From assembly GCA_038886535.1 (NCBI GenBank), contig JAVZXS010000002.1, forward strand, positions 154,877 through 218,876: a DNA stretch of 64,000 nt, given 5' to 3'. Shown here piece after piece: positions 1 to 64,000 of the stretch. The stretch's first letter is position 1, and every line of letters starts with the position of its first letter. A model generated the notes under the pieces. That model saw nothing but the letters and a program-made list of their open reading frames with translations. It searched no databases and was not told the origin of the DNA. The DNA comes from Candidatus Micrarchaeia archaeon. GTDB taxonomy: Archaea; Micrarchaeota; Micrarchaeia; CABMEP01. A program made the position numbers and the translations under genes.

Positions 1-94
1 GAAAGGAGTTTAATAAACCAGAAAAAACAGATAATACAACTGCTTCATAAATGATAAGTGTCCTAAAAGTCAAACTATAAAACTAGGTGAAATT

Positions 95-577
95 ATGGAA
101 GAATTTAATTATAAGGTCAATGAATCAACAAGAAAATTCATCGAAGATGATTTCAAGGAAAGATTCAAAAAAACCGGCAACTCAATACTGCTAGAGAAGC
201 CATTTCAGAAAGTGGCTGAATATTACATTAGGCAGAATGTGCCTGCATATTTGAGAACGCAAAATGCACTTTCAAGCAATTCTGATGCAATAAAGCTAAT
301 GCAAAAAACTTTAGACGAATTTATATACAAAATAGAAAGCAAGGAATTGGGTTGGCAATATCTTCTTAGAAAAGACGGATACGAGTGCATAAAGTTGTTT
401 GACAATGCAGGTGAAAACATAATAGACTACAGTTACAGAGATCCGACTCAAAAACCACCAATAACAATAGAACTCCAGGTCAAAAATATGTTAAACAGAT
501 GGATAGGTGGAATTAATAATGAAAAAGAGATAGAATTGAATAAAGAAGATGAAAGCAAAGATGAAAATATGGAGTAA
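95..577 (+). CDS. Hypothetical protein (160 aa)
   Basis: ORF with AGGTGA RBS upstream; no recognised motif. Confidence 0.7.
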   Translation: MEEFNYKVNESTRKFIEDDFKERFKKTGNSILLEKPFQKVAEYYIRQNVPAYLRTQNALSSNSDAIKLMQKTLDEFIYKIESKELGWQYLLRKDGYECIKLFDNAGENIIDYSYRDPTQKPPITIELQVKNMLNRWIGGINNEKEIELNKEDESKDENME

Positions 578-597
578 TGGCCTGTAATGACTTATTT

Positions 598-858
598 TTA
601 TTCTATTCTTTTCCATATGCCATTAACATATTCATAAAGAGAACGAGTAGTCGAATCGTACACAATTCCATTTTTATCTGCGACTTCCTTTTCTCTATCG
701 ATTTGTATTACTGTTTTATTTCTCATCCAATCAAAATGTTTGAACGGATTTGGTTCTATGAGCGGAACTCTCATCTCTTCCTTTTTTCTTTTTTCGCACC
801 AATCAATTACCTCTTTTATCTCTTTTTTTGGAATTCTACTTAATGAATAATCTGCCAT
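598..858 (-). CDS. Small hypothetical protein (86 aa)
   Basis: ORF directly downstream of drg with GTGTGA upstream; protein-like composition. Confidence 0.7.
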   Translation of the reverse strand: MADYSLSRIPKKEIKEVIDWCEKRKKEEMRVPLIEPNPFKHFDWMRNKTVIQIDREKEVADKNGIVYDSTTRSLYEYVNGIWKRIE

Positions 859-875
859 TTTATCACACTAGTCTT

Positions 876-1970
876 TTATTTTTCAGCTATTATTGTAACT
901 ACGTCTTGATCCTCGACTACATGGTCCAATCCGACCCTCTGATTTGGATATTTAACTGATTTACCATTCACCAATGCATATTTAAATTTTTCAAGTAATT
1001 CTTTATGTATTCTTTGACATATCTCTTTTATTGTTGTTCCTTTTTTAACAATCATAGGTTCTCCAAGCTCCTTTCCTTCTTTTCTTTTTGTATAAATCTG
1101 AATGAATTTAAGTTTATCATATATTATATCTTTTAACTTCTCTATATTAATTCCCTTTTCTGCAGAAATAACAATAATATCTTTTTTAAGTCTATTCTTT
1201 GCGTCTTCTGTTATTTTTTTGATCTCATTTTCAGATAGCTCATCTGCTTTATTCAATACAATTAATGAAGGCAGATAAACACATGATTTACTTATATGAT
1301 CAATTAATTCATCAAGTGTTATAGGTTTTGGAATTATAACATCTGCATTAAGAATTCCAAATGTTTTCAATACGTCCTTTATTGTTTCTTCTTTTAATCC
1401 AGGCTTACCATTTATAACTATGCCACCATACTGTTTTTTGTTTATTTTTATTTCAGGAGGTTCTTTATCCATTCTGATATTTGCCTTCTCTAATTCATCT
1501 AGTATTGTTTCTATTTTTTCATATCTTTTTGGATCAGTTACAATCATAACCATATCTGCAGCTCTAACAGTAGAAAGAACCATTTTACCCATTCCTTTTC
1601 CTTCAGCAGCCCCTTCTATGATCCCAGGTATGTCAAGAATCTGGATCTTTGCACCTTTATGAATCAAAACACCAGGAATCACATCTTTTGTAGTAAACTC
1701 CCAAGCTGCAACCTGTGATTTTGCTCCAGTCAAGCGATTGATAAGCGTGGATTTTCCTACGGAAGGAAAGCCGACCATAACTAAAGTCGCATCTCCCTCT
1801 TTTTTTACCATGAAACCTTTTCCGCCACCATTTTTTTTCGAACTTGCTGCCTTCTCTCTTAATCTTGCTATCTTTGCTTTAAGCAGTCCTATGTGGTGTT
1901 CTGTAGCTTTGTTGTATTGTGTTCTTGCTATTTCCTCTTCTATTTCTTTTATCTGTTGTTCAATTGTCAT
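876..1970 (-). CDS. drg: DRG/Rbg1-family OBG GTPase with C-terminal TGS domain
   Basis: N-terminal TQYNKATEHHIGLLKAK; G1 GFPSVGKST, G3 DIPG, G4 NKAD; TGS-type C-terminus. ATG at 1970 preferred to GTG at 1979. Confidence 0.93.
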   Translation of the reverse strand: MTIEQQIKEIEEEIARTQYNKATEHHIGLLKAKIARLREKAASSKKNGGGKGFMVKKEGDATLVMVGFPSVGKSTLINRLTGAKSQVAAWEFTTKDVIPGVLIHKGAKIQILDIPGIIEGAAEGKGMGKMVLSTVRAADMVMIVTDPKRYEKIETILDELEKANIRMDKEPPEIKINKKQYGGIVINGKPGLKEETIKDVLKTFGILNADVIIPKPITLDELIDHISKSCVYLPSLIVLNKADELSENEIKKITEDAKNRLKKDIIVISAEKGINIEKLKDIIYDKLKFIQIYTKRKEGKELGEPMIVKKGTTIKEICQRIHKELLEKFKYALVNGKSVKYPNQRVGLDHVVEDQDVVTIIAEK

Positions 1971-2006
1971 TCTAATCACTTGAATGAAAAATACAAAACA
2001 AAATTC

Positions 2007-4253
2007 TTATTGTTGCGCTTCTTCTTTTTGCATCTGGTTTGTTTGGCGGAGTTCTTCTTTAACAAGATTTGGAAATATTACTGCCCATTCTTTTTCTAGA
2101 TCAGAATAATCAATTTCCCCATTTTCTTTCTCTTTCTCTTTCATTAGTTTTCTAAGTGATGCATTTGCTTTAAGCACGAATCCTATCTCTCTTAACATTG
2201 GATTGTCTGCTTCTAAGGAGGCTTTGTATATTTGGGAATAAACCTTTCCTTTCATGAATGCTTCTAATATATATTGTTCTGGAGAGATGCCTGTATCTGC
2301 AGCTCTTCTTTCCAACGCTGGAGGTATGAATTTGATATCTATTTCTTTTTCAAGTTTGCCCACATCAATATTTTCAATTGTCCACTGGCTTGCCTCTGGA
2401 TTCTTTATGAACTGGCAATCAAGTCTTGAACTTGTAATGTTTGGACCTCTAGTAAATGAAAACGTTTCTACAAATTTTCTTTCCACAGGCTCTGATTCAT
2501 ATGCCTTCTTTATAATTCTATACAATCTTTCTTTTCTTCCGAATCTAAATTTATGTAGGAATGTATATCTATCTGTTGCAAACATTGATGCAGCAGGAAT
2601 TCCAAATACTAGTTCTAATCTGTCTTGCACATCTCTTAAACTTTCAGCATGGAAATTGTAGAGCAAGAATACTCCTGGTTGCGTGTTTAATAGATTGATA
2701 ATACCTTGTACAGCAGTTCTTGATCTTAATTCATTTATTATTACTGCAGCTTCACCCATTCTTAGCAATGCAGATGTCATCTTTACAATTGACAGTGCAG
2801 TTCTTTCTTCCTCTTCCTCTGCAACCTTTGCAGAACCTATATGAAATCCATATTTTCTGTAAGCTCTAGTCGGAATTTCTTCTATATCCTGTACTGGAAT
2901 TATTCTCTTCTTTGTTCCAATTGCAGTTATCTTTGCAGCAGTAAATGAAGTTTTACCACATCCTTTTATACCCATTACACCTTCAGATGTTCCAAGTGAA
3001 ACCATAACATCGTCATATCCACAGAAAAATGCAGACATTGAATTGTAATGGAGATACTGAGAGTAGGTGAATGGAGTGGGTTTCATAATTCTAAATGCGC
3101 CTTGAAGCTCGCCGAAAGTTGCAGGCGGTCCCTGCAAATGGCATCTCATATTAATTCTATTTAGCATCAAATCTATCAGTGGGTTTCTTTCATCAAGTTT
3201 CTTTCCTAGCTTAGCTCCAAGTGTTGCATTAAGGAACGCATATTCAAGGAGCTGTCTATTGTATCTGTATTGAGTGTGACAAGTCCCATGATAAACATGT
3301 TCAAGATAGAGAGGAGAGTTTTCAGCATCTATATAAATATCAGTTATGTTGTTTTGGTCAAGTGCAAGGTTCTCAAGAGGAGCACCCAATCCAAGCGTCC
3401 AATTAACAGTTTCTTTTGCCATTACTAATGCTTGTTCTTGAGTTATAGGTATTTTGTTCATTGCAGCTGTATCTAGATAATATTGCCTGTATTCGAGAAG
3501 TTTCTTATCATACAAGGCTGCATAGTCAAGAACACCAGTTATTTGCTGCATGTTTGCAGCTATGTATTGCCTCATTAATTTTTTGAGTGGATCTGGAAGG
3601 TTTTGAAGAATATCATTTTTCTGCACATACATGTTGGCTTCTTTTCCAGGAAGTTCATAAATCTCAACCTTCCAACCATATGGCAGATCATACTTTGCAG
3701 TTTTAGCCTCGATCAACTTTGCATTCTGTGGAAGTTCTAATGAAATCGTTTCAACGAAAGCAGCACTTCTCATTTCAGCAAATTGTAGAAACACACTTCT
3801 CATATCTCCAAATTGCTTTGTAAGAGAATACATTTTTGTCTTTCTTAATGCATCCAATGTATTAAGGAGTAAAGTTCCGAATTTTCTGTATCCTTCAAGA
3901 AATACCCCTCTTGTCGGCTCTGGCTCTTTGTATTCCATTATTTTTTGTTCTGCAATCAATGGATTTTGATAGAGAGAATCTAATACTTCTTTAAGTAATT
4001 TCTTTCTTACATTATAATAATCATCCTCTTTTCTTCCAAAAGAATCAGGATTTAATGTTATCAATTCAACCTGCCTTATAAGCGAGACATATTCCTTAAT
4101 AACTTGAGTCTTTTGTTCGTCAAATTCGATTATCATTTCTTCTTCGTATCTTATTCTGTCGAATTCAAAATCTGTTATTAATGCCAATTGTTTTAGCTGG
4201 CTGTTAATGCAGTCAGGACTGAATAATTCATATGGACTTGCTATTGAGTCCAT
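2007..4253 (-). CDS. Divergent type II/IV secretion system (VirB11/TadA/FlaI-like) ATPase
   Basis: Walker A GIKGCGKTS, Asp box QDIEEI, Walker B-like IINELRS, His box FHAES; alternative start at 4292. Confidence 0.75.
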   Translation of the reverse strand: MDSIASPYELFSPDCINSQLKQLALITDFEFDRIRYEEEMIIEFDEQKTQVIKEYVSLIRQVELITLNPDSFGRKEDDYYNVRKKLLKEVLDSLYQNPLIAEQKIMEYKEPEPTRGVFLEGYRKFGTLLLNTLDALRKTKMYSLTKQFGDMRSVFLQFAEMRSAAFVETISLELPQNAKLIEAKTAKYDLPYGWKVEIYELPGKEANMYVQKNDILQNLPDPLKKLMRQYIAANMQQITGVLDYAALYDKKLLEYRQYYLDTAAMNKIPITQEQALVMAKETVNWTLGLGAPLENLALDQNNITDIYIDAENSPLYLEHVYHGTCHTQYRYNRQLLEYAFLNATLGAKLGKKLDERNPLIDLMLNRINMRCHLQGPPATFGELQGAFRIMKPTPFTYSQYLHYNSMSAFFCGYDDVMVSLGTSEGVMGIKGCGKTSFTAAKITAIGTKKRIIPVQDIEEIPTRAYRKYGFHIGSAKVAEEEEERTALSIVKMTSALLRMGEAAVIINELRSRTAVQGIINLLNTQPGVFLLYNFHAESLRDVQDRLELVFGIPAASMFATDRYTFLHKFRFGRKERLYRIIKKAYESEPVERKFVETFSFTRGPNITSSRLDCQFIKNPEASQWTIENIDVGKLEKEIDIKFIPPALERRAADTGISPEQYILEAFMKGKVYSQIYKASLEADNPMLREIGFVLKANASLRKLMKEKEKENGEIDYSDLEKEWAVIFPNLVKEELRQTNQMQKEEAQQ

Positions 4254-4345
4254 AATTGCTACTCGGTTTTGTATTCCACGATAGATGCACATGATTTAAA
4301 TATTATTAGAAATGCTTAAAAATACAATTACTCTAATGGTATTTT

Positions 4346-6268
4346 ATGATAAAGACGAAAATTGATAAGATTGCTTCGTTAATAAAGGAGAAGCCAATGT
4401 CTTTAAAGGATTTGTCTTCTCAATTAGATTTAAACCAAGAAATTATTGAGATTGTTGGCAGAAATCTCGAGACAAGAGGAATAATGCGATTGGATTATCC
4501 TGCTGTAGGTTCACCTATCCTATCTCTTGTAAAAGTTCTAGAGGAGAAACATGAATCAATACCTACTTCTTTTGATGAAAAATATTCATTTGATGTCAAT
4601 GGAGTGAATGTAACCATCTACATTTATAGAGACCAAGAACGAAGGCCATTTTATCATGTAGTTTATAGTGAACCTGCACCATACACTCTGGAGTTTCTAA
4701 AATCATTAGAACCAGAGATAGCAAGAGATATTCCACTCGATACAAGTTACTTTTTAACTCCAGAAAGGATGCAGGCATACCTTCCAACAATATACAATAA
4801 AGTGAAGGATAAACTATCAGTTTATTTCGGAGAGCACTTAGATCAATTGGCAGGATATACATTTATTAACATGTATGGAATGAGAGAACTCGAAATCCTA
4901 ATGGGGGATGAAAATCTTGAAGAAATCTCTGTAAACACTTCACTTATTCCTATTTCAGTTTATCATAGAAACTATGGGTGGATGAAGACAAATCTTAAAT
5001 TTAAAGATGAAGAGGAAATCGCAAACATCGCATCTCAAATTGCAAGAAGAGTTGGTCAACAGATTACTATTGCAAACCCAATATTGGATGCTTTCTTGAC
5101 AACTGGTGACAGAGCAACTGCAACTCTCTTTCCGGCTTCTACAAAAGGAAATACAATTACTATTAGAAAATTTGCAAAAGAACCATGGACAGTTACAAAA
5201 TTTATTGCAAATCATACTCTTTCTGTTGACATGGCTGCATTACTATGGCAGGCTGTGCATTATGAGATGAACGTTATAGCAACTGGAGGAACTGCCAGTG
5301 GAAAAACAAGTCTTCTTAACATCATGATGCAGCTATCTCCACCTTATCAAAGAATAGTTTCGATTGAAGAGACAAGAGAGATCGCACTTCCTGAGCACAT
5401 ATGGAACTGGGTTCCTCTTCTTGTAAGAGAAGGAGGTCCATCTCTTGAAATGGAGAAAGTTAAGATATCAATGGCAGATCTATTAATAACTTCATTAAGA
5501 ATGAGGCCAGATAGAATCATTTTGGGGGAAGTCAGATCTCCAGATGAGGCAAAAGTTCTATTTGATGCAATGCATACGGGACATAGCGTATCCACCACAT
5601 TTCATGCAGATTCAGCAAACCAAATGCTTAAGCGTATGCTAGAGCCTCCGTTTTCAATTCATGCAACAGAAGTCGAATCTATTCATCTAGTTGTCGTCCA
5701 GCACAGAGACAGAAGAAGAAATCTAAGAAGAACATTTGAGATATCTGAAATTTCACCTGGTTTAGATGGTTCGTTATCAACAAATAGATTATACATCTGG
5801 AGGCCAAGAACAGACAAATTCGAAGAGATAAACAAACCCAGAAGATATATAGAGGATATAAACATTTATACTGGAATGACTGAAAAGGAGATTTATGATG
5901 ATCTCGAAGAAAGAAAGCGGATTTTAAACTGGATGGTAAGACAGAAGTATTTTGATATCTTGCAGATCAGCGAGGTTGCAAAGGCATATTACAATACACC
6001 AGATGTACTTTATAGGGCTGTTGAAAAAGACAGAGAGCTAGAGGGAGTTCCAAAACCAAAACATTTGTTTGAAGCTCCGACCCTTTCTACTTTCAATGCA
6101 GTTTCAAGTGAAAAGATAAACTTAAAAGAAGAATCTAAATCAATTTCACTAAGTAAAATACCTGAAGTAGAATTTTCTACCTCAGAAGTTCTTAAAACAC
6201 TTACAGAAGAGATAGAAAAGGCAAAGGCAGAGAAGAGGAGCAAGAAACCAAAAGGTAAGAAAAGATGA
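4346..6268 (+). CDS. Type IV pilus assembly ATPase (TadA/CpaF/FlaI family)
   Basis: GGTASGKTS, SIEETREI, LRMRPDRIILGEVR, MHTGH..TFHAD. Confidence 0.93.
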   Translation: MIKTKIDKIASLIKEKPMSLKDLSSQLDLNQEIIEIVGRNLETRGIMRLDYPAVGSPILSLVKVLEEKHESIPTSFDEKYSFDVNGVNVTIYIYRDQERRPFYHVVYSEPAPYTLEFLKSLEPEIARDIPLDTSYFLTPERMQAYLPTIYNKVKDKLSVYFGEHLDQLAGYTFINMYGMRELEILMGDENLEEISVNTSLIPISVYHRNYGWMKTNLKFKDEEEIANIASQIARRVGQQITIANPILDAFLTTGDRATATLFPASTKGNTITIRKFAKEPWTVTKFIANHTLSVDMAALLWQAVHYEMNVIATGGTASGKTSLLNIMMQLSPPYQRIVSIEETREIALPEHIWNWVPLLVREGGPSLEMEKVKISMADLLITSLRMRPDRIILGEVRSPDEAKVLFDAMHTGHSVSTTFHADSANQMLKRMLEPPFSIHATEVESIHLVVVQHRDRRRNLRRTFEISEISPGLDGSLSTNRLYIWRPRTDKFEEINKPRRYIEDINIYTGMTEKEIYDDLEERKRILNWMVRQKYFDILQISEVAKAYYNTPDVLYRAVEKDRELEGVPKPKHLFEAPTLSTFNAVSSEKINLKEESKSISLSKIPEVEFSTSEVLKTLTEEIEKAKAEKRSKKPKGKKR

Positions 6269-6290
6269 TTTAAATTTATTAGGGGGATAA

Positions 6291-7259
6291 TTGATGCTTG
6301 CAAAAAAGAAACATAGCGATGAAAATAAAGATAAATTATCAATTAAATCATTAAATTCAGAGATTCAAAAAGAAAACCATTCTGAAGTATACATACCTAT
6401 TCAATTGGTTTCTGTAGAACAGGCAAAGTACGGAAAATTTTTACTTCCACTTGCAAGATTTTTATTGACTCCTTCAAAGAAAAAAGAGATTGAAAAGGCC
6501 TACCTTGTCGGCGAGCCTGATTATATAATTGTTGCATTCCTGTTGTCCTCTCTTGTCTGGGCTTTGTTCTTCTCATTCGCGGTATTTGTATTGCAAATTC
6601 TGATAGCATTTGAAACACCAGAATCTGCAGCCCCTCTTTCAATAACAATATTTGTAATTTCATTTCTTTTCTTCTTTTATTTGCATTATATTTATCCTGG
6701 AATTCTTGCAAGAAAAGTTGCAGAAACCACTGAATTCGAACTTTTATATGTTCTTAGAGAAATGTGGATAGATTCGACATCTGGTGTACCATTATATAAT
6801 ATACTTGTGAATGTTGCAAAAGCCGGATATGGGCCGATTTCAAAAGATATAGAAGCTGCAGTTCGAGAAATCAATACTGGAGAAAGAGATGTGAATGCAC
6901 TAGAAAAAGTAGCGCAGAAAACAAGCTCAGAAAACTTCAAGAGAATTTTATGGCATTTGTCCTCATCAATGCGAACTGGAGTTGGATTAACTCTCGCATT
7001 GGAAAATTCTATCAATCTGCTTTCATCAGAACAATTGAGAAAAATAAGGGAATACGGTGCTTCTTTAAATTTCTATTTGCTACTTTATCTTTTGTTCGCA
7101 GCAGTGATACCATCGATTGTAATAACATTCTTTGCTATACTTTCTGCATTTGGCATATTTCCAATAACATTTGATCTATTATTTGCTTTAGTTATTTTAT
7201 CATCTTTATTCCAAGTTGTATTGATAGGTTTAATGAGGGCGGGGAGACCTGCAATATGA
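6291..7259 (+). CDS. TadC/FlaJ-like (T2SSF) pilus platform membrane protein
   Basis: Multi-TM; SGVPLYNIL..YGPIS..ALEKVA..SENFKR T2SSF pattern; follows the ATPase. Confidence 0.85.
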   Translation: MMLAKKKHSDENKDKLSIKSLNSEIQKENHSEVYIPIQLVSVEQAKYGKFLLPLARFLLTPSKKKEIEKAYLVGEPDYIIVAFLLSSLVWALFFSFAVFVLQILIAFETPESAAPLSITIFVISFLFFFYLHYIYPGILARKVAETTEFELLYVLREMWIDSTSGVPLYNILVNVAKAGYGPISKDIEAAVREINTGERDVNALEKVAQKTSSENFKRILWHLSSSMRTGVGLTLALENSINLLSSEQLRKIREYGASLNFYLLLYLLFAAVIPSIVITFFAILSAFGIFPITFDLLFALVILSSLFQVVLIGLMRAGRPAI

Positions 7260-8308
7260 GAAGGGGTTGTATGATATTTAGTAATCTGTTAAAAAATTTA
7301 GAAGACAGAGTACCTACATATATTAAAAATAAGATTCAAAGATTGCTTTCCTATGCAGGAGAAGATGAAGCACCAGAATCTTGGTTTATAAAGAATTCAA
7401 TAGTTTCATTACTTTTTGGTCTTGCATTTCTCTCTGCACCAACCATATTCTTTAGTTATCTATCTGAAGTAGGCTTGAATCCTGCAGAGACAAGATTTCT
7501 CATATTCTCTTTTATAATTGGATTGACTGCATTCATTGTTTACTGGATATTTGTTTTTTCAGCATTATATCTTAAAATAGAATATAGAAAAAGAAGAACA
7601 AATGATATATTACCTGATTTTCTTTCAAGCGTTGCAATGAATATAAGGGCAGGAATGGAACCGATATCAGCGCTCTATGTTTCTTTAAGGTCTGATTTCG
7701 ATCCAATAACATCTGAAATGATGAAGATAAGATCTTTGGCTATTGGATCAAAATCAATATTGGATCAGCTGTCGTATCTTAATTCTAAGATTGATTCTAA
7801 TGCACTTAGAAGAACAGTTGCAATTATAGACAGAGCATCAAGATCTGGAGGGGAATTAGGAAGATTGTTGCTCTCTGTAGCGGATGATTTAAGAGATACA
7901 AACAGAGTACAGAAAGAATTAGAGACGTCAACAAGAGGATATGTATATTTCATTTCATTCCTTACTATATTGGGAATTCCATTGCTTCTTTCTGTTTCAT
8001 CGGTTTTCATTAGCGCCACTGCAAAACAAAGCCAGCAGTTTACTGGAGGATTCGGCGGTTTGATAAGCGTAATTCCAATATCTAATGTAGTCACTTCCCA
8101 GACTTTAGATCCATCATCAGTTTTAATCATATTCATAATTCTTATATCTATAGGTGCTATCTCTGCTTCACTTATGTTGGGTGTATTGTGGCATGGGGAG
8201 GTAAAGCAAGGATTTAGATATTTAATAATATTATTACCCTTAGCCATTATTGCATTTTTAATATTTAGATCTGCTATGTCCTCTCTAATCGCATCTTTCG
8301 GAATCTAA
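7256..8308 (+). CDS. Second TadC/FlaJ-like (T2SSF) membrane protein
   Basis: LPDFLSSVAMNIRAGM..AL and SGGELGRLL motifs; several TM segments; start could be ATG 7271. Confidence 0.87.
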   Translation: MRRGCMIFSNLLKNLEDRVPTYIKNKIQRLLSYAGEDEAPESWFIKNSIVSLLFGLAFLSAPTIFFSYLSEVGLNPAETRFLIFSFIIGLTAFIVYWIFVFSALYLKIEYRKRRTNDILPDFLSSVAMNIRAGMEPISALYVSLRSDFDPITSEMMKIRSLAIGSKSILDQLSYLNSKIDSNALRRTVAIIDRASRSGGELGRLLLSVADDLRDTNRVQKELETSTRGYVYFISFLTILGIPLLLSVSSVFISATAKQSQQFTGGFGGLISVIPISNVVTSQTLDPSSVLIIFIILISIGAISASLMLGVLWHGEVKQGFRYLIILLPLAIIAFLIFRSAMSSLIASFGI

Positions 8309-8401
8309 AAAAGATTTTTATATCTTGCATTATAATCATAATAATCAGTAACAACATATCGTTAATGCGGTATGTTTGGAAAATTTAATTGAGGTGGATA
8401 T

Positions 8402-8869
8402 ATGTTTGGAAAGAAAAAAGGTCAAGCAACTATAGAATATTTGGTTTTGCTTGCAGTGGCAATAATAATTGCACTGGTGATTTTTGCATTTATGGGATGG
8501 ATACCTGGCTTTGCAGGTAGCCTAAAAGAGAGACAAGTTAAACTCTACTGGTCTTCTCAATACCCAATTCAAGTAAGAGAATATAGTTATACAAATAGTA
8601 CAGGAAATCTTTCTCTATATCTTCAAAATGTAGCAGATTATCAAATTAATATAACTGGGATTTCAACAAGCGTAGGTTCCTACAATATAATTAATGGAAG
8701 TGTAGTTTTACCCGGTGAATCTAAATTAGTAAATTTCAATCTTAACTATAACTGCCAACCAGGTTCTCCATTTGAATTTACAAGTGTAAAAATATATTAT
8801 AAAATAATCGATTCTGGAATGGATATGGTAGAAGTTGGTGACAGACCATTCGTAGGAACCTGCCAGTAA
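8402..8869 (+). CDS. Type IV pilin (class III signal peptide), probable major pilin
   Basis: KKKG/QATIEYLVLLAVAIIIALVIF; strong GAGGTG RBS; N-x-S/T sequons. Confidence 0.85.
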   Translation: MFGKKKGQATIEYLVLLAVAIIIALVIFAFMGWIPGFAGSLKERQVKLYWSSQYPIQVREYSYTNSTGNLSLYLQNVADYQINITGISTSVGSYNIINGSVVLPGESKLVNFNLNYNCQPGSPFEFTSVKIYYKIIDSGMDMVEVGDRPFVGTCQ

Positions 8870-9041
8870 ATTAGTTAGTTCTTTTTTATTTTTTTATAAT
8901 TTCTTTTATTTTTCGTGTGCTCTGATTTTGATCTTATTTTTGATTTTATTTAACTATTTAATGTCCAGCCAACTATTGGACTATTTACTTTTTAGCTAGT
9001 TATTTTAGTCATATTTTGATTGTTAATCCTTTTTTTGCTTT

Positions 9042-10169
9042 TTACTTCAAATATTCCTGCAATTCTTTTTTCATATTCTCTATGCTTAGAATAAAATCAG
9101 CGTATCCTATCCATTTTCCATCTTCAAAACTATACATGTCATTGTCACTTATAACGATCATCAATTCATTTATTCCATTTTTGAAAACAGGCAGTTTAAT
9201 CTCCTTTCCTATTTCTCCCATATATGAACCATCTTGCGGTTCAATTAATTCAGCTCCATTAAGAAGATTAATCTGAGAGCTATTGTTTATTTTATATCGA
9301 GAAAAAGCAACAACACAATGTCCCAGCGAAGGTTCTGTTAAGTAGCAAACAACATAAGGATAAACATTTCCTGGCTTAAGCTCTTTTGCTTCCACATCTC
9401 TAATGAACCAGGTGTCTCTATTGTTTATAAAATATCTATTACCATTTTCTATCGGAATGTAGGATTCAATAATTATCTTTTTATCGCTGCATTTGCTTAA
9501 TATGTGGTTCATTTCTGCTTTAAAAAATAGAGAATAGTCTTCACAGTCGCCCCCTTTATTTGCGATGAATTCATCTAATGAACTTAGTTTATCTTCTCTA
9601 TTATAAAGAGAGGTATCTAAAATGTATCTAAGTCCATAAAATTCATCATTAACGAGATAAAAGCAAGCAGTTTTGATCCTGCATTCATCTAAAATTATTT
9701 TATAGCATTCCGTTTTAAGATCGCTTACTAGGCTTATTTTTAGGCTATCATTCATTTTTTCAATATTTGAATTTTGAGAAAACCATCTCATGGATTCATT
9801 TATTTTTTGTGAATAATCATCCAACTTTTCTAATAATGTATTTGCCTCATCTTTGAGTTGTTTATATCTGCTTTCTAGAAGAGTATAATTTTGAGTCAAC
9901 ATCTGATATTCATTTTGCAGCTTAGAGTAATTTTCTTCAGCTTCACTAAGCTTTCTTTTTAAATTTTCATTTTTTTCCAAAGCAGATTGAAGCGAATTAA
10001 TAAGTTCTTTCTTTTCTAAATTTAACTTCTCTATATTTGCATTTGCATTTTCTACATAGTTAAGATGCAGTTCTCTAAGAGAATTGTATCTATTAAACTG
10101 ATATACATTCAATAAAATAAGCAATAAAACTGCAACTGCAAGAATTTTTTCCTTTTCCATTTTATTCAA
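9042..10169 (-). CDS. Membrane-anchored coiled-coil protein with transglutaminase-like cysteine protease (LapG/BTLCP-like) domain
   Basis: N-terminal TM, heptad coiled coil, GDCEDYS, GHCVVA, IEPQ. Confidence 0.65.
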   Translation of the reverse strand: MNKMEKEKILAVAVLLLILLNVYQFNRYNSLRELHLNYVENANANIEKLNLEKKELINSLQSALEKNENLKRKLSEAEENYSKLQNEYQMLTQNYTLLESRYKQLKDEANTLLEKLDDYSQKINESMRWFSQNSNIEKMNDSLKISLVSDLKTECYKIILDECRIKTACFYLVNDEFYGLRYILDTSLYNREDKLSSLDEFIANKGGDCEDYSLFFKAEMNHILSKCSDKKIIIESYIPIENGNRYFINNRDTWFIRDVEAKELKPGNVYPYVVCYLTEPSLGHCVVAFSRYKINNSSQINLLNGAELIEPQDGSYMGEIGKEIKLPVFKNGINELMIVISDNDMYSFEDGKWIGYADFILSIENMKKELQEYLK

Positions 10170-10183
10170 CTTTTAATGTTTAA

Positions 10184-10256
10184 TAGCCCCGACCGGATTC
10201 GAACCGGTGTCTCGGGCTCCAAAGGCCCGCATACTTGACCGCTATACGACGGGGCT
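10184..10256 (-). tRNA. tRNA-Gln(UUG), no intron
   Basis: Reverse complement AGCCCCGTCGTATAGCGGTCAAGTATGCGGGCCTTTGGAGCCCGAGACACCGGTTCGAATCCGGTCGGGGCTA folds as a cloverleaf; anticodon TTG; CCA not encoded. Confidence 0.96.
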
Positions 10257-10310
10257 ATACAAAAATATATACTATTTATAGCTAATCAAAATTTTAAATA
10301 CTTACTTATT

Positions 10311-10838
10311 TTACCAAGGTACACTTTTGAGCTTTAGTTTATAAGCAATTATATTTGACAAATAATGAACTATTAAAGTTATTATTGCCAATACTGATAG
10401 TATTGTCAAATCAAATTCCTCAGGCAAATATGGAGAAGCAAATAAAAGCGCAAAAACATAGAAGCTAAGTTGATCAAGTATCGGAACTGATTTTCCACTC
10501 TTTACATTAATTCTTCTTTTTATAAAGCTACCAACCGCATCTCCAGTCATTGTACCGACTGAAAGCAGAAATGCGACCAGCATGTGTGTTTCAAATGTAG
10601 AATATATGTTAAGGATGCCTAAAAACCAGGTAATCATTCCAATCATCGTACCTGTTAAAATTCCAGTAAAGAATCCAGTCCATGTTTTTCCTTTCCCTAG
10701 TATTCTCCTGCTGTCATAAAACTTTGCTCCATAATCCATCGGTGTTTTGCTTGTTCCAGTTTTGAATAAAACCGGTGCTGCATTTGCAAAATATGCAGGA
10801 AGTATAAATATAATTGCTTTAATAATCGAATCAATCAT
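10311..10838 (-). CDS. carS: CDP-archaeol synthase (DUF46)
   Basis: PAYFANAAPV, GKGKTWTG, GDAVGSFIKRR, PILDQL; start moved to ATG 10838 to avoid overlap with sppA. Confidence 0.9.
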   Translation of the reverse strand: MIDSIIKAIIFILPAYFANAAPVLFKTGTSKTPMDYGAKFYDSRRILGKGKTWTGFFTGILTGTMIGMITWFLGILNIYSTFETHMLVAFLLSVGTMTGDAVGSFIKRRINVKSGKSVPILDQLSFYVFALLFASPYLPEEFDLTILSVLAIITLIVHYLSNIIAYKLKLKSVPW

Positions 10839-10899
10839 TTTTTCACTTATTAGCATTAATAGCATAAATATTTTTAAATATACCAAACAATCTATTAAT

Positions 10900-11823
10900 A
10901 TGCGATCAACACAACACCTTATAAAGCAAGATGGTGCAACCACCATCAGTGCTGGAAGAATAATTCTTTATATAATTGCAATATTAGTTATTGCAATGTT
11001 CCTTCTCAATTTCTTATCAGTTGTAGGAGTTGGAGGGTGTGTTGGGGTAATAGAGGTAAATGGAGAGATTTCCACTTATAAAGGATATGGATTAGTTTCT
11101 TCATCTGAAATCATTAGTTTGCTTAAGGAGGTAGAATCCAGGCCAGACATAAGAAGCGTTGTTTTAGTAATGAACACACCAGGCGGTTCAGCAGTTGCCT
11201 CTGATGAAATTTATTCATATCTAAAAAGCATGAAGAAACCAACTGTTACATATATAAGTGAAATGGCAGCTTCTGGAGGATATTTCATATCTCTTGGAAC
11301 AGATTATATATATTCAAATCCATATGCAGTTACAGGGAGTATAGGTGCAAGAACAGGATGGATCATTGACATGTCAAGATGGCTAAACAATACAGGAATA
11401 AATATGAGCGTAATAAAAAGCGGAGAGATGAAAGATTCTGGTGATATTTACAGACCTATGACAGAAGAAGAGAAAAAAGTATTTCAAGAAATAATTGACG
11501 AAATAGGAGGTTCATTCCTGAATCTTACAATATCAGAGAGATCTAAGAATGCAAGATTCAGCCAGAATTCCATATCCCTAATCTCTGATGCAAGAATATT
11601 TACAGGAAAACAAGCATTTGAAATTGGGTTGGTTGATGAGCTGGGAACAAGGCAAGATGCAATAAATAAGGCTGCAGCGATGGCAGGATTAGAACCAAGA
11701 CCAAATATATGTGTTCTTGAGACAAAGAAAGATTTCTTAAGTACTCTGTTTAATGAGATGGGAAGAGGTATAGGCGAAACTTTAAGCAATAAGTTATCAT
11801 TTAATAGTCTTCGTATACAATAA
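10900..11823 (+). CDS. sppA: Signal peptide peptidase SppA (S49)
   Basis: NTPGGS, AASGGY, TGSIG, KSGEMKD, GLVDELG; start moved to ATG 10900. Confidence 0.92.
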   Translation: MRSTQHLIKQDGATTISAGRIILYIIAILVIAMFLLNFLSVVGVGGCVGVIEVNGEISTYKGYGLVSSSEIISLLKEVESRPDIRSVVLVMNTPGGSAVASDEIYSYLKSMKKPTVTYISEMAASGGYFISLGTDYIYSNPYAVTGSIGARTGWIIDMSRWLNNTGINMSVIKSGEMKDSGDIYRPMTEEEKKVFQEIIDEIGGSFLNLTISERSKNARFSQNSISLISDARIFTGKQAFEIGLVDELGTRQDAINKAAAMAGLEPRPNICVLETKKDFLSTLFNEMGRGIGETLSNKLSFNSLRIQ

Positions 11824-11867
11824 ATATAAATAGCCTAAGATAAAAGGCAATCTAATCAAGTGAGAAA

Positions 11868-12455
11868 ATGGGAAAAAATAATAGGGGAAAATATAAGAAA
11901 AACGCATTTATATTCACAACAGATGCCTTTCTCGCCCTCCCACTTGTTGTCTTGGCAGTGTCTACATTTATAGCATTTTCAGTTACTCTTCGAGATAATA
12001 TTACTGTACAAGAATACGCCTATATAATTGCAAAAGATGCAATGAATGTTTTAATCGATTCAAATCCACAATATATCGGAGGATCTGGAGATAACTCATT
12101 TGCTTATATAATTGCACAGAATATTGCTGACTCGGATTTAAATAGTGCAAACAATACAGCATCTGTAATTGATTCTATTGTTCCTTCTAATGCAGCATAT
12201 ATACTTGAATACAAATCATCTTCTGATAATCAATGGAAAGAGATAAGAATTTTAGACAGGGGGAACAAGATAGCACAGAACAAATATTCAATTCAGGTCT
12301 CGAATACAAGGTTGATTACAGATATCTCAAAACCAAGACTCAACCCTAGTGGCAACTGTCCAAGCGAAATAGTTTGTTCTTTCCCATCAATATCACAGTA
12401 TACTCCAGGTTCAATAGTTGGTCCACTACTCCTCAGGATAAGGGTATTCATATAA
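11868..12455 (+). CDS. Pilin-like protein (class III signal peptide)
   Basis: KKNA/FIFTTDAFLAL followed by a hydrophobic helix. Confidence 0.7.
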   Translation: MGKNNRGKYKKNAFIFTTDAFLALPLVVLAVSTFIAFSVTLRDNITVQEYAYIIAKDAMNVLIDSNPQYIGGSGDNSFAYIIAQNIADSDLNSANNTASVIDSIVPSNAAYILEYKSSSDNQWKEIRILDRGNKIAQNKYSIQVSNTRLITDISKPRLNPSGNCPSEIVCSFPSISQYTPGSIVGPLLLRIRVFI

Positions 12456-12483
12456 TAAATGTAATTAAAGGATAAGTGTTTGT

Positions 12484-13902
12484 ATGTTAGGAAAAGAAAA
12501 TTTCAAAACAGAAAAATCAAATAAAATGCAATATGGCAAGCAGAAAAAGGGATTCGTATTTACCATCCTAACTTTAGTTATAATAGTATTCATGATTATA
12601 GAACTGAACATATATTTCAGGACATATGAATTAAAACTTGCTAATGAACCAAATAAGCTCAGGCTTCAGGTAATACAGGATTTCATAAGAGCATACTCTC
12701 CAAACTATTTCAATGAAACTGCATATTCTTTTATTTATTCATCTTTATATGAACTTAACAGAGATTCAATCCAATATCCTCCATCACAATCAACATTAGC
12801 TGAGTTGATTTGGAACATTACTTATACTGGAAAGAGAACAGACAGACCAGGCCAACCCCAAATTATCAGTGCTGTAAATACACTTTCTGCTTATGATTCG
12901 AATCTTTCTGCATTAGCAAAATCAATGAATATTGATTTGGTTGTTAATTATAAGGATTTCAACATCACACAAATAGATTATTGGACTGTACAGTATAATT
13001 TTACAATTGCAGTTTCAATAAATGACAAGGCATCTAGCACCAGTGTCAAGTTCACTTCCCCCATTTCATTAAACATCTCAATAATTGGATTTGAAGATCC
13101 CTGGCTTGCAAGAATGGGATTCAGAAACAGGAGTATAATACCTGTGGATCAGAGGCAAATGGATCAGATAAGGCCTTCTCTTTTGATGAACGGGACAAGA
13201 GGGAGAGGTTGGTTCTATGGCGAACCAATAATAGTTACAAGCTGTCCTTCTGTTGATTTTGAATTCACTGATTCTTTCTTAGAGAATAAGACAAAGATAA
13301 TGGTTACAGACAATACTGGAGTTGCTAGGGATTGCGGTCAGCTTTTCGGAGCAGTTATAGTGGTATCTGATCAAAACGCAAATACAAACTCATTTGTTGG
13401 ATTGGATGTTCCATTATTCATAAATTCATCAGCAAGAATCTCAGATATTCCAATGCAACCTATCTTAATAGTTTCAGACAATGACACTGTAATAACAGAT
13501 GACAGTTCAGGTCATTATCATTATATGCTTGACATAAACAATCTAAGAAGTGGAATAGAATGCGGAAGATACTTTGTAAGACCATATAATAATTATGGCT
13601 ATCTAAGAAGGCTCACAAACAACGTTACTGGAGTTTTTGATGAGTTCGGTATAGAAACTATTTTGTCAGGTACAACCCAAGCAATCCCAACTTCAAGATC
13701 TTCTTATAGTTTTGTTGATAGAGAATATAACTCATCCATCATCGGTAATCTAATTAAAGGTCTTCCAGGTTGCAGTAATCAGTTGGTATGCAATTATACT
13801 AGAGATTACCATTCCTCTTCAATACCTTATCCAACAAGATTAAGTACAGATGCAGCTAGATATTATTTAGGCTTATTTAACTCCTCAATGCTGATAAAAT
13901 AA
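12484..13902 (+). CDS. Large pilin-like or adhesin protein (class III signal peptide)
   Basis: KKG/FVFTILTLVIIVF; many N-glycosylation sequons; several Cys. Confidence 0.7.
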   Translation: MLGKENFKTEKSNKMQYGKQKKGFVFTILTLVIIVFMIIELNIYFRTYELKLANEPNKLRLQVIQDFIRAYSPNYFNETAYSFIYSSLYELNRDSIQYPPSQSTLAELIWNITYTGKRTDRPGQPQIISAVNTLSAYDSNLSALAKSMNIDLVVNYKDFNITQIDYWTVQYNFTIAVSINDKASSTSVKFTSPISLNISIIGFEDPWLARMGFRNRSIIPVDQRQMDQIRPSLLMNGTRGRGWFYGEPIIVTSCPSVDFEFTDSFLENKTKIMVTDNTGVARDCGQLFGAVIVVSDQNANTNSFVGLDVPLFINSSARISDIPMQPILIVSDNDTVITDDSSGHYHYMLDINNLRSGIECGRYFVRPYNNYGYLRRLTNNVTGVFDEFGIETILSGTTQAIPTSRSSYSFVDREYNSSIIGNLIKGLPGCSNQLVCNYTRDYHSSSIPYPTRLSTDAARYYLGLFNSSMLIK

Positions 13903-13914
13903 GATTAGGATGAT

Positions 13915-14364
13915 ATGATGGGAAATGAAAATTTGTTTTTTAAAGGTCAAATAATGCTTGAAACCCTTATAATAGTTTCATTCCTCTTGCTTATCCTAAT
14001 CCCTACTGTAATCTACATCTTATCTGTTCTTTCTACCGAGTCATGGAAGACAGATTCAAACCAAGCATATTCAACATTGACAAAAATAGTTTCAATATCT
14101 AACAAGCTAGCGATGCTTGGGAATGGTTCATCTTCGTATGAATCCATATTTCTTCCATCAAGTACTCAAAGAATGAATGTATCAAGTGACGGAAGAGAGA
14201 TCTTTATTACTTTAAAAGGGCCTAAATCAAGTGATTTACATGTTGTTGCTTTAAGTCCAGTTAGCATAAGATTGAATTCAACTCAAGATTGGAGTAATAT
14301 TAAAGGAGCGCAAACACTTATGTTTGTTGTCCAAGATGGAGAGGTAATAATATCAAAAACATAA
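13915..14364 (+). CDS. Minor pilin (class III signal peptide)
   Basis: KG/QIMLETLIIVSFLLLILIP. Confidence 0.78.
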   Translation: MMGNENLFFKGQIMLETLIIVSFLLLILIPTVIYILSVLSTESWKTDSNQAYSTLTKIVSISNKLAMLGNGSSSYESIFLPSSTQRMNVSSDGREIFITLKGPKSSDLHVVALSPVSIRLNSTQDWSNIKGAQTLMFVVQDGEVIISKT

Positions 14365-14424
14365 AAAACATAATATATTGAAAATAGAGATTAGTAATGT
14401 TTATTTTATTGATAGTGTGGTTTC

Positions 14425-14877
14425 ATGAAGAAAATTAATAATCTTGTAAAAAAAGGACAGGTTGCATTTGAATTCCTTCTCATTTATAGCTTTTTCATAT
14501 TTGTATTTCTTTCTTCGCTTTATATAATCTCTGGACAGGCACTTAACCAGCAGAGATATGCAGAAGGATTGTATGCACGAGAATTTATTGTAACAATTGC
14601 AGATGAGATAAATGCGGCAGCTACAATCGAAGGTTACGAAAAGAATCTAACTATTCCAACTACAATAAGCAGTGTTCCATATCAACTTTATGTATATAAA
14701 GGTATGGTTGGATTAAATTACAGCTCAATAACAAATATAGATACACTATATCCTTTGGCAACAGATAAAATATTTGTAAATGGAGTAGATACGTCTGAAC
14801 GCATTGGATATATTAATACAGCGAAAGGAAAATTAAAAATAATAAGCTCACAGGGCACGGTGATATTAAATGACTAA
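14425..14877 (+). CDS. Minor pilin (class III signal peptide)
   Basis: KKG/QVAFEFLLIYSFFIFVF. Confidence 0.8.
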   Translation: MKKINNLVKKGQVAFEFLLIYSFFIFVFLSSLYIISGQALNQQRYAEGLYAREFIVTIADEINAAATIEGYEKNLTIPTTISSVPYQLYVYKGMVGLNYSSITNIDTLYPLATDKIFVNGVDTSERIGYINTAKGKLKIISSQGTVILND

Positions 14878-15382
14878 AAAATTTAATTCAATTAAAAACA
14901 AACTAGAATGCAGAACTAAAAAAGGCCAGTTCTTTTCATATGATGCAATAGTAGCCGGAGTACTTTTCATTCTTCTTCTTACAATTCTTTATAATTATTG
15001 GAATTCATTAAGAACAGCAGTTTCAGTAAGGATTGATGATTCGTCAAGAATCGCATTAAGTGTTTCAAACATGCTTTTGACACCAGGCTATCCTTTGGAT
15101 TGGAATTCAACAAACTTCAATCAGATAGGTTTAACAGAAGATTACAACACAATAAAAATTAATGAAGCAAAGGTTTCAAATCTCACTCTTATTTCTTATA
15201 TAAATTATGAATTAATGAAAGAAAGGTTAGGTGTAGGACCTTATGAAATATATATTACGATTGGAGACGAGATAATAGGTATTGCACCTTTAAATCCTAC
15301 ATCAAAGGTCACAATATCAAGGCCAGCCATATATAAGGATAGATTAGAAAATCTATCAGTAACTATTTGGAGTACAAAATGA
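14870..15382 (+). CDS. Minor pilin (class III signal peptide)
   Basis: KKG/QFFSYDAIVAGVLF; TPGYPLDW..IGL motif. Confidence 0.75.
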   Translation: MTKKFNSIKNKLECRTKKGQFFSYDAIVAGVLFILLLTILYNYWNSLRTAVSVRIDDSSRIALSVSNMLLTPGYPLDWNSTNFNQIGLTEDYNTIKINEAKVSNLTLISYINYELMKERLGVGPYEIYITIGDEIIGIAPLNPTSKVTISRPAIYKDRLENLSVTIWSTK

Positions 15383-15409
15383 ATTTTTGTATTTAGACTT
15401 ATTCAGACC

Positions 15410-15895
15410 TTATTTGTCCTTTTCTTTATTTAGAAAGAATTTCATTCTGTCTATCAATCCTATATTTTCATTTTTTACTGATTCTACTTGAATTTCATCC
15501 TGGACATTTATTTTTTGAATAGTTTCTTCCGTTTTTCTTTTATATTCCGAGTAAAATTTTTCAACAGTTCTCCTGTTGACATAATCGTGCTGTCTAAACC
15601 CTCCTCCGAATGATTTTGGTATATGTAGCAATTCATGTATCAATACTTTCGTTTTTTCTTCCTCATTCATTCTGTCGAATCTCTCACTAAGTACCTCTAT
15701 AACATAAAATGCATCCGTATTCATTCCAAGCTGCATTACTTTCGGCAGTCCATGACATCTGGCAATTACTCTTCTTGAGTTAGTTCCATAACTTCTAAAA
15801 CAAGCAATTCTTTCTATATTTACATAATTTATATTCAGTTTTTCAACGATGTCCTTTATCTTTTCTTCCAGGTCCTTTGCTCTTTCGTATCTCAT
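15410..15895 (-). CDS. Putative HExxH metallopeptidase
   Basis: KVLIHELLHIP..F.GG.RQHD; start probably ATG 15895. Confidence 0.8.
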   Translation of the reverse strand: MRYERAKDLEEKIKDIVEKLNINYVNIERIACFRSYGTNSRRVIARCHGLPKVMQLGMNTDAFYVIEVLSERFDRMNEEEKTKVLIHELLHIPKSFGGGFRQHDYVNRRTVEKFYSEYKRKTEETIQKINVQDEIQVESVKNENIGLIDRMKFFLNKEKDK

Positions 15896-15971
15896 AAAAT
15901 AAGATTTGATGTAAATAATTTTAAATCTAGAGTTAATTTTCATTTTCAATAAAATGGTTATAAAACAATAA

Positions 15972-16421
15972 TTACCAGCTAGGGTACTTGGTTTTTAGTT
16001 CATTAAGATAAAATTTATATGCTTCAACAGAATCCATATTGTGGTTTCTAGTGAATCTTTCGTTAATTTTATGTGGATTTAACATTGCATTTATTGTCTT
16101 CAACAACGCCATTTCTTCTATTGTTATCTTTTCATTCCTATGAACTATCTTCTTTCTTATTATCTGAAGAGAAGGATTCCATGCCATATGGAAATTTTTA
16201 ACACACCATCTTGCTCCGCGGTCGATTAATACATTGATCATTTTTTCAACCATGTATCCATTTTCTAGTCTTTCGCTTTTATTTATTCTACCTTTGTTTT
16301 CTTCCAATCTTTTAATCAACGGCAGAAAGTCAATTATCTCTAACTTGTCTTGATGAGGATCTCCGAAATTCCTATTAGAATAGGGTGCACTACCATCTTC
16401 CATGAATTTGAATCTTTCCAT
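15972..16421 (-). CDS. Hypothetical protein
   Basis: 149-aa ORF with GTGGT upstream; no motif. Confidence 0.6.
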   Translation of the reverse strand: MERFKFMEDGSAPYSNRNFGDPHQDKLEIIDFLPLIKRLEENKGRINKSERLENGYMVEKMINVLIDRGARWCVKNFHMAWNPSLQIIRKKIVHRNEKITIEEMALLKTINAMLNPHKINERFTRNHNMDSVEAYKFYLNELKTKYPSW

Positions 16422-16541
16422 AAAACCACTCTATAAAGTCATCCTAATATTTATAGAATTTAGAACATTCAATGTTTATATTTCTTTCTATTTTATTATT
16501 ATTGCTTATTTTATACAATTTAGATTTGGAAAGTGATTATT

Positions 16542-19181
16542 ATGGCAAAAACAAAAGAGGTATATCTGTTTAAAGAAGGTTCAAGTAAGATGAGGCAAAT
16601 ACTTGGAGGTAAAGGTTGTGAATTGTCTGAGATGACAAGAATCGGATTACCTGTTCCACCTGGAATTATAATAACTACGGAACAGTGTCTTATTTATCAG
16701 AAGACAAAGAAGATCTCAAAAGATCTTGAAAATAAAATATTTAAAGCACTCTCAAGTGTGGAGAAGCAAGTAGGAAAGAAGTTCGGAGATGAAAAAAATC
16801 CGCTTTTAGTTTCAGTTAGATCTGGAGCACCAGTTTCAATGCCAGGCATGATGGACACAATTTTAAATCTAGGATTAAATGATAAGACAGTCATTGGTTT
16901 TGCAAAAAACACAAATGAAAGAACAGCTTATGATGCATACAGAAGATTGGTGCAGATGTTTGGAGAGGTTGTTCTTGGTATCAAGAAGGAAAAGTTTGAC
17001 AAAATATTCGAATCTGTAAAGGAAGAGCATGGAAGAAAGCAGGATATAGAATTAAATGTTGATGAGCTTAAAGAGATAATCTCAAAATACAAACACCTTG
17101 TTCATCAAGAAACTGGAAAGGAATTTCCAGATGATCCAAGAAAGCAGCTGATAATGGCAGTGGAAGCAGTGTTTAATTCTTGGAACAATCCAAGGGCGAT
17201 AACTTACAGAAATTTGTATAAAATTCCACATGATATGGGAACTGCAGTAGTCATCCAAGCAATGGTGTTTGGAAATAGCGGAGAAAAGAGCGGTACTGGA
17301 GTTGCATTTACAAGAAATCCATCAACCGGTGAAAAGAAACTATATGGAGAATATTTAATTAATGCACAAGGAGAGGATGTGGTTGCAGGAATAAGAACAC
17401 CACAACCTATAGAAAAAATGAAGAAAGAATTGCCACAAGCTTACAAAGAGCTGGAAAGAATAGCAAAGCTTCTTGAAAAACACTATAGGGAAATGCAGGA
17501 TATGGAGTTTACAATTGAAAACGGAAAGCTATGGATGCTTCAGACAAGAACAGGTAAAAGAACAGCGGCTGCAGCTGTAAAGATTGCAGTAGATATGGTA
17601 AAAGAGAAGCTCATAACAAAGGAAGAGGCAATAATGAGAGTTTCCCCTTCACAGATTGACCAGTTGCTACATAGACAAATCGATCCAAGTGTTAAAGTCA
17701 ATCCGATTGCAAAAGGTTTGCCCGCGAGCCCAGGTGCAGCAACCGGAAAGATTGTATTCACAGCAGATGAAGCTGCAGAAAAAGGTAAAAAAGAAAAAGT
17801 AATTCTTGTTGCAGTTGAAACCACTCCAGATGACATCCATGGTATGATTGCATCTCAAGGAATTCTTACCAGCAGAGGAGGAATGACTTGTCATGCAGCA
17901 GTGGTAGCAAGAGGTTTAGGTTTGCCATCTGTTGTAGGATGCGAGGCCGCAAAGGTAGACATAGATAAGAAAACACTTACAATAAACGGAAAGGTATTCA
18001 AAGAAGGAGATTTGATCACTATTGACGGTTCAACAGGAAATGTGATAGAGGGAGAGGTAAAGCTTGTAGAACCCACTATATCTGGAGAATTCAATGTATT
18101 TTTGAATTGGTGCGATTCAGTTGCAAGGATGAAAGTAAGAGCGAATGCAGACACTCCTTCGGCAGCAAAAGGAGCACGCAACTTTGGAGCAAAGGGAATT
18201 GGATTATGCAGAACAGAAAGAATGTTCAACGATCCAGAGAGGCTTCCTTTCGTGCAAAAGATGATTCTCTCAGAGACAGCAGAAGAGAGAAAGAAATGGC
18301 TAGCAAAGCTTAAGGAATTTCAGGTTAAGGACTTCTATGAGATTTTCCTTGCAATGGACGGTTTACCAGTAACTGTCCGTTTACTAGATCCACCACTTCA
18401 TGAATTTCTGCCTAAGCTTGAAGAATTGCTTGCAGAGATAGCAGAACTTAGTTCAAAGAAGGTTGATGAAAGAGTTATTGAGGAGAAGCAGGCAATGCTT
18501 AAGAAGGTAAGAGAGCTGCAGGAATTCAATCCAATGCTTGGCCACAGAGGATCAAGATTAGGAATCACTTATCCAGAGATTTATGAAATGCAGGTCTCTG
18601 CAATATTTGAAGCAGCTGCAAGATTAAAGAAAGAGAAAAAGAACCCAATAGTAGAAATCATGGTTCCATTGATAGGAAACGTCAATGAACTAAAGATATT
18701 GAAGCCGATAATAAAGAAGACCGCTGATGAGATATTGGAAAGAGAAAAAGTAAAACTAAATTATACGATTGGAACAATGATAGAGGTTCCAAGAGCTGCA
18801 TTAACAGCAGACGAGATAGCACAAGAGGCAGAGTTCTTCTCATTTGGAACAAATGACCTTACTCAAACAACGCTTGGTTTTAGCAGAGATGATGCAGAGG
18901 CCAAATTCTTGCAGCTTTATCTCAATAAAGAAATTTACAAGTCTAATCCATTTGAAGTAATAGATTACGGAGTAGGAAAGCTTGTAGAGATGGCAGTTAA
19001 GCTTGGAAGATCTACAAGAAAGAACCTTAAGGTTGGGGTATGTGGTGAAACAGGCGGAGAACCTACTTCAATCAAATTCTATCACGATGTAGGATTAGAC
19101 TATGTAAGCTGCTCTCAATATAGAGTTCCAATTGCAAGATTAGCTTGCGCTCAGGCAGCCATAGCTGACAAGAAAAAATGA
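16542..19181 (+). CDS. ppdK: Pyruvate, phosphate dikinase
   Basis: LGGKG, LLVSVRSGA..SMPGMMDT, GGMTCHAAVVAR (phospho-His), GIGLCRTE, SFGTNDLTQ. Confidence 0.97.
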   Translation: MAKTKEVYLFKEGSSKMRQILGGKGCELSEMTRIGLPVPPGIIITTEQCLIYQKTKKISKDLENKIFKALSSVEKQVGKKFGDEKNPLLVSVRSGAPVSMPGMMDTILNLGLNDKTVIGFAKNTNERTAYDAYRRLVQMFGEVVLGIKKEKFDKIFESVKEEHGRKQDIELNVDELKEIISKYKHLVHQETGKEFPDDPRKQLIMAVEAVFNSWNNPRAITYRNLYKIPHDMGTAVVIQAMVFGNSGEKSGTGVAFTRNPSTGEKKLYGEYLINAQGEDVVAGIRTPQPIEKMKKELPQAYKELERIAKLLEKHYREMQDMEFTIENGKLWMLQTRTGKRTAAAAVKIAVDMVKEKLITKEEAIMRVSPSQIDQLLHRQIDPSVKVNPIAKGLPASPGAATGKIVFTADEAAEKGKKEKVILVAVETTPDDIHGMIASQGILTSRGGMTCHAAVVARGLGLPSVVGCEAAKVDIDKKTLTINGKVFKEGDLITIDGSTGNVIEGEVKLVEPTISGEFNVFLNWCDSVARMKVRANADTPSAAKGARNFGAKGIGLCRTERMFNDPERLPFVQKMILSETAEERKKWLAKLKEFQVKDFYEIFLAMDGLPVTVRLLDPPLHEFLPKLEELLAEIAELSSKKVDERVIEEKQAMLKKVRELQEFNPMLGHRGSRLGITYPEIYEMQVSAIFEAAARLKKEKKNPIVEIMVPLIGNVNELKILKPIIKKTADEILEREKVKLNYTIGTMIEVPRAALTADEIAQEAEFFSFGTNDLTQTTLGFSRDDAEAKFLQLYLNKEIYKSNPFEVIDYGVGKLVEMAVKLGRSTRKNLKVGVCGETGGEPTSIKFYHDVGLDYVSCSQYRVPIARLACAQAAIADKKK

Positions 19182-19381
19182 AAGTAAGAATACAAGATGA
19201 AAAGCAAAAAGAATGAAAATTTAGTTTTTCCTTTTTTATTTTCTTTATTTCTTTTATTTTTTATTTAGTTCTTTTTTCTTTCAGTTTTATCTCTTTTAAT
19301 CTGTTATTTTTATTTGTTTTTTGTTATTTTTTTATTCTTTTGAGTTTTGTTGTCTATTATGTTATCTATTCTATTATCTTA

Positions 19382-20152
19382 TTATCTAACATCTTCGTAT
19401 TCCTGCTTTGACTTTCCAGTAAGGGTATATTTTATTAGATTTGTGGCATGGAAGAAGAAGAACTTCTTGTATCCCCAGTGCTTAAGTCGCCTCGCTGAAG
19501 TATATGTTACTGCATCAACAAATCTTATCTTTCCTTTTCTCTTTATTCTGTTAAAGAGATCTATGTCTTCTGCAGTTTTAAGATTAAGATTGAATCCTCC
19601 TATCTGATTGAATGCATCTTTTCTGACAGCCATGTTCATTCCTGCAACAGCAGGTTTTCCAATTAGATCAGTGAATCTTATATAAGGGGTGAAGAGCTTT
19701 GCAAGAATTTTATCTATTCTGCTACCATCTCTTATCAAAACTCTTCCATAAACAGCTACAATCTTTTCATCTTTAGAGAATGCATCCGCTATCTTCTTTA
19801 GCCAATCTTTCTCTGCGATTGTGTCAGAATCAATAAATGCAATTATATCTCCTTTAGCTATTTCAGCTCCCTTCTGTCTCTCTGCTGCTGCAGATCTTCT
19901 TTTTTCGATTATCACCTTGTCTGCGTACTTTCTTGCAATCTCTCTTGTTTCATCTTCACTATTTCCGTCGCATACAATTATTTCTAAAGGTTTGTAAGAT
20001 TGGCTCTTTAGTGATTTTAAGCATGATTCTATGTATTTCTCTTCATTCAATGCAGGAACTACTACGCTTATTTCAAGCTTATTTTTCATCTTTCTGTTTT
20101 CTTTTTTTTCTTCTTGTACCTTTTTATTGTCTCTTTTTTCATCTTTTTTCAT
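19382..20152 (-). CDS. Glycosyltransferase family 2
   Basis: SVVVPALNEE, DGNSED, FIDSD, GGF..AEDID. Confidence 0.92.
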   Translation of the reverse strand: MKKDEKRDNKKVQEEKKENRKMKNKLEISVVVPALNEEKYIESCLKSLKSQSYKPLEIIVCDGNSEDETREIARKYADKVIIEKRRSAAAERQKGAEIAKGDIIAFIDSDTIAEKDWLKKIADAFSKDEKIVAVYGRVLIRDGSRIDKILAKLFTPYIRFTDLIGKPAVAGMNMAVRKDAFNQIGGFNLNLKTAEDIDLFNRIKRKGKIRFVDAVTYTSARRLKHWGYKKFFFFHATNLIKYTLTGKSKQEYEDVR

Positions 20153-20216
20153 TTAGGCACCTATTTAAAAGAAAGAATATGAATTGAAAAAAATTAAATG
20201 AAATAAAAACAAAAAA

Positions 20217-22409
20217 TTAGTCCATAAAGTCCTTTGCTGTTGGAGGTTCTTTAGGCTCTCCTTTTCTTTCACGGACTTTGGTTACTAATTCATTCTGCAG
20301 CGAGGTTGGAACAAGCTCGTATCCTGCATATTCATGATACCAGATTGCTCTTCCCTGTGATGCAGATCTTAAATCATTGGACATTCCGAATGTCTCAGAT
20401 ACTGGCAGCTTTGCCTTAACAGTGGATAGTTCTCCTTCCTGTCCAATTTCAATTATTTCACCACGTCTTCCCTGCAATGCAGTTATTATATTTCCTGCAT
20501 ACTCCTGTGGCGATTGTACAAGGAATATCTGCTTTGGTTCCATGAGCCTTACTCCAGATGTGAGCATGCTTGCATAGATTGGTCTCTTTATTGCAGGCAT
20601 GATCTGAGCAGGACCTCTATGTGCAGGATCTTCATGAATTATTGCATCTGTTAATAATACCTTCACGCCAACAACCTTTTCTTTTGCAAGAGGTCCTTTG
20701 TCCACTGCTTCCTCGAATGCCTTGAGCACTAATTCCATGATTTCCTGCATGTATTGTACTCCTTTTGTTGCATCCACGAGTACACATCTGTTCTTTATGT
20801 CTAGAACTTTCTTTGCCTGATCTCTTTCCATTCCTGCTTCTACAAGAGCATCAACTATAGCCTTTCCTTTCGGTCTTCCCTCAGGAATCTTTCCTTCTAC
20901 TATTGCATTGTAAACTCCCTCTTCAAGAGGCTCAACCTTTATCTTGAATTTGTTGTGCTTGTTAGGTGATTTTCCTTCAAGTTCAGGTCCTGGTTTAAGT
21001 ATTGTTTCTCTATACACCACAATTGGTGGAGAAGTTTCTATTTCTACTCCTTTCTCCTTTGATATCTTGTACTCCACAATCTCAAGGTGAAGTTCACCCA
21101 TACCACTTATAAGGTGCTCACCAGTTTCCTGGTTGATTTCTACTTTAAGAGTTGGGTCTTCCTTTGACATCTGTCTTAAGACTTCAATTAACTTGACAAG
21201 GTCCTTTGTGTTCTTTGCCTCTATCGATTTTGTAACAACGGGTTCAGAGTAGTGTTTGATCTGTTCAAATGGTTCAAAGTTTGGATTTTCACTTATTGTT
21301 TCTCCTACATAAAGGTCTCTCAATCCTACTATTGCAGCAATGTTTCCTGCTGGAACCTCATCTGCAGGAATTCTATCTGGACCCATGTAGATTCCTACCT
21401 GTTGAACCTTTGCTGAGGTATGTTTTGAGGCAATAGTTAATTCTGTTCCCTTTCTTACTGTTCCACTGAATATTCTTGCAACCCCTACCTCTCCAGCATG
21501 CTTGTCTACAACCACACCGAAGATAATTCCACATACCTTTGCATTAGGATCAGTATTCAACATCGCCTTTCCATCTTCTGTGTTTAAATCACCATGCCAC
21601 AAGATTGGAATTCTATATACTTGTGCCTCTTGTGGGTTTGGAAGATGTTGGATTACCATTGTAAGAACAACTTCATCTATTGGTGCCTTTTCAACTAATG
21701 TTTTGTGGTCGTTTTTAGTACATAACTCATATATATCTGTAAATTTAACTCCCTTCAACTTCATGTATGTGAAAGAAGTCGCCCACTTGTTGAAAGCAGA
21801 TCCAAAAGCAATGTTTCCTTTTTCTACATTTATCTTCCATTCATCTTTCTTATCTGCAGGTGCATATTTGTCTATCAGCTTGTTTATATCTGTAATTAGT
21901 TTGATCAATCTTTCCTGCGTCTGTTGTGGCGTGTATTTCAGCTCGTTGATTAATCTGTCAATCTTATTGATGAACACTGTTGGCTTTGATTTTTCCTTTA
22001 AAGCCTGTCTTAATACTGTTTCAGTTTGAGGCATTATACCTTCAACTGCATCTACTACGAGAATAATTCCATCAACTGCTCTCATTGCTCTTGTAACGTG
22101 TCCTCCGAAGTCTACGTGTCCTGGGGTGTCGATAAGGTTGATGACATAGGGCTCTCCATTATATTCGAAACCAAGAGAGATGTTTGCAGATTTGATTGTA
22201 ATTCCTCTCTTCTGTTCAAGTTCCTCGAAGTCCATGACTCTCTGTTCTCCTGCAAGCTCTTTGCTGATTAATCCTGCTCTTGCTACTAGAGAGTCTGCTA
22301 GTGTTGACTTACCGTGATCTACGTGTGCTACTATAGCAATGTTTCTCACGTACTTTAGATTTTTCATAATTTTCTGTACTTCTTCTACAACTAATTCTTT
22401 TCTTACCAT
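20217..22409 (-). CDS. fusA: Translation elongation factor EF-2
   Basis: AHVDHGKST, RGITI, DTPGHVDF, NKID, diphthamide loop HEDPAHRGPAQ. Confidence 0.98.
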   Translation of the reverse strand: MVRKELVVEEVQKIMKNLKYVRNIAIVAHVDHGKSTLADSLVARAGLISKELAGEQRVMDFEELEQKRGITIKSANISLGFEYNGEPYVINLIDTPGHVDFGGHVTRAMRAVDGIILVVDAVEGIMPQTETVLRQALKEKSKPTVFINKIDRLINELKYTPQQTQERLIKLITDINKLIDKYAPADKKDEWKINVEKGNIAFGSAFNKWATSFTYMKLKGVKFTDIYELCTKNDHKTLVEKAPIDEVVLTMVIQHLPNPQEAQVYRIPILWHGDLNTEDGKAMLNTDPNAKVCGIIFGVVVDKHAGEVGVARIFSGTVRKGTELTIASKHTSAKVQQVGIYMGPDRIPADEVPAGNIAAIVGLRDLYVGETISENPNFEPFEQIKHYSEPVVTKSIEAKNTKDLVKLIEVLRQMSKEDPTLKVEINQETGEHLISGMGELHLEIVEYKISKEKGVEIETSPPIVVYRETILKPGPELEGKSPNKHNKFKIKVEPLEEGVYNAIVEGKIPEGRPKGKAIVDALVEAGMERDQAKKVLDIKNRCVLVDATKGVQYMQEIMELVLKAFEEAVDKGPLAKEKVVGVKVLLTDAIIHEDPAHRGPAQIMPAIKRPIYASMLTSGVRLMEPKQIFLVQSPQEYAGNIITALQGRRGEIIEIGQEGELSTVKAKLPVSETFGMSNDLRSASQGRAIWYHEYAGYELVPTSLQNELVTKVRERKGEPKEPPTAKDFMD

Positions 22410-22437
22410 AATACCTACCTTTATATCAATATAAATG

Positions 22438-22459
22438 AAAAAAGCGAGCGAAAGCCCGC
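22438..22459 (-). terminator. Hairpin plus U-tract after rps7
   Basis: Minus strand GCGGGC-TTTC-GCTCGC-TTTTTT between rps7 and fusA. Confidence 0.5.
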
Positions 22460-22478
22460 ATGAAAATAAAAAAAGAAT

Positions 22479-23084
22479 TTATCTTGCGCTTCTTGCCATT
22501 CTTTCTGTTTCATCCTTCTTCTTTATTGCATAGCTGTTTACATCTCCAGTTGCTGCGAGTATTATTTCATTTGCAAGCGCTTCTGCGAGTGTGGCTTTCT
22601 TATCGAAAGATGAGATTATAGCTGCAAGGCTTATGTTTCTAAGAGCCATATCTACTCTTCTTTTTGGAGAAACATCTACTGCGACCTGGTATCTTACTCC
22701 TCCGTATTCCACTCTTGTTACGTCTTCTCTCGGAGCGCTGTTTTCTATTGCTTTTATGAGGTATTGGATTGGATTTTGCTTTGTTTTTTCATGAATTATG
22801 TCGAAAGCCTCTTCTACTATTTTTATTACTCTCGTCTTCTTGCCTTGCAACTTTCCATGGGTTCTTATTAGCTTTCCTCCTACCTTTTCACCAGTTCCTC
22901 CTCTCATTAACTTGTTTACAAGCCTTTCCACTATGTTCTTTTCTATTCTTTTCTTTCTTTTTCCAACTCTACCAAAAGTGTGAGGCATTACTGAAGGTCT
23001 TAGATTTATGTAATCCTTCATTGTCTCATCAGTGATTTGTACATTGTAATCATATTTGTTGAAAAGCTTATCATTGATTTCCAT
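22479..23084 (-). CDS. rps7: 30S ribosomal protein uS7
   Basis: IVERLVNKLM, AIENSAPREDVTR, ETERMARSAR. Confidence 0.97.
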   Translation of the reverse strand: MEINDKLFNKYDYNVQITDETMKDYINLRPSVMPHTFGRVGKRKKRIEKNIVERLVNKLMRGGTGEKVGGKLIRTHGKLQGKKTRVIKIVEEAFDIIHEKTKQNPIQYLIKAIENSAPREDVTRVEYGGVRYQVAVDVSPKRRVDMALRNISLAAIISSFDKKATLAEALANEIILAATGDVNSYAIKKKDETERMARSAR

Positions 23085-23122
23085 AATATCACTCTATTAA
23101 ATTTAATTAAGAGAATAGAGAA

Positions 23123-23545
23123 TTATCTTCTCGGTTTCTCTTTCTTACCTTTTCTTATCTGCTCAAGAGAAGTATTGTTTACGGCTATCACCTTATATCT
23201 GACGCCAGGGATTGAACCCATCTGTCCTCTTTGTGATCCACCAAGTCCTTCGACTAAAACTTCATCATGTTCATCTATGTGATTTATTGCTCCATCTCGG
23301 GGTGCGAATGCAGTGATTATCTTGCCGTTCTTTATTAACTGTATCTTTACGCATTTGATAAGACCAGAGTGAGGCTGCTTTTGCTCAAGCACTTTCTTTT
23401 CTAGCACTATTCCTCTTGCTGCATGAGCTCCCTCGAGAGGATCGTATTTCTCTTTGAGTTTTTCAACTTTTCTTCTCCATGTTTTCTTTAACCATCTGTA
23501 TTTCTTTCTTTTCTTTAATATATCTCTTCCAGAGAATTCTCCCAT
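23123..23545 (-). CDS. rps12: 30S ribosomal protein uS12
   Basis: [27 protein letters not shown]; operon position. Confidence 0.96.
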
Positions 23546-23757
23546 ATAATTACACCTTATAATGTTTAACAGCGCCAGCTGGTAAACTTAAGAACACTCA
23601 TTTCGAGTGTTGTAAATATAATTGTATTAATCTATTTTAAGCCCGCTGCACAGAAAAAGTTCTGTAAGGGCACTTATTTGATGAAATTTGGATATCTAGG
23701 ATAATATATAATATATATATTTGTAGTGTTTTTAAATCTTATTTTATTACCCTTTAA

Positions 23758-24159
23758 TCATGCTCTTATCTCAATTTTCTTAAAGTTTCTTTCAACAAGT
23801 ACATTTGCGAGCTTTATTTTATTTCCACCTCTTCCGATGACATACTTCCTATCTTCGGAGCTTGTTATTACCCTAGCAGTGTCACCTTCTATTACAACGT
23901 TTACTTTTATAGGTGCAAATATGTTGCTAATAAATCTTTCGAGTTCTTCAGACCATTCTATAACTACTATATCTCTTTTAAGCTTCTTTTTAAGATTATT
24001 AATCATCTTTCCTCCAGGTCCTATAACCTTTCCAACATCTCCTTCTGCAACTACGATAGCAAGCGTTTTTCCATCGTCATATACATCTCTTATCGCTGCA
24101 CGAGTTGCATCCTGAAGGAACATCATCATTTTAATATCTTCATTAGATAGTTTTGTCAT
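23758..24159 (-). CDS. nusA: Archaeal NusA (two KH domains)
   Basis: VIGPGG and VIGRGG KH motifs; lies between rpl30e and rps12. Confidence 0.93.
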   Translation of the reverse strand: MTKLSNEDIKMMMFLQDATRAAIRDVYDDGKTLAIVVAEGDVGKVIGPGGKMINNLKKKLKRDIVVIEWSEELERFISNIFAPIKVNVVIEGDTARVITSSEDRKYVIGRGGNKIKLANVLVERNFKKIEIRA

Positions 24160-24178
24160 TAGATCTCCTTTTTATACT

Positions 24179-24481
24179 TTACTCAGCGATTTTTAGAATC
24201 TCTGAATCACCAGGTTCTATTATCGCCATCATGAGTACTGGAAAAGGTTTTCCAGCTAACGATCCTAACTCTATTGAGGGATAATTCAATTCCTTGTAAG
24301 GAACTTTAGAATTTTTACATATCTCTATTATTTCATTCTTTAAGTTTTTTGGACAATTTCCAGCTAAAAGTATAAGCTTTGCATTTCCATGTGCAGCTAG
24401 ATATTTACAGGTTCTTGTTCCAAATTCTACCTTTCCAGTATCAACACATATTCTTATTGATTTTTCAATATCGATATTCAT
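24179..24481 (-). CDS. rpl30e: 50S ribosomal protein eL30
   Basis: DTGKVEFG, AGNCP, ELGSLAGKPF, IIEPGDS. Confidence 0.95.
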   Translation of the reverse strand: MNIDIEKSIRICVDTGKVEFGTRTCKYLAAHGNAKLILLAGNCPKNLKNEIIEICKNSKVPYKELNYPSIELGSLAGKPFPVLMMAIIEPGDSEILKIAE

Positions 24482-24507
24482 ATTTTCACCTATAGTAAAA
24501 ATTTAAT

Positions 24508-25533
24508 TTATTTAGTTTCATGTTTCATTGTAAGCTTAACAAGACCAGTTCCTAACGGAACAGGTTGTCCTATTAATATGTTTTCAGTTACTCCTTTTAA
24601 CCTATCTTCTTCTCCATTTATTGCAGCGTTAACTAAGTGTTTCACAGTTTCTTCAAATGCTGCTCTTGCAAGAACAGATGGTTTTCTTCCACTAAGACCA
24701 TGTCTTCCTACCGAAATAACCTCTCCATCAACAGTCATTGCGTCCGCAAGAAGACAAATGTGTCTTATATCCACATCTGTTTTCTGAGTTTTCATAGTAG
24801 TATATATCTCATTAACTATTGCATTTCTTGCAGCCTCTATTCCAAATAAATTGTAGATTTCCATTATATCATTTGTAATAGATCTAGTCGGATCGACGTG
24901 CGGGAATTTAAATAATTCTGTAAGATTTGATCCACCTGCAATAATTATCCATTCACCATTTTCATCTTGGGTTACAACTGGTTTCGTTATTCCACTAACA
25001 CCTTTAATATGTAGATTTTTCAATTTATTTGTGAATTTTCTTAACATTCTTAATGGTGTATTTTTGGCTGTAAGAAGAACTTTATCAGCTTGATGTTTCA
25101 TTGTGATGTTAGGTTCTAATTCTGCTTTTATTTTCTTCTTTACCTGAATAAGATCTATATTTTTTTGTTTTATTTCATCTTTATCTATTTTTATCAATAC
25201 TTGTTTCTTTTTAAAGTCTTCAGAAAAGGTTGCAATATCATTGAGTATAACTTGGTCTATTTCATTTGCTATTTCTTCTACCTTTTTCTTGTCTTTATAT
25301 TTCTCTTTGAGGTATATCATAACGATGGGTTTTTTAGGTTTCTTTTTTGCATCTACTATTTCAATGAGTCTCGGAAGACCTGTTGGTACTGCCTCGACTA
25401 CTCCAGGAAGGTGGAAGGTACGCATAGTCATTTGTGTTCCAGGTTCACCTAAGGAATGTGCAGCAAGTATTCCTACTCCCTCTCCAGGAGTTATCATAAT
25501 ATCTTTTTTCTCTTTATCAATATGTTTTGTCAT
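24508..25533 (-). CDS. rpoA2: RNA polymerase subunit A'' (Rpo1C)
   Basis: [13 protein letters not shown] trigger loop, [25 protein letters not shown]. Confidence 0.97.
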
Positions 25534-25549
25534 TATATCACCTTTATAT

Positions 25550-28111
25550 TTATTCTTTCTCAGGTACGCCTACAGGTGTTAAGAGCTCTTCTTTTATTTT
25601 CTTTATTTTCATAGTGTCTCTTCCATCTCCACCATATATGAATTGTACGATCTTTCCACTTCCGTCTCTAACACTGTAATCATCTTTTACAATCAGATCC
25701 TGAAGTGCATTAATCATTCTTCTTTGCATGTATCCAGATCGTGCAGTTCTTATTGCAGTGTTAACTATAGATTCTCTTGCAGACATGGATTGGAAGAAGT
25801 ACTCAATCGGGTCAAGACCATCTATAAAATTGGATCTAATAAATCCTCGAGCTACAGCACTTAAATCCTTTGGTTTAAAGTGAGAAAGTGTCCTATATCT
25901 GTATCCTCTGTGTAATCTTTTTTCTCTTACTACTTGCTGTGCAACAGCTCCAGACATCTGTGTAACGTTTGTCATAGAACCTCTCGCTCCAATCTTTGCT
26001 ATTATAATAGCATTATTTTCTTGACCTAAGTCCTCTTCTAATACTTTACTCATATCATTTCTAATTTTTCCAAGAGTATCAACCGCTTTACTCTCTAAGG
26101 TTTCTTTAAGACTCTTTCCAGGTTCTCTTTCAAGAGTTTTATTCTTATATTGCATTATGTATACATTTACTTGCTTTTCCGCATTTTCAACAATTTCTTT
26201 GATCTTTTTCTTTCCTTCTTCAGATACAGTGTAATCCTTCAAACTTACAGTCATTCCCTTTATAGTTATAATTTCAGCTGCAATTCTTCCGATAGCATCT
26301 ATGAATTTTCTTGCTTCTTCATGCCCATAATTTAAGGTTATTGCTTCTACAATTGCATTTAAAGATTTCTTTTCAAAATATCCACTTATCACTTTTCCAT
26401 CTTTTATTTCAACAATGCTTTTATCACTACCCTTCTTTCCAATTTTAGATTCAACCCTAAGATTCAATCCCTTTGGCAAAATTTGAGAGAGTATCAATTT
26501 TCCACTATATCTATCTTTTACATCTGGTTTAGGAAGTTCATATATTCCTGCCATAGCTAAAAGGTCTGCTGCTTGGCTTTTTGTGAATGTTGTTTCATCA
26601 AGTGATAAAAGATAGGTTCCAGTTATACGATCTTGTGTCGGACCAATTATTGCATGGCCATGACGTGGTGAAATTATTTGTTTTTCTACCAGCATTAATG
26701 TTTCAGCCTCTGCTCTCGCCTCTTCTTTCTGAGGAACATGTATATTCATTTCATCTCCATCGAAGTCAGCATTGTATGGGGTTGTGACAGAGGGTGGAAC
26801 TCTGAACGTCTTTCCAGGTAATATCTTTACTCTGTGAGCCATTATAGACATTCTGTGAAGAGATGGATAACGATTGAATAATACTATATCTCCATCCATG
26901 AGTTGTCTTTCAACAGTCCATCCAGCAGCAATTTCCTTTATTAATTCTTCTTTATTAGCGTCTGTAACCTTTCTTCTTCTTCCATTTGGAGAGGTTACAT
27001 AAATAGCTCTTGGTTTTTCATTTGAAGTTATCATTTTCTTGCATTCCTCAAGGTTCCAGTCAGTAACTTTAACAGGCACAGTCAATTCATCAGCTATCTG
27101 CTGTGGAACTCCTACTTCATTTATAGAGATGCATCCGTCCGGGGACACTACAGTTCTTGCACTGAAGTTTACTCTTTTTCCAGAAAGGTTGTATCTGAAT
27201 CTTCCCTCCTTTCCTTTAAGACGTTGGGCCAATGTTTTTAATGGCATTCCTGACCTGTGAGTTGCAGGAGGTATGTTAGGGCTTTCGTTATTGAAATAAG
27301 TGGTAACATGATATTGGAGAAGTTCCCACAAATCCTCTATGATGAGTTGAGGTGCCCCTGCATTTATGTTAGATTCCAATCTCTGATTTATTCTCAAAAC
27401 TTCTACAAGCTTATGAGTAAGGTTGTCTTCGCTTCTTTCACCACTTTCAAGAGTTATAGAAGGTCTTACATTGACAGGTGGAACAGGTAAAACGGTAAGG
27501 ACTGCCCATTCAGGTCTGCTGTATTCAGGATCAAAGCCTAGCTCTCTTAAGTCATCATCCGAAATCTTAGCTAATCTGTCTCTTACCTCTGTAGGAAGCA
27601 TTAATCTGTCATCTTCATAGAAGTTGGTTGGTCTCTCAAACTTTATTTCTTTTTGTTCAGTTTGGCAGTGAGGACACTTCTTAACTTTCTTAGTTCTTGC
27701 AAGAATTGTAGCAATCATTTCGTCCCTTGTCATTAAGCTACTTTTTATTTCATCTATTTCCTCCTTTGTAAGTAGTACTTTTCCACATGAATTACAAGTT
27801 GACCTTAGAAACATATATATCATTGGGGCGAATTCTGGATGTATCACAGGCCTTATCAGTTCTATTGAACCAAAATGACCAGGGCATGTTCTGACTGTTC
27901 CTCCACATGTCTTACATCTTAAACCAGGATCTATAACACCCATTCTTAAGTCTGCAAATCCTCCTTCAATAGGATATCCATCATCATTATATGTATCAGG
28001 TACAAAAAGTTTTACTGCAGACATCTTTCTAATCATCTCTGGAGAGAAAAGAGTGAACTTTATTTTACTTATGTATTTTTCGAAAATTTCATTTTCATCT
28101 AATGTTGCCAC
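25550..28111 (-). CDS. rpoA1: RNA polymerase subunit A' (Rpo1N)
   Basis: [25 protein letters not shown]; GTG start at 28111 preceded by GGTGGT. Confidence 0.97.
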
Positions 28112-28148
28112 ACTACCACCATTAATATTATAAACAAATAATGAAAAA

Positions 28149-29987
28149 CTATTCATCTGTCTTATTGCTTGTAATCATTCTTGGGAAGATTCCGAGTGAT
28201 TTTATTTCATCAATTAGAAGTTTAAATGCATAAGACATCTCTACTTGTGAGAAGTTTGTAGAATCGCAGATAGGACATATTGGTTTGTTCTTGAGATAAT
28301 CATAGTATCCAAACGACCCACATTCATTACAGATTATCTGGACTGTTTTATCTGATTCATCCATTAAACGTTCTTTGAGTAGCATAGTTGCTCCATATCC
28401 TATGATACAATCTCTTTCCATTTCTCCTAATCTAAGACCACCTTCTCTTGATCTTCCTTCTGTTGGCTGGTGGGTCAAAAGTTGTACTGGACCTCTACTT
28501 CTTGCATGTATTTTGTTAGAGACAAGATGTTGCAGTCTTTGATAGTAGATTACACCTATAAATATCTCTGCTTCAATTCTTTCTCCTGTAACACCATCAT
28601 AAAGAACTTCATAACCATTAGGTTCAAATCCGTATTTCTTTAAAGTTTCTTTTGCCTCATCTAAATTCGCTGGTGTGAAAGTAGTTCCATCAACACGTTT
28701 TCCTTCGAAACAAGCAGCCTTTCCTAAGAGTGTTTCAAGAAGATGACCAACTGTCATACGAGAAGGAATTGCGTGGGGGTTAATAATCAAATCAGGTACA
28801 ATACCATCTTTTGTAAACGGCATACTCTCCTGAGGTACAAGTAATCCTATAACTCCTTTCTGTCCGTGTCTAGATGCAACTTTGTCACCATTTTCAGGTA
28901 TTTTTGTTTCTCTTACTCTAACCTTCACCATTTTATTTCCAGAAGGACTTTGGGTAATAAGAACAGAATCGACTATTCCTTTTTCTTCTGCCTTAAGTGT
29001 AACTGAACTCTCTTTCTTTTTTTCTTCAGCTATTCCAAATGCACTCACTTCTTCGAGGAATCTTGGAGGAGAAGTTTTTCCTACTAATACATCTCTTCCT
29101 CCTACTTCTATTCCAGGTGATATTAATCCATCTTCATCTAAATATTTATATGCATTCTCTCCTCTATACCCATTAACTGTAGGGACAGGAATTTCAAATT
29201 TATCTTTTTGTCCTCCAGGATACCTTCTTTCCTCTGTCGAATACGTTTTAAACATTTCAACTCTAAGTAATCCCCTGTCTACAGCGGATTTGTTAACAAC
29301 AACTGCATCTTCCATGTTGAATCCTCTATAACTCATTACTGCAACAACCAAATTATTTCCTCCTATTCTTTTATCAGTTCCAAGTATCTTTTGAGGCCTA
29401 GTTGTTACAATTGGAGTTTGAGGATAGAACATCACATACGCTTTTGTATCGTATCTCAATGAATAGTTGGAAGCATATAATCCCAGCGCCTGTTTAGCCA
29501 TAGAGCAAGCCATGGTAGTTCTTGGTGATGAATTGTATTCTTGCATTGGCAGTTGAGATGTAACGAAACTGAGTATACCTACTGGATCGATTTCAAGGTG
29601 TGTGTGCTCTGGCGTTATATCTTCTTCTCTAACTGCTATATAAGAAAGAGTGTCTTCCTCTCCAGGATCCAAATACTCTATTATACCGTTTCTTATTAAA
29701 TCTTTCCATTCAATTTCATTGTTTTTTATTTTCGCTTTAATTTCTGGGGTTAGCTTAGATTTTCCATTTTCTACTATTATTAAAGGTCTTCTGCTTCTTC
29801 CTCCATCGCTGTTTATGTAGACTTCTTTAAGCTTTGGATAAAATTCTACATTAACCTCATGATTTATTTCACCGTTTCTTCTTTTTCTAATTATCTCGCG
29901 TACGAGCTCTTCACCATTTGGATGAGAACCAACAATTTTACCATTAAGATATACTATGAATTCATCACTTTTCTTTGCCACGTTCAC
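28149..29987 (-). CDS. rpoB1: RNA polymerase subunit B' (Rpo2C)
   Basis: GDKVASRHGQKG, GGLRLGEMERD, C-terminal Zn finger; start could be GTG 29981. Confidence 0.97.
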   Translation of the reverse strand: MNVAKKSDEFIVYLNGKIVGSHPNGEELVREIIRKRRNGEINHEVNVEFYPKLKEVYINSDGGRSRRPLIIVENGKSKLTPEIKAKIKNNEIEWKDLIRNGIIEYLDPGEEDTLSYIAVREEDITPEHTHLEIDPVGILSFVTSQLPMQEYNSSPRTTMACSMAKQALGLYASNYSLRYDTKAYVMFYPQTPIVTTRPQKILGTDKRIGGNNLVVAVMSYRGFNMEDAVVVNKSAVDRGLLRVEMFKTYSTEERRYPGGQKDKFEIPVPTVNGYRGENAYKYLDEDGLISPGIEVGGRDVLVGKTSPPRFLEEVSAFGIAEEKKKESSVTLKAEEKGIVDSVLITQSPSGNKMVKVRVRETKIPENGDKVASRHGQKGVIGLLVPQESMPFTKDGIVPDLIINPHAIPSRMTVGHLLETLLGKAACFEGKRVDGTTFTPANLDEAKETLKKYGFEPNGYEVLYDGVTGERIEAEIFIGVIYYQRLQHLVSNKIHARSRGPVQLLTHQPTEGRSREGGLRLGEMERDCIIGYGATMLLKERLMDESDKTVQIICNECGSFGYYDYLKNKPICPICDSTNFSQVEMSYAFKLLIDEIKSLGIFPRMITSNKTDE

Positions 29988-30039
29988 ACCTTTTTAATTT
30001 AGTATTAACATCAAATATTGAAACTCATCATTGTGAAAA

Positions 30040-31506
30040 TCATTTTATAGCTGTTACTCCAATTTTCTTTAGAATACTCTCCACTTCTTTTTCATCTACT
30101 CCAATTGAAATTTCGTTTGTTAAAGCCATATTCTTAACTAGAGATGCAGATGCACCTTCAGGAGTTTCATTTGGACATAACCTTCCAAACTGAGTTCCAT
30201 GCAGATCTCTTGCTTCAAAGTGAGGATGCACTCTGCTAAGTGGTGAATTAATTCTTCTTAAATGCGATACTGTCGCTAAATAAGAAACTCTATCAAGAAG
30301 TTGACATACTCCTGTTTGACCGGCTATCCAGTTTCCAGTAGCCATTGCATATCTTATTCTATCACTTAAAGAATCAGGTCTCACAAATGTTTGTACGTCC
30401 TGTAATCTTCTTCCTCTTGCAACAGCTCTTTCTGCTTGGTAGGCTATATCTCTTACCAAGAACTGGAATGAGTATCTAAATAACTCTTCCATCAAAACTC
30501 CACTTAATTTAATTCTTTTATTTCCATAATGGTCTTTATCATCTGCAGGATATTTCTTGTTTGCTACAAGTGTTGTTCTTTGTGCCATTAATGCAAGGAA
30601 TTTTGCTTTAAGATGCTTTGCAGCGGGAGTAGTTCCAAAATGAGGTAGCAAATAATTGTTTAACAACACTTCTACTCTTTTATCTCTATATTCTTTGGGT
30701 TGTCCAGGAACTGCTTTTTTACCAATCTCATCTATTGCATCATCAACAGTCTTTACCTCACCAATTTCTATATTTAAAAGTACATCATTGATTATCTGCT
30801 TATCGTCGTCAAATAATTCAAGTATATCCTCATCTTTCTTTATTCCAAGAGCACGAAGTACAACCATGAACGGTAGCTTAGGTGGAGCAGCTGGAAATTC
30901 AATAGTCCATGTACCATCTTCTGATCTGTTTACCGCACATCTCATTCTTGCTCCGCCGCTTTGTGAAAATATCTTCGCTGTGATTATTGATCCTTGTTTT
31001 TCTTTGGTTACCATAATTCTATTTGCAATCAAATCCTCTATTCCGATTAAAACTCTTTCTGTTCCATTTATGATCATGTATCCTCCCGGATCCATTGGGT
31101 CTTCTCCTGCTTTTATCAGTTCTCCTCTTGACATTCCTTCAGTATAGCATATTTTCGATCTTACCATAGCAGGAATGTCTCCAATATATGCAATTGTAGT
31201 TTTTCTTTCAATATCATTTATTATCGGGGTTATTTCCATATATACTCTTCCAGCATAAGTTAGGTCTCTTTGTCTTGCTTCCATAGGTAGAATCGGTCTT
31301 GTTGCAGAATCAGCTTCAATAACCATAGGTTTCTCAACCCATGCCCTCCCAAGCTTAAGTTCATAATTCGGGACATTAGGCCTTATTACTCCAACTGAAC
31401 TTACTATTCTTTGTATTCCTTCTTCTATAAACCTATTATATGAGTCAAGATGCTGCTTGACTAATTTATTTTCATTTAAATATTTCTCTAACAGATCCTT
31501 TGTCAC
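30040..31506 (-). CDS. rpoB2: RNA polymerase subunit B'' (Rpo2N)
   Basis: QHLDSYN, DPGGYMIINGTERV, DDKDHYGNKR, CPNETPEG. Confidence 0.97.
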   Translation of the reverse strand: MTKDLLEKYLNENKLVKQHLDSYNRFIEEGIQRIVSSVGVIRPNVPNYELKLGRAWVEKPMVIEADSATRPILPMEARQRDLTYAGRVYMEITPIINDIERKTTIAYIGDIPAMVRSKICYTEGMSRGELIKAGEDPMDPGGYMIINGTERVLIGIEDLIANRIMVTKEKQGSIITAKIFSQSGGARMRCAVNRSEDGTWTIEFPAAPPKLPFMVVLRALGIKKDEDILELFDDDKQIINDVLLNIEIGEVKTVDDAIDEIGKKAVPGQPKEYRDKRVEVLLNNYLLPHFGTTPAAKHLKAKFLALMAQRTTLVANKKYPADDKDHYGNKRIKLSGVLMEELFRYSFQFLVRDIAYQAERAVARGRRLQDVQTFVRPDSLSDRIRYAMATGNWIAGQTGVCQLLDRVSYLATVSHLRRINSPLSRVHPHFEARDLHGTQFGRLCPNETPEGASASLVKNMALTNEISIGVDEKEVESILKKIGVTAIK

Positions 31507-31594
31507 GTAATCATCCCCATGAGCCGGATTTTATAAGTTTTTAGATCTCATTCGAGATCTAAGCTTTTAGATCAAGATCAAAAACAGAGGCACA

Positions 31595-31861
31595 TCAAAC
31601 AACCACTCTATAATAAATACTTTTTGCATGCCTTTCTTCTCTGTATATTTTTATTATGTCTCCTTTTTTCGGATTAAGATGTCTTATAGCCGGATCATCT
31701 ATTTTAATTTTTGGTAACTGTTCTTTTGTAACATTAAGGCTCTCCAGCAACTTTTTTTCTTCTTCTTCTTTTAATATTTCATGCTTAGGAATTAGTTTAT
31801 GCACTATAGGTTCATTTTCAAAATTCGAAGTTTCGTGTTTTTTAACCTTAGTTTTGGCCAA
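31595..31861 (-). CDS. rpoH: RNA polymerase subunit H (Rpo5)
   Basis: HKLIPKHEIL, QLPKI..DDP, GDIIKI, YYRVVV. Confidence 0.96.
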   Translation of the reverse strand: MAKTKVKKHETSNFENEPIVHKLIPKHEILKEEEEKKLLESLNVTKEQLPKIKIDDPAIRHLNPKKGDIIKIYREERHAKSIYYRVVV

Positions 31862-32093
31862 ATTACCACCATAGAATGCCGGTTAGATATCACTAAGGAT
31901 AGCCTAACAACTAGCATTTCTTTCAGAGATCTAGATCTAAAAGCAAAATATATTAGTTATTAAGATTTATAAATATTTTGTTACTTTTAGATTTTTTTTC
32001 TTTTTTAATCGGCCAGTGGGATTTTTGGTTAGTTTTTTAAAACTCACTACATATTTCAATAATATAATTCAAATGTAATTAATCAGTGATAGA

Positions 32094-32462
32094 ATGAATG
32101 ATATAGAAGAGAGGCTTTCTTTAATACTTAAAGAAATTAAAAGTTCAGGAGATGTCGAGGCTTCTGTTATAATGAGAAGAGATGGAATAATTATATCTTC
32201 AGATTTTCAAAACATTTCTTCAAAAAATCTTTCAGTTATATCCTCCCTTATTTCAGTTGCTGAGTTATCTTCCCTAGAATTAAAACGTGGTGTTTTTCAA
32301 GAGATGATGATTGAGAGTGAAAATGGTAAGATTATTTTAATTAATGCAGGAAAAAATGCAGTTTTACTTTCATTTGTTAAAAAGGAAGGAAATATAGGTT
32401 TTATTTTAATTACTTTAGAAAGCGCAGCAAAGAAGATACAAAGTATAATCGATAAAATTTAG
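32094..32462 (+). CDS. Roadblock/LC7 (MglB-like) protein
   Basis: ASVIMRRDGIIISS..ELKRG.FQEMMIESENGKIILINAG pattern. Confidence 0.88.
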   Translation: MNDIEERLSLILKEIKSSGDVEASVIMRRDGIIISSDFQNISSKNLSVISSLISVAELSSLELKRGVFQEMMIESENGKIILINAGKNAVLLSFVKKEGNIGFILITLESAAKKIQSIIDKI

Positions 32463-32487
32463 AAATTATATTTGATAGGTAGATAAA

Positions 32488-33225
32488 ATGGAAAATACAG
32501 TGAAGAGGAAGTTATTCTTTACCTCTCCTCCTAGGGTTCCTTCAGGTATATTTGGACTTGATGACATGATGGAGGGAGGTTTCGAAAAAAACAGTTTAAA
32601 TCTCGTATGTGGAGAATTAGGATCAGGAAAAACTTTGTTTGCAATGCAATTCGTTTTCTTCGGTGCACAAAAGTATAATGATAATTCATTATTTATATCA
32701 TTTGAAGAGACAAAGGATGAATTAAGAAGGAGAATGGGGAGATTTGGCTTTGATCTTACAGCACAAGAGGCGAGTGGAAAACTTTTGATTTATTCTTATT
32801 CTCCAAGAGAAGTAAACAAATTTATTGAGGATCTTCCTAATATAGAAAGCTTGATAAAAAAGAATAAAATATCTAGAATAGCATTTGATTCTCTTACAAC
32901 ATACTCTGCTTTCTTCGATAATCCTTCAAGGAGGTCACTTGAGGTAATTTCATTGATCGATAAACTCAAAAAACTAGATTGCACATTTGTTATCACTTCT
33001 GATCTTAAATTACCTTCTAAGACACTAGAAGCAGAGGAAGGATTGATCAATGAATATTTAGTTGATTCAGTAATTTCACTTTATTCTGTGAGAAGGGGAG
33101 ATATTAGAGATTTTGGACTTGAGATAATAAAAATGAGAGGTACAAATCATAGTAGAAAGATAGTTCCAATGAGAATCATACCCACAGGGATGATTGTATA
33201 TCCAGATATGCCATTTATTAAGTAA
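32488..33225 (+). CDS. KaiC/RAD55-like RecA-superfamily ATPase (single domain)
   Basis: SGIFGLDDMMEGG, GELGSGKT, SFEE, FDS, IIKMRGTNH. Confidence 0.92.
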   Translation: MENTVKRKLFFTSPPRVPSGIFGLDDMMEGGFEKNSLNLVCGELGSGKTLFAMQFVFFGAQKYNDNSLFISFEETKDELRRRMGRFGFDLTAQEASGKLLIYSYSPREVNKFIEDLPNIESLIKKNKISRIAFDSLTTYSAFFDNPSRRSLEVISLIDKLKKLDCTFVITSDLKLPSKTLEAEEGLINEYLVDSVISLYSVRRGDIRDFGLEIIKMRGTNHSRKIVPMRIIPTGMIVYPDMPFIK

Positions 33226-33278
33226 TCTTTATATAAGAATTCTAAAAATTATTTGATTAGGAAAATTATTTACTCTAG

Positions 33279-35306
33279 TTAGACGTTTAGTTCTTTTCTT
33301 AATTCTTTTATTAACCTTTCTTTTCTCTTACTGTCTTTAATTGCATGTTCAATTACATCTATTAGGTTGCTCACAGCTATTATCTCTATTTTCTTTCTTT
33401 TTTCTTCACTCAATACTATGTCATCTAAATTCTCTTTCGGAACAATTACTGCCTTTAATCCTGCATCAACAGCTGCTTCAACTTTAGCTGTAACACCGCC
33501 CACTGGAAGAACTTGTCCTCTTACACTTAATGAACCTGTCATTGCAACATCCTGTTTTATTGCAACTCCTTCCATTGCACTTAAAACCGCGAGGGCAACA
33601 GAAATCGAAGCGCTATCTCCTTCTACACCTTCATATGTTTGTAAAAATTGAATATGTATATCATAACCAGTTACATCTTTTTTCATATGTTTCTTTATTA
33701 TTGCACTTACATTGTCGACTGCTTCTTTTGCAATCTCTCCAAGCTTTCCAGTTGCTATAACCTTTCCTTCGAATTTAGATGAAGCAGGAGTCACTTCCGC
33801 AACTATTGGCATTACTAATCCGCTGCTTCCATCTCCTATCACCGCCAACCCATTCACCCTCCCGACTTTTGCTCCATGGGTCTCTAAAACACTGTATTCT
33901 TTCTTTTGTTCAATCATCATATGTGCAAGTTGTTGTTCTATTGTTTTAGCAACTCCTTTTGCCTTAAGTACATGAGATACGTCTGTTACTGGAGAATTTT
34001 CACTTTTTGCTATGTCTCCTGCGGCCCTTATAAGACCACCTAGCTCTCTTAATTTTAATGTAAGTCTTTTCTTTCTACCTGCTTTTCTTTTTGCCTCTTT
34101 GATTATTTCTATAACTGCATCTCTTGTGAAGTGAGGGATTTTTCCGTCTTTCTTTACTTCCTGTGCAACGAATCTAACTAATTTCTCTCTATTTTCTTTA
34201 GTGTCTGGCATAGTATCGTTAAGGTATATTTCATATCCATATCCTCTTATTCTCGATCTTAATGCAGGATGCATGTTCTGAAGATCATTTAAATTTCCTG
34301 CTGCAACTAGAACAAAGTCACATGGAACAGGTTCAGTTCTGGTTAACGCTCCGCTTGACATTTCACTTTGACCTGTAATTGGAAATTTCTTTTCCTGCAT
34401 TGCAGTGAGCAGATCTTGTTGTGATTTTAGATTTAGTGTTCCAATTTCATCTATATAAAGAACACCCATGTCAGCCCTATGAATTGCTCCGCTCTCAACT
34501 CTGAGATGTGCTGGAGTACCCAAGCCTCCTGTTTGTAAAGGATCATGCCTGACGTCTCCAAAAAGGGCTCCAGCCTTAGCACCAGTAGCTTCGATAAAAG
34601 GTGCAGTTCTTCTTCCAGTATTGTCAACTATAAGTTTTGGTTCATTATACTCTTCTCTTCTGATTCCACTTTGAAGTCTTGATGTAAACATCCACATTGC
34701 AAGGAAGAATAATCCTCCAAGTACAATAGCAGCAATTATTGAAGAGTATTTCTCAATTTCTGAAAGTACTGAAAGGTCTACAAATTGAAATATCAGCAAA
34801 CCAATTAGAAGAATGATAAGTAATTTAGTTATCCAAGATATGCCACCTTGTTTCTTTGGCATTAGTTTTTGCATCTTACTTGCAAGTATTATTTTCCTTC
34901 CCTGTCCAATTTTTTCCTCTTCAGGTGCATTTTCAGGTGGAAGTCCATTAGGATAGGTAAGTACTGTTTTTATCTTTGGATTATTCTCATCGAATTCATT
35001 TGGATATACTAATACATCCCTCAGGTTTTCTGCAGGCATTAATTCCGCCATTCCTTGTGCAAGCATACTTTTTCCAGTACCTGGAGAACCAAGAAGAAGA
35101 ACGTTTCTTCTTTGTGCAGCGGCTTTCTTTACTATTTCTACTGCTTTATCCTGTCCTATTATTTGATCGATTATTTTTTCAGGTATTTTTATTTCTGCAG
35201 TTGTATTAAATTTAGGAATAGTCTTTTCGATATCTTCTAAGTCTTCACCGATTTTTGTTGTTTTTTTCTTTTCTTTTTTTAATTTTAATGTTTTCTCTTC
35301 CATCAA
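33279..35306 (-). CDS. lonB: Membrane-anchored archaeal Lon protease LonB
   Basis: GSPGTGKS, two TM insert, YIDEI, VEGDSAS (catalytic Ser), PVGGVTAK (catalytic Lys). Confidence 0.96.
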
Positions 35307-35370
35307 ATCACTATATTAATTATTAATATCAAACTAAAAATTTTAAAAAAATATATTTTCAACACTCTAT

Positions 35371-36150
35371 TTATTTCAATCTTGAAAAAGCAGTATCCCC
35401 CGATGGTAAAAGACGAATTACCTCATCTTTTTTAAGACTTAGTTGCTTTGCGATTTTTTCTGCAACTATGTCTTTTGAATATCTTCCAGGTTGCAGAGTA
35501 AAACAAATCTTGAATTTATCTGCTCCACTTTCTTCTGGAAGACACAGAAGTTCACCATTTTCATTTAATCCGATAAGCAATTTTAATTGAACTCCTCTGA
35601 AGTAATTTTTTCTTCCAGAAATAAAAAAGCTTCCTTTTTGTAAATATTCTCCAGATGGTGGAGATTTGCTTACTTGATCTTTTGTTACATAATAAACGTC
35701 AATACTTCCGTATCCCGTCTTCCATGCAGATGAATAACAAGCAGCGAATTGGGCAGTTTGTCTAAGAGATGATTCTGGTGCATTTTTTCCTTTTTTAAGT
35801 ACTACAGCAGGAGCCCCAATTATATCAGCGTGAAAAAATAAATCATCCTCTTCAAGTCTTTTTTTGACAATTTCTTCATTCTGTCCTGCGCTTTTTCCAC
35901 CTATTGCTAAAAATCCATCTGTTGTAAAAAACCAATGATATTGGCTATACCATTCTTTCTTTTCTTGCTTTTTTTCTTGTTTTTCTTGCTTTTTTTCTTT
36001 TGATCTTTCTGTTTCTTCTTCTATCTCTTTTTTTGTTTCTTCTATTGCTTTTTTTGTTTCTTCTAGTTTTCTTTTCATTTTTTTTGCATTTTCAAAATAA
36101 ATATTTGCATTGTCAAAAACTTCTTTATTCGGATCGATTATTATTTCCAT
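35371..36150 (-). CDS. NFACT-R (DUF814) domain protein, C-terminal half of an Rqc2/NEMF homologue
   Basis: NANIYFENAKKMKRK, WY..YHWF, GGKSAGQNE, FFHADIIGAP, VSKSPPSGEYL.KGSF. Confidence 0.88.
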   Translation of the reverse strand: MEIIIDPNKEVFDNANIYFENAKKMKRKLEETKKAIEETKKEIEEETERSKEKKQEKQEKKQEKKEWYSQYHWFFTTDGFLAIGGKSAGQNEEIVKKRLEEDDLFFHADIIGAPAVVLKKGKNAPESSLRQTAQFAACYSSAWKTGYGSIDVYYVTKDQVSKSPPSGEYLQKGSFFISGRKNYFRGVQLKLLIGLNENGELLCLPEESGADKFKICFTLQPGRYSKDIVAEKIAKQLSLKKDEVIRLLPSGDTAFSRLK

Positions 36151-36224
36151 ATCTATCAATATTCCAAAATATTATAAATAAGTATAAATAAGATATTAAG
36201 AAGAAAAAATCTTAAAATAAGTCT

Positions 36225-36413
36225 TTATTCTTTTATCTTTGCCGCATATCTACCTGGAGTTTTTATTCCTAACTTCTTTGCGATTTCAGAAACTTCTGGA
36301 TTAATTATTATTACCTCTCCACTCCATCTATCCGTCAATCGTTCGCTTCCACAGAGTGGACACTTGTTTTGACCTTTTGAAATATATTTACAATCTTTGC
36401 ATGCTTTTTCCAT
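36225..36413 (-). CDS. spt4: Transcription elongation factor Spt4 (RpoE'')
   Basis: ACKDC..CPLCGS, WSGEVIII.PE.SEIAKKLGI..PGRYA. Confidence 0.96.
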   Translation of the reverse strand: MEKACKDCKYISKGQNKCPLCGSERLTDRWSGEVIIINPEVSEIAKKLGIKTPGRYAAKIKE

Positions 36414-36446
36414 ATAAACACCTGTAATGATTTATATTAAATTCGT

Positions 36447-37058
36447 TTATTTTTTCTTTCCTTTTTCGGTTTTCTTCTCTTTCTCTTCTTCTTTTTCTAC
36501 TTTCTTTGCTTTCTTTCCTTTTTCTTCTTCATATAACCAAGTTAAATTTCCTAATCCATCTCCCTTCATTGTCATTGCAATTTTAGTTTCCGGAATTGTC
36601 GGTTTCATACTTACAGATACTATCTTTGCTCTTACTATATCTCCTTTCTTTACAGTATGTTTGCTTCCTTTTAGAAGCAAGCTTCCTGTTTTTTTATCAA
36701 ATGTTATGAAATCATTTGCGATTTGAGATAAGTGAACAAGTCCATCGAATGGACCTATATTTATAAATATTCCAAAATCCATTACTTCTGTTACCTCTCC
36801 ATTAACAATTTCATGTGTCTCCGGTATATATACAAGTACGTTATACTTGACATCGTAGTATGCTGCTCCATCACCCAATACAACCTTTCCTCCTTTTATG
36901 TCATGTATATTCCATATTTTCAATACAACTCCGTTTTCTAGGTCAACCTTTCTTTCATATTTGTCTTGTAATATTCTCAATATGGAATCATTAAGTTCCA
37001 TTGTAAAATAAGAAGGAGGTACTCTGATTGTATCAGAAATCGTTATAACTTTGTACAT
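36447..37058 (-). CDS. rpoE1: RNA polymerase subunit E' (Rpo7)
   Basis: DTIRVPP, GDGAAY, S1 domain FGIFINIGPFDGLVHLSQI. Confidence 0.96.
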   Translation of the reverse strand: MYKVITISDTIRVPPSYFTMELNDSILRILQDKYERKVDLENGVVLKIWNIHDIKGGKVVLGDGAAYYDVKYNVLVYIPETHEIVNGEVTEVMDFGIFINIGPFDGLVHLSQIANDFITFDKKTGSLLLKGSKHTVKKGDIVRAKIVSVSMKPTIPETKIAMTMKGDGLGNLTWLYEEEKGKKAKKVEKEEEKEKKTEKGKKK

Positions 37059-37215
37059 AAGATCAAACCTCGCGATTCAAATCAACATTTTATATTTGGC
37101 AAAATCCAATAGGACATTGCCATATAATTAATGTAATATCTAATTATCCACTTATAATCGCTTAGAATATATTAGATACTATATATTAATTCAGAAAATT
37201 TTAAATTGTATTGAT

Positions 37216-37635
37216 TTAGTCTCTAAGCATTATAATTTGCGCGCCTAACCTTTTTAAATATTGCTTGAGTTTTTTATCGTATGTTACTATAGAGAGTTTT
37301 TGTTTCTTTGCTATTTTTATGAACCATCTATCTAAAGGAGGATCAGCTTTTTCGACATTTATCTTCCCATCCTTTTCCCATTTTTGGATTATTTTTAGTG
37401 CTATAGTTGCATTTCTTTTTTCAGATAAACTACTTTTCTTTGAGTTGATAATTTTTTCTAATTCATCATAGATTCCAGAGGGAACTACTACAATGGATTT
37501 TATTCCTCTAATTTTTTTATGGAGCGTTTCTAAGATGTCAATCTTCTTTTGTATAGAATAGATAATCGCATTGGTATCAAAAGTTAATATTTGTTTTTCT
37601 TTGTTTGTTTCTATCTCTTTCTTTTCCTGTCTCAT
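37216..37635 (-). CDS. PIN domain protein (Fcf1/Utp24-like)
   Basis: FDTNAI, ELEKI, D..., VTYDKKL; conserved position upstream of rpoE. Confidence 0.82.
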   Translation of the reverse strand: MRQEKKEIETNKEKQILTFDTNAIIYSIQKKIDILETLHKKIRGIKSIVVVPSGIYDELEKIINSKKSSLSEKRNATIALKIIQKWEKDGKINVEKADPPLDRWFIKIAKKQKLSIVTYDKKLKQYLKRLGAQIIMLRD

Positions 37636-37639
37636 TTGA

Positions 37640-40243
37640 TCACTGCTTTGTTCTTAGTAGATGTTTTTTAGCTTCAAATATTATTGTAATAATTACAATA
37701 AGAGGAACAATATGTATCCATTGCATCAGAGTAAGAGGTTTAAGTTCAAATAAAGGCGCCAAGAATGGTATGTAAAATGCAGCAAATAGAATTAGAAATG
37801 TTAAACAAATAGAGAGAATAGTATCCGAAGAAATATGTTTCCATGACTTAAGTAAGCTATCTTTTATTGATATTGAGTTTATAGATATTGTTAATACAGT
37901 TATAGATAATACTGCTATTGCTAATGTTCGACTATATCCTTCAAATATTGGGATCAATGTTAAATACCCAAAGTATATAGATGCAACAAGTGCAATTAAG
38001 AGCATCGCAAGGTATTCACTTGTTTCAGGGAATTTTTTCGATGTTTTAATTGCCAATGATTTTTCATATAATCTTTCCTTTGAGAAATTCGTTGCAATTG
38101 CAACATCCGCAATTAAATTTATAAGTAGTATCTGGGTTGCAGTCATCATGTCTCCTGTAAATATTATTGCGCTTACCATAACAGTAAAAAATATTGCCAT
38201 ATCTGATGCTGATAAAGCATAAAAAGTTCTTTCTATGTTTCTTCTCATATCTCTTGATTCCTCTATTAAATCTACTATACTTTCATATCTGTCGTTCTTT
38301 ATTATTCCATCTGCATTATTTTTTATTATACCTGGAGCACTTTCAACTGCGAGAGATAAATTTGTGTACAATAATGGACTGTAGTCTGTTCCTATTGATT
38401 CGATGTATGTGACATGATGCCCTTCTTTTTTAAACGTATCTAATATCATTGCCTCGTATTCTTCTGTAGATTCTGAGAAAACAACTGATTCAAGTATTCT
38501 TTTTGTCCTTTCTTCAGCTCTCATATATTTTAGTTCTTCACATATAACAGCTTTGTCTTTTTCAGTCATTATTCCAATTTCTCTTGCAAAGCTTACTGCT
38601 TCTCCACTTTTTACTTTAGTTATTATAATTGGCTTTATTCCGGCTTCCTTAAGTTCTTGTACTGTTTTTTTGACTTCCTGCTTTGGTGGGTCATATATAC
38701 CTAATAGAGAAAGGAATGTGAAATATTTTGGTTCTTCTTTTTTCCAGGCAAATGCAATTGCGTATGGGGTTTGTCCATTTGCGGTCATTTTAATCTCTTG
38801 AGCTTCTATTTCTTCTTTAATTTTTTCATCAATCTTTAGGAATTTTCCATTTGAGTAAAGTGATTTGCATCTTTCTTTTACTTTTTCAGAGGGACCAAAC
38901 ATAACAAATGCAAATCTGTTTCTTTTCTTTATCTTAACAATTTTTACATCTTCTGTTTCTTTTCTTTCAAGCATCACCCATTCTCCTCTTACATTTGTTA
39001 TTGGGATTCTATTTTTCATTGCCATTACTACCAGTGCGCCTTCGATTGGATCTCCATCAAGATATGGTATATTATCTTTATATTCTAATGTTGCTTCTGT
39101 AGCAGCTGCAGCCATTTCTGTCATCATATCTATAGTTGCATAATTTCTTGTTCCTTTGAAAATACCAAGAACATCCCATCCATCTCCAGTTACCTGTACT
39201 TCTTTTCTATCTATCCATATTCTTCTTACTGTAGGTTCATTTCTTGTTAGAGATTTTAACATTTCTGTAGCTACAATTGTAGTCTTGCCAATTTTATCCG
39301 CTGCACCTTCTCTTCTAAGCACAACGAATTTAGACATCCTTTCTATTGTCGATGCATATATGTAAGTTGCAACACTAAAAATAGTGTCAGGGATTGCAGC
39401 CACTGCAGCGGCGGCAGCAATTACAATTGCATTAAATAAAGGCATTCCGTCTGCAACTAGTTGAAATACTATAATAAGAGAAGCGAGATATACTACATTT
39501 CCAAAAGAATCAGTGGCCTTCTTTACTCTACTTATAGAATCGTTTTTCTTTGGATCTGTTGATAAAATGTTTTTAATCCCAAAAACAGTAAAGTATTTTG
39601 TATTCTTTCCTGTAGCTGTGACTGTTATTGTACATTCTCCTTTTTTAACAAATGTTCCTGCATAAACAGAAGATGGATCTGATTTATATGGTTTGAATGT
39701 TTTTTCTACCTCCATTTCCGGTACTTTTTCCACGATTCCTCTTTGGAATATATTTTCATCAACCAAGCAGTTTTTAGATTTAATAACTATTCCATCTGCA
39801 GGAATAAGCATTCCTTCTTCGAGTATTAATATGTCACCTGGAACAACTTCTTCTATATCAAGTCTAACTATCTTTCCATTTCTATATGCTTTTACATATC
39901 CATAAAATTCTTTAAGATTTTTTATTATTTTTTCTTCACTTTCTCTGTTTCTTATCCAATTTATGACCACCGTTAGCAAGATTATTGATATTATGAATAT
40001 ACTATGGACAATATCTACGGTAGCAAGAAAGATAGCTGCAAGAATTAAAATAATAATAGGATAGCTAAACTGTGAAATAAGGAGTTCCAATTCACTTGTT
40101 TTTACATATTGATAAATAACGTTTTTTCCATGTCTTTTAAGTCGTTCATTCGCTTCTTCTGTTGTCAATCCAATTGGTAGATTTTTAATTTCCTTACTAG
40201 TTTTTTCTTTTTTTTCATTTATTTCTTTTTGTCTCTCCACCAT
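37640..40243 (-). CDS. Cation P-type ATPase (type II-like) homologue with degenerate catalytic motifs
   Basis: GLTTEEANERLKRHGKN, VVPGDIL..G..IPADG, GDPIEGAL, DPPK, QILLINL; but DKTGT, TGES, TGD and GDGVND are all replaced. Confidence 0.85.
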   Translation of the reverse strand: MVERQKEINEKKEKTSKEIKNLPIGLTTEEANERLKRHGKNVIYQYVKTSELELLISQFSYPIIILILAAIFLATVDIVHSIFIISIILLTVVINWIRNRESEEKIIKNLKEFYGYVKAYRNGKIVRLDIEEVVPGDILILEEGMLIPADGIVIKSKNCLVDENIFQRGIVEKVPEMEVEKTFKPYKSDPSSVYAGTFVKKGECTITVTATGKNTKYFTVFGIKNILSTDPKKNDSISRVKKATDSFGNVVYLASLIIVFQLVADGMPLFNAIVIAAAAAVAAIPDTIFSVATYIYASTIERMSKFVVLRREGAADKIGKTTIVATEMLKSLTRNEPTVRRIWIDRKEVQVTGDGWDVLGIFKGTRNYATIDMMTEMAAAATEATLEYKDNIPYLDGDPIEGALVVMAMKNRIPITNVRGEWVMLERKETEDVKIVKIKKRNRFAFVMFGPSEKVKERCKSLYSNGKFLKIDEKIKEEIEAQEIKMTANGQTPYAIAFAWKKEEPKYFTFLSLLGIYDPPKQEVKKTVQELKEAGIKPIIITKVKSGEAVSFAREIGIMTEKDKAVICEELKYMRAEERTKRILESVVFSESTEEYEAMILDTFKKEGHHVTYIESIGTDYSPLLYTNLSLAVESAPGIIKNNADGIIKNDRYESIVDLIEESRDMRRNIERTFYALSASDMAIFFTVMVSAIIFTGDMMTATQILLINLIADVAIATNFSKERLYEKSLAIKTSKKFPETSEYLAMLLIALVASIYFGYLTLIPIFEGYSRTLAIAVLSITVLTISINSISIKDSLLKSWKHISSDTILSICLTFLILFAAFYIPFLAPLFELKPLTLMQWIHIVPLIVIITIIFEAKKHLLRTKQ

Positions 40244-40265
40244 ATGGATCAGCTATGTAAAAGCT

Positions 40266-41492
40266 TTATTGCTTTACAATTATTCTTTCTCCTACGCTGC
40301 TTATTCTCTCAAGTTTTATGGGTATCTTTGTTCCTACAGGAGTCTGTGCTATTGCAGTTCCTGCTTTTTTATCTATACCTATTACTTTTCCAATATATGC
40401 ACCTATTTCGGTTATTATCTCCTTTCCTTCTAATCTTATCTTCGCTGCGACTCTTATCTTTAAAGTTCTAGCGAATTCGGTTGCAAGTAATGTTACTATT
40501 ATAGAGAGAATTATGGCAATTAAAAATTCATAGAACCATGCCTCTCCTACTATCCAAGAGAGAGCAAGATATGATAAGAAAGAGACAATTATTCCATTGA
40601 ATGAATATAATCCACTGTCTATAAGTTCAAACAAACTTCCTTTTGGATATAGTTCAATCACTCTTCCAACCATTATTAAAATTATTATGAATACTGCAAA
40701 GGGCCACAGTATAGGTCTTAATCCAAAGGATAGAGATTCAAAAAAGCTATAACTATTTAAGCTTGCATTAATAAATTCGTTCACACCTATCGAGATAGAT
40801 ATCAGGGCCAATGCAACTATAGGTACATAAACAACAAGTGTAGTTCTTGTAGAGGATGAGAATAGATTTCTCACTGTATTTATTATAAAATCCTCTATTC
40901 CAAATCCTTTGAGTAGGAGATATAGACCAACAATACCAACTATAGGTCTCCATCCATATCCAAGCATATCACTAATAAGAAAAGATATCAATATTAAAGC
41001 AGGAACTCCGAAGAAAAGTTTTGCATAATACGGCTCTTTGAGCTTACTTAAAAGAGTAACGTATGTTTTTTCAAGCTCTTTTGCCTGTTTCATAACTACA
41101 GTTCTTTTTGAGTCAAGTTTTACTCTTGAAGAGATTAAAGGAAGTAGTTCTTCGTCATCAGCTCCGTCAGTTACAAAAATACATGATGTTGCATGAAATT
41201 GTTGAAGAATAGATTCTAGTTGTGTAACTATTTTCTTATCTGCATAATACCCTAATCGACTATCTCCAGTAATGGTCACAACTTCTGCTTTTTTAGTTTT
41301 TATTATTTCATCATAGATTTTTACTGCCTGAAACATTGCATTTGCATCTGTATCTTCTGGATCACTTAAAAGAAGACTTGTTGCAGCATGTATATTTGCT
41401 TGTCTTCCTATCACTGGACCAGTTATTTGCGCTTTTTTACCTAAATCATCGTCACGGTCTATACACAATATAAGTATATTCTCTTTTGTCAT
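40266..41492 (-). CDS. DUF373 family membrane protein with C-terminal PRC-barrel-like extension
   Basis: LCIDRDDDLG, DPEDTDAN, VTDGADDE, VVMKQA; TM block; GKEIITEIGAYIGKV..IIVK tail. Confidence 0.85.
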   Translation of the reverse strand: MTKENILILCIDRDDDLGKKAQITGPVIGRQANIHAATSLLLSDPEDTDANAMFQAVKIYDEIIKTKKAEVVTITGDSRLGYYADKKIVTQLESILQQFHATSCIFVTDGADDEELLPLISSRVKLDSKRTVVMKQAKELEKTYVTLLSKLKEPYYAKLFFGVPALILISFLISDMLGYGWRPIVGIVGLYLLLKGFGIEDFIINTVRNLFSSSTRTTLVVYVPIVALALISISIGVNEFINASLNSYSFFESLSFGLRPILWPFAVFIIILIMVGRVIELYPKGSLFELIDSGLYSFNGIIVSFLSYLALSWIVGEAWFYEFLIAIILSIIVTLLATEFARTLKIRVAAKIRLEGKEIITEIGAYIGKVIGIDKKAGTAIAQTPVGTKIPIKLERISSVGERIIVKQ

Positions 41493-41648
41493 TGAAGCAC
41501 CATTTAATTTTTTCTTTTTTTCTATGAATAAATGTTATTAAATATTTATAAATTCTATTATTGTATATAATATAGTCTTGTGTTATTATAAATCTAAGAT
41601 CTATTTTAATTGATTAAAATTTGAAATTTAATTTTAAAGTGGGTAGCT

Positions 41649-42356
41649 ATGGAAAACGATGAAGAGATTATAGCTGTTCCTGGAGATATACTCGGAACGG
41701 AAGAGGAATTCTTTCCTGGAGAGGGAACGTATACAGATAAAGAAGGTAATATTCGTGCATTAAATGCAGGATTTGTTGAAATAAGCAAGGATAGAAAAAT
41801 ATCTGTTTTTTCAGATAGACAACCCGAAAAACTTAAACCAGGTGATGTAGTTTATGGAAGAGTAGAAGAAATGTTTGAATCCGTTGCATTCCTTACTATC
41901 GAACATCCAAATTCCGCAAGTATAGAACGAATTGATAGGATGTCAGCAGTTATTCCAATTTCAGAAATAAAGGAAGGATATGTTAAATCAATACGAGATG
42001 CAATTCATGTTGGTGATATTGTTATAGGTGCAGTCAAAGAAGTTACCCCGTTAAGAATAGTTGTTACTCTTAAGCCAAAGGGAATGGGCGTGGTGATGGC
42101 GTATTGTAGTTATGATCGAAAGCCTATGTTATTGAAAGGAAGGTATCTTATATGTAGTAAATGTGGACAAAAAGAGGAACGTCTTATTGCAGATAACTAC
42201 GGAAAATTTGAATATATAGAATCTGCCCAAATAGTTCCGGAAAGAAAAGATAGATTTCAGAAAGCAAGAATAGTAAAGGGAAGACTTTCTGTAAGAAGGA
42301 AATACAGACATTTTCAGGAAAAATTTCAATTTAAGCAAAGAAGATCAAGATTCTAA
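41649..42356 (+). CDS. csl4: Exosome RNA-binding subunit Csl4
   Basis: VPGD.LG.EEEF.PGEGTY, S1 domain, GVVMAYCS..CSKCG.KEER Zn ribbon; upstream of rpoL. Confidence 0.92.
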   Translation: MENDEEIIAVPGDILGTEEEFFPGEGTYTDKEGNIRALNAGFVEISKDRKISVFSDRQPEKLKPGDVVYGRVEEMFESVAFLTIEHPNSASIERIDRMSAVIPISEIKEGYVKSIRDAIHVGDIVIGAVKEVTPLRIVVTLKPKGMGVVMAYCSYDRKPMLLKGRYLICSKCGQKEERLIADNYGKFEYIESAQIVPERKDRFQKARIVKGRLSVRRKYRHFQEKFQFKQRRSRF

Positions 42357-42421
42357 TAGTCTTAGTATTTTAAAGCTTTGTCTACAATAGCTTTAATATT
42401 GTGTACTAATGAGGTGTTCAA

Positions 42422-42685
42422 ATGTCTGAATTAAAGGTTAATAAAATAGATAAAAATCATGTAGAGATTCATTTTTTTGGTGAGGATATTGCATTTGTTC
42501 ATGCGCTTAGAGAATTTGTTATCGAAAACGATGATGTTGAGTTTGCGGCAGTTAAGCAGGAGCACATAGAAGTTGGAGAACCTATTCTTGTTGTGAAAAC
42601 AAAGAAAGGAAATCCAATTCCTATAGTTGCAAAAGCTGCTGCAAAGCTTGCAAAGACAGCTGAAGATCTCTCAAAGTCAATCTAA
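42422..42685 (+). CDS. rpoL: RNA polymerase subunit L (Rpo11)
   Basis: GED..F..ALRE..DVEFAA.KQEH..P.LVVKT; csl4-rpoL synteny. Confidence 0.88.
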   Translation: MSELKVNKIDKNHVEIHFFGEDIAFVHALREFVIENDDVEFAAVKQEHIEVGEPILVVKTKKGNPIPIVAKAAAKLAKTAEDLSKSI

Positions 42686-42714
42686 TAAAATAATATATGG
42701 AATTCTCTGATTAG

Positions 42715-43305
42715 ATGTCACAACTAATCTGCAAAGAAAGTATAAAAATAGATAAAAATATCCGAATTCTTGCAGTGGATGATACCCCTAGGATTAATTC
42801 TTCTTCTTTTCTTATAGGGATAGTTTATAGGAATGGAATTGTAGAGGGAGCTGTCAGTACTAAAATAACATACGATGGGGAGGACAGTACTGAACAAATA
42901 ATAAAGATGATAAAGAGATCTCGTTTTTCAAATCAGATAAAATTAATTCTCCTAAATAGCATTACAATGGGAGGGCTGAACATAATAGATATTTCTAAAT
43001 TGTCTGCCTCTCTTTCAATACCTGTAATTGCAATCACTCGTCATCTGCCAAGAGTTTCTGAACTGGAAAAAGCAGTTAGTAAACTTGATATTTCTAAAGA
43101 GGAAAAAGAAAGAAAACTTAATGCAATTAAGAATGCTGGGGAACCGTTCAAAATCAAAACAAAGCCGATACTTTATGCTCAAGCAGCAGGCATAGACAGG
43201 TTTAAGGCAATAGAAGCAATCAAAAATATAGGCATAGAACCTTTGAGATTATCGCATATAATAGCTTCTGCACTTGTTTTAGGCGAATCAAAGGGAAGAT
43301 TCTAA
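42715..43305 (+). CDS. DUF99 family (endonuclease V-like) protein
   Basis: RILAVDD, DGEDST, ITMGGLNIID, EPLRLSHIIAS..GESKGR. Confidence 0.88.
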   Translation: MSQLICKESIKIDKNIRILAVDDTPRINSSSFLIGIVYRNGIVEGAVSTKITYDGEDSTEQIIKMIKRSRFSNQIKLILLNSITMGGLNIIDISKLSASLSIPVIAITRHLPRVSELEKAVSKLDISKEEKERKLNAIKNAGEPFKIKTKPILYAQAAGIDRFKAIEAIKNIGIEPLRLSHIIASALVLGESKGRF

Positions 43306-43554
43306 TTAATTTTAATTTTGCAATATTGTTTCTAAAGTAATGCTACCCCGATATAAGTAGAGCGAATAAATCTTATTTTTTGGTTTGGATCTAGATCTAA
43401 TATCTTTTTTATCTTATTTTCTGTCACATATTTTTATCTTCCTTTATATTGCATCTCTTTTATACTTCATACTTTATTGCATAATTTTTATTTTCAGTTA
43501 TATTTATCTATTTTTTTATCTATAATTATTTATCAGCAACTAATGGGTCATAAT

Positions 43555-43731
43555 GGGCCAGTAGCTCAGAGGTAGAGCGCTTCGTTCGCATAAACTTTCT
43601 TAGAAAGAAAGTTTAATCAAAGAAACTCTTTTAAGAAAAGAGTTTCATTAGAAAATTATGGATTAAGCTTTCATATTAAAAGAAAGTTTCGGAAAACGAA
43701 GAGGCCGCGAGTTCGAATCTCGCCTGGTCCA
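43555..43731 (+). tRNA. tRNA-Ala(CGC) with a 105-nt intron (43591-43695) at position 37/38
   Basis: Exon 1 GGGCCAGTAGCTCAGAGGTAGAGCGCTTCGTTCGCA; exon 2 ACGAAGAGGCCGCGAGTTCGAATCTCGCCTGGTCCA; G3:U70 Ala determinant; BHB with central helix UUCG/CGGA and 10-bp outer helix AAACTTTCTT/AAGAAAGTTT. Confidence 0.93.
43591..43689 (+). repeat. Three tandem palindromic hairpin units inside the tRNA-Ala intron
   Basis: TAAACTTTCTT-AGA-AAGAAAGTTTA (43591-43615), GAAACTCTTTT-AAG-AAAAGAGTTTC (43622-43646), AAGCTTTC-N9-GAAAGTTT (43665-43689). Confidence 0.85.
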
Positions 43732-43778
43732 TGATTAGTATGATCCATAATTAGTAAAAATCAATTAAAGAGGTTAAT

Positions 43779-45017
43779 ATGAAAAAAGCTGAAGGAAAAA
43801 AGAATATTAAAAGTAATGTCTTTTGGCTTGGGATTGTAAGCCTTCTTGCAGATGCTTCTTCAGAAATGATTGCTCCAGTTATGCCATTATTTCTTTCTAC
43901 TGTTCTTGGGGCAAGCGGATTTATGATAGGATTGATTGAAGGAATTGCAAAATCTGCTGAGAGGCTGCTCTCATTTGTTTTTGGATGGTATTCTGATAAG
44001 ATTGGAAAAAGAAAACCTGTGATTGCGTTTGGTTACTTTCTTTCATCAATTATGAAGGGAGCATTCGCATTTACAACTGTCTGGACTGAATTTTTGTTTG
44101 CAAGAGTTATTGAAAGAACAGGAAAGGCAATTAGAGATGCACCAAGAGATGCATTGCTTGCTTCTTCAACTGGAGATTCACTTGAGGAGAGAAGAAAGGG
44201 ATTTGCGCTGCATAGAATGTTAGATACGCTTGGTGCAATAATAGGTCCTCTAATAGCGCTTCTTTTTGTAGCCTCTCTAACGCTGGATTTCGAAAGCACT
44301 GTAAGGAATCTTTTCATTCTATCACTCATCCCAGGTCTTCTTGGGGTCTTAATAGTATTGATCTTTGTAAAGGATGTTGAGCTCAAAAAATCAGAAAGAA
44401 CAAAAAAACCAATCTCAAAATCATTTTCTATAGAATACGGAAATAGTTATAAGCAATTTCTGTTTTCCTTAGTTCCATTTTTCCTTTTTACTCCTCCACT
44501 TGCATTCATATATTTACAAGCTAGCGAATTCGGCCTTGTTCTATCTGGGGTTATAACACTTGGCTTTTTGTATTCCGTATTTTATATCTTAGGTGCGAAT
44601 CTAATTAATTTTATATCAGATAAATTCGAGATAAAAATAGGAAAGAAGCAGGGAATTGAAATTTCACTTTTGTTTGTAATGCTTTCATTCCTATCAGTTT
44701 TTCTTGTCCATTATTTGCAATTAGATCAGGGGAATGCTCTTACGTTTATTGTTTTGATCTTAGCATTGGTTCTTTATGGAATAGGAATGGGAATGTTTGA
44801 AGTGGAATCTAAGTCCTATATATCTCTTCTTGTAGATAAAAAAGATATGGGCGGAGCATTTGGAGCTTACCAAACAATAAGTGGAATTATGATAATCTTT
44901 TCAGGTTTGGTATTTGGATTCATTTGGGATTTTTCACCGGGATTTGCATTCTTAATAGCAAGCATCGCTTCGCTTCTTTCATTAATTATCTTCAGACATT
45001 TTATTAATTTCAGTTAA
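43779..45017 (+). CDS. MFS transporter
   Basis: About 12 TM; GWYSDKIGKRKP motif A; R.GKAIRDAPRDALL, FALHRMLDTLGA. Confidence 0.93.
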   Translation: MKKAEGKKNIKSNVFWLGIVSLLADASSEMIAPVMPLFLSTVLGASGFMIGLIEGIAKSAERLLSFVFGWYSDKIGKRKPVIAFGYFLSSIMKGAFAFTTVWTEFLFARVIERTGKAIRDAPRDALLASSTGDSLEERRKGFALHRMLDTLGAIIGPLIALLFVASLTLDFESTVRNLFILSLIPGLLGVLIVLIFVKDVELKKSERTKKPISKSFSIEYGNSYKQFLFSLVPFFLFTPPLAFIYLQASEFGLVLSGVITLGFLYSVFYILGANLINFISDKFEIKIGKKQGIEISLLFVMLSFLSVFLVHYLQLDQGNALTFIVLILALVLYGIGMGMFEVESKSYISLLVDKKDMGGAFGAYQTISGIMIIFSGLVFGFIWDFSPGFAFLIASIASLLSLIIFRHFINFS

Positions 45018-45043
45018 CTTATTTTTTATATCTTAATATAATC

Positions 45044-45946
45044 CTAATGTAATAAAATAGTGTCGCAGCCTTCTGGTTCTCCATAATATGCAGGACCGCT
45101 TATAACAAGTTTTACATATCCAAGTATGGGTATTCTGAAGATTACTTTTCCTTTTATGTCACTTTCTCTCACAATATCAAAATAGCTAATGTCCATATAG
45201 TTGTTATTGTCTCCCTTTGTTAGCAAATAGTAGCTTTCCCCCACTTTAAGCTTGAGAAATACTCTGTGAACTATATCCATATTTGTATATGTTCCGTTTA
45301 GATGGGATGCATAAACTATTACGTCATTAGTAAGATTTTCACTTATTTCCTTTTCATCAATATATATTGATCTAACACATTCAGGAGAATAACCTACCAA
45401 TTTCTTTGCTGAAGAAGAAATTCTTGGGCACATGCTCTGACATTTGTAAATGATGCTTCCATTCTTACTACTGCCGCATAAAACTTTAGAATTGTTTATG
45501 TCATTCAGTTCTTCTTCTGTTATTTCAATCGTAGGCGCATTAATGTCTTTTGCCTTAATTCCTTGCACTATTACAAAGTCTCCTCTCTCATAAGATGGCA
45601 GGAGAGAGCAGGAAACAACACTGCTAATTGGAACAGAGGTTCCAAGCAGGAAAGATATGGTTGCAAATATAATTATTGCAAGTGCCGCAGCCTTTAATAT
45701 CTCAATTATTTCTTGTTTCCAGCTTGTTTGTGATGCACTTACATAAATGTCAACAAAAAAATACGCAATAAGTGAAAAGCCTGAAAGAAATGCAAAGATT
45801 ATGGATTTTGTCAAAAGATATAGAATGAAAGATATTCCAAAAACAATCAATAGCAGATTGCTTTTATGTAGTTCTGTCAGTTTTTCTTTTCGTTTGTCTT
45901 CCTTTTCTATTTTTGTATTTTTTTCTAATTTATCTTCCATGATCAT
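45044..45946 (-). CDS. Signal peptidase I (S26, Sec11-like) with insertion
   Basis: VVSCSLLP..ERGD (Ser), DIVHRV (His), TKGDNN..D, RIPILGYVKL. Confidence 0.82.
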   Translation of the reverse strand: MIMEDKLEKNTKIEKEDKRKEKLTELHKSNLLLIVFGISFILYLLTKSIIFAFLSGFSLIAYFFVDIYVSASQTSWKQEIIEILKAAALAIIIFATISFLLGTSVPISSVVSCSLLPSYERGDFVIVQGIKAKDINAPTIEITEEELNDINNSKVLCGSSKNGSIIYKCQSMCPRISSSAKKLVGYSPECVRSIYIDEKEISENLTNDVIVYASHLNGTYTNMDIVHRVFLKLKVGESYYLLTKGDNNNYMDISYFDIVRESDIKGKVIFRIPILGYVKLVISGPAYYGEPEGCDTILLH

Positions 45947-46084
45947 ATTTGTTTGTAAAGTAATTAAAATATATCTTAAAATGTCGCAAAAATAGAATTA
46001 AGAAAAAATAAACGATTCAAATAATAAAAAATAGAAATATAAAAAAGAAAAAATAAGGCGATTGCAATGACAGACTAGTTATGT

Positions 46085-47161
46085 TTACCACATAACCTCT
46101 TCTATCATTTCATATGCCTTGTGTTCTTGTTTCTGCGGTTCAAGGTTTCCAAGCAATGATGTTGATGTTACACCAGTCATGATTGCAGTGACAACAACCT
46201 TGTCTCCGAGTTCTGGCATGAGTCTTGCTCCCCAGATTACATTTGCATTGTTGTCAAATGCTGCAGTTATTCCTTCACCAATCTTGGTTGCCTCACCCAA
46301 TGTAAGGTTTGGACCACCTGCTATGTGGATGAGGGCTCCCTTTGCACCCTCATAGCTGACATCAAGCAATGGGTGCTCTAGTGTGCTCTTTATTGCATCC
46401 TCAACTTTGTTTGTTCCCTTTCCTTCTCCAACAGAGAGCATTGCAACTCCACCGTTGCCCATGATTGCTCTTATATCTGCAAAGTCAATGTTGATGAGTG
46501 ATGGGGTCATTATAGTATCGGATATTCCTTTTATTGCTCTTGCAAGGATTTCATCTGCTACATTGAATGCCTCATTCATTGGTAAGTTTGGCACATATTG
46601 AACTAATCTGTTGTTGTCAATCACAACCACGGTGTCACATGTTTTTCTTAATTCTTCCAATCCCCATCTTGCCTTTTCTGTTCTCGCTCTCTCAAGAGAG
46701 AACGGGTATGTAACCATACCAACTACTATTGCACCCTCTTTCTTTGCAACCTCTGCAACTACTGGTGCAGCACCTGTACCTGTACCTCCTCCCATACCTG
46801 CTGTAATGAATACTAAATCTGCTCCGCTTAATGCCTCTGCAAGCTTGTCTTTTGATGCCTCAGCTGCCTTTCTTGCAACCTCCGGATATCCTCCAGCACC
46901 AAGACCTCTTGTTATTGACTGACCAATTAAGAGTCTCTTGTGAGCCTCTGTTATCTTTAGGTGGTTGACATCAGTGTTAATTGCTATTGTGTCTGCTGTT
47001 TTTATCCCAGATCTCATTATTCTGGTGATGCTGTTGCATCCACCTCCACCTACTCCTACAACAGTGATTCTGATCTTGTCAGATCCAAGGTAATCTTTCT
47101 CCGGTGCCTTGGTCGCCTTAACTGTGGTTCCAGATGTAAACGAACTTAGGAAGCTTTCCAT
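46085..47161 (-). CDS. ftsZ: Cell division protein FtsZ (FtsZ2-like)
   Basis: [32 protein letters not shown]; ATG 47161 preceded by GGGTG. Confidence 0.97.
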
Positions 47162-47238
47162 TTTAACACCCTGCCTCAAATATTATTTTCCACTAAAAAA
47201 ATTAAGTGGACTGGCTGAAAATCAGCCAGCTAACAAAT

Positions 47239-48300
47239 TCAACCAATTATTTCAATGTCACCATAAACTGGTGATTCTACTTTTTGCTCTTCAAGTGGTA
47301 CTCCTACTACACTTGCGCCCTTTACTCCAGTTACGATCGCAACTATTTCTATCTTGCCATCGTATCCTGGAATAAGTCTTGCTCCCCACTTGACGCTTGC
47401 TGTTGAATCCATTCTTTCAGTTATTATTTCTCCTGCTTTGATTGCATCTCCCAGTGTTAGATCGTTTCCACCAGAGATGTGGATCAAAGCACCCTTTGCT
47501 CCTTCGAAGTCAACATCAAGCAATCTGTTCTTTAGAACTCCTTCTGCAGCTGCCTGAACCTTATTTGTTCCTCTTCCTTCACCAACTGCAATGAAACCAA
47601 CATCACCTTGAGACATGATTGCTCTTACATCTGCAAAGTCAATGTTGATTAATGAAGGCTGTGTGATTGTCCAGACAAGTCCACCAATTGCTCTTGCAAG
47701 TATCTCATCTGCAACTCCGAAAGCCTCGTTCATTGGGAGATTTGGAACTAATTGAACCAGTCTGTTGTTGTCAATTATAATAACACTGTCTGCGTGTTTT
47801 CTAAGCATCTGAATTCCTTCGTCTGCTTTGCTTCTTCTTGCCTTTTCAAGTGCGAATGGGTATGTAACCATAGCAACTACTATTGCACCTTGTTCTTTTG
47901 CAATTTCTGCAACAACAGGAGCACTTCCTGTACCTGTACCTCCTCCCATACCTGCACATATGAATACTAATTGTGCGTCCTTCAATGCTCTTTCAATTAA
48001 AGGCTTGTCAATTTCTGCAGCCTTTCTTCCTACATCAACATATCCTCCAGCACCAAGACCTCTTGTTATAGATTTACCTATAAGAATCTTTTGAATCCTT
48101 TCATCTAATGTCAATAAGTGCTGGTTATCTGTATTGATTGCAATCAAATCAGCACCCTTGACACCATATCTAAGAAGTCTCTGAAGGGTGTTGTTTCCTC
48201 CACCACCGCAGCCCACGACTGCGATCTTAATTCTTTCAACTGGACCAAGATTTGACTCAGCCTCAGTGTGTCCTGTAACAGATTTGATTAAGCTTTCCAT
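47239..48300 (-). CDS. ftsZ: Cell division protein FtsZ (FtsZ2-like), tandem paralogue
   Basis: [34 protein letters not shown]. Confidence 0.97.
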   Translation of the reverse strand: MESLIKSVTGHTEAESNLGPVERIKIAVVGCGGGGNNTLQRLLRYGVKGADLIAINTDNQHLLTLDERIQKILIGKSITRGLGAGGYVDVGRKAAEIDKPLIERALKDAQLVFICAGMGGGTGTGSAPVVAEIAKEQGAIVVAMVTYPFALEKARRSKADEGIQMLRKHADSVIIIDNNRLVQLVPNLPMNEAFGVADEILARAIGGLVWTITQPSLINIDFADVRAIMSQGDVGFIAVGEGRGTNKVQAAAEGVLKNRLLDVDFEGAKGALIHISGGNDLTLGDAIKAGEIITERMDSTASVKWGARLIPGYDGKIEIVAIVTGVKGASVVGVPLEEQKVESPVYGDIEIIG

Positions 48301-48465
48301 TACAATCGCCTCAATATTGCTATTAATATATAATATTTAAATATGTTTCTTTTTTTCTTTTTTCTTCGTCGTAAATTTTTTGAAAAATTTTCAATTTTGA
48401 AGAACGAAAATAACTATTTTGATACTTTTTCAATTTTTTGACGACTCAAAAATAAAAAAATAGTT

Positions 48466-48532
48466 TTAAAAATATTGAATTATAATTCTTATTTGTATAT
48501 ATAAAATTGTTAAAAATATTGAATTATAATTC
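48466..48532. promoter_or_regulatory. Perfect 23-bp direct repeat, each copy containing palindrome GAATTATAATTC; candidate operator
   Basis: TTAAAAATATTGAATTATAATTC at 48466-48488 and 48510-48532, upstream of the DUF134 gene. Confidence 0.6.
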
Positions 48533-48583
48533 ATGTACTTTAAACATTATGTGCTGTCAAAATATTGCTAATAATCAAGTGAT

Positions 48584-48868
48584 ATGATGCCAAAAAAGAG
48601 AAAATATAGGAAGATAGGTTCGGTTCCTAATGTAAGAATATTCAAGCCATTTGGAAATAAAGTAAATCATTTAGATGAGATCGTATTAACAATCGATGAA
48701 TTCGAGGCACTAAGACTTGCTGAATTAAACAATCTTAAACAGAAACAAGCAGCAAATAGAATGTGGATTTCTCAATCTACTTTCAATCGTCTTCTTAAAT
48801 CAGCTAGAAAAAAGATTGCTTTGGCAATTATAGCGGGAAAACAAATTAGAATCGAATCAAGCAAATAA
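48584..48868 (+). CDS. DUF134 family HTH protein
   Basis: FKP.G, LTIDEFEALRL, Q.QAA.RM.ISQSTF.RLL.SARKKIA. Confidence 0.93.
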   Translation: MMPKKRKYRKIGSVPNVRIFKPFGNKVNHLDEIVLTIDEFEALRLAELNNLKQKQAANRMWISQSTFNRLLKSARKKIALAIIAGKQIRIESSK

Positions 48869-48892
48869 ACAAAACGTAAATGAATTTAGTCA

Positions 48893-50038
48893 TCAGATTA
48901 TTTCTTCGATATTTCCGTCTGCAGCTTTTTCAATTCTTTCCATTATTGCTCTTCCTATTCCGAATTCATAAACTCCTTCAATTAAGATAACATCGAAATT
49001 ATTTTTATCGGCATTTCTCAACTCTTTAAATAGACAACGGGCCATTTGAATATGGTTTTCATACTCTGTGATGTTTCCTAATTTAGAAAATTCTTTCTTC
49101 ATTTTTTCAGGTATTGGTTCTGAGAATATTATCTTTACTTTTTTCTTTTTATTGGATAATTTTTCTGCAGCATATGCCATATTTATTATTGTTTTCATTC
49201 TGCCATCCTTTCTTCTTCCTATGAATACCTTTGCATCTGGAGAATAGTGTTTATATTTCATACCTGGAGAAAGAGGTTTTTCGCAGTTCTTTTTGCAGAT
49301 TTCAATATTCTTCTTTAGTTCTTCTTCTATTTGTTCTTTTGTTATGTAACCTTCTCTTAAAATAGTATATGGTTCAGACACCATATTAATTACAGTTGAT
49401 TCAATACCTATCTTACATTGGCCACCATCTATAATTAATGGGACCTTTCCTTGAAGATCAAAAAATGCATCTTTTGCATTAGTGGCACTCGGTTTTCCTG
49501 AAAGATTTGCAGAAGGAGCAGCGATAGGAAATCCCGATGCTTTGATTATGTCTAATGCAATAGAGTGGTTTGGCATTCTTATTGCAATAGTATCTAATCC
49601 TGCAGTTGTTATCTCTGGTACTAAAGTATTTTTCTTTAATATCAAAGTTAAAGGTCCAGGCCAAAATTTGTTCATTAGTCTCTTAGCATCTTCGCTTATC
49701 TCTTCAACTAAGAATTTTAACATTTCTAAAGATGATATATGAACAATTAATGGATTGTCTTTAGGTCTGTTTTTTATTTTAAATATCTTAGAAACAGCGC
49801 TAGAGTCAAATGCATTTGCACCTAAGCCATAAACTGTTTCGGTTGGAAATACTATAACCTCTCCAGAATTTAGTAATGATGAAACTTCTTCTATTATTCT
49901 TTTATATTCATGTACATGTAGTTTTCTTACATCGATTATTTTAGTGTTGATAATCCGTTCTTCTTTTGGGTTGAGGATTTGATGGTTTTTATTTTTTCCC
50001 CTTGCTTCTTTCTCTTTTTTATTTCTTTTCAAATCCAT
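48893..50038 (-). CDS. sua5: Threonylcarbamoyl-AMP synthase Sua5
   Basis: FPTETVYGLG, K.RP.DNPLIVH, FWPGPLT, APSANLSG, GIESTV, PGMKYKHYSP. Confidence 0.96.
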   Translation of the reverse strand: MDLKRNKKEKEARGKNKNHQILNPKEERIINTKIIDVRKLHVHEYKRIIEEVSSLLNSGEVIVFPTETVYGLGANAFDSSAVSKIFKIKNRPKDNPLIVHISSLEMLKFLVEEISEDAKRLMNKFWPGPLTLILKKNTLVPEITTAGLDTIAIRMPNHSIALDIIKASGFPIAAPSANLSGKPSATNAKDAFFDLQGKVPLIIDGGQCKIGIESTVINMVSEPYTILREGYITKEQIEEELKKNIEICKKNCEKPLSPGMKYKHYSPDAKVFIGRRKDGRMKTIINMAYAAEKLSNKKKKVKIIFSEPIPEKMKKEFSKLGNITEYENHIQMARCLFKELRNADKNNFDVILIEGVYEFGIGRAIMERIEKAADGNIEEII

Positions 50039-50142
50039 AATCTACACCATATAATAACCAACATAACTAATTTTGACTTAAAATTTAACGAAATTTTTCT
50101 TTATATATTTAACGATTTTTTAATGCAAATGTAAAATGAGAT

Positions 50143-51072
50143 CTAAACCTTGATTTTTCCAATTATTCTCATCTTTCCTTCTGGCCTTAGTAAAAGATAC
50201 TCATTTCCAGGAATGATTGCAATATCTTTATCTGATTTAAGTTTTATCTTTCCATCTGAAACACTTACAACATCAACCTGCCTGTATTGAAGATGCGCAG
50301 CGATAAATATTTTGCTGTTTTCTTTTACTTCTTCTGTGTAATACTTATTCTTTATGAAATCGCCCTCTATTTCCTTTGCAGATTTTAATTCCTGCTTTGA
50401 AAATAAATGCCCTCGTTCTACCTCTTCAACGCTGACTCCTTTTAGTGCCAAGCCAACTCTTTCTCCTATTTCAGCGGATTTTACATCTTTATCATGGACT
50501 TGTATGGATCGAATCGTTACTTTTTTTCCTCCAGGATATATTCCGAATTCATCATGGACATTTACACTCCCTCTCGCCACGCCAAGAACGACAGTTCCAA
50601 CGCTTTTAACGTCAAAAGCGGCATCGATTATTACATGTTCTATTTCTGATTTTTTATTTTCAAATTTTGCAATTCTTGGATATATTTCAGATGGAACCTT
50701 ATCTACAATTATGAATGATTCAAGCACAGTTCCTTTTACTAAATTTACAAATTTGTCTTTTTCGACATAATCATCAAATATTATCAATCCTTTGTTTATT
50801 CCTAAAAGGTCAAGCGCTATTATGTACTCCCCCAATTCTTTATCTAATTTTTTAACAACTAAAATTGCTGCATCTGCCATTGCCAAGCAGTGAGTTAGTG
50901 ATTGAAGCTTTTCTGGATAGCTTGTAGGAACTAAGAAAGTCGCAGTCAGTTCTCTACCTTGCATGTCACTTCCTTTGTAATTATATATTGTAAAATCAGT
51001 AACAGTTCCTTTTTTTCCAAGTTCTTTTGCAAATTCGTTGTCTCCTAAAATTACGACATTTATATTCTTCAT
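50143..51072 (-). CDS. SelB-like / EF-Tu domain 2 protein with degenerate G domain (archaeal SelBL type)
   Basis: LGKKGTVTD, YPEKLQSL, ID.AFDVKSVGTVVLG, IRSIQVHD, GERVGLALKG; no GxxxxGK[ST]. Confidence 0.85.
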   Translation of the reverse strand: MKNINVVILGDNEFAKELGKKGTVTDFTIYNYKGSDMQGRELTATFLVPTSYPEKLQSLTHCLAMADAAILVVKKLDKELGEYIIALDLLGINKGLIIFDDYVEKDKFVNLVKGTVLESFIIVDKVPSEIYPRIAKFENKKSEIEHVIIDAAFDVKSVGTVVLGVARGSVNVHDEFGIYPGGKKVTIRSIQVHDKDVKSAEIGERVGLALKGVSVEEVERGHLFSKQELKSAKEIEGDFIKNKYYTEEVKENSKIFIAAHLQYRQVDVVSVSDGKIKLKSDKDIAIIPGNEYLLLRPEGKMRIIGKIKV

Positions 51073-51171
51073 TTTTTACACCGCTATATTTTATACAATA
51101 AATAATTAGTATAATTATAATTAAAATTAATATTTATAATATTTAGCAGGCTAATTTTTCCAGTTGATAAA

Positions 51172-51891
51172 ATGACTAAATTTGTAAGACTACATAGGTT
51201 TTCTAATATTTCCGCTTCACAACTTTGGTCTTTTACGATAGCTGCAAGAAAGATGCCTAAAGGATTTTATCAGCTTAATCCAATTTCGTTTGTTAAAGAG
51301 AATGAAGGAGAAATGTTTATTTTAGAAAAGGATTTAGAAAAATTTTCTAAATCTATTCCAACTGAAGTTCAAAATACATTGATTCAAAATTTCTTTTCAG
51401 AATGGTTTAAATCTTACGAATTAGCAAAAATTTCAATTAATGATCTTAATGGACTTTCCTTTTCTTCTCTTTCTAATGAAGTTCTTTACAAAATTTATTC
51501 TATAATAAGTATGCAAAGCAGCGATGTTTCAAAAATTATTTTCTTTTCAAAGGTATTGGAGGTAACAAATAAAGATATGCATTCGAAATTGAGGACCTTT
51601 CTTTCAAATAGATCAATATCCGATGGAGAGATCCTTTCTCTTTCTTTGAATTTGTTTAATGACAAACTATTTGAAGAGATAGGAAAACGAATATACAAAA
51701 CAAAAAAAGAAACTTATCTAATGTCTCCAGAAGAGTTCCATTCCGCTCTCTATGGTGGTGTTTTTGACGATGAAGAAATAAACGAAAGAAAAACAAATTA
51801 CATAATGGTTTATGATCTTGAAAAGGATGCGCCACATATCTATAGCGGAGAAAAAGCAAGGGTAATGGAAGCCTCTTTATTAAAAAGTTAA
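51172..51891 (+). CDS. Hypothetical protein
   Basis: 239-aa ORF; no recognised motif. Confidence 0.65.
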   Translation: MTKFVRLHRFSNISASQLWSFTIAARKMPKGFYQLNPISFVKENEGEMFILEKDLEKFSKSIPTEVQNTLIQNFFSEWFKSYELAKISINDLNGLSFSSLSNEVLYKIYSIISMQSSDVSKIIFFSKVLEVTNKDMHSKLRTFLSNRSISDGEILSLSLNLFNDKLFEEIGKRIYKTKKETYLMSPEEFHSALYGGVFDDEEINERKTNYIMVYDLEKDAPHIYSGEKARVMEASLLKS

Positions 51892-51920
51892 ATATAATTT
51901 GTATATTTCAGGGTGGTAGT

Positions 51921-52205
51921 ATGATGTCTGAAATACCTATAAGACTAGATAAGGTAAATAAGAAAGATATAGACAAAGAGATTTTAAGAGCAGGAATAAT
52001 TGCAGAACTTGATGCAATTAATCTATATGAGCAAATGGCAGCATTGGCTCAAGATAAGAAGATAAAAGCTATGCTTCTTGACATTGCAAAAGAAGAGAAG
52101 ACCCACGTCGGCGAATTTCAAAGGCTTCTTTTGAATAGAGATAAGCAACAGGTGGAAGAATTAGAAAGGGGAAAGGAAGAAGTAATGAAAGAAGTAGGAG
52201 AATGA
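51921..52205 (+). CDS. Ferritin-like half-bundle protein (rubrerythrin/EncFtn type)
   Basis: AELDAINLYEQ..DIAKEEKTHVGEF di-iron motifs. Confidence 0.88.
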   Translation: MMSEIPIRLDKVNKKDIDKEILRAGIIAELDAINLYEQMAALAQDKKIKAMLLDIAKEEKTHVGEFQRLLLNRDKQQVEELERGKEEVMKEVGE

Positions 52206-52208
52206 GTG

Positions 52209-52568
52209 CTATTCCTTCAATGCTTTTTTTACTTCTTTTATTAAATCTGTATGTATGGATGTTTTAGGCAGAACTCTAACTGGAAAATATTTTGCTGCGA
52301 ATTCTCTTTCTATTTCAAATGGCATTCCTACTGCAGTCACTACTATTACTGGTTTATTTAATCTCATTTTTTTGAATTCAGCCATTACTTCTCTTCCAGA
52401 CATTACCGGCATCATGATGTCTAAAAGTATAAGGTCATAATTTTTTGCCTTTTTGATTCCTTCTTTCGGATTCAATGCATAGTCTGCTTTATACCCATTC
52501 ATTTCTAAAAGCATCTTAACACTTTCTGCAACATCACTTTCATCTTCTATTATTAATATCTTTTTCAT
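52209..52568 (-). CDS. Stand-alone response regulator receiver domain
   Basis: ILIIEDE, ILLDIMMPVMSG, VVTA, conserved Lys. Confidence 0.93.
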   Translation of the reverse strand: MKKILIIEDESDVAESVKMLLEMNGYKADYALNPKEGIKKAKNYDLILLDIMMPVMSGREVMAEFKKMRLNKPVIVVTAVGMPFEIEREFAAKYFPVRVLPKTSIHTDLIKEVKKALKE

Positions 52569-52581
52569 TTTATCACCATTA

Positions 52582-55500
52582 CTATTCCCTTGGAAGAATT
52601 ATCTCAAATCTAGTACCTTTTCCTTTTTCACTCTTTACGTTTATCTCTCCTTTGTGTTTATCAACAATTTCTTTAACAATTGTTAAACCAATTCCCGTGC
52701 CCGGTGAATTTGGATCTGCCTTATAAAATTTTTCAAAAATATGGGATTTTTCTTCTTCTGTCATTCCGATTCCAGTATCTTCTACAGCAATCATAAATTT
52801 ATGGTCGAAGGATTTGGTTTCTATTTTTATTTCCCCTTTATCAGTAAATTTAACAGCATTGCTTATAAGGTTTGATAGCATCAATGAAAACAAATTTTTA
52901 TCTATCATAGCTACTATAGGTTCTAATTCCCTTTTAATGACTATTCCTTTTTTATTTGCTAGCGGAGAGTACTCTTCATAAATCTCATTAATCAAATCAT
53001 TTATTATTGTTCTTTCTTTATTTAGAGCCACTGAACTTAATCTAGTTAAATTCAATATCTGATCTATAGAGTTCTTTAATCTTTCACCACTTCTTTGCAG
53101 CATTTCAATCATTTTGAGCCATTCTTTTTCCTTTCCAATTGGTGCCATTTGCTTTAGCATTTCTAAATTTGTTAATATAACTGAGGTGGGCGTTTTAAGT
53201 TCGTGCGTCATATTTCTTATAAATTCATCTTTTGTTTCTTCTAGCCTTTCAATCTGCTGCAATTTTTCATTTAGCTCTTTAGTTTTATTTTCTACTTCTT
53301 TTTCCAATTCTATCCTGTAGTTTTTCTCTAAATTTTCTTTTTCTTTTCTTTCAGTTATGTCATGAAACATAATGTATATTTTATTTAATTTATTTTTTTC
53401 TAATTCTCCTTGAGCTAGGATTTCAACATCGTATTTTTTACCATCTAAGCTTATTTCTATATCGTCGTGATAAATTCCATCTCTTTTAACTGCAGAAATT
53501 ATTTTTTTAATAAGTTTTTTATCCGAGTAAATATCAAAAATATTCTTTCCGATCAGTTCAGTTGTTTTTAACCCATATCTCTCAATAGAAGGGGTTACTA
53601 ATTCAATGTTTAGCTTATCATTTAACTCAAAATATATGTCGTTTATGTTTTGGAATAATGTTCTATATCTTTTTTCAGATTCAGTTATAAGATCTATTAT
53701 TTCTTTTTCTTTCGTTATATCACGATATACAATAATAAGATCGCCTGTTTTAATTTTAAAAACATAGTAATCACGCCATCCTTTTCTTATCGGATCACTG
53801 TAATATATGTTTTTAATTTGCGTTTTTTTACCTGTTTTGAGTGTCTGTCGAAGCTGTTTTAATAATCCTAGTTTTTTAATTCCTGGAAACATTTTTGCGA
53901 TGTTCTTTCCTATTACTTCTTCTTTTTTAACTTTGCTTATTTCAGTGGCTCTTTCGTTTATTTCTTTAATAATGAAGTTTCTTCCATTTTTAATAGGGGT
54001 TAAAACAATTATGCCATCACTGATATTCTCAAATATATTAAAGTAAAGTTCTTCTCTTTCTTTTAATTTTTCTTCTATTGATTTTCTTTGTCTTATATCT
54101 CTTAGGATTGCTATTAATTTTATTTCATTTCCTATAGTAAATTTATTCATAGTTAATTCAATTGGAATATTTTCTTCTTTTGTTCTAATATTTACTTCTA
54201 CTGTTTTTCCAATTAGGGGCGATTTTCCTGTCTTCTTAAAAATATTTAATCTATTCAATGGATATTCTTTGACTGAAAGTATAGAATGAATATCCTTTCC
54301 TTTTATCTTTTCTAACTGATAGCCTGTTAGTTTTTCAAATGCTTTATTAACATATTCGAACCTAAGATTGCTGTCTCCCACTACGATTGCATCTACACTA
54401 GCATCGAAAACGCCTTTTAAATATTCATTGTCTTTTTTAATTTCGTCTAACAATTCCTGCTCTCTAGTTAGATTTATGTGGTTTGCAAAAAAGTAAGAAG
54501 GCTTGCCTTTTTCAAAAACAGTATCAATTATTAATCTAACTGGAATATTATTTCCATATTTATCTTTGTTGATGATATTCCCTTCCCAGTGACCTTTTCT
54601 TTTGTCTAAAATGGATTTCCACATTTCTTTATAGGTTTTTAATGGAGTCAGTCCAGATTTTAATATTTTTGGATTTTTACCGATTACTTCTTTTTCATCA
54701 TATCCATAAAGACCAGTGAAAGCAGAATTAACGTGCATTATAACTGGTTCATTGTTTTCATATTTTACTAAAAGTCTTGAAATTGCACTTAATGTGAATC
54801 CTTTTTTTAGTAATTTTAATTCATCAATTTTTCTTTTTTCAGATTCTTCAAGTTCTTTTTTGTAAATCATTTGGCTGATTTGCGAAGCTAAATCTTTGAT
54901 CAATTTAATCATATATCTGTTTATTAAAATCTCATTTCTGAAATGTATAGTTAGGATCCCATAGAATTTGTTTCTTATTTTTATAGGATATAATGCAGCA
55001 GAATGGCTGCCAGTTTCTTCTTTATGCTGTCTGTAAATTCCTTTAGAAACATCTTCAATGACGAATCCCTTTTTCTTAACTTTCTCAATCAATTCATCAT
55101 TATAAAAACCTAAAATCTCCTCTTTTGTTTGATCAGTCGAAGAATAGAAATAAAGTTCCTTGCTTTTTCCATCAATTCTTAAAAGATGGATGCAACCTAA
55201 ATATTTATTTTTATGGATTTTTTGAACAACTGCGCTTAATATTTTTTCTTCTATAAGTGGCTTATTCAAAATTATATGAACATCCAGTAAGGTTCTAAGT
55301 AGTTCATTTACTACTTTTAATTCTTCAGTTTTCCTTAGCTCTTCAGTTATTTCATTTAAAATCAGCATAACTTCGACAATGTTATTATTTTCATCCGTTA
55401 TTGGGTTACAGATGGTTATAAATTTTCTTTTTTTACCCCCTATCATTAATTCCAAATGTTTTATTCCTTCTTTGCCGTTTACCGCATTTAAAAACAAACG

Positions 55501-55674
55501 TTGTACTTCATTATTTTCAATTTCTTTAATTCTTAAAAAAGGAATTTTTTTCATCAATTTGTTCTTAAAAATAAAGTTTCCTTTTAAATCCAGAATTGCA
55601 ATATTTACTGGGAGATTTCTGATTATTCTTTTCATTAATGGTGTTATAATTTGTTTTGCACCTGCTGTTTCCAT
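52582..55674 (-). CDS. Cytoplasmic PAS/GAF sensor histidine kinase
   Basis: Multiple PAS repeats (VN.AF..L.GY...E.IG), GAF-like segment, H-box THELKTP, NLISNAVKF, DTGIGM, GTGIGL. Confidence 0.94.
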   Translation of the reverse strand: METAGAKQIITPLMKRIIRNLPVNIAILDLKGNFIFKNKLMKKIPFLRIKEIENNEVQRLFLNAVNGKEGIKHLELMIGGKKRKFITICNPITDENNNIVEVMLILNEITEELRKTEELKVVNELLRTLLDVHIILNKPLIEEKILSAVVQKIHKNKYLGCIHLLRIDGKSKELYFYSSTDQTKEEILGFYNDELIEKVKKKGFVIEDVSKGIYRQHKEETGSHSAALYPIKIRNKFYGILTIHFRNEILINRYMIKLIKDLASQISQMIYKKELEESEKRKIDELKLLKKGFTLSAISRLLVKYENNEPVIMHVNSAFTGLYGYDEKEVIGKNPKILKSGLTPLKTYKEMWKSILDKRKGHWEGNIINKDKYGNNIPVRLIIDTVFEKGKPSYFFANHINLTREQELLDEIKKDNEYLKGVFDASVDAIVVGDSNLRFEYVNKAFEKLTGYQLEKIKGKDIHSILSVKEYPLNRLNIFKKTGKSPLIGKTVEVNIRTKEENIPIELTMNKFTIGNEIKLIAILRDIRQRKSIEEKLKEREELYFNIFENISDGIIVLTPIKNGRNFIIKEINERATEISKVKKEEVIGKNIAKMFPGIKKLGLLKQLRQTLKTGKKTQIKNIYYSDPIRKGWRDYYVFKIKTGDLIIVYRDITKEKEIIDLITESEKRYRTLFQNINDIYFELNDKLNIELVTPSIERYGLKTTELIGKNIFDIYSDKKLIKKIISAVKRDGIYHDDIEISLDGKKYDVEILAQGELEKNKLNKIYIMFHDITERKEKENLEKNYRIELEKEVENKTKELNEKLQQIERLEETKDEFIRNMTHELKTPTSVILTNLEMLKQMAPIGKEKEWLKMIEMLQRSGERLKNSIDQILNLTRLSSVALNKERTIINDLINEIYEEYSPLANKKGIVIKRELEPIVAMIDKNLFSLMLSNLISNAVKFTDKGEIKIETKSFDHKFMIAVEDTGIGMTEEEKSHIFEKFYKADPNSPGTGIGLTIVKEIVDKHKGEINVKSEKGKGTRFEIILPRE

Positions 55675-55716
55675 GATTTATTTTTATATAGTATATTTTT
55701 AAATTTATTTAATCAG

Positions 55717-55829
55717 GGCCGCAGAGGGGAATCGAACCCCTGCTTGGAGGTTTCTGCATCTTTGATGAAACTTTCCTTTGCAGAAAGTTCCTCCACAGCC
55801 TCCCGTCCTGCCATTAGACGACCGCGGCC
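55717..55829 (-). tRNA. tRNA-His(GUG) with genome-encoded G-1 and a 41-nt intron (55752-55792) at 37/38
   Basis: Exon 1 (G)GCCGCGGTCGTCTAATGGCAGGACGGGAGGCTGTGG; exon 2 ACCTCCAAGCAGGGGTTCGATTCCCCTCTGCGGCC; C73; central helix CUGU/GCAG. Confidence 0.92.
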
Positions 55830-55890
55830 ATATTTTCTAACTTTCAATATTCTCTAAAACTAAATTATATTGCTTTTAAAAGATATAAAC

Positions 55891-56985
55891 TTATCTGGTT
55901 ATCTTTGCATTTTCAATTATTTGCTTAGTTTCTGCAGCTTCCTTATTTTTCTTGAAATATTCTCTGACTGGTTCAAGTATCTCTATTAAATTTTCTGCAA
56001 CTGAATTTTTAAGGTCCATCGGATGAAGTTTTCCTTCAGAATAAATGTTTGTCAACTCATCAAAAGAATGGATCTCGATATTTCCTCCAAATTTTGCAGG
56101 CCTTTCTATTATCATTTCATTTTTTTCTCTAAAGATGACATGTTTTGCAAGATCCATTATTGGATTATTTTCAACTTCCTTTTCGGGGCAGAACGCCTTT
56201 GATATCTTTGTTCTTATTTCTTCAGGTTCATCATAAATGAATATCGCTGTGTTTGGTTTTGATTTTGACATCTTCACCGCACTCAATGCCTCTTTTCTTT
56301 CAGTTGGATCTTTTGGTAAAGGCCAGATTGGAGGTTTTACAAGACCTTGCAATAAATGATGATGGACAGGAACAGGTTTCCAGAATCCAATCTTTTCTCC
56401 AACCTCCATTGCAACCACATTTGCCTTTCTCTGATCCATTCCTAATTGAGGAATCTGAACACCGAAATGAAATATATCTGCAACCTGCATTGGAGTGTAA
56501 AGAAGAGAAGCAAGCTTTAATCCTTCGCTTTCTTTTCTTCCAGCTATTTCCAATGTTCTTATTCCTCTTGCAAGCGTCATTTCTTTTGCAACCTTTACAA
56601 CTATCTCCCAGTAATCAAGATCATCATATAGCTGGTCAGGCCAAATGAATTCTATCTTATCTTCAGGTACTCCCAAAGCTATCCATGAATGCTTGAAGTG
56701 CATGGCTGCCTTCTTAATCAATTCTCTGTCTCCACCAAGTTTGTCATTTATCCAGGCATGCCAGGTTGCAAGATATACTTTGAATTTTATTCCCGCCTGA
56801 ATAAAATCTTTCATTTTGTAAGAACATATCAAACCAGTTCCTAGATGAACCTTTCCAGACGGCTCAAATCCATTGTATGCTACTGGCCTGTCGTTTGTCT
56901 CTAAAAGTTCTCTTAGTGCCTGGACAGTTATGATTTCATCTGTAGGCGGCCTTGCAATAAGTTCAATTTTTGTTTCAATATCCAT
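55891..56985 (-). CDS. tyrS: Tyrosyl-tRNA synthetase
   Basis: AYNGFEPSGKVHLG, YTPMQVAD, GMDQRK, KMSKS, LHPMDLK. Confidence 0.97.
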   Translation of the reverse strand: MDIETKIELIARPPTDEIITVQALRELLETNDRPVAYNGFEPSGKVHLGTGLICSYKMKDFIQAGIKFKVYLATWHAWINDKLGGDRELIKKAAMHFKHSWIALGVPEDKIEFIWPDQLYDDLDYWEIVVKVAKEMTLARGIRTLEIAGRKESEGLKLASLLYTPMQVADIFHFGVQIPQLGMDQRKANVVAMEVGEKIGFWKPVPVHHHLLQGLVKPPIWPLPKDPTERKEALSAVKMSKSKPNTAIFIYDEPEEIRTKISKAFCPEKEVENNPIMDLAKHVIFREKNEMIIERPAKFGGNIEIHSFDELTNIYSEGKLHPMDLKNSVAENLIEILEPVREYFKKNKEAAETKQIIENAKITR

Positions 56986-57094
56986 AAGCTATTTTTCTAG
57001 CTAAGACTTATAAATATTTAACAGCTAAAGAAAGATATAAAAATTAATTTATACAAATATATCTAAACATTCAACATTTTTATTAGGTGATTAT

Positions 57095-57208
57095 TTGGGT
57101 TCTAGACCAAGAAAATGGAAGAAAAAAGGAAAAATGAGATGGAAATGGATTAAGAAGAGAAGAAAGAAAATGAGAAGAATGCAGAAGAGAAGAGTAGGAG
57201 AACTGTAA
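57095..57208 (+). CDS. rpl41e: Ribosomal protein eL41/eS32 (37 aa), absent from the ORF track
   Basis: TTG start after AGGTGA; MGSRPRKWKKKGKMRWKWIKKRRKKMRRMQKRRVGEL matches the archaeal eL41 pattern RPRKWKKKG.MRWKW.KKR. Confidence 0.9.
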   Translation: MGSRPRKWKKKGKMRWKWIKKRRKKMRRMQKRRVGEL

Positions 57209-57217
57209 GGTGTTTTT

Positions 57218-57385
57218 ATGACAAGAAGCTTCATAAAAAACATGTCTTCATGGTTCAAGTCAACTTTTTGGGATAGGGTTTTCTCTAAAAAGCCAGAGCC
57301 ATATTCCAAAAAGGAAAAAACACCTAAGCAGTATTATAAAGGAAAAGAACGCCAGCAAATCTCTTCCATGAAAAAGAAAAGATAA
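57218..57385 (+). CDS. Small basic hypothetical protein (55 aa), absent from the ORF track
   Basis: AAGGTG RBS overlapping the eL41 stop; MTRSFIKNMSSWFKSTFWDRVFSKKPEPYSKKEKTPKQYYKGKERQQISSMKKKR. Confidence 0.55.
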   Translation: MTRSFIKNMSSWFKSTFWDRVFSKKPEPYSKKEKTPKQYYKGKERQQISSMKKKR

Positions 57386-57427
57386 TTTTTTTAGATTTTT
57401 ATTTATATTTTTATATCGGCGTGTCTT

Positions 57428-58237
57428 ATGGTAAAAAGATCAATAAAAATAAAAGGTAAATCTGCAAAAAGCAAACTTACTCATTCTAATTCTTCAAAGA
57501 AGGAATACAGCCTTTATAAGCTTATAACAGCTAGGAACATAGGCGCATTGACTGAAAAAGAACAGGATATTCTTTTTAATGCAAAGATTGCAGTTGTTGG
57601 CTGCGGTGGCCTTGGTGGAATTGCTATAGATCTCCTTGCAAGGGCAGGAGTAGGAAATCTGACCATTGCAGATGGAGATGTATTTGAAATTTCAAATCTA
57701 AATAGGCAGATCTTTAGCAGCTATTCAGTGATTGGCAAAAAGAAAGTAGATATAATAAAGAAAAGAGTCTTAGATATTTCTCCTTCAATTAAGATTAAAA
57801 CCTATGACAAATTTGTTGATTCAGAAGAAGCAGCATTTAATCTATTGAAAGGACATGATTTAGTAGTTGATGGCTTAGACAATGTTCTTTCAAGAATCTA
57901 TCTTTCAAGAGCAGCAAAGGACCTGCAGATACCATATGTCTTCGGTGCAGCAGAAAAGACAAGAGGCTATTCAACTATATTTCTTCCAAAAGGCCAGAGC
58001 TATGAATCAATATTCATGCTTCCTTCAAACGGTAAGAGAATAGATGAAAAGCTGAAAGAAAGATTACAAAAGGCAGGCGGATGCTATTCCATACTCGGTA
58101 TAACTGCAAATATCATAGGTTCAATAGAGGCAATGCAGACAATCAATCTTCTCTTAAATAAGCCTTATGTGCGTGCACCAGAATTTATTCACATTTCTTT
58201 ATTTGATTCAGTTCCATTTAGAGTTTCATCCCTCTAA
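57428..58237 (+). CDS. ThiF/MoeB/E1-like adenylyltransferase
   Basis: VVGCGGLGG, D.D.FEISNLNRQ, DLVVDGLDN, R..L. Confidence 0.92.
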   Translation: MVKRSIKIKGKSAKSKLTHSNSSKKEYSLYKLITARNIGALTEKEQDILFNAKIAVVGCGGLGGIAIDLLARAGVGNLTIADGDVFEISNLNRQIFSSYSVIGKKKVDIIKKRVLDISPSIKIKTYDKFVDSEEAAFNLLKGHDLVVDGLDNVLSRIYLSRAAKDLQIPYVFGAAEKTRGYSTIFLPKGQSYESIFMLPSNGKRIDEKLKERLQKAGGCYSILGITANIIGSIEAMQTINLLLNKPYVRAPEFIHISLFDSVPFRVSSL

Positions 58238-58284
58238 TCTAAATGGCCTTTAATCTAAACAATAACATTTAAACCAGTGATTTT

Positions 58285-59115
58285 ATGAAATTCGGCACAG
58301 CTGGAGTTCCAATCTCATGTGAAAAAAGAGATTCGATTTCTGGAATAGAATGTGTTTACAAATTAGGCTTAGATGCATTTGAGTTAGAATTCGTGCATGG
58401 ATGTAGGATGAGTGAAGAAAGTGCGAAGGAGGCAGGACAGATTGCTAAAAAATATAACATAGTTCTAAGCGCACACGCTTCATATTATTTGAATCTGCTT
58501 TCTGAAGAGAAGCTGAAATATAAGAAAACAGTAGATGAAATAATCAAAACAGCAAAGATACTTGATATTGCAGGAGGGGATAGATTAGTTTTTCATCCTG
58601 GTTTTTTCTTGAAGATGAGTCATGATAAGGCTTATGAGCGAATGAAAAGAGAGTTTAAGTCTCTTGCTAAGCAGATAAAAGAGAATAATTTTAATGTTCA
58701 TCTTGCTCCAGAGACAACTGGAAAACCAACTGCATTCGGTTCATTTGAAGATCTTTATTCTCTTGCAGAAGAGATCGGATACGATTTAATAAGGCCAACA
58801 ATTGATTGGGCACATATACATGCAAGAGAGAATGGAAGGTTTAAGACAAAAGAAGATTATGTTAAGGTATTGGAGTTTGTAGAAAAGAAAACAGGAAAAG
58901 AGGGATTAAGGACGCTTCATTGTCACATGTCATCCATCAACTTCACTTCAAAAGGAGAGCGAAATCACCTTACGATGGATAATGACATTCCTCCAGTCAA
59001 ACCGCTTTTTGAAGCATTGCATGAATTTAAATGTGATGGTGTGATAATCTCTGAATCGCCAAACATTGAAAAAGATGCAATTTATATGAAGAAATTGTTC
59101 AACTCTATAAAGTAG
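58285..59115 (+). CDS. nfo: Endonuclease IV (AP endonuclease family 2)
   Basis: SAHASYYLNL, FHPGF, PETTGK...FGS, IDWAH.HAR, HCHMS, GERNH, ISESP. Confidence 0.92.
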   Translation: MKFGTAGVPISCEKRDSISGIECVYKLGLDAFELEFVHGCRMSEESAKEAGQIAKKYNIVLSAHASYYLNLLSEEKLKYKKTVDEIIKTAKILDIAGGDRLVFHPGFFLKMSHDKAYERMKREFKSLAKQIKENNFNVHLAPETTGKPTAFGSFEDLYSLAEEIGYDLIRPTIDWAHIHARENGRFKTKEDYVKVLEFVEKKTGKEGLRTLHCHMSSINFTSKGERNHLTMDNDIPPVKPLFEALHEFKCDGVIISESPNIEKDAIYMKKLFNSIK

Positions 59116-59188
59116 CTATTAATATATTATTTACAGCTCAAATTTTGGTTTGACATCACTTTTTTAAATTATATTACTAAATCATTTT

Positions 59189-60403
59189 ATGGCAAAGAAA
59201 ATCAAATCTTCTGGCAATTCTAGATCAATAGGTCCAAAAAGGCCTAGATCTTTAATTTCAAAACGCATTCCTGAGAGCAGGGATGAAAAAAGAGATCTTA
59301 TTTTCATGGATTATGCATCGTCTACACCAATACGGGAAGAAGTTTTGGAGGCGATGCAACCATATCTTAAAAATAAATTTGGAAATCCATCTTCTCTCCA
59401 TTATTATGGCCGTGAAGCAAAGCTGGCAATAGAAGAATCAAAGGAAATAATTGCAAAGACAATCAATGCATCCCCAGAGGAAATCATTTTCACCTCAGGT
59501 TCAACAGAATCTTCAGTTCTTGCAATAAGAGGAGTAGCCAAAGCAAAGATTGCATATGGTAGTCACATATTATCCTCAGCGATAGAGCACGATCCAGTAT
59601 TTTCAACATGTAAATCACTGGTTACAGAAGGTTATACTCTTTCAAGTCTTCTTGTAGATGTAGATGGAATGATAAGCATAGCGGATTTAAGATCAAAGAT
59701 AACTCCAAAGACAATACTTGTATCTATACAGCATTCAAACGGAGAGATAGGAACAATTCAGCAAATAGAAGATGTGGGAAGAATAACAAAAGAAAAAAAC
59801 GTGACCTTACATACTGATGCAACATTTTCTTATGGCTGGGTTCCATTAGATGTCAAAAAGATGAATGTAGATTTAATGACATTTGATGCGCATCATTCCT
59901 ATGGTCCTAAGGGGATTGGTGCACTTTATGTAAAGAATGGAACTCCTATCAAGCCGATTTTTCCAAATAGAGAGAACATTCTTCGACCAGGTACACTGAG
60001 TGTTGCATCTATAGTGGGTTTTGCTACTGCCGCAGAGTTAGCACATAAAGAAATGAACAAGAATCAAAAGAACCTGATCAAGCTTCAAAAGATGTTTATT
60101 GATTATGTGGAAGAAAACATAAAATTCGTGAAACTTAACGGTCATCTTACAAAAAGATTGCCAAATAATGTTAACTTTAGCTTCAGTGGAATAACTGGTA
60201 CTGAACTTGTTAAGCAACTTGAGGAGAAAGGATTTATCACCTCAACTTGCATAGATTGCAGGGTTCTTGAGGCAATAGGTGTCAAAGGAGAGAAATTTAC
60301 TGGATCCGTAAGATTCACATTTGGAAAAGACACTAGTCAGGAAGAAGTAAAAAGATTATCTATAACGTTGAAATCACTTGTGGAAAAAGCGAGACATAGC
60401 TAA
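59189..60403 (+). CDS. IscS/NifS-like cysteine desulfurase homologue lacking the PLP lysine
   Basis: MDYASSTP, FGNPSSLH, EIIFTSGSTES, IEH, EIGTIQ, HTDA, YGPKGIGALY; AHK is replaced by AHH. Confidence 0.85.
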   Translation: MAKKIKSSGNSRSIGPKRPRSLISKRIPESRDEKRDLIFMDYASSTPIREEVLEAMQPYLKNKFGNPSSLHYYGREAKLAIEESKEIIAKTINASPEEIIFTSGSTESSVLAIRGVAKAKIAYGSHILSSAIEHDPVFSTCKSLVTEGYTLSSLLVDVDGMISIADLRSKITPKTILVSIQHSNGEIGTIQQIEDVGRITKEKNVTLHTDATFSYGWVPLDVKKMNVDLMTFDAHHSYGPKGIGALYVKNGTPIKPIFPNRENILRPGTLSVASIVGFATAAELAHKEMNKNQKNLIKLQKMFIDYVEENIKFVKLNGHLTKRLPNNVNFSFSGITGTELVKQLEEKGFITSTCIDCRVLEAIGVKGEKFTGSVRFTFGKDTSQEEVKRLSITLKSLVEKARHS

Positions 60404-60451
60404 TATCTTTAATTTTTTATTTTAGTTTAATTTTAGATAATTTGTGATTTA

Positions 60452-62557
60452 ATGATTGGAATAAAGAAAGTTCAAAAGAGAGATGGTTCAATAGTAAAAT
60501 TCGATCAATCTAAAATCACAAATGCAGTTTACAAAGCAACGGAAGCCGCAAAAACACCAGATATGAAACTTGCACAAAAGATTTCAGATAGAGTTGTTAA
60601 AAAGCTCTCTGCCGTCTTTAAAAACAAGATACCTTCAGTTGAAGAGATACAAGACATAGTTGTAGAAGAACTTTTAAGGGAGAATAAAAAAATTGCAAAA
60701 CTTTACATCAACTACAGAAGAGAAAGAGCAGAGATAAGAGAAAAGAAAAAAGTTCTTTTTGGAGTTTATGATGATCTTAAATTGGATCTAAATGCAACTA
60801 AGGTATTGGCTTCAAGATATCTACAGAAAGACGTTAGCGGAAAAATCATCGAAACTCCAAAGCAAATGTTTAAGCGAGTCGCAAAGAAAATCGCAGAATC
60901 AGATCGAGTTTATGGAGAAGATGTGAAAAAATCAGAAAAAGTTTTCTATGAAATGATGAGCAATCTTGAATTTCTGCCAAATTCACCAACATTAATGAAT
61001 GCAGGAACAAGATTAGGACAGCTTTCCGCATGTTTTGTGCTTCCAATAGATGATTCTTTAGAAAGTATTTTTGAGACATTGAAGCACGCAGCACTCATAC
61101 ATCAAAGCGGAGGAGGAACTGGTTTTTCATTTTCAAGGATTAGGCCAAAAGGTGACTTAGTACGTTCTACAATGTCAATCGCATCAGGTCCTGTTTCATT
61201 CATGAAGATATACGATGCGATGACAGAAACAATAAAGCAAGGGGGGAGAAGGCGCGGTGCAAACATGGGTGTTTTGAGATGCGATCATCCAGATATAATT
61301 GAATTTATCAATTCCAAAAAACAAGGTGGACTGAAAAACTTTAACATCTCAATCGCGGCTACAGATCGTTTCATGAAAGCAGTTCAAAAAGATGACGATT
61401 ATGAATTAATAAATCCAAGAACGGGGGAAGTAACAAAAACAATCTCTGCAAGAGAAGTGTTTAATCTTGCAGCTGAACAAGCATGGGAAATAGGCGATCC
61501 AGGAATTATATTTATAGATAGAATTAATAAATTACATCCATTAAGAAAAATTGGAGAAATAGAGGCTACAAATCCTTGTGGTGAGCAGCCTTTATTGCCA
61601 TACGAATCTTGTAATCTAGGAAGTATAAACCTTACTAAATTCATACTTTCAGATGGAAGTGATTTTGATTGGGATAGATTAGAAATTGCAATTCAAAATG
61701 CAGTGCATTTTTTAGACAATGTTATTGATGCAAATTCTATTCCTATTAGTGAAATAGATAGAGTTACAAAAGCAAATAGAAAGATAGGATTGGGTATAAT
61801 GGGATGGGCGGATTCTCTCATTCTTCTTGGAATTAGATACGATAGTAAAGAAGCAATTTTAATGGCTGAAAAGCTGATGAGATTTATAAGACAGATATCA
61901 TACAATACATCTACAGATCTTGCAACTAAAAGAGGAAGCTATCCAAACTTCAAATTTGCAATTTATCCATCCAGATATAAACGATTAAGAAATGCAACAT
62001 TAAATACCATTGCGCCAACAGGTTCGCTTTCAATAATTGCAGGTGTATCTTCTGGAATCGAGCCTTTATTTGCAGTTGCTTATTATAGACAAGTGCTAGA
62101 AAACATGAAGCTGATAGAGATAAATAGAATCTTTCATTCTATTTCTATTGAAAGAGGTTTCTATAGCAGATCATTAATGGAAAAGATCTCACATGGTTTA
62201 TCAATACAGAAAATGAGTGAAATTCCAAGAGATGTAAGAGATTTGTTTGTTACTGCTTATGATATTGAACCGATATGGCATTTAAAAATGCAAGCAGCTT
62301 TCCAAAAATATGTTGATAATGCAGTTTCAAAAACAATAAATCTGCCATATGACGCAACTGTAGATGAAGTTGAAGACATCTATCTTAAGGCATACGAATT
62401 AGGAATAAAGGGAATAACTGTTTATAGATATGGAAGCAAAGTAGAGCAAGTAATATACCTGGGTCTTCCAAAAGAAGTGGGCGAAGAACAGAAAAGAAAG
62501 GTCACTGTTTCTTCTGAATTCGCAGGCCATTGTTCATCAGGTATTTGCCAATTATGA
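60452..62557 (+). CDS. nrdJ: Class II (AdoCbl-dependent) ribonucleotide reductase with N-terminal ATP cone
   Basis: VQKRDG ATP cone, PNSPTLMNAG, LSACFV, RRGANMG, TNPCGEQPL, CNLGSINL, TIAPTG, C-terminal CSSGIC. Confidence 0.95.
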   Translation: MIGIKKVQKRDGSIVKFDQSKITNAVYKATEAAKTPDMKLAQKISDRVVKKLSAVFKNKIPSVEEIQDIVVEELLRENKKIAKLYINYRRERAEIREKKKVLFGVYDDLKLDLNATKVLASRYLQKDVSGKIIETPKQMFKRVAKKIAESDRVYGEDVKKSEKVFYEMMSNLEFLPNSPTLMNAGTRLGQLSACFVLPIDDSLESIFETLKHAALIHQSGGGTGFSFSRIRPKGDLVRSTMSIASGPVSFMKIYDAMTETIKQGGRRRGANMGVLRCDHPDIIEFINSKKQGGLKNFNISIAATDRFMKAVQKDDDYELINPRTGEVTKTISAREVFNLAAEQAWEIGDPGIIFIDRINKLHPLRKIGEIEATNPCGEQPLLPYESCNLGSINLTKFILSDGSDFDWDRLEIAIQNAVHFLDNVIDANSIPISEIDRVTKANRKIGLGIMGWADSLILLGIRYDSKEAILMAEKLMRFIRQISYNTSTDLATKRGSYPNFKFAIYPSRYKRLRNATLNTIAPTGSLSIIAGVSSGIEPLFAVAYYRQVLENMKLIEINRIFHSISIERGFYSRSLMEKISHGLSIQKMSEIPRDVRDLFVTAYDIEPIWHLKMQAAFQKYVDNAVSKTINLPYDATVDEVEDIYLKAYELGIKGITVYRYGSKVEQVIYLGLPKEVGEEQKRKVTVSSEFAGHCSSGICQL

Positions 62558-62610
62558 TTTTTGAACCGAATAGTTTTTTTCTAAATTGATGTCTTTTCGT
62601 TTCTTTATGT

Positions 62611-63231
62611 TCATTCGGTTTCTTCCTCTTCTTTAGATTCTTTCCGTTTTTGATACCTGCCTCTCTTTTCTATTTCATCCATTTGTCCGATTATCTTTTC
62701 CCATCCTTTAAGATTTTTGTATCCTTCTAAAAAATATTTGAAATTTCTCCCTATAGATCTTTTCATTAATAAAACATCTATTGCTCTCTCTTCTGGATCC
62801 TTTGAAAATTCTGCGAGACCAAAATCTATGATATATGGTTCATTTTTTATGAACATTACATTTGCAGGGGTGAAGTCACCATGTGTTATTCCTATTGAAT
62901 GAAGCTTACAGAGTAGCTTTCCAACGTTTCTATAATCATTAGGAGAATTTTTTCGATCTTTCATTAATTTTCCTTCAAGCCTTTCAAGAATCAACTCGTA
63001 TTTGCCGGCATGGTATATTTTAGGAACATTTATGCTATTTTTTAAGGCGTGAAGTATGCATCTTGCTTCTGTTTTGTTTCTCGTTTTTCTAAGTATTTCA
63101 TCTAATTCACTTATTCTGTATTCCTTTTTATCTCTGATTTTTATAACAACAGGAAGACCAAATAAATCAGAGAAATAGACCTTTGCTTCTGCGCCTCTGC
63201 TTTTGTAATTCCTTTGTTTACTTTGGCTCAC
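62611..63231 (-). CDS. bud32: KEOPS kinase Bud32
   Basis: RGAEA, K.YR..ELD..LRKTR...EAR, HGDFTPAN, IDFGL, EIEKRGRY. Confidence 0.95.
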   Translation of the reverse strand: MSQSKQRNYKSRGAEAKVYFSDLFGLPVVIKIRDKKEYRISELDEILRKTRNKTEARCILHALKNSINVPKIYHAGKYELILERLEGKLMKDRKNSPNDYRNVGKLLCKLHSIGITHGDFTPANVMFIKNEPYIIDFGLAEFSKDPEERAIDVLLMKRSIGRNFKYFLEGYKNLKGWEKIIGQMDEIEKRGRYQKRKESKEEEETE

Positions 63232-63923
63232 TCTTCTCCCTTCTTTTCTTTGAGAACGGTCGGTCCCCTCTTTAGAAATTCACCCAAGCTTCTTGCACCA
63301 CTTTTTGTTATAATATAAGAACCTGTGAATACTATTGCTGCAACAAATGGATTCAATCCTAGTGCCAATGCACCTATGCTTCCTCCACCTATCAATGGCA
63401 GAGAGGGCGAAGTGAGCAACTCAGCTATTTTTTCACTTAAAGTAGGTGGTGTTTTAGTGAATGGATTTATCTCTATTAACGTCTTTCCATTCTTCATAAT
63501 TCTTACAGCACCATCCTCTTCACTTGAGATTATAGAAAGAGTTCCTGGCACTTCAGATATCCCAAGCGCAGCGCTATGTCTTGTGCCATGTCCTTTGTAA
63601 TGTTTTGTCTTTTTAATTTGAGCGCCATATGCAATAAGATATCCGTCTTCATCGATTATTATTGCACCATCAAGTTCAGCAAGCTTCCTTATAACTGGAA
63701 GGATTCTCTGATTATTTATTTTGACTTTTGTTTTTTCCAATATATCAGTGTATAACCATGAATAGTACGGTTTAAGATTTCTATTAGTGATTATGAAGAA
63801 TGAACCTTTTTTTTCCTGTCCGAATTCCATTGCGAGATCAATCACTAATTTAACTATATTCTTTTCTAAGTCTATATCATTGATTATTTTTTCTTTCACT
63901 TTTTTATCTACCATTATTTCCAC
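63228..63923 (-). CDS. Diadenylate cyclase (DAC/DisA_N domain) with C-terminal hydrophobic segment
   Basis: E.KG.FFII, LAELDGAIII, GHGTRHSAA.GIS, SSEEDG.VRI. Confidence 0.85.
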   Translation of the reverse strand: MEIMVDKKVKEKIINDIDLEKNIVKLVIDLAMEFGQEKKGSFFIITNRNLKPYYSWLYTDILEKTKVKINNQRILPVIRKLAELDGAIIIDEDGYLIAYGAQIKKTKHYKGHGTRHSAALGISEVPGTLSIISSEEDGAVRIMKNGKTLIEINPFTKTPPTLSEKIAELLTSPSLPLIGGGSIGALALGLNPFVAAIVFTGSYIITKSGARSLGEFLKRGPTVLKEKKGEE

Positions 63924-64000
63924 CTATATTTCTTCAATTTTAATTTGAATTGGTCGTATAATTAATTAGTAGACAAATGTATATAAACTTTAATGCAATT

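Follow-up and report, generated by a model that had tools for sequence, protein, structure and literature searches.

Why should the introns of two tRNA genes of unrelated identity, read from opposite strands of the same archaeal DNA, contain the same palindromic hairpin? The window considered here, by which is meant the whole 64-kb stretch that was analysed, comes from a 1.14-Mb Micrarchaeota genome of 33% G+C (labelled G000 in the genome comparisons), and holds genes for tRNA-Ala(CGC) and tRNA-His(GUG) whose introns each carry a GAAAC-stem-loop-stem-GTTTC hairpin followed by ATCAAAG. This resemblance was pointed out in an earlier note on the DNA, and direct reading of both introns bears it out. 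Rfam tRNA matches cover positions 43555-43731 on the plus strand (53.6 bits) and 55717-55828 on the minus strand (46.6 bits), and at the gathering score Rfam matches nothing except tRNA in the window; ARAGORN in its default setting, without intron mode, calls neither gene. Once the introns are removed in silico, ARAGORN calls a tRNA-Ala(cgc) of 72 nt and a tRNA-His(gtg) of 71 nt, and an intron-less Ala(CGC)-like gene on a metagenome contig has its exons joined exactly at the predicted junction 43590|43696.

The tRNA-Ala(CGC) gene (plus strand) comprises a 5' exon at 43555-43590 and a 3' exon at 43696-43731, both placed by Rfam and in-silico splicing, and between them a 105-nt intron at position 37/38 (43591-43695, from the BHB scan) made up of three units. 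Unit 1 is a hairpin with a stem of 10-11 bp and loop AGA (43591-43615; 33.3 bits with model R1), and its ATCAAAG tail (43616-43622) is evident from direct reading, pattern matching and tail column counts. Unit 2 follows at 43622-43646 (R1, 41.9 bits). The third unit, at 43664-43690 (R1, 27.7 bits, and the BHB scan), is degenerate as a hairpin and contributes the 3' arm that closes the intron. On the minus strand, the tRNA-His(GUG) gene has its 5' exon at 55793-55828 and its 3' exon at 55717-55751, placed by the same means, and a 41-nt intron, also at position 37/38 (55752-55792, from direct reading and the minimum free energy fold), consisting of a single unit and its tail: a 10-bp hairpin that includes two G-U pairs and a GCAAA loop (55767-55791; R1, 37.1 bits), followed by ATCAAAG at 55760-55766 (direct reading and pattern match). 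The pattern AACTYYY..RRRAGTTT-N-ATCAAAG has exactly two matches on both strands of the 64 kb, namely the Ala and His introns, and none in 100 dinucleotide shuffles of the window. Equally good matches in shuffled AT-rich sequence, which the earlier note had named as fatal to its case, were not seen in these shuffles. The Ala intron also folds better than its shuffled counterparts (z = -5.5, with 0 of 200 shuffles as good), as does the His intron (z = -2.4, 6 of 200).

The repeated unit is thus a hairpin of about 25 nt, consisting of GAAAC, a pyrimidine arm, a loop of 3-5 nt, a purine arm and GTTTC, which is followed by ATCAAAG. Each intron contains from one to about five copies, and the introns consist of units plus 4-7 adaptor bases and nothing else. 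In the commonest module two inverted units flank a middle hairpin, ATCAAAG-loop-CTTTGAT, whose 5' arm is the unit tail; the result is a nested palindrome of about 70 nt, without coding capacity, that can adopt two folds, three hairpins or a rod of about 30 bp, and whose outer arms form terminal inverted repeats of about 11 nt, as in MITEs. The claim that changes in the stem preserve pairing also holds. The His unit keeps its stem by means of two G-U pairs, and in an alignment of 126 distinct copies, taken from the source genome and its relatives, 96.5% of the cells pair and 8 of the 11 pairs have changed on both sides, although the alignment was fitted to the model and includes both strands of the palindrome as well as related sequences, and so shows that pairing is kept rather than the level at which it is kept. 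Beyond tRNA, the Rfam matches of the carriers are sub-threshold hairpins resembling miRNA precursors, on six carrier loci (20-27 bits against cut-offs of 58-117). A C/D box reading was rejected: where CTTTGAT meets GAAAC the sequence reads UGAUGA, yet inspection by eye gave no consistent D box after it.

Further copies, which the earlier note proposed to seek with a covariance model, are found both in this genome and in its relatives. The source genome has 15 units in nine tRNA genes, inserted in the anticodon loop (Ala UGC, Ala CGC, Arg UCU, Gly CCC, His, Ser GCU and Ser CGA), at 30/31 (Thr CGU) or in the T-loop (Leu GAG). A model trained on 13 of these units, and scoring 150 of about 3200 first-look candidates in the genome, gives 19 matches at E < 0.1, all of which fall in the nine carrier genes, with best E-values of 6e-6 per genome; Leu GAG is a new match, and among those 150 candidates no place outside the nine carriers gave such a match. 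An independent scan for hairpins of the AAACT-pyrimidine type found eight sites, every one in a tRNA intron. The likeness extends to sequence identity, as unit 1 of Arg UCU and unit 2 of Ala CGC share an identical 26-nt stretch, the hairpin and the two bases that follow. Nine further intron-bearing tRNAs of the same genome are without the unit.

How such introns would be removed is suggested by the position of the outermost arms. In predicted tRNA precursors, the outermost GAAAC and GTTTC arms pair immediately beside both 3-nt bulges, and a scan for BHB motifs finds a strict hBHBh' at the expected splice sites in six of the nine carriers, Ala(CGC) included, with the outer GAAAC/GTTTC arms as h'; as modelled, these arms act as the h' helix of the predicted splice motif. 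In Ala(CGC) the central helix is TTCG/CGGA, the bulges are CAT and AAA, and the 10-bp h' joins the 5' arm of unit 1 with the 3' arm of unit 3. His, Ser GCU and Ser CGA have relaxed motifs and no strict one; that of His has a central helix CTGT/GCAG and a 3' bulge AAA, with no h' adjoining the 3' strand, and the stem, 4-bp helix and AAA bulge all appear in its minimum free energy fold. The suggestion that the repeat used pre-existing introns as a neutral landing site is therefore not upheld, since units and a few adaptor bases make up the whole of each intron, and h' is itself made of the outer arms.

The genome encodes two PF01974 splicing endonuclease genes, and its 381-aa EndA matches the epsilon-type structure 4fz2 of ARMAN-2 (E = 7e-123). 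This enzyme would cut the module out, and an inserted module would thus be harmless. The four adaptor bases 3' of the last GTTTC are predicted to pair with exon bases, namely bases 32-35 in the anticodon loop and TTCA in the T-loop. Because two of these four are constant in anticodon loops (32-33 = YU), and all four in T-loops, the barrier to new sites would be low.

Beyond the source genome, all six congeners and one sister genus carry the unit family, and all eight other genomes of the family match at E <= 0.01. Across the class, 14 of 151 genomes match at E <= 2e-4, including 7 of 8 in family f1, 3 of 15 in f8, 2 of 18 in f16 and 1 of 21 in f5; in the 26 other families no genome matches at that threshold. 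The GAAAC/GTTTC base of the stem and the tail are kept in f5, f8 and f16 as well as f1, and the unit-bearing Ala CGC intron occurs in f1 and also in f16 (genome G076). To judge from the sequences, this patchy distribution would fit a mobile repeat, and it argues against functional small RNAs derived from the introns, which the earlier note had offered as an alternative.

Comparison of relatives bears on how the introns may spread. In the relative G007, three introns, those of Arg UCU, Thr CGU and Val UAC (the last placed in the D-loop by eye), are 91-97% identical over 74 nt, whereas the G007 Arg UCU intron is only 65-70% identical to its orthologues in four congeners and 83% to that in a fifth (G004). 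About 70 nt of the Gly CCC intron of G001 are almost identical to the 3' two-thirds of the Ala CGC intron of the source genome, and a single difference separates window positions 43625-43684 from a metagenome contig that contains a Gly CCC exon. Examination of orthologous tRNAs for presence or absence, again as the earlier note advised, reveals four sites that are filled in G004 and empty in the source genome: Thr UGU (79 nt against 0), Glu UUC (35 against 0), and the T-loops of Trp (38 against 0) and Ser CGA (78 against 0). Unit number differs among Ala CGC orthologues and metagenome contigs, and insertion positions vary from 37/38, 30/31 and the T-loop in the source genome to the D-loop in G007. 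No target-site duplication is visible in the congener comparison, where the ambiguity at the splice junctions amounts to 1-4 bases. Taken together, the presence and absence among congeners, the 91-97% identity across tRNAs and the copies outside introns described below indicate a repeat that behaves as copied. On balance, we favour the view that the introns make up one lineage-specific family of homologous, non-autonomous, self-copying BHB introns in a Micrarchaeota family, in which DNA-level copying would carry the module between tRNA (or rRNA) loops.

The repeat also has copies outside tRNA introns, and so is not restricted to sites of splicing. The 16S rRNA gene of G007 has a 53-nt insertion carrying a unit, and in this genome there are eight non-intron elements as compared to 12 tRNA or rRNA genes with one. 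Non-intron copies abut the 5' or 3' ends of tRNAs (L149, L150, L151, L197, L198 and L200); others (L019, L122, L135, L141 and L199) touch a stop codon or overlap it in the sense orientation, and further copies lie in short spacers, with intergenic ones in G007, G004 and f8 genomes. Upstream of L122, a unit of G004, is an ORF whose G001 orthologue has no unit after its stop codon; the downstream DNA does not align, and the boundaries of the insertion are unreadable. In G131, two inverted units lie 2.3 kb apart; the genes between them are ordinary ones, among them a tRNA synthetase-like and an acetyltransferase-like gene, and include neither a transposase nor an autonomous partner. Some spacer copies of G007 have TATA-like loops beside GGTGAT and ATG, which might hint at promoters.

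A more specific reading can be put forward. Eukaryotic introner-like elements and transposon-derived introns are non-autonomous repeats that bring what host splicing needs to the spliceosomal introns of protein genes. The Micrarchaeota repeat may be an archaeal counterpart, a REPIN- or MITE-like palindromic DNA repeat without an HUH enzyme, whose terminal GAAAC...GTTTC repeats supply the h' helix. On this view, a copy that entered a tRNA or rRNA loop and met 2-4 adaptor bases that match would be ready for splicing as an intron from the start, and the copies that border tRNAs or follow stop codons would represent this element at further positions where it is tolerated. The analogy lies in the idea of a repeat that equips each of its insertions to become an intron, and it has limits, as splicing here is by the protein-only BHB route in tRNA and rRNA and mobility is proposed from sequence comparison. 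We put this forward tentatively, as a reading well worth entertaining rather than one to be expected.

It may be instead that the hairpin and its AUCAAAG form a functional RNA motif, either a lineage-specific protein binding site or a signal for processing, termination or stability, that sits in discarded parts of precursors (introns, leaders, trailers and the 16S-23S spacer) and in 3' UTRs, so that its repetition reflects function and not mobility. Orientation speaks for this explanation: in single-unit introns, the order of unit then tail is on the sense strand in 12 of 12 independent cases by eye, a constancy that RNA-level constraint predicts and random DNA insertion does not. The stems covary, the base of the stem and the tail persist across f1, f5, f8 and f16, and non-intron copies sit at tRNA ends or in sense at stop codons. 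Archaeal terminators have T runs, and intergenic variants of the repeat have stretches of 5-8 T on each strand, in terminator-like fashion. As to asymmetry between the strands, G-U pairs number 28 and A-C pairs 17 in 73 distinct sense rows, a count blurred partly by misaligned short units, and the sense hairpin is the more stable in 15 cases and the antisense in 13, with 38 ties (p = 0.28); neither comparison gives a clear bias to the sense strand. A functional motif is, however, hard to reconcile with strong matches confined to 14 of the 151 class genomes and absent from 26 families, and with the four G007 copies that are antisense to their flanking genes; no Rfam family matches it, and because congeners differ in which tRNAs are carriers, no tRNA needs the unit. 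We therefore regard a purely functional repeat as unlikely.

Another idea is that these are old, vertically inherited introns kept alike by conversion between tRNA genes, with an endonuclease that prefers the GAAAC/GTTTC h' helix and without transposition to new sites. Within the genus g1, orthologous introns do mostly group by tRNA (88-97% identity for Arg UCU in G000, G001, G005 and G006, and 94-100% for Ala UGC), a pattern that, as far as the sequences go, suggests mostly vertical descent with occasional exchange, and gene conversion could also yield the latter. The occurrence of the Ala CGC unit intron in both f1 and f16 is likewise in keeping with age, and the Gly CCC and Ala CGC introns have internal parts in common and different adaptor ends, as conversion tracts would give. 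Conversion does not provide for new sites, yet four of them are filled in G004 and empty in the source genome, and one 74-nt intron occupies both anticodon loops and a D-loop in G007. Units in the 16S insertion and in intergenic DNA, moreover, are without homologous flanks for conversion from tRNA genes. Conversion as the whole explanation is accordingly quite improbable.

The earlier note also likened the layout of the repeat to substrates of HUH/Y1 transposases. Made specific, the idea is one of a REP/REPIN- or PATE-like element moved by a RAYT or an IS200/IS605 TnpA and landing in neutral introns. Bacterial REP doublets (REPINs), which are associated with RAYT, and the palindromic MITEs derived from IS200/IS605 are built on a short palindrome next to a fixed flanking sequence, commonly doubled in inverse orientation, and are non-coding, dispersed and often found just after genes. 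The likeness is thus one of form, in that the Micrarchaeota repeat is also a dispersed, non-coding palindrome with a fixed flank, often an inverted doublet, and has intergenic copies in G007, G004 and f8 genomes. The enzyme was not found, however: PF01797 (Y1_Tnp; IS200/RAYT) has no match in five carrier genomes that are 82-94% complete, although control genomes were positive, and TnpB-like genes, present in two of the five, are never beside units. Most copies, too, are inside tRNA genes as predicted introns rather than intergenic, those of the source genome being restricted to tRNA introns (in the 150 of about 3200 candidates scored) and forming the whole intron, and the inverted pair of G131 encloses no transposase. 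An HUH/Y1 substrate is very unlikely as a result, and of the proposal for a short, non-autonomous mobile or REP-like element what stands is a dispersed, non-coding repeat in unrelated tRNAs that behaves as copied, while its ties to an HUH/Y1 enzyme and to a neutral site find no support. No transposase or other mover was identified in the genomes searched. A viral origin was also set aside: the hairpin-plus-tail pattern matched 33 viral contigs, none in a tRNA context, and by eye these collapse to a few repeated phage coding stretches and AT-rich hairpins of giant viruses. Finally, chance likeness among AT-rich hairpins, which a genome of 33% G+C and the h' helix that any BHB intron needs might supply, has next to no probability, being refuted by the shuffles, by E-values down to 6e-6 with all matches at E < 0.1 in tRNA introns, by the 26-nt identity between different tRNAs, and by nine other intron-bearing tRNAs without the unit.

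A self-copying family of BHB introns has a recognizable parallel. The Thermoproteales have families of tRNA introns that cross isotypes, attributed to 'large-scale intron transposition' (Fujishima et al. 2010 MBE, as cited in PMC4090602, PMC3239211 and the preprint 10.64898/2026.10.13.758758), and, in the portions of these sources drawn on here, the transposed introns are said to vary from one close relative to another, in organisms whose endonuclease will also cut non-canonical sites. On that description, the two cases share near-identical introns across isoacceptors of one genome and presence or absence between relatives. They differ in enzyme and lineage, the Thermoproteales having an alpha-beta type EndA and the Micrarchaeota an epsilon-type, and, again by comparison with a description, in that the Micrarchaeota introns are modular nested palindromes of variable unit number whose ends are the h' helix, and whose repeat also turns up in an insertion of the 16S gene, at the ends of tRNAs and just past stop codons. 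Closer in phylogeny is ARMAN-2 (Ca. Micrarchaeum acidiphilum), known for disrupted tRNA genes and an epsilon2 EndA (PMC3239211, PMC12397907), which resembles the present genome in phylum, in enzyme type, in introns at 37/38 and at T-loop position 59/60, and in strict and relaxed BHB motifs; the parts of those two papers used here make no mention of intron sequence families or a common hairpin. A literature search of limited scope found no published account of this repeat-intron family.

The gain of tRNA introns in archaea is an unsolved question. The sole accepted case of 'transposition', that of the Thermoproteales, is without a mechanism, and a recent census of Asgard archaea, in the sections of the preprint drawn on here, found no general route by which tRNA introns arrive (10.64898/2026.10.13.758758). 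Judged by sequence, the Micrarchaeota appear to be a second, unrelated lineage with a similar phenomenon, and one that is much easier to read: the palindrome is short and modular, its ends coincide with the splice motif, different tRNAs hold recent copies up to 97% identical, sites are filled in one congener and empty in another, and there are copies outside introns. As regards annotation, both window tRNAs escape default ARAGORN, and two carriers, Leu GAG and the Ala UGC gene in the rRNA spacer, escape both ARAGORN and Rfam. The family offers defined substrates for the structurally known epsilon-type endonuclease, and the repeat is a sequence tag with which intron gain can be tracked in metagenome time series. 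Should the repeat indeed bring its own splice motif to each site that it enters, it would provide a concrete and testable route for the gain of tRNA introns in archaea.

Two of the three tRNA genes that Rfam recognizes in the window, tRNA-Ala(CGC) (43555-43731, plus strand) and tRNA-His(GUG) (55717-55828, minus strand), are missed by ARAGORN in its default mode because both are interrupted, the former by a 105-nt intron at 37/38 (43591-43695) and the latter by a 41-nt intron (55752-55792). Default ARAGORN detects only the uninterrupted tRNA-Gln(UUG) (10183-10257, minus strand), which Rfam also finds. In-silico removal of the introns yields genes that ARAGORN identifies as tRNA-Ala(cgc) of 72 nt and tRNA-His(gtg) of 71 nt. 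The earlier note had observed that the two introns share a hairpin followed by an ATCAAAG tail, and direct reading finds the strings it quoted where it placed them; a pattern covering both occurs only at these two sites in the 64 kb and in none of 100 dinucleotide shuffles.

The two introns belong to a larger family in the genome of the window (G000), an assembly of 1.14 Mb in 40 contigs (33% G+C, 88% complete). Intron-mode ARAGORN reports 16 interrupted tRNA genes, several of them misidentified (a Phe(aaa) call is really a tRNA-Thr(CGU) whose unit intron lies at 30/31), and reading of the sequences reveals in seven of the 16 a unit of ~25 nt in which GAAAC or TAAAC is followed by a pyrimidine arm, a 3-5-nt loop, a purine arm and GTTTC or GTTTA. 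Two further carriers are absent from both ARAGORN and a genome-wide Rfam tRNA scan, namely a tRNA-Ala(UGC) in the 16S-23S spacer outside the window (contig C1:178-355, locus L001), whose 37/38 intron is a two-unit module, and a tRNA-Leu(GAG) with a 76-nt unit intron in the T-loop, bringing the totals to 15 units in 9 of 18 interrupted tRNA genes. The second intron of this tRNA-Ala(UGC) is an unrelated T-loop insertion of ~30 nt. A genome scan of the kind proposed in the earlier note, with a covariance model trained on 13 units, returned 19 matches at E<0.1, all within the nine carrier genes; since the training units match by construction, the information in the scan lies in one new match and in the absence of others, the best non-tRNA match having E = 0.15 among the 150 candidates scored of ~3200 at first look. 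A separate AAAC...GTTT hairpin scan found the pyrimidine-arm type at eight sites, all in tRNA introns, and no Rfam family matches the unit introns. The tRNA-Trp gene of this genome (contig C1:129442-129649) has a 135-nt intron in which UGAUGA and CUGA boxes were seen by eye, resembling the C/D-box guide introns that occur in other archaeal tRNA-Trp genes.

In two-unit introns the units flank a middle hairpin, ATCAAAG-loop-CTTTGAT, and the tail of the initial observation is therefore the 5' arm of this hairpin; the complete two-unit module of ~67-75 nt is palindromic at two levels, as a whole and within each arm. The isolated Arg UCU intron is predicted to fold into three hairpins, and those of Ala UGC, Gly CCC and Ala CGC into a ~30-bp rod; fold z-scores range from -3.5 to -5.65, with -2.4 for the short His intron. 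A scan for the canonical bulge-helix-bulge (BHB) splice motif (helix h, 3-nt bulge, 4-bp helix H, 3-nt bulge, helix h') located it at precisely the predicted splice sites in six of the nine carriers, and in all six h' pairs the 5' arm of the first unit with the 3' arm of the last over 3-10 bp. These introns thus consist of units, the 4-base strand of H and bulge bases, and nothing else. H is CTTC/GAAG in Arg UCU (bulges TAC and TAA), TTCA/TGGA in the T-loop of Leu GAG (bulges AAT and AAT), TTCG/CGGA in Ala CGC and CGCC/GGCG at 30/31 of Thr CGU, and the introns of His, Ser GCU and Ser CGA, each with a single unit, have a relaxed motif only. All tRNAs have YU at 32-33, which leaves only two of the four bases by which the adaptor pairs with the exon in H specific to a given anticodon loop; in the T-loop adaptor, none of the four would be loop-specific. 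Stem pairing is clearly maintained across unit copies, with 96.5% paired (43-68% in slid controls) and 114 cells changed on both sides where shuffles give 31.6, a pattern that DNA palindromes would also produce. Comparisons bearing on an RNA-strand asymmetry gave 28 G-U against 17 A-C cells in 73 distinct sense rows, and 15 hairpins more stable in sense against 13 in antisense, with 38 ties (p = 0.28). Extra BHB-like motifs with long flanking helices appear, in the rod fold, inside the Ala UGC, Arg UCU, Gly CCC and Ala CGC introns, and may be due to chance in purine and pyrimidine tracts or may allow nested cleavage.

The genome has two PF01974 genes for splicing endonucleases. One encodes a 381-aa protein whose match to ARMAN-2 EndA (4fz2), an epsilon-type enzyme, has E = 7e-123; two papers report that the ARMAN-2 enzyme cuts at canonical as well as non-canonical sites, in both strict and relaxed motifs (PMC3239211; PMC12397907). 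The second homologue, of 173 aa (contig C16:6311-6829, minus strand; L027:1474-1995), has both the N- and C-terminal Pfam domains and aligns end to end with M. jannaschii EndA (1a79), with Ser in place of the catalytic His, a substitution suggesting that it is probably a structural subunit. An orthologue of ~175 aa is present in 9/9 genomes of the host family f1 (with 39-96% identity across the eight relatives), and outside f1 there are weaker small EndA paralogues only, in a few families.

Model matches at E<=0.01 were obtained in all eight other f1 genomes (in G008 by one weak match only), in an order that comprises only 10 genomes; the same sample included 32 genomes from other families, of which 4 had a match. 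Across a class-wide spread of 151 genomes, 14 had a match at E<=2e-4; by family, matches at this threshold were found in 7/8 genomes of f1, 3/15 of f8, 2/18 of f16, 1/21 of f5 and none of 26 other families. The loci behind the listed matches in relatives were retrieved and read. In six congeners, 34 of 35 matched loci are tRNA genes (14 confirmed by Rfam, the remainder by eye), the sole other locus (L122) lying downstream of a stop codon. In G007, a genome of a sister genus, units are present in 11 tRNA genes and in an insertion of the 16S rRNA, and eight elements lie elsewhere: after stop codons (L135, L141), 3' of a tRNA (L143), and in short spacers beside GGTGAT-ATG on the opposite strand (L139, L144, L147, L156; also L145). 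Its 16S rRNA fragment (contig C2:70750-71290, locus L137) has two short insertions relative to the Rfam model, of which one, after GGCGAA, contains the unit and places 53 nt against one model position, and the other, of 48 nt in the GCCAGC-CGCGGTAA loop, is without it. In f8 and f16, units lie directly against tRNA 5' ends in antisense (L151, L197, L198) or against 3' ends in sense (L149, L150, L200), follow a stop codon (L199) or occupy an Ala CGC intron (L202). In another genome, G037, three near-identical upstream regions (contig C3:262766, 267611 and 270111; L018, L154, L155) each contain a unit ~20 nt ahead of the start of a pilin-like ORF with a hydrophobic N-terminus, which looks like gene duplication that took the unit along. 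G007 also has a second small repeat, with a 15-base core in four copies at <=1 mismatch (contigs C1:119749, C2:68365, C1:31581 and C6:19529), common to a tRNA-Ala(UGC) T-loop intron and an intergenic site beside a unit, so that another intron sequence of the lineage is also a dispersed repeat.

Signs of copying are found within and between genomes. In G000, Arg UCU unit 1 and Ala CGC unit 2 share 26 identical nt that span the unit hairpin and the next two bases, and ~70 nt of the Gly CCC intron of the congener G001 are nearly identical to the 3' two-thirds of the G000 Ala CGC intron. Metagenome contigs from other hot-spring runs join Gly CCC or Arg UCU exons to sequence matching 43620-43684 of the window; over 60 bases, the Gly contig differs at a single one. 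Three tRNA genes of G007, Arg UCU, Thr CGU and Val UAC (the last in its D-loop), have 74-nt introns with 91-97% identity to one another. Compared with its orthologues, the G007 Arg UCU intron reaches 83% identity in G004 and 65-70% in G000, G001, G005 and G006. Turnover is also apparent: comparison of orthologues for presence and absence, also proposed in the earlier note, found four sites empty in G000 and filled in the congener G004 (Thr UGU, 79 nt; Glu UUC, 35 nt; Trp T-loop, 38 nt; Ser CGA T-loop, 78 nt), with exons otherwise near-identical and no target duplication seen. G004 has two units where G000 has one in the anticodon intron of Ser CGA, and Ala CGC orthologues likewise differ in unit number. 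Among metagenome contigs, one skips 43624-43683 and another has 28 extra bases, and in a contig from a related organism an Ala(CGC)-like gene has no intron, its exons meeting exactly at 43590|43696. G004 also has, 1.7 kb from its tRNA-Ser(CGA) gene (contig C1:2950-5246; L118, L119), a partial 3' copy that begins in the anticodon loop, precisely without the anticodon-loop intron, but with the two-unit intron of the T-loop retained. This copy resembles the kind of repeat that an element leaves behind on integrating into a tRNA gene.

The best explanation, held with modest confidence, is a self-copying, non-autonomous BHB-intron module. Several features count against a simple selfish-DNA story: the tail lies 3' of the unit on the sense strand in 12/12 independent single-unit introns read, the stem base and tail are conserved across family-level distances, and copies outside introns tend to lie at tRNA ends or directly after stop codons. 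Of the two main rivals, a functional RNA or a termination motif, to be weighed with these features on one side and the empty and filled sites on the other, is nonetheless unlikely. Orthologous introns in the host genus group mostly by tRNA, which also counts against simple selfish DNA, as do the negative search for a mover in five carrier genomes and the lack of a visible target duplication; the other rival, conversion among old introns, considered beside this grouping and beside the units outside introns, is more doubtful still. The observation that began this work is thus confirmed and much extended, and its interpretation as a mobile element survives in part, the REP/RAYT version failing because the defining cognate transposase of the HUH/Y1 type was not found, with PF01797 in 0/5 carrier genomes (82-94% complete) and controls positive. 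TnpA was not found in G000, and TnpB-like genes occur in two of five carrier genomes, away from units (in G000 a PF07282 gene at contig C25:5118-5315, in a 368-aa open frame with no unit nearby).

The closest precedent for a self-copying intron module is the cross-isotype intron families of Thermoproteales, attributed in section 17 of one paper to intron transposition by an unknown mechanism (PMC4090602). Sections of a 2026 preprint use Thermoproteales as a positive control for inter-tRNA-gene copying and report almost none in Asgard archaea (10.64898/2026.10.13.758758). A literature search found no paper on Micrarchaeota intron sequence families; main-text passages of the ARMAN-2 paper describe many disrupted tRNAs and no common intron sequence (PMC3239211). 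The units are a family of BHB introns spread over isoacceptors and positions, new in its lineage and its modular palindromic build, and new also in the coincidence of its ends with the splice motif and in its copies outside introns.
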